Assembly: GCA_031415295.1 (NCBI GenBank)
Contig: JANORL010001305.1
Coordinates: forward strand, 1-12,731
DNA: 12,731 nt
Origin: Polyangiaceae bacterium
GTDB taxonomy: Bacteria; Myxococcota_A; Polyangia; Polyangiales; Polyangiaceae
Reading direction: 5' to 3'
A model generated the notes under the pieces. It did not search any database, was not told the origin of the DNA, and worked only from the letters and a program-made list of their open reading frames with translations. The translations under genes and the position numbers were made by a program. Shown here one piece after another: positions 1 through 12,731 of the stretch (its first letter is position 1; each line of letters begins with the position of its first letter).

Positions 1-1020
1 CGCTTCATTCGTCGCCGAGTCTTCGCCGTACTCGAATTTGTATGACCGTACAAGCGACCCGCCCTTGCGCATCTCGATACGCGCGAGCCGCATGCGACGG
101 CTCACCTCTTCGCCCTCGTAAAACAGTTTTCCGTGGCGATCATCGGTATCGTATTCAAAATCGACGACGGCATTGCCCAATGTTTCGACCCCGTTCGTAT
201 CAATGAATCCGGCGTATATAATCGTATCAATGACGTGTTCGCGCGTCGTCGTGGTTTTCTCGCCACCATTCAGCGCGGCATACTTGTAGCGAATGGTGTT
301 CCCTCGCCGATCGACATCGAGTTCCTTGTTCCATTCTCGAGTGACTGTACCCCGCCAAACCACACGCGCGTTGATACTCTTGCCATAATGCACGATATTG
401 CCATTCGCCAAAAACGCAACAAAGTATATTGGAACGAATCCGTTCGGACCGGGCGCGCCGTAACCGTGGATCTTCGTAAATGAATCGGGCAACGTACGAT
501 ATTCAGCAAAAGTACCAACGGCGTCTTTGCCTGTGCCCGTTTCGACGAGGCAGGACCCGTCAATGCAAAAGCGGTCCCCAGAATCCAGCCGAACACCGCG
601 AACCTGGTTGTCTTGCGAAAGGTTGGAACCGCAACGATGAATCGACGACAGCCCGGAAATACCAAAACCTTTTCCAAGTGCACCACTGCCCGCATGGCTA
701 TCGTAAACGATTCCCAACGAAGGCGTTCGCCGTGATGGTGGAAGGGTCAACGAAATCGAATACTGCGACGAACCTGTTGGCGATATCGAAAATGCTCCAT
801 CGATAACACCCACGGTTTGCGCTTTGGCCGTTTCAAGTGGCGCCATTTCGGGATACGCGCCGCCTGCATGTTCAGGACAAACGACGGTCGGCGTAGGCAA
901 GTCTCCGTCGTCAACTTGTCCACCGCCAGTAGGCGCGGGCAGCGGACCCTCGTCGCTTCCACATGCGAGCGGCAACGCCAACAAACCGACAAGCAACACC
1001 AACGTCGAGCGACCGACCAT
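1..1020 (-). CDS. Secreted, lipoprotein-like SpvB/TcaC N-terminal domain protein (Tc-toxin/Rhs-type toxin family). N-terminal 340 codons only; the 3' end lies beyond the left window edge.
   Basis: Not in the supplied track because it is open to the window edge. From ATG at complement(1018..1020) there are 340 sense codons and no stop: I checked every plus-strand triplet 1-3, 4-6 ... for TTA/CTA/TCA and found none. GGAGG (complement of 1029..1033) lies 8 nt upstream of the ATG. Translation starts MVGRSTLVLLVGLLALPLACGSDEG (signal peptide ending in Cys). It continues ...GAFSISPTGSSQYSISLTLPPSRRTPSLGIVYDSHAGSGALGKGFGISGLSSIHRCGS...DRFCIDGSCLV, matching from memory the conserved core of the SpvB/TcaC N-terminal domain. 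Confidence 0.8.
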   Translation of the reverse strand, partial: MVGRSTLVLLVGLLALPLACGSDEGPLPAPTGGGQVDDGDLPTPTVVCPEHAGGAYPEMAPLETAKAQTVGVIDGAFSISPTGSSQYSISLTLPPSRRTPSLGIVYDSHAGSGALGKGFGISGLSSIHRCGSNLSQDNQVRGVRLDSGDRFCIDGSCLVETGTGKDAVGTFAEYRTLPDSFTKIHGYGAPGPNGFVPIYFVAFLANGNIVHYGKSINARVVWRGTVTREWNKELDVDRRGNTIRYKYAALNGGEKTTTTREHVIDTIIYAGFIDTNGVETLGNAVVDFEYDTDDRHGKLFYEGEEVSRRMRLARIEMRKGGSLVRSYKFEYGEDSATNEA

Positions 1021-1460
1021 GAGGAGAACCTCCGTGCCCTATGCTTCTTCATGACCGAATGGTTCCTCTAGCAAAATGGCGCTACGATAGGACGTAGTTT
1101 GTCTCATCTGCCAAGCGCTCACAATCATTATGGTTTTGTACGGTAATGTAGCCATAGGTTTTTTCTTGACTCGGCCGACAAGCGAAGTACAGCAACAGAG
1201 ACAAACCAAGGGAAACGAGGAAGCAACACTGCGAAGTCAACTTCTCGAAAGTTCCTTCATAGTCATACCTGCACGCGCCAAGAGTGCCTTGCCCACATCG
1301 AGTTTCATGGATCGGGACAATTCGGAAGCCGTTGCATTAGCCATGACCGGCGTGTACGACAATTGTGGTCACTCGATTAAGAAATCTGCCAACATTTGTG
1401 AACCAGACCGATGAAAACAACGTTCCAATCGCCGTGACAACGTAGCCGGTATGTCAAACG

Positions 1461-1523
1461 TGTCGTCCCGTCGTTCCGACAACGTTTCTGACCACCTCTG
1501 AACTGTCGTCCCGTCGTTCCGAC
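1461..1523 (+). repeat. Perfect 20-nt direct repeat TGTCGTCCCGTCGTTCCGAC (1461-1480 and 1504-1523, period 43), each copy able to form a hairpin
   Basis: Read directly from the sequence. Copy 1 plus flanks folds as AAACGTGTCG (1456-1465) / CGAC-A-ACGTTT (1477-1487). Lies in the divergent intergenic region between the SpvB-like gene and the 1723 ORF. Confidence 0.9.
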
Positions 1524-1722
1524 GGCTTGTCCGGTACGGTGAAAAGCGTTGTTCGGTTGTTCACCGGGACTTCGTCGTGACTCGCACGCGACGGGGCCGC
1601 ATGCGCATTGGATTGAAAGTCCCGCAGTAGTATTAAGTGCTTGCGTCCAGGCCGTCCAAATCGTGCTCCCCTCGCGCAGTCTTCTTGCGCCAGAAACCGC
1701 CTTCGTTGTATCGTCCAGTCCC

Positions 1723-2481
1723 ATGCGCCATATCTCTCTCCTCGCACTTTACGTAGGCCTCAACGATCTCCTTGAACGACGCGTTACAGCGCTCAGCAGT
1801 TTCGCCTCCGGTGCCGCAAGCGTCAAATTACTCACGAACAAGCGGACAACCCTCGCCAAATTGCCCGCCGTCGCCAATGGTCGACCCCTCGTCGATGACC
1901 TCGACGCCACAGACGCACGCTACGACGCCCTCGGCCACGCCTTGTACCATTTCACCGAAGCCTACACGCGCCATCCTGATACCCCACCGCCCGTACTCAT
2001 TGCCGCAAAAAAGATCCGCGCCGCATTTATTCCGACCCTCGAAAACCTCGGCGCAAGTTATGCCGCCGAAGCAAAAGCGGCCATGGATCGAAAATCTGAC
2101 CTCACCCATTTGCAATCAGAACTTGCTATGTTTCCCGTCGTCGGTGGCGGTACCCTGCAAGATTGGGCCGCAAAGTTTCTCAATGCAGGCACGGACCTCG
2201 ATGCATTGCTCAGCCAACGAGCGGATATCGAAAAACAAAGTCGCAAAGATGCTGGCCGCCTACGCGCCGAATTGATCGGTCTACTGAATCGTTTACGCAA
2301 AAACCTCGCTGCCGAAGTAGACGACGACGCAGCATTGCCCCAGGACCTCGATGCACGTGTCTTTGGGTATTTCGATTTGCTGGAAAAGCACGCCGCAGAA
2401 GCCGCCGCAAAAGGTCAACCCGAGGCGCCGCTGCCACCGCCCGAAGTTGCCCCCGTGGTGGCTGGCGGAGCCACGCCGTAG
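1723..2481 (+). CDS. Hypothetical protein (252 aa), Ala/Leu/Asp-rich, probably helical, with a Pro/Ala-rich C-terminal tail
   Basis: Part of track ORF 1549..2481. The first 58 codons (MFGCSPGLRRDSHATGPH...) look non-protein-like, so the start is placed at the next ATG (1723, MRHISLLALYVGLNDLLERR). GC-rich third codon positions and protein-like composition throughout. No clear Shine-Dalgarno and no family recognised. Confidence 0.55.
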   Translation: MRHISLLALYVGLNDLLERRVTALSSFASGAASVKLLTNKRTTLAKLPAVANGRPLVDDLDATDARYDALGHALYHFTEAYTRHPDTPPPVLIAAKKIRAAFIPTLENLGASYAAEAKAAMDRKSDLTHLQSELAMFPVVGGGTLQDWAAKFLNAGTDLDALLSQRADIEKQSRKDAGRLRAELIGLLNRLRKNLAAEVDDDAALPQDLDARVFGYFDLLEKHAAEAAAKGQPEAPLPPPEVAPVVAGGATP

Positions 2482-2592
2482 CATGCGTCGCCTACGAATG
2501 GCCCCGCCGATACGCGTCGTCCTACCCTTTGCGCGTACCCAGCGCTCCCGTCGACAATCTACAATAAGCATCGGCACCATACTTGTTGCCCC

Positions 2593-2676
2593 TCGGACCA
2601 GCTCCGAACAGCCGGTCGATGGGTGTTTCGGGTGGTTCGGACCAGCTACGAACAGCCGGTCGATGGGTGTTTCGGG
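2593..2676 (+). repeat. Two tandem 40-nt units (2593-2632, 2637-2676; 39/40 identical; period 44), each containing an imperfect hairpin
   Basis: Unit is TCGGACCAGCT[C/A]CGAACAGCCGGTCGATGGGTGTTTCGGG. Within each unit CCGAACA pairs with TGTTTCGG (one bulged T). Located between the stop at 2481 and the start at 2775. Confidence 0.9.
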
Positions 2677-2774
2677 GTGCATATCCGTCTCGACGCAAAC
2701 GCTGGCAGCTCGGGATTGTCCTTGGATTCAGTGGTTGTGCCAGCTTTCTTTTTTGCGATTGCGACGAATAGGTC

Positions 2775-3101
2775 ATGACCATACCGAAAAAAGGCAGCCG
2801 TCGAGTGCGCGTTGGCGAGTGTGAATACGCTTGGCGCATTCGGAAAAAGCCCACCTACACGCAAGCCGCGTTTCAAACGCCTATGAGCTTGGCGGTTCAG
2901 CGATGCGCGCCGGATGCCGGCGGTGTTCTTGTCGTGAACCTCGTCGTCAGCCGACCGGACAATTGGATTTCACCGCATCAAACGTCGGTAACTCCAGCGG
3001 TGGTCCGAGACATCGTTGCCCGCGCCATTGCCGCGGGTTGGGATGCTGCAAGTACGGAACCATTTGTTTTTGAATATGGCCTCATTCGCGATAGAGCCTG
3101 A
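2775..3101 (+). CDS. Small hypothetical protein (108 aa)
   Basis: Complete track ORF: MTIPKKGSRRVRVGECEYAWRIRKKPTYTQ...SVTPAVVRDIVARAIAAGWDAASTEPFVFEY. Protein-like composition. It resembles small conserved hypothetical proteins of GC-rich bacteria from memory, but I cannot name a family. Weak RBS. Confidence 0.6.
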   Translation: MTIPKKGSRRVRVGECEYAWRIRKKPTYTQAAFQTPMSLAVQRCAPDAGGVLVVNLVVSRPDNWISPHQTSVTPAVVRDIVARAIAAGWDAASTEPFVFEYGLIRDRA

Positions 3102-3250
3102 GGGTATGGCGAACCGATGACCCAATCTCGCAGAATTGCCTTTCCATGCGGCAGAATGTCCACGAGAAAGTCCGTCTTCGACCGGCCTCGCCACTCGCGC
3201 GAGGAGCAACGTCCTGCGTCGCTGGGGCGGTATTACTTCAGCGGCACCCT

Positions 3251-3336
3251 TCTTCGGATCCACCCTGCGGCGCTTTGAGGATCCACGGCGCCGTTCCTGG
3301 CTGCGCTACTCGCGGCGCTTTACGGATCCACCTCGC
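3251..3336 (+). repeat. Left arm of a modular inverted-repeat pair: CTTCGGATCCACCC module plus two GCGGCGCTTTnnGGATCCAC modules (3267-3286, 3312-3331, period 45)
   Basis: Read directly. 3312-3331 (GCGGCGCTTTACGGATCCAC) is the perfect reverse complement of 4526-4545. Confidence 0.9.
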
Positions 3337-3349
3337 CATCAGCGCTGGA

Positions 3350-3385
3350 GGTGGCATGCGCCCCGTTTGAGGGTGGCACGCGCCC
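3350..3385 (+). repeat. Short direct repeat GGTGGCA[T/C]GCGCCC (3350-3363 and 3372-3385, period 22)
   Basis: Read directly, 13/14 identical, immediately inside the left arm. Confidence 0.8.
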
Positions 3386-3641
3386 TGCATAGTTTTTAAG
3401 AGCAAATGGTGCGCGCGTAGCGCGCGGGGCAGGATCAGACCTCCTGATGTCGAGCAGCGGTTTGGTTTGCCCTTGATACCGCGCATCAAGCTGAAACACG
3501 AGGAAATCCGTCGGCGTACGTGTCAGTGACCCGAGGTGCGTTCGAGGAATTTGCGATGAGCCGCTCCGGGTTCGTTCCGCCGGCACGCCTCGGGTGAAAG
3601 ACGCCGTCCGATACCTCGAAATGCGGTTCGTCCGGTACGCC

Positions 3642-3674
3642 GGGGTGGGTTAAAACCCTGACCATTCGTCTCAT
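3642..3674 (+). repeat. Inverted-repeat member 1 (33 nt, GGGGTGGGTTAAAACCCTGACCATTCGTCTCAT)
   Basis: Its reverse complement matches 3937-3969 at 29/33 positions. Confidence 0.85.
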
Positions 3675-3936
3675 TTTTCTTCGGGATCTGCCCTTCAAAA
3701 TCGATGCGGCCCTCCTTTTCAATCCGGACGCAGTTGTCTCACAAGTCGAGGGCAAACGTTCACAGCAGGATCCGGCGCTTGACGCAAGTCTCACCCGGAG
3801 CCGCATCAGGGCCATATTGTCCCGAGGCTGCCGAGGTCAACGATCACGGGGATCAAAGCTGCCTACGTGGGGTTACTCGCTGCTGGACGAGCCAAACCAC
3901 TATCTCTGAAGTCCTTCAAAACAAGGTGAATTCGAG

Positions 3937-3979
3937 ATGAGATCAATGGTCAGGGTTAAAACCCACCCCTCTACATAAC
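3937..3979 (+). repeat. Inverted-repeat member 2, a hybrid: 3937-3969 pairs with member 1 and 3954-3979 pairs with member 3
   Basis: Sequence is ATGAGATCAATGGTCAGGGTTAAAACCCACCCCTCTACATAAC. The two complementary partners overlap on 3954-3969. Confidence 0.85.
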
Positions 3980-4119
3980 AAAATCCTCGCGCTGTCGCGC
4001 TCGGATTGGCGCTGTCGAATTTTCCGGTCAATTCGTGAATTGCCAGCGTAGTCACGATTGAGGCGAATTCTCGTCATAACATCGACGAGGCAGTGTTCTT
4101 GCAGTAGCAGGAATACTTC

Positions 4120-4145
4120 GTTATGTAGAGGGGTTGATTTTAATC
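4120..4145 (+). repeat. Inverted-repeat member 3 (26 nt, GTTATGTAGAGGGGTTGATTTTAATC)
   Basis: Its reverse complement matches 3954-3979 at 23/26 positions. The 15-nt core ACCCCTCTACATAAC (3965-3979 versus 4120-4134) matches perfectly. Confidence 0.85.
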
Positions 4146-4268
4146 CACCTCGTGGGCACGGAGGGACAAACGGTTCGGAGTCATGAGACCACTTCTTCAA
4201 TCCTGGGGCAGAGTTGCGAATTGGGTTCGCGTCAAATTCCGTGACATCCGGAGGTCTGAGGAGAAGCG

Positions 4269-4497
4269 GAAGTTGCCATGTGGCAACTTCGCAACCGAGG
4301 TGAACTCGGTTCCGTGCGGAATAACACGCCAACTTCAAAAGCACCCAAACGGCCGCACGGTTGCGTCTTCGACACCGAGGCGACATTGGGTTCGTCTTGA
4401 CTGTGAGGCAGCGTCGCCTCGGTGCCTCTGCCGCGAAGCATAGCGTCACCAATTGCGCAGCAATGTGCGAACAACGGATCGCATTGCCGCAGCAATT
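4269..4497 (+). other. Train of five strong stem-loops
   Basis: H1 4269-4290 (GAAGTTGCCA/TGGCAACTTC). H2 4293-4311 (AACCGAG, loop GTGAA, CTCGGTT). H3 4312-4319/4353-4360 (CCGTGCGG/CCGCACGG). H4 4373-4384/4413-4424 (perfect 12 bp, CACCGAGGCGAC/GTCGCCTCGGTG). H5 4451-4465/4482-4497 (15 bp with one mismatch and one bulge). Confidence 0.75.
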
Positions 4498-4520
4498 ACG
4501 CGTGCGAGCTGAGCGGCATG

Positions 4521-4650
4521 CGCTAGTGGATCCGTAAAGCGCCGCCAACGACCTTCGAAGCGCGCCACGGGTGGGATCCGAAATTTATTCGCAATTGGAT
4601 CCGATTTAGAGCGCCGCCAAATCGGTATTAACAAAATGGATCGAAGATGG
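4521..4650 (-). repeat. Right arm of the modular inverted-repeat pair (same modules as 3251-3336, opposite orientation, with one extra module)
   Basis: GTGGATCCGTAAAGCGCCGC at 4526-4545 is the perfect reverse complement of 3312-3331. GGGATCCGAAA starts at 4573. GGATCCGATTTAGAGCGCCGCC is at 4597-4618. TGGATCGAAG at 4637-4646 resembles the reverse complement of 3251-3261. Confidence 0.9.
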
Positions 4651-5040
4651 GAAGGTTTCGGCACGTCAGGTCCAGTCTCCACCCTACTCTACACTAACTA
4701 AATTCTGAGGGAACACTGTCTCACGTGATGTTGGACGAAGCCGTTTCGCGGCGGGGTTCCTGCACTTGCGATCCACGGCGTGAGGTGGTAGTTGTGTCTC
4801 GCTGGCTGCGGGAACGGGCGAGTGCTCAACACCGTTCTTTGGCGGGCTAGCAGCCGATGGAGTTTGGACGACCGCCACGTGGCAACAGTTCCCACGAGCG
4901 CTGACAGCGTTTCCAACCGGCGTCGGGAATACCGGCATGGAATTGTTGATCCCATCGCTGGCGGCTTGCTACGCGTGTATTTACCGGCCGCTAAATCAAA
5001 ACGAAATCCCCATATTCAACAGCAAACGTTGTGCCGCCTT

Positions 5041-5108
5041 AAATTACGGGTGAACGCCTCGCGCCCCGCCGCTCAAATCACGGGCAAACGCCTCGCACCC
5101 CGCCGCTT
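5041..5108 (+). repeat. Tandem duplication of a 34-nt unit (core 28-mers 5046-5073 and 5080-5107, 25/28 identical)
   Basis: ACGGGTGAACGCCTCGCGCCCCGCCGCT versus ACGGGCAAACGCCTCGCACCCCGCCGCT, each preceded by AAAT. Confidence 0.85.
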
Positions 5109-5251
5109 CGGGCTCGTCCAACCACGCGTTTCGTCGGCGGCTTGGCCGGACTGCGTGCGTCGCAACATGCGCCAACGAAACGCTCATAATTGGCACAGAG
5201 GGAACGCACTCGCGCTCTGATGGCATTTGAAGTCCACATTTCATCAGGGAG

Positions 5252-5307
5252 CCGCACGTGCGGGCGTGGGCCTTTATGGTGAACTTTACTAAAGTCCACC
5301 ATAAAGG
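5252..5307. promoter_or_regulatory. Candidate operator-like palindromes ~245-300 nt upstream of the vWA operon
   Basis: Perfect 12-bp palindrome CCGCACGTGCGG at 5252-5263. AT-rich 37-bp palindrome CCTTTATGGTGAACTTTA-C-TAAAGTCCACCATAAAGG at 5271-5307 with one mismatch. A regulatory function is inferred from position only. Confidence 0.3.
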
Positions 5308-5535
5308 CGTCGTAACCCGACTGCGCCAGCATCCACGGTGTACGGCAACATACGTGCCTTCCGAGTCGCCTACCGTATCGTTGCGGCGCGAAGTGATTCC
5401 GGTTGGTATTTATCAAACTTGCTGATAGTTCAACGTTTTGCGGATCCATGACGACGCGAGGCGAACGGAAGCACGACCTTTGCGAAAACGACTGTTGCCT
5501 TCAGCGCACGACATCGCGCCGCTCACCGGTCACTT

Positions 5536-5541
5536 AGGAGG
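5536..5541 (+). promoter_or_regulatory. Shine-Dalgarno AGGAGG for the first operon gene
   Basis: AGGAGG lies 8 nt upstream of ATG 5550. Confidence 0.85.
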
Positions 5542-5549
5542 ATAGGCCA

Positions 5550-6356
5550 ATGACACTGAAGCGATTCGACCCGTCGAAGTTCACCACCAACAAGCCCAAG
5601 CCTATGCCAGTGATTCTGCTTCTGGATGTGAGCGGGAGCATGGGCGAGGTCATGGGTGACTCGTACGAGCGGACGGGACAAACCGTCTTCGAGGATGGTC
5701 AGCAATGGGAGATTGTGAAGGGCGGCATCTCGCGAATCGATGTGCTCAATCAAGCGGTACAGGAGATGATCGCCTCTTTCGCGAAGGAAGAGCAACTCGA
5801 ACACGAGTTTCTGATCTCGGTGATCACGTTTGGCGGCTCCGTTCGTATGCATCTCCCCCCAATGAAGGCGTCTCGCATAGAATGGAAACCGCTTACGGCT
5901 GCAGGTGAGACACCCCTTGGCGAGGCGATAACGATGGTGAAAGGGATGATTGAGGACAAGGAATCGACGCCCTCGCGAGCTTATCGTCCGGTTCTCGTTC
6001 TCGTGTCGGACGGCAAGCCGACGGATGCCTGGGAGGCGCCGCTCGAGGGCCTGGTGGAAAGCGGCCGTTCCATGAAGTGCGACCGCATTGCCCTGGCGAT
6101 CGGAGCGGGCACGGACGAGGACATGCTTCGCAAGTTCATCGCAGACACGCCAAACCCGCTCTTTCATGCCTCCGATGCCAACCAAATACTCGACATATTC
6201 CGCCGCGTGACAATGTCCGTAACGACTCGAACCAGGTCCAAAGATCCGAACCAAGTTTCGTCACTTGCGAGCCTAGAATCCGCTCCGGCGCCGCAGAGGC
6301 CCGCCGAAGCAGCGCCATCAGGTCCTTCGACGATTCCCGATGACGGCTACTGGTGA
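5550..6356 (+). CDS. von Willebrand factor A (vWA) domain protein, TerY-like, with an intact MIDAS (268 aa)
   Basis: Strong SD. Motifs are PVILLLDVSGSMGE (DxSxS), AAGETPLGEA (MIDAS Thr), VLVLVSDGKPTD (MIDAS Asp) and IALAIGAGTDEDML. Pro/Ala/Ser-rich C-terminal tail ending in DDGYW. Confidence 0.9.
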   Translation: MTLKRFDPSKFTTNKPKPMPVILLLDVSGSMGEVMGDSYERTGQTVFEDGQQWEIVKGGISRIDVLNQAVQEMIASFAKEEQLEHEFLISVITFGGSVRMHLPPMKASRIEWKPLTAAGETPLGEAITMVKGMIEDKESTPSRAYRPVLVLVSDGKPTDAWEAPLEGLVESGRSMKCDRIALAIGAGTDEDMLRKFIADTPNPLFHASDANQILDIFRRVTMSVTTRTRSKDPNQVSSLASLESAPAPQRPAEAAPSGPSTIPDDGYW

Positions 6357-6961
6357 CGCGTTCGGGGCATTTGATGGTACACGAGCGAAAAACGATCATC
6401 GTCGCCGATACGTCGGGCAGCATGCGTGAGCATGGCAAAGCGACACTGGCTCGCAACCTTCTCGCGCATGTTCGCCAGGTCGCAATCAGCAAAACCGAGC
6501 CGTCGTCGTCGGACGCACCAATCCTCGTGCAATGGAGCAGCGACGCGACCATTCTGAGGGTACCGTCGCACGAGGATTTGCCTTCGCTTTCGATAGGTGG
6601 GCGTGCTGCAATGCAGCCATTGCTCGCGTTGCTGGATGAATTCACGGTGGACGGCATCCCGCTCTGCCTTCTTATGGTGTCGGACGGGCACCTGCCAACC
6701 GCTGACGTCGCGGCCTTTCGAGCCTGGGTGCGCAAGCATTCGATTGTCGTCGTGCGGACGATTGCAGTGGGACCGGACGCCGCGATTGCGACGCTCGCCC
6801 GAATGACGGGCGCAACCGAGGCAGCGGGCCGTCAAGGCGAAAGAACTTGTTATCGGCCGGAAGACATCTGCGCCGCGCTTGATTCGTGGCCCCGCGTATT
6901 CCCAGAGCTGCCGGTGTTCACGGCCGAAGTGACGGGCGTTCTAGGGAGTTTCTCACAATGA
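6353..6961 (+). CDS. Second vWA domain protein with a partly degenerate MIDAS (202 aa from GTG 6353; alternative ATG at 6374)
   Basis: GTG 6353 overlaps the upstream TGA (GTGA at 6353-6356). Motifs are TIIVADTSGSMRE (DxSxS) and LCLLMVSDGHLP (Asp strand). The usual GGT position reads GGRAAMQPL, so the MIDAS Thr is absent. Confidence 0.8.
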   Translation: MTRSGHLMVHERKTIIVADTSGSMREHGKATLARNLLAHVRQVAISKTEPSSSDAPILVQWSSDATILRVPSHEDLPSLSIGGRAAMQPLLALLDEFTVDGIPLCLLMVSDGHLPTADVAAFRAWVRKHSIVVVRTIAVGPDAAIATLARMTGATEAAGRQGERTCYRPEDICAALDSWPRVFPELPVFTAEVTGVLGSFSQ

Positions 6962-8442
6962 GCTTTCCTATGGCCAGCGAGCCGTCACGATTCGTGGACG
7001 AGTATTTCAACGTGCATGAACGCGGCACGGAGCTTGGCCGTGGTGGTCAAGGCGTGGTGTTCCGAACCAAGGACCCCGATGTGGCGGTGAAGCTCGCGCT
7101 AGACGGAAACGGTCGACCCGTAGAGTTTGCTGCATACCGCGAGAAGTTGCGTCGAGTGCGTGCGCTTCCGGTGCCTCTGGGGCTTCATCTCGCAGCGCCC
7201 ATGGCCGTTCTGCAAGAAATCGCCGGCTACGCAATGCGCCTGTTGAACGGTATGGTCCCGTTTGCGCACTTTTCACCAGATCCGAGCCGTCATGCGGAAT
7301 TGCCGACCGAACTGCCGCAGTGGTTAGCGGCGATGCCCGAGGAAATTGCCTTTTGTCTCCGGTGGTATGGCGAATCCGGAGGACTCCATCGCCGATTGAT
7401 GGCGCTCTACAAATGCGCGTCGATACTCGCCCGGCTTCATGGCGCGGGCCTCGTATATGGCGATGTATCGCCGACCAATGCATTCATTACGAAAGACCCG
7501 CGATCGAACGACGTTTGGCTCATCGATGCTGACAATCTCCGGTACGAGACGTCCGCCGGTGGACCTGGAATCTACACACCTCGGTTTGGGGCTCCGGAAC
7601 TGGTTCAGGGGCTTGGCGGAGCTTGCCAACGTACCGACTGCCATGCCTTTGCGGTGATGGCGTTCTCAACACTGACGCTCCTACACCCGTTTATCGGGGA
7701 CCTTGTTGAGTCGGGCGGCGAAGGCGACTGGGCCGCAGACGACTCCAATGCTGCGGATCTGGACGAGCGGGCCTACGCCGGCCACTTACCGTGGATTCTC
7801 GACGAGGTCGACGATCGCAATCGCAAGGACAATGGGCTCGTTGGTCTCGTGCTTACCGACGAACTGCTAACGCTGTTCCAGGCAACCTTCGGGCCTGGGC
7901 GGATGCAGCCTTGGATGCGGCCGTCCATGTTTTGGTGGCCCTCCGCGCTCGCCCGGGCCGCCGATGGAGCCGTGACTTGCGGTGGCTGCGGCATGAGCCA
8001 CTTTTACGACTTCGAAGATCCGTCGTCGCATTGCCCATTCTGTGACGCGACGCCCAAGGCAACGTTTGTCGCAACAGCCTACGATTGGCTGGGGCAATCC
8101 ATTGAGCGCCAGCTCCCCACGTGGCGCCTCGCGCGTGCCTGGCCAGTTCCGGCCCCCGCATTCACCATTCCCCATCGAATGCTATATCCATTTTCCGTTG
8201 TGGATGGAGAGCGCGACATTCTCGAGTTGCGCCAGGAGAACGACGAACTGCGACTGACGTTCTGTGACGGTGGCCGCCAGCATCATTTGGCGCTTGCTGC
8301 GGACGAGGGCGAAGGTGCGTTCGTCGAATTCGAAGGCACGGCGGCCATTCCCTTGTCACTCGCAGCGACGGGGTTTTGGATTCGTGTAGGTGGCCCGTGC
8401 CCGCGGGTTGTGCGCTGCGTCCTTCAGAAGGGCACAGCATGA
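6958..8442 (+). CDS. Atypical Hanks-type Ser/Thr protein kinase with a zinc ribbon and an uncharacterised C-terminal domain (494 aa)
   Basis: ATG 6958 overlaps the upstream stop (ATGA at 6958-6961). Kinase motifs are GRGGQGVVF (Gly loop), VAVKL (Lys at nt 7090-7092), LVYGDVSPTN (catalytic loop), WLIDADNL (DFG equivalent), TPRFGAPE (APE) and DCHAFAVMAF..LHPF. The zinc ribbon is CGGC-x14-CPFC. Confidence 0.85.
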   Translation: MSFPMASEPSRFVDEYFNVHERGTELGRGGQGVVFRTKDPDVAVKLALDGNGRPVEFAAYREKLRRVRALPVPLGLHLAAPMAVLQEIAGYAMRLLNGMVPFAHFSPDPSRHAELPTELPQWLAAMPEEIAFCLRWYGESGGLHRRLMALYKCASILARLHGAGLVYGDVSPTNAFITKDPRSNDVWLIDADNLRYETSAGGPGIYTPRFGAPELVQGLGGACQRTDCHAFAVMAFSTLTLLHPFIGDLVESGGEGDWAADDSNAADLDERAYAGHLPWILDEVDDRNRKDNGLVGLVLTDELLTLFQATFGPGRMQPWMRPSMFWWPSALARAADGAVTCGGCGMSHFYDFEDPSSHCPFCDATPKATFVATAYDWLGQSIERQLPTWRLARAWPVPAPAFTIPHRMLYPFSVVDGERDILELRQENDELRLTFCDGGRQHHLALAADEGEGAFVEFEGTAAIPLSLAATGFWIRVGGPCPRVVRCVLQKGTA

Positions 8443-11400
8443 ACCCGTGCGATGTTCGATCTCCCACGGCCCACTCGGTTTGGTTGCTCCCTCTGCTCGA
8501 CGACAATCTATTGGTCAAGGGCGTGGCGGATCTGAGGTTTGGAGACCAGTCCGGCGAGTACGTCGTCGTTCAAGGCGATCGCATCACAGCGGTGCGCTTG
8601 AAATCCGCGCGCCGTTCCCACATCCTCGACACGCTCTTGGGCAGTGGGCGTGCCCGGATCGCGACGATTGACCAAGTCGTTCGCGATGGCAGGGAGCTTC
8701 AGATGACGATTCGCTGTTTTAATGGCGATATCATCGCGTTTGGCGACATCGACGTGGGCATTGACGAGCATGCTTATCAGCACACGCGCCGATTGCTCGG
8801 GATGTGGAAAGCCGACGTCGAGACCATTGCAGAGATCCTCAACAAGCTTTGTGTTTTGCGGCTGAGCCCAGCACAACGGGATGCTTACTTCTTGCTCACT
8901 GCAGGGGCAGCGGCGGAAAAAGGTTTCGAGGTTTCAACGGAGGGCGCAGCCTCGACGAGCCCGGAGGTCACCGTTCCACCTTTCGAACGAGCCTTCTGCA
9001 TTCATGGAGACGGCATTCGGATTGCGGTCGCTTCGAAGAAAGTTGGACCCGACGAAACCAAATACCTGGCGACGCGCCTGACGACATCGATCGGGGGCGA
9101 TGCAGACGGTGCCATTCGTCTTGCGCGCGGGCGTTTGACGTTCTCGAACTTTACCCGGACCGGGCCGGTGCAAGCGATTGCTGCCGGCGCAATGGCGCGT
9201 CTCACGGAGAACCAAAACGGCTATCTGAAGAAATGGGACGAATATGGCGCCGAAGAAGGCAAGCTTCTCCTCGATCGCGCCCGGAAAGTGGGCGTCTTGC
9301 GATGGGCCCGCGCTTCGCAGCTCCCGCGGGGGGCATCTGGCATCGTGTTTCACTTCGCAGCGCCGCTGCCTGACGCTCTCTCCGCAGGAGACGAGCTTGA
9401 AATCGTCGCCAATCCGCCCGCCTACGTTCAACGCCCCGACATGTCTTGGGCGGAGTATCTACGATTGATCGAGGAGCAGGTCGACAAGAAGCGGGAGCGT
9501 CGCCAACAGGAGCCACGGCGGGGCGGAGGCGATGGAAAGGAGATGGTTGTCGCCGAGGTCCTCGAAATCTCGGACAAGAGCTTGGTTTTGGATCTTCCTA
9601 TCGCGCCGGACCGTGAAGATCTCTGCCTCGTCCTCTCTTTAAGCGGGGATCGCACACAAATTGAACGACGCATGGAGGCTCGCAAGATGGTGCAGGAGGG
9701 GCGCAGCGCCAATCCGATGCTCGGCGTTATCATCGAAGAGAATGGAAAGCCTCAGACGCTGCAGCATTTTCGTCGGATCAAGCCCCTCAGCGCCTTCGTC
9801 AAGGACAAGGTCTTCAAGGGCCGGCCGCCGACGCGAGCACAGGAGGACGCCATTCGGATTGCCCTGGAGACGCCGGACATCGCGATTATCCAAGGCCCTC
9901 CGGGCACCGGGAAGACCACTGTTATCGCCGCCATCGTCGAGCGCCTGAACGAGCTTTCCGACAAGGAGCGATCGATTCAAGGTGAGGTGCTCGTCTCGGC
10001 GTTTCAGCACGATGCCATCGAGAATATGATGGCGCGGCTCACGGTAAATTCCATCCCAGTACCCAAGTTCGGCCATCGCTCTGGCATGTCCGAGCTTGGG
10101 GATCGCAATGCCGAACAGATGCGCCGTTGGGGCGGCAAATTGGCAGCGAGCGTGCGCCAAAAGAATCCCCACCTGCAGGCGTCCGAAAAGATACTGAACG
10201 CTGAGCTGCGTTGTCGTGAATACATCCTCGCCCCGTCTCTCGACAACGCGCTCGGGACCATCGATGCGTTCATCGAAGTGCCTGAGCGCCACTTGCCTTC
10301 GAGCCTGATGCAGGCGGCCAAGGCGCTCAAGGCGCGCCTCGTACACGAACGTGACGGGCAGCAGGTCCAGGAAGATGCAGACATATTACGCGCGCTGTGG
10401 AGACTGCGAACGAGTTCCGAGGGCTTTCAGGACGACGGGCCGGAAATGGCCCAGAGCCTGGTTGAGCAGTGCGGCAAGGAGCTACAGCCAGCAGAGCGCG
10501 AACTGCTAATGCGTGCAGCCAGGTGGTTCGACCTCGACCCGCCTCCGTTCCTCGATGAGCTTCGTGCCCTGAAGAGCTGCCTACTCGAACGCTACCGTCC
10601 CCAGGTCACTTTTCGGCTCGACAAACCAAGAAAAGACGTTCTCGATTTCGTCGAGGAGGCCTCGCGGCAGCTTCAAGCGGGCCTTGGTGCTAGCAATCGG
10701 GACAGAATTCTCGCGGAATTCTTACATGAGCTCGAAAGCAACCCTGCGGCAGTCCAGCGTGCGGCTGAGGAGTACGGCTTCGTGTTCGCAGCAACGTGCC
10801 AACAGTCACAGGGGTGGCGCATCACCCGACGGAAGCTCAGCACGTCCGTCACCTCGGGTCATGTAGACTACGACACCGTCATCATTGACGAGGCGGCACG
10901 GGTCAGTCCAAGAGACCTTCTCATTCCGATGGTGCAGGCTCGTCGGCGGATCATCCTCGTGGGCGATCACCGGCAATTGCCGCACATGATCAATGAGGAG
11001 ATTGCGCGGACGTTGGAGGCTCGGGATGTCGCAGCAGGCGAGGAGCCTGCCGCTATTCGCGAGGATTCGTATGTCCGCAGGAGCATGTTCCACTACTTGC
11101 GGTCGCGTCTCGAGCAGCTTGAAGCCCACGATCGGATTCAACGTTGGGTGACACTGGATCAACAATTTCGGATGCACCCGCTGCTTGGGAAATTCGTCAG
11201 CGATCACTTTTACCTGCAACACCGTGAGGAATTCACCTCGCCGATTGCAGGGGACAAGTTCTCGCATGGCCTTCCTGGTATCCCCGACGTGCCCGCCGTT
11301 TGGATCGACGTACCTGCACGATCGGGCGAGCAAGAGCGTGGGGGCACAAGCTGGACACGTGTCCCGGAGGCTCACCAGATCGCGAAATGGCTCAAGCGTT

Positions 11401-11906
11401 GGATCGATTCGCCAGCCGGACGCCGGCTGACCTTCGGCATCATTTCTTTTTACAAGGCTCAGACGGGCGAAGTTTTCCAAGCGCTGTCGAGCCGCGGATA
11501 CACCACGCGTGACGAGGCTGGCAACTGGCGAATCTCCAAGGACTACTTGGTAAGACCTCCCGAAGAAGAGCTGCCTCCAGAGGAGCGCCTGCGCATCGGC
11601 ACCGTTGACGCATTCCAAGGCATGGAGTTCGACATGGTGTTTCTGTCCATGGTCCGTTCGAGGCGAAACCTCCCTGATCCGACGGATGACCCCGCGGAGT
11701 TGACCCGGCTAGAGCGTACGCTCTACGGGCACTTGACGTCGCCTAATCGCCTTTGTGTAAGCATGAGCCGTCAAAAGCGGCTGCTCGTCGTGGTGGGCGA
11801 CAAGGCGATGGTCGAGCACGAAGTCGCTTCGCGAGCCGTGCCTGGTCTCGTTGGCTTCCTCCAACTCTGTAAGGCGCATGGGGCTGTTTTCGGGATGGAA
11901 GACTAG
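8439..11906 (+). CDS. Superfamily 1 helicase of the Upf1/DNA2 (COG1112-like) type with a ~470-aa uncharacterised N-terminal region (1,155 aa)
   Basis: ATG 8439 overlaps the kinase stop (ATGA at 8439-8442). Motifs are IIQGPPGTGKTT (Walker A, nt 9894-9917), VSAFQHDAIENM, AATCQQS, VIIDEAARV (Walker B, DE at nt 10887-10892), ILVGDHRQLPH, LDQQFRMHP, IISFYKAQ, TVDAFQGMEFDMVFLSMVRS and RLCVSMSRQKRLLVVVGD. Confidence 0.9.
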   Translation: MNPCDVRSPTAHSVWLLPLLDDNLLVKGVADLRFGDQSGEYVVVQGDRITAVRLKSARRSHILDTLLGSGRARIATIDQVVRDGRELQMTIRCFNGDIIAFGDIDVGIDEHAYQHTRRLLGMWKADVETIAEILNKLCVLRLSPAQRDAYFLLTAGAAAEKGFEVSTEGAASTSPEVTVPPFERAFCIHGDGIRIAVASKKVGPDETKYLATRLTTSIGGDADGAIRLARGRLTFSNFTRTGPVQAIAAGAMARLTENQNGYLKKWDEYGAEEGKLLLDRARKVGVLRWARASQLPRGASGIVFHFAAPLPDALSAGDELEIVANPPAYVQRPDMSWAEYLRLIEEQVDKKRERRQQEPRRGGGDGKEMVVAEVLEISDKSLVLDLPIAPDREDLCLVLSLSGDRTQIERRMEARKMVQEGRSANPMLGVIIEENGKPQTLQHFRRIKPLSAFVKDKVFKGRPPTRAQEDAIRIALETPDIAIIQGPPGTGKTTVIAAIVERLNELSDKERSIQGEVLVSAFQHDAIENMMARLTVNSIPVPKFGHRSGMSELGDRNAEQMRRWGGKLAASVRQKNPHLQASEKILNAELRCREYILAPSLDNALGTIDAFIEVPERHLPSSLMQAAKALKARLVHERDGQQVQEDADILRALWRLRTSSEGFQDDGPEMAQSLVEQCGKELQPAERELLMRAARWFDLDPPPFLDELRALKSCLLERYRPQVTFRLDKPRKDVLDFVEEASRQLQAGLGASNRDRILAEFLHELESNPAAVQRAAEEYGFVFAATCQQSQGWRITRRKLSTSVTSGHVDYDTVIIDEAARVSPRDLLIPMVQARRRIILVGDHRQLPHMINEEIARTLEARDVAAGEEPAAIREDSYVRRSMFHYLRSRLEQLEAHDRIQRWVTLDQQFRMHPLLGKFVSDHFYLQHREEFTSPIAGDKFSHGLPGIPDVPAVWIDVPARSGEQERGGTSWTRVPEAHQIAKWLKRWIDSPAGRRLTFGIISFYKAQTGEVFQALSSRGYTTRDEAGNWRISKDYLVRPPEEELPPEERLRIGTVDAFQGMEFDMVFLSMVRSRRNLPDPTDDPAELTRLERTLYGHLTSPNRLCVSMSRQKRLLVVVGDKAMVEHEVASRAVPGLVGFLQLCKAHGAVFGMED

Positions 11907-11909
11907 GCC

Positions 11910-12731
11910 ATGAGTGACAAGCTAGTGGATCGGCGTCCACGCATTCTAGATTTCACACGGAGGATTGACGATGTCCGGGCGGTTAGGGATCTTGGGTGGC
12001 CATGCGATGCGTTTCGCGTGACCGTTCCCGTTCGTGGCGTCGGCGGCTTAAACGTATTCGAGCATCTGTTATTGAGGCTTCTTGACGACGCTCGGCTCGA
12101 TGAGGATGGCATCCATCAAACGACCGGTTTGGATCTCGATTTAGTTACCCTCATTTGTAGTCGTTTGCGCGATCTTGTACTCCTCGCAGAGCGTAATGAG
12201 CTGACAGATGGCGGACGCGCATACCTGGACGAAAAGAATCGAGAAGAGCCGACCTACGAGGTTCGCTTCCTTTTTCGGGAGCGTGTGTCGGGTGCACTAC
12301 TTCCTATCGTGCTCGGGCGCGCACTGACCTTCGAGGAGCTTCTCTGCTGGGATGACACGAGCGCCGAAATCAGGACCCACGATCATCGGACTGTGCGGCT
12401 GAAAATGGTGCGCAGCCAATCGATAGTGGCTTCTCGACCGCCGACGCCTGAGGAGGTGTTTCGGGCTGCGCGTCGGCACGCCGAGCTCGACCGCCAGTAC
12501 TCCATGCTCCGCCTGGATGACGTTAGGGTACCGCAGATCGTCGTCACCCAAGGGGTCAATGTCGATCCCATTCCGGAGAAGGTTTTTCTGCGCTGCCGCG
12601 TGGTCATCCCGGCGACGGAAGACGATTATCGAATTTGCGACCCTTTTGGTTTCGGCTTCTCAGATACACTCTTTCGCGCCTATGAGACGCTGAGGGCACG
12701 CGGGGGCGACGACCAAGCGCTCCGTCACCGG
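11910..12731 (+). CDS. Uncharacterised protein with a probable N-terminal winged-helix-like segment. First 274 codons only; continues beyond the right window edge.
   Basis: Not in the track because it is open to the edge. ATG 11910 is 3 nt after the helicase stop, and I translated 274 sense codons with no stop. Translation begins MSDKLVDRRPRILDFTRRIDDVRAVRDLGWPCDAFRVTVPV. The segment GLNVFEHLLLRLLDDARLDEDGIHQTTGLDLDLVTLICSRLRDLVLLAERNELTDGGRAYL has a MarR/wHTH-like pattern. GC-rich third positions match the upstream genes. Confidence 0.7.
   Translation, partial: MSDKLVDRRPRILDFTRRIDDVRAVRDLGWPCDAFRVTVPVRGVGGLNVFEHLLLRLLDDARLDEDGIHQTTGLDLDLVTLICSRLRDLVLLAERNELTDGGRAYLDEKNREEPTYEVRFLFRERVSGALLPIVLGRALTFEELLCWDDTSAEIRTHDHRTVRLKMVRSQSIVASRPPTPEEVFRAARRHAELDRQYSMLRLDDVRVPQIVVTQGVNVDPIPEKVFLRCRVVIPATEDDYRICDPFGFGFSDTLFRAYETLRARGGDDQALRHR

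Follow-up and report, generated by a model that had tools for sequence, protein, structure and literature searches.

The TerY-P triad was reportedly described by Anantharaman, Iyer and Aravind in 2012, and its description as a stand-alone defence system is said to go back to Gao et al. in 2020.

A TerY-P-derived module is also found in CoCoNuTs (coiled-coil nuclease tandems) of Types II and III-A. These encode a TerY-like VWA protein, a PP2C phosphatase, a Ser/Thr kinase with a zinc ribbon (STK-ZnR), the UPF1-like helicase CnuH, the wHTH-effector protein CnuE, the McrB-like GTPase CnuB, and the DUF2357 protein CnuC or CnuCD (Bell, Makarova, Wolf and Koonin, eLife 2024; PMC11090510). According to these authors, such operons had been touched on before by Anantharaman et al. 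(2012), the TerY-like VWA is sometimes duplicated, with an internal copy that lacks the MIDAS Thr, and a CnuE with two HEPN domains is the signature of Type III-A. The only family member with a reported phage-protection phenotype is the seven-gene Type II CoCoNuT "Obs" of Pseudomonas aeruginosa, which reportedly protects against PP7 and LeviOr01, which are RNA phages, and the DNA phage MPK7 (bioRxiv 10.64898/2026.04.06.716636); no tested Type III-A system was found in the literature consulted. Type I Mokosh consists of an STK-helicase gene and a PLD gene (Millman et al., 2022).

The window analyzed here is one whole contig of 12,731 nt. Its region from 5550 to 12731 very probably represents the 5' portion of a defence operon of the Type III-A CoCoNuT kind, which breaks off inside cnuE where the contig ends. 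It contains a TerY-P-derived regulatory module (VWA, duplicated VWA, and STK-zinc ribbon, with the PP2C gene deleted), CnuH, and the wHTH start of CnuE. The identification is based on the gene order, the domain architecture, and the comparison with 24 related loci. Gene-for-gene synteny with identical order and overlaps links the window to 20 related loci, found in Myxococcota, Actinomycetota, Planctomycetota, and metagenomes and on a Klebsiella plasmid (L025), and these loci run on into CnuE, CnuB, and CnuCD wherever the sequence permits. The proposal of a conflict or defence system in the first-pass annotation was supported, and the conservation of gene order across genomes, which it had named as a check, was found. 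The C-terminus of CnuE, CnuB, and CnuCD of the window lie beyond the contig end; judging from every close relative, the operon would continue with the two-HEPN part of CnuE, the CnuB GTPase, and a DUF2357/Hsp70-like CnuCD. "Obs" belongs to the same operon family, with TerY-P, CnuH, CnuE, CnuB, and CnuC (Bell et al., 2024). However, its CnuE has one HEPN domain and its CnuC combines a zinc ribbon with an inactivated PD-(D/E)xK domain, whereas the relatives of the window have a two-HEPN CnuE and a long CnuCD, as in Type III-A.

The locus had initially been regarded as an undescribed five-gene system of two VWA proteins, a kinase, a helicase, and a wHTH protein, distinct from all named systems, a reading that now has next to no probability. 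It could draw on the NCBIfam models, none of which reached the cut-off for any cassette protein, on the absence of PP2C, which sets the locus apart from the canonical TerY-P triad, and on PADLOC v2, proposed earlier as a check, which yielded only partial or cross-family matches (MkoA, the N-terminus of MkoB, and PD-T4-6). However, Bell et al. (2024) already give this composition, VWA duplication included, and therefore an assignment to a named system of equal gene content can essentially be made, with the missing PP2C as the exception. The count of five genes is artefactual, produced by the contig end, as at least three more parts follow downstream in relatives (the remaining CnuE, CnuB, and CnuCD). 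In addition, 18 of 21 loci related to the window carry PP2C, and a deletion scar shows that the locus descends from a PP2C-containing operon. The reading is thus refuted by the literature together with the synteny evidence.

Coding evidence and the VWA and kinase genes

The five open reading frames on the forward strand are joined by the overlaps GTGA (6353-6356), ATGA (6958-6961), and ATGA (8439-8442) and by a 3-nt gap (11907-11909), as originally annotated, and a Shine-Dalgarno motif, AGGAGG (5536-5541, forward strand), is located 8 nt upstream of the start codon of the first gene. The locus is therefore a single, tightly coupled expression unit. The codon-position GC periodicity is strong over 5400-12731 (spread 0.2-0.33) and flat over about 2400-5400, which argues that the coding calls are not due to chance. 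The region 2400-5400 contains many short repeats.

The first gene (5550-6356, forward strand) encodes vWA1, a TerY-like VWA protein of 268 aa (Pfam VWA_2 4.7e-9, VWA 6.7e-9), which is 62-69% identical to its vWA1 counterparts in close relatives. Its MIDAS is complete (D26, S28, S30, T121, and D154) and invariant in 13 homologues, and the C-terminal tail DDGYW is conserved. The second gene (6353-6961, forward strand; start at GTG 6353 or ATG 6374) encodes vWA2, a divergent VWA paralogue of 202 aa. It matched Pfam at 0.087 only, but its family profile was aligned to that of vWA1 by hhalign with a probability of 96.3% (E 1.9e-9, 157 columns). vWA2 retains D19-x-S21-G-S23 (DxSGS) and S110-D-G (SDG), while in the alignment the MIDAS Thr column is lost. 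It matches the "internal VWA" of Bell et al. (2024). One full and one degenerate MIDAS, as read from the translations at the outset, are both present.

The third gene (6958-8442, forward strand) encodes an STK-ZnR protein of 494 aa, or of 490 aa if the start is ATG 6970 instead of ATG 6958; the relatives start at the equivalent of 6970. The Pkinase match (8.6e-4) is under the gathering score, and PADLOC PD-T4-6 matched at 9e-10. At an E-value of 1e-10 or below, 849 homologues were found. All invariant columns of the family are kept, including the G-loop, K45, D169 in YGDVSPTN, D190 and D192 in IDADN, and the zinc-ribbon cysteines (C341xxC...C359xxC), in agreement with the annotated Hanks-type kinase with zinc ribbon. 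A TerY-like VWA with MIDAS and a Ser/Thr kinase in one operon are shared with the TerY-P triad. In contrast to the triad, the window is devoid of PP2C, the module is embedded in a far larger operon, and the kinase carries a zinc ribbon, whereas the tested stand-alone systems have an OB-fold (Bell et al., 2024).

The helicase and the truncated fifth gene

The fourth gene (8439-11906, forward strand) encodes CnuH, a UPF1-like SF1 helicase of 1155 aa (AAA_11 2e-27, AAA_12 8e-30, PADLOC MkoA 4e-82). Walker A (486-493), DEAA (817-820), GDHRQLP, TVDAFQG, and SMSRQK are conserved, and the sequence matched Upf1/NAM7, SMUBP-2, SEN1, and DNA2 in the PDB, so that the predicted Upf1/DNA2-like helicase with intact motifs was confirmed. 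The protein begins with an OB domain (1-108), an alpha/beta domain (139-237), and a stalk with a beta-barrel (242-419), which are followed by RecA1 (466-545), an all-helical insertion (546-802; about 255 aa, located behind Walker A), and RecA2 (811-1151). AF2 models had pLDDT values of 86.5 and 83.3. With the full-length model Foldseek retrieved IGHMBP2 (1.9e-23), SETX, and UPF1, and DNA2 was also matched. The N-terminus retrieved HIRAN, SmpB, and the UPF1 1B domain, the SmpB and HIRAN matches being weak (E 6e-3 to 0.4), and the Foldseek search did not retrieve the RelE-like RTL domain that has been described in CnuH. The protein thus exhibits the defining architecture of CnuH, i.e., a UPF1-like core, a helical insertion, a stalk with OB domain, and an N-terminal OB domain resembling HIRAN/SmpB.

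The fifth gene (11910-12731, forward strand) runs off the contig, so that only the N-terminal 274 aa of CnuE, an elongated winged-helix region, are present. The wHTH tentatively annotated here was verified (Pfam wHTH-PRTase_assc 7.4e-5, PADLOC MkoB N-terminus 2e-10). The fragment has 56% identity to residues 5-273 of CnuE from the related locus L002. In relatives, full-length CnuE has 713-716 aa and two HEPN motifs, R[DN]xxxH (RDxxxH) and a C-terminal R[GE]HGN (RGHGN). Wherever the downstream sequence of a close relative is visible, it encodes this full two-HEPN CnuE, a McrB-like CnuB with GVSGTGKS, LLDEMN, and GTMNQDETT (Walker A, Walker B, and NxD), and a DUF2357-containing CnuCD.

The MkoA and MkoB matches raise the question whether the locus is a variant of type I Mokosh, with MkoA split into a kinase and a helicase gene, gene 5 representing MkoB with a PLD nuclease past the end of the window, and two additional VWA genes. 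Both loci have a homologous UPF1-like COG1112 helicase, a helicase-associated kinase, and a downstream gene with a homologous wHTH N-terminus, in line with the kinship to TerY-P and Mokosh-type helicases noted earlier, and the MkoA model (PDLC03920) also matched the kinase weakly (0.012). We nevertheless consider a Mokosh variant very unlikely. The MkoB match extends only over the wHTH N-terminus that both proteins share (positions 7-170 of the 610 in the HMM), and full-length orthologues of gene 5 have no PLD Pfam match, but HEPN-type motifs instead. Moreover, in all close relatives whose downstream sequence is visible, McrB-like and DUF2357 genes follow, and Mokosh has neither. Further differences from type I Mokosh are the separate kinase gene and the VWA genes. 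The cross-matches are explained by the general pairing of cnuH-like helicases with wHTH-effector genes (Bell et al., 2024).

The lost phosphatase and the upstream regulator

As for Type III-A CoCoNuTs, the gene order VWA, (VWA), STK-ZnR, CnuH, CnuE, the start of CnuE with a wHTH, the duplicated VWA with its internal copy, and the domain layout of CnuH are all found in the window, and its closest relatives (60-76% identity) encode a two-HEPN CnuE, CnuB, and a DUF2357 CnuCD. The window differs by a precise PP2C deletion, the relic of an activator, and the absence of a sigma-54 promoter and of a DUF4258 gene, while many of the closest relatives have an RtcR-like activator and a BrnT-like DUF4258 gene upstream.

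In agreement with the initial reading, PP2C was not found in any frame of the window (best E 0.09 with tblastn and 0.86 with the family HMM). Comparison of the junction with L016, L022, and L023 revealed a 12-nt deletion scar (6958-6969, forward strand), in which ATGAGC, the start of PP2C that overlaps the stop of vWA2, is fused to TTTCCT, the final PP2C bases, directly preceding the kinase ATG 6970. The identical junction is present in the independent Logan contig L018, and PP2C excision is independent in two other relatives. The upstream region 5215-5418 (forward strand) contains a frameshifted relic of about 63 codons of an RtcR-like CARF/sigma-54 activator, which has 44% identity (tblastn, E 4e-6) to residues 474-536 of the 656-residue RtcR-like protein of L002 and which a three-sequence family HMM detected split across two frames (iE 2.9e-7). 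L002, L017, L022, L023, and L024 have an intact RtcR-like gene and a sigma-54 -24/-12 element just upstream of the operon; no such element was found in the window, and upstream of its operon there was no match to the sigma-70 consensus.

The points against the CoCoNuT reading are the end of the window at residue 274 of CnuE, the weak SmpB and HIRAN matches and the unrecovered RTL domain of CnuH, the merely predicted RNA targeting, and the absence of PP2C, a defining accessory gene, along with the reduction of the regulator to a relic; the locus could be heading for decay. It might even be a degenerating remnant that has lost activator, BrnT-like gene, and phosphatase, lies beside a non-coding stretch of about 3 kb rich in repeats, and no longer works in defence. 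This bears on the function, not on the identity of the family, and we regard it as unlikely. The frameshifted relic, the lack of recognizable promoter elements, the PP2C deletion, and the character of the region 2400-5400 are in accord with it. However, all five reading frames are intact, including the 1155 codons of the helicase, with strong codon periodicity, and vWA1, the kinase, and CnuH keep every invariant catalytic or metal-binding residue. Translational coupling has been preserved across the PP2C deletion. In addition, the layout without PP2C and RtcR recurs in L020 and L021 with a complete downstream set and intact catalytic motifs, and L019 is devoid of RtcR only and otherwise complete.

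Proposed working of the operon

For the Type III-A CoCoNuT, a working scheme can be put forward that follows Bell et al. (2024), with RNA targeting as a computational prediction. CnuH would bind RNA that is aberrant or of viral origin, possibly on ribosomes that have stalled, via its SmpB/HIRAN-like OB and stalk OB domains, and would use ATP to translocate along the RNA. Coiled-coils and the wHTH domain may couple it to CnuE, the HEPN domains of which would cut RNA, and the McrBC-like GTPase pair CnuB/CnuCD may contribute licensing or recognition of the target. A phosphorylation switch on this machinery would be provided by the VWA/kinase module. The switch suggested in the first-pass annotation is close to this proposal; however, it had been thought to drive the helicase as effector, whereas the effector role is predicted for CnuE, a HEPN RNase that would work with the McrBC-like pair, rather than for the helicase by itself.

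This lineage has lost two controls of a negative or conditional kind: the cognate PP2C, and the sigma-54 activator of the RtcR-like type together with its promoter. As the activator and its promoter are gone, expression is probably sigma-54-independent, and without PP2C the marks set by the kinase would not be reversed by a dedicated partner. What is modestly new for this family is the precise excision of PP2C with a 12-nt scar, its independent excision in two relatives, and the reduction of the activator to a relic.

Operon layout and membership of the CoCoNuT family

The five plus-strand open reading frames of the first-pass annotation are confirmed directly in the sequence, i.e., vWA1 (5550-6356), vWA2 (6353-6961), the kinase gene (6958-8442), the helicase gene cnuH (8439-11906) and gene 5 (11910-12731). 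The genes are translationally coupled: successive frames overlap by GTGA (6353-6356), ATGA (6958-6961) and ATGA (8439-8442), a 3-nt gap precedes 11910, and an AGGAGG motif is located at 5536-5541. GC content by codon position has a strong periodicity in 5400-12731 (spread 0.2-0.33) and is flat in about 2400-5400. Because the window is an entire contig of 12,731 nt, gene 5 is truncated where the contig stops. Sample SRR20217188 contains two Logan contigs that are exact matches to 5134-7815 and 7815-12712, and the vWA2/kinase junction is the same in them. The first of these, L018, was reached by a look-up with vWA1, and a protein look-up with the exact kinase sequence found no record of it as a called gene. 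An assembly artefact at the vWA2/kinase junction was considered and rejected in view of the identical L018, which was assembled separately, though from the same sample.

The cassette belongs to the published, computationally defined CoCoNuT (coiled-coil nuclease tandem) family, and experiments now support one of its branches. CoCoNuTs of Types II and III-A contain the TerY-P triad, consisting of VWA, PP2C and a Ser/Thr kinase with zinc ribbon (Bell, Makarova, Wolf, Koonin, eLife 2024, PMC11090510). Their CnuH is a UPF1-like helicase that combines an SmpB-like OB domain with a RelE-like domain and a stalk/OB, and its Walker A is followed by a helical insertion. In CnuE an elongated wHTH precedes HEPN RNase domains, whereas CnuB is a McrB-like GTPase and CnuC/CnuCD carries DUF2357 (PMC11090510). 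The first-pass annotation had proposed an undescribed system. Its composition is that of this family (PMC11090510). The reading of the sequence was accurate and the proposed relation to TerY-P and to Mokosh-type helicases stands, but the family that unites them had been missed and the truncation of the operon had not been seen. Since standard annotation still uses labels like "LPS kinase", "ParA" and "AAA domain-containing protein", these loci will go on seeming novel to unprepared readers.

Related loci were collected from genomes with the helicase as query and from metagenomes with the kinase, and further through contig look-ups and a search of plasmids. This yielded 24 loci from Corallococcus, Cellulomonas, Eggerthellaceae/Slackia, a Planctomycetaceae MAG, metagenomes and a conjugative Klebsiella plasmid. 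Gene order is informative in 20 of them, and, as far as the suggested conservation of order is concerned, all 20 share a single one: VWA, (VWA), PP2C, kinase, helicase, and three genes of 650-740, 830-1020 and 1100-1420 amino acids, the last with DUF2357. On the contig that bears the closest relatives of kinase and helicase (76% and 69% identity, respectively), three genes of 711, 998 and 1371 amino acids follow, again with DUF2357 in the last one. All relatives whose sequence reaches far enough downstream have McrB-like CnuB and DUF2357-containing CnuCD (L002, L004, L006, L007, L013, L017, L019-L023, L025 and the P0001 contig); in the window their expected position is beyond the contig end. 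CnuB orthologues carry the motifs GVSGTGKS, LLDEMN and GTMNQDETT, as seen by inspection, and CnuCD was identified through Pfam DUF2357. Comparison of CnuB and CnuCD of locus L002 with PDB sequences gave no match.

PADLOC first pointed to Mokosh, with matches of the helicase to MkoA (4e-82) and of gene 5 to the N-terminus of MkoB (2e-10). The gene 5 match is confined to the MkoB N-terminus. The helicase matches positions 529-1085 of 1112 of the MkoA model, and the kinase matches this model only at 0.012. In Mokosh type I, MkoA is a COG1112/UPF1-like helicase fused to a Ser/Thr kinase, whereas the kinase is encoded by a separate gene here. MkoB is a PLD nuclease, in contrast to the gene 5 orthologues, which have no PLD match and contain HEPN-type motifs instead. 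Judged from these orthologues, it is unlikely that gene 5 is the MkoB member of a Mokosh type I system.

The plasmid search gave 21 records in all, among them L025 (NZ_CP082786.1), an IncFIB conjugative plasmid of Klebsiella quasipneumoniae. Conjugative plasmids of Klebsiella and Enterobacter bear extended Type III-A-like operons with the order VWA, hypothetical protein, AAA ATPase, DUF1887 CARF, vWA2, PP2C, kinase, CnuH, CnuE, CnuB and DUF2357. The annotations "LPS kinase" for the kinase and "chromosome partitioning protein ParA" for CnuB on these plasmids are probably wrong. In locus L017 (ENA ERZ25039484 contig_79699, 6000-21230) nearly all genes of the same operon are split by frameshifts, which represent either a pseudogenised copy or indel errors of a long-read assembly.

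Features of the encoded proteins

The domain calls of the first-pass annotation for all five proteins are upheld by Pfam, PADLOC and alignments. vWA1 is a TerY-like VWA with a MIDAS, whose residues D26, S28, S30, T121 and D154 are invariant in the family alignment; the match to the TerY model of PADLOC is weak (1.1e-4). vWA2 is barely detectable with Pfam (0.087), and its family profile matches that of vWA1 with 96.3% probability (E 1.9e-9) and has lost the MIDAS Thr column. A 5' copy with a perfect MIDAS and a shorter internal copy without Thr fit Type III-A CoCoNuTs; duplicated VWA genes, the internal copy lacking the MIDAS Thr, have been described by Bell et al. (PMC11090510).

At the C-terminus of vWA1, a linker of low complexity, rich in Pro and Ala, leads to a conserved DDGYW (window 6339-6353, residues 264-268). 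The Gly is invariant, and DGYW is found in 10 of 13 homologues in alignment A4. This tail may be a docking peptide.

The kinase retains the G-loop, K45, the catalytic loop YGDVSPTN, IDADN and a CxxC...CxxC zinc ribbon, all of which are invariant columns of the family. It has the architecture of the CoCoNuT-linked form of the TerY-P kinase, namely, a Ser/Thr kinase with a C-terminal zinc ribbon. Behind the zinc ribbon, residues of about 361-494 (window 8038-8439) form a conserved, mostly beta-rich region of about 130 residues without a family assignment, which is truncated in the actinobacterial loci L004 and L007.

CnuH carries all SF1 motifs. Pfam assigns AAA_11 (2e-27) and AAA_12 (8e-30), the best-matching PDB sequences are Upf1/NAM7 (1.6e-14), SMUBP-2, SEN1 and DNA2, and Foldseek matches include IGHMBP2 (1.9e-23), SETX, UPF1 and DNA2. 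Homologues were searched with the full-length query. The full-length AF2 model (pLDDT 83.3) begins with a beta domain; next come an alpha/beta domain, a beta-barrel surrounded by stalk helices, RecA1, a helical insertion and RecA2. The modelled insertion (residues 546-802, about 255 residues) consists of helices only and is placed between Walker A (486-493) and Walker B (817-820), and the AAA_11 match extends over 386 residues for a model of 257 positions. A large helical insertion after Walker A is part of the defining architecture of CnuH in Type III-A CoCoNuTs.

Foldseek with the N-terminal model (pLDDT 86.5) retrieved the HIRAN domain of HLTF (E 6e-3, prob 1.0), SmpB (4v8q_B2, prob 0.85, TMt 0.40) and, partially, accessory domains of IGHMBP2/UPF1/Dna2. 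These matches are weak but specific, and they fit an SmpB-like N-terminal OB domain and an OB/stalk of the UPF1 type. HIRAN and SmpB are also the two N-terminal resemblances noted by Bell et al. (PMC11090510). Between the SmpB-like domain and the helicase, Type III-A proteins have a RelE/colicin D-like RTL domain. The models of the window protein place an alpha/beta domain at about residues 139-237, and no RelE or colicin D match was found among the top 50 Foldseek matches.

Gene 5 starts with a winged-helix region (Pfam wHTH-PRTase_assc 7.4e-5, in addition to the MkoB N-terminus in PADLOC), and it can be aligned over 270 amino acids with CnuE of the relatives, including the elongated wHTH N-terminus. 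Its visible part is 56% identical to CnuE of L002, and the window stops at CnuE residue 274. An RxxxxH motif is found in CnuE of the relatives L002, L004, L006, L007, L013 and L019-L023, and an RxHGN motif in the same loci up to L022, L023 being the exception. Read as R[DN]xxxH and a C-terminal R[GE]HGN, the motifs of the CnuE orthologues represent the two-HEPN signature that separates Type III-A from Type II.

Deletion of PP2C and the upstream region

PP2C is found directly 5' of the kinase gene in 18 of the 21 loci in which the position is visible; the three loci without it are the window and, from JGI metagenomes, L020 and L021. In agreement with the first-pass annotation, no PP2C was found in six frames of the window (best E 0.09 with tblastn and 0.86 with the HMM), and the phosphatase of the TerY-P triad is missing. 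The junctions show that PP2C has been deleted and was not primarily absent. In the window, comparison of the junctions revealed a deletion scar of 12 nt on the plus strand (6958-6969), in which ATGAGC, the start of PP2C that overlaps the stop of vWA2, is fused to TTTCCT, its last bases, directly before the kinase ATG. L020 (2520-2564) and L021 (4566-4601) contain unrelated mini-ORFs of 14 and 11 codons, respectively, at the former PP2C position. Since each of them overlaps the stop of vWA2 on one side and the start of the kinase gene on the other, translational coupling was kept after the deletion. In a neighbour-joining tree of kinase and helicase (1560 columns) the window groups with a PP2C-containing sister (99% bootstrap), while L020 and L021 are in another subclade alongside PP2C-containing loci. 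Therefore, PP2C has been lost at least two times independently. CnuE and CnuB of L020 and L021 are complete, with intact motifs. Within the literature covered, the repeated precise excision of PP2C appears to be new, though of minor weight.

Bell et al. describe two genes upstream of the operon, for an RtcR-like CARF/sigma-54 activator and for a BrnT-like toxin (PMC11090510). The window contains a frameshifted relic of the activator of about 63 codons on the plus strand (5215-5418; tblastn 4e-6, HMM 2.9e-7), and the rest of this gene as well as the BrnT-like DUF4258 gene of the relatives are absent from it. In five relatives the activator and then a sigma-54 -24/-12 element, TGGCACG-N4-T[TCG]GC[TC], precede the first operon gene, with 10 of 12 consensus positions (L002, 6233; L022, 2397; L023, 975; L024, 2574; L017, 7725). 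The presence of the element in all relatives with the activator supports the regulatory model of Bell et al. (PMC11090510). No such element was found in the window, L019, L020 and L021, all of which lack the activator. It is missing in all three loci without PP2C and also in L019, which contains PP2C. That PP2C absence goes together with activator absence is only a hint, based on nine phylogenetically non-independent loci. A sigma-70 consensus scan of window 5000-5700 revealed no promoter-like site.

The upstream 5.5 kb gave no matches in Rfam (gathering threshold, E<=0.1), a tRNA search, Pfam, PADLOC, PHROGs and plasmid blastn. The approximately 3 kb directly 5' of the operon (2400-5200) are without codon periodicity and dense in short repeats. 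These include a 44-nt tandem repeat with 1.9 copies (2593-2676), a 34-nt tandem repeat with 2.2 copies (5033-5107), GCGGCGCTTTnnGGATCCAC at 3267 and 3312 and inverted at 4526, GGGGTGGGTTAAAACCC-type inverted repeats at 3642-3674/3937-3969 and 3953-3993/4106-4146, and a near-perfect palindrome at 5270-5308. Codon periodicity is present in a plus-strand ORF of 252 amino acids (1723-2481), which has no annotation in Pfam, PADLOC or PHROGs. It belongs to a sizeable conserved family with full-length matches, of which 399 representatives are found at E<=1e-3 (78 at E<=1e-30).

Proposed mode of action and regulation

Protection of P. aeruginosa from RNA phages and from one DNA phage has been reported for a seven-gene Type II CoCoNuT, and the phenotype is lost upon transposon insertion in two of the seven genes (bioRxiv 10.64898/2026.04.06.716636). 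A defensive function has also been reported for stand-alone TerY-P (PMC11090510), and likewise for Mokosh (Millman et al. 2022). Following Bell et al., CnuH would recognise viral or aberrant RNA and translocate on it, coupled to the HEPN RNase CnuE. The McrBC-like CnuB/CnuCD pair would add recognition or licensing, and the VWA/kinase module would set the activity state through phosphorylation. The window lineage has lost both PP2C, the presumed dedicated off-switch, and the inducible transcriptional control by RtcR and sigma-54. The system may now run in a simpler and possibly constitutive mode; alternatively, it may be decaying. We favour the simpler mode, because the long open reading frames are intact, the catalytic residues are retained, and the layout recurs in complete operons.

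A more far-reaching proposal, to which we give somewhat less than even weight, is that the window, L020 and L021, as Type III-A CoCoNuTs without PP2C and RtcR, represent a functional, recurrently evolved and stripped-down regulatory state. PP2C has been precisely excised at least twice, with translational coupling, both VWAs and an intact kinase being kept, and in this reading sigma-54/CARF-dependent induction would have been replaced by another promoter. The clean and independently repeated deletion of PP2C next to two VWA genes and a kinase gene that stayed intact speaks for a phosphatase that acts as a negative regulator and can be dispensed with. If the stripped-down state is real, the VWA-kinase pair would be the essential activating function of TerY-P and PP2C a dispensable brake, and these loci would offer a natural genetic handle on the control of the CnuH/CnuE machinery by TerY-P.
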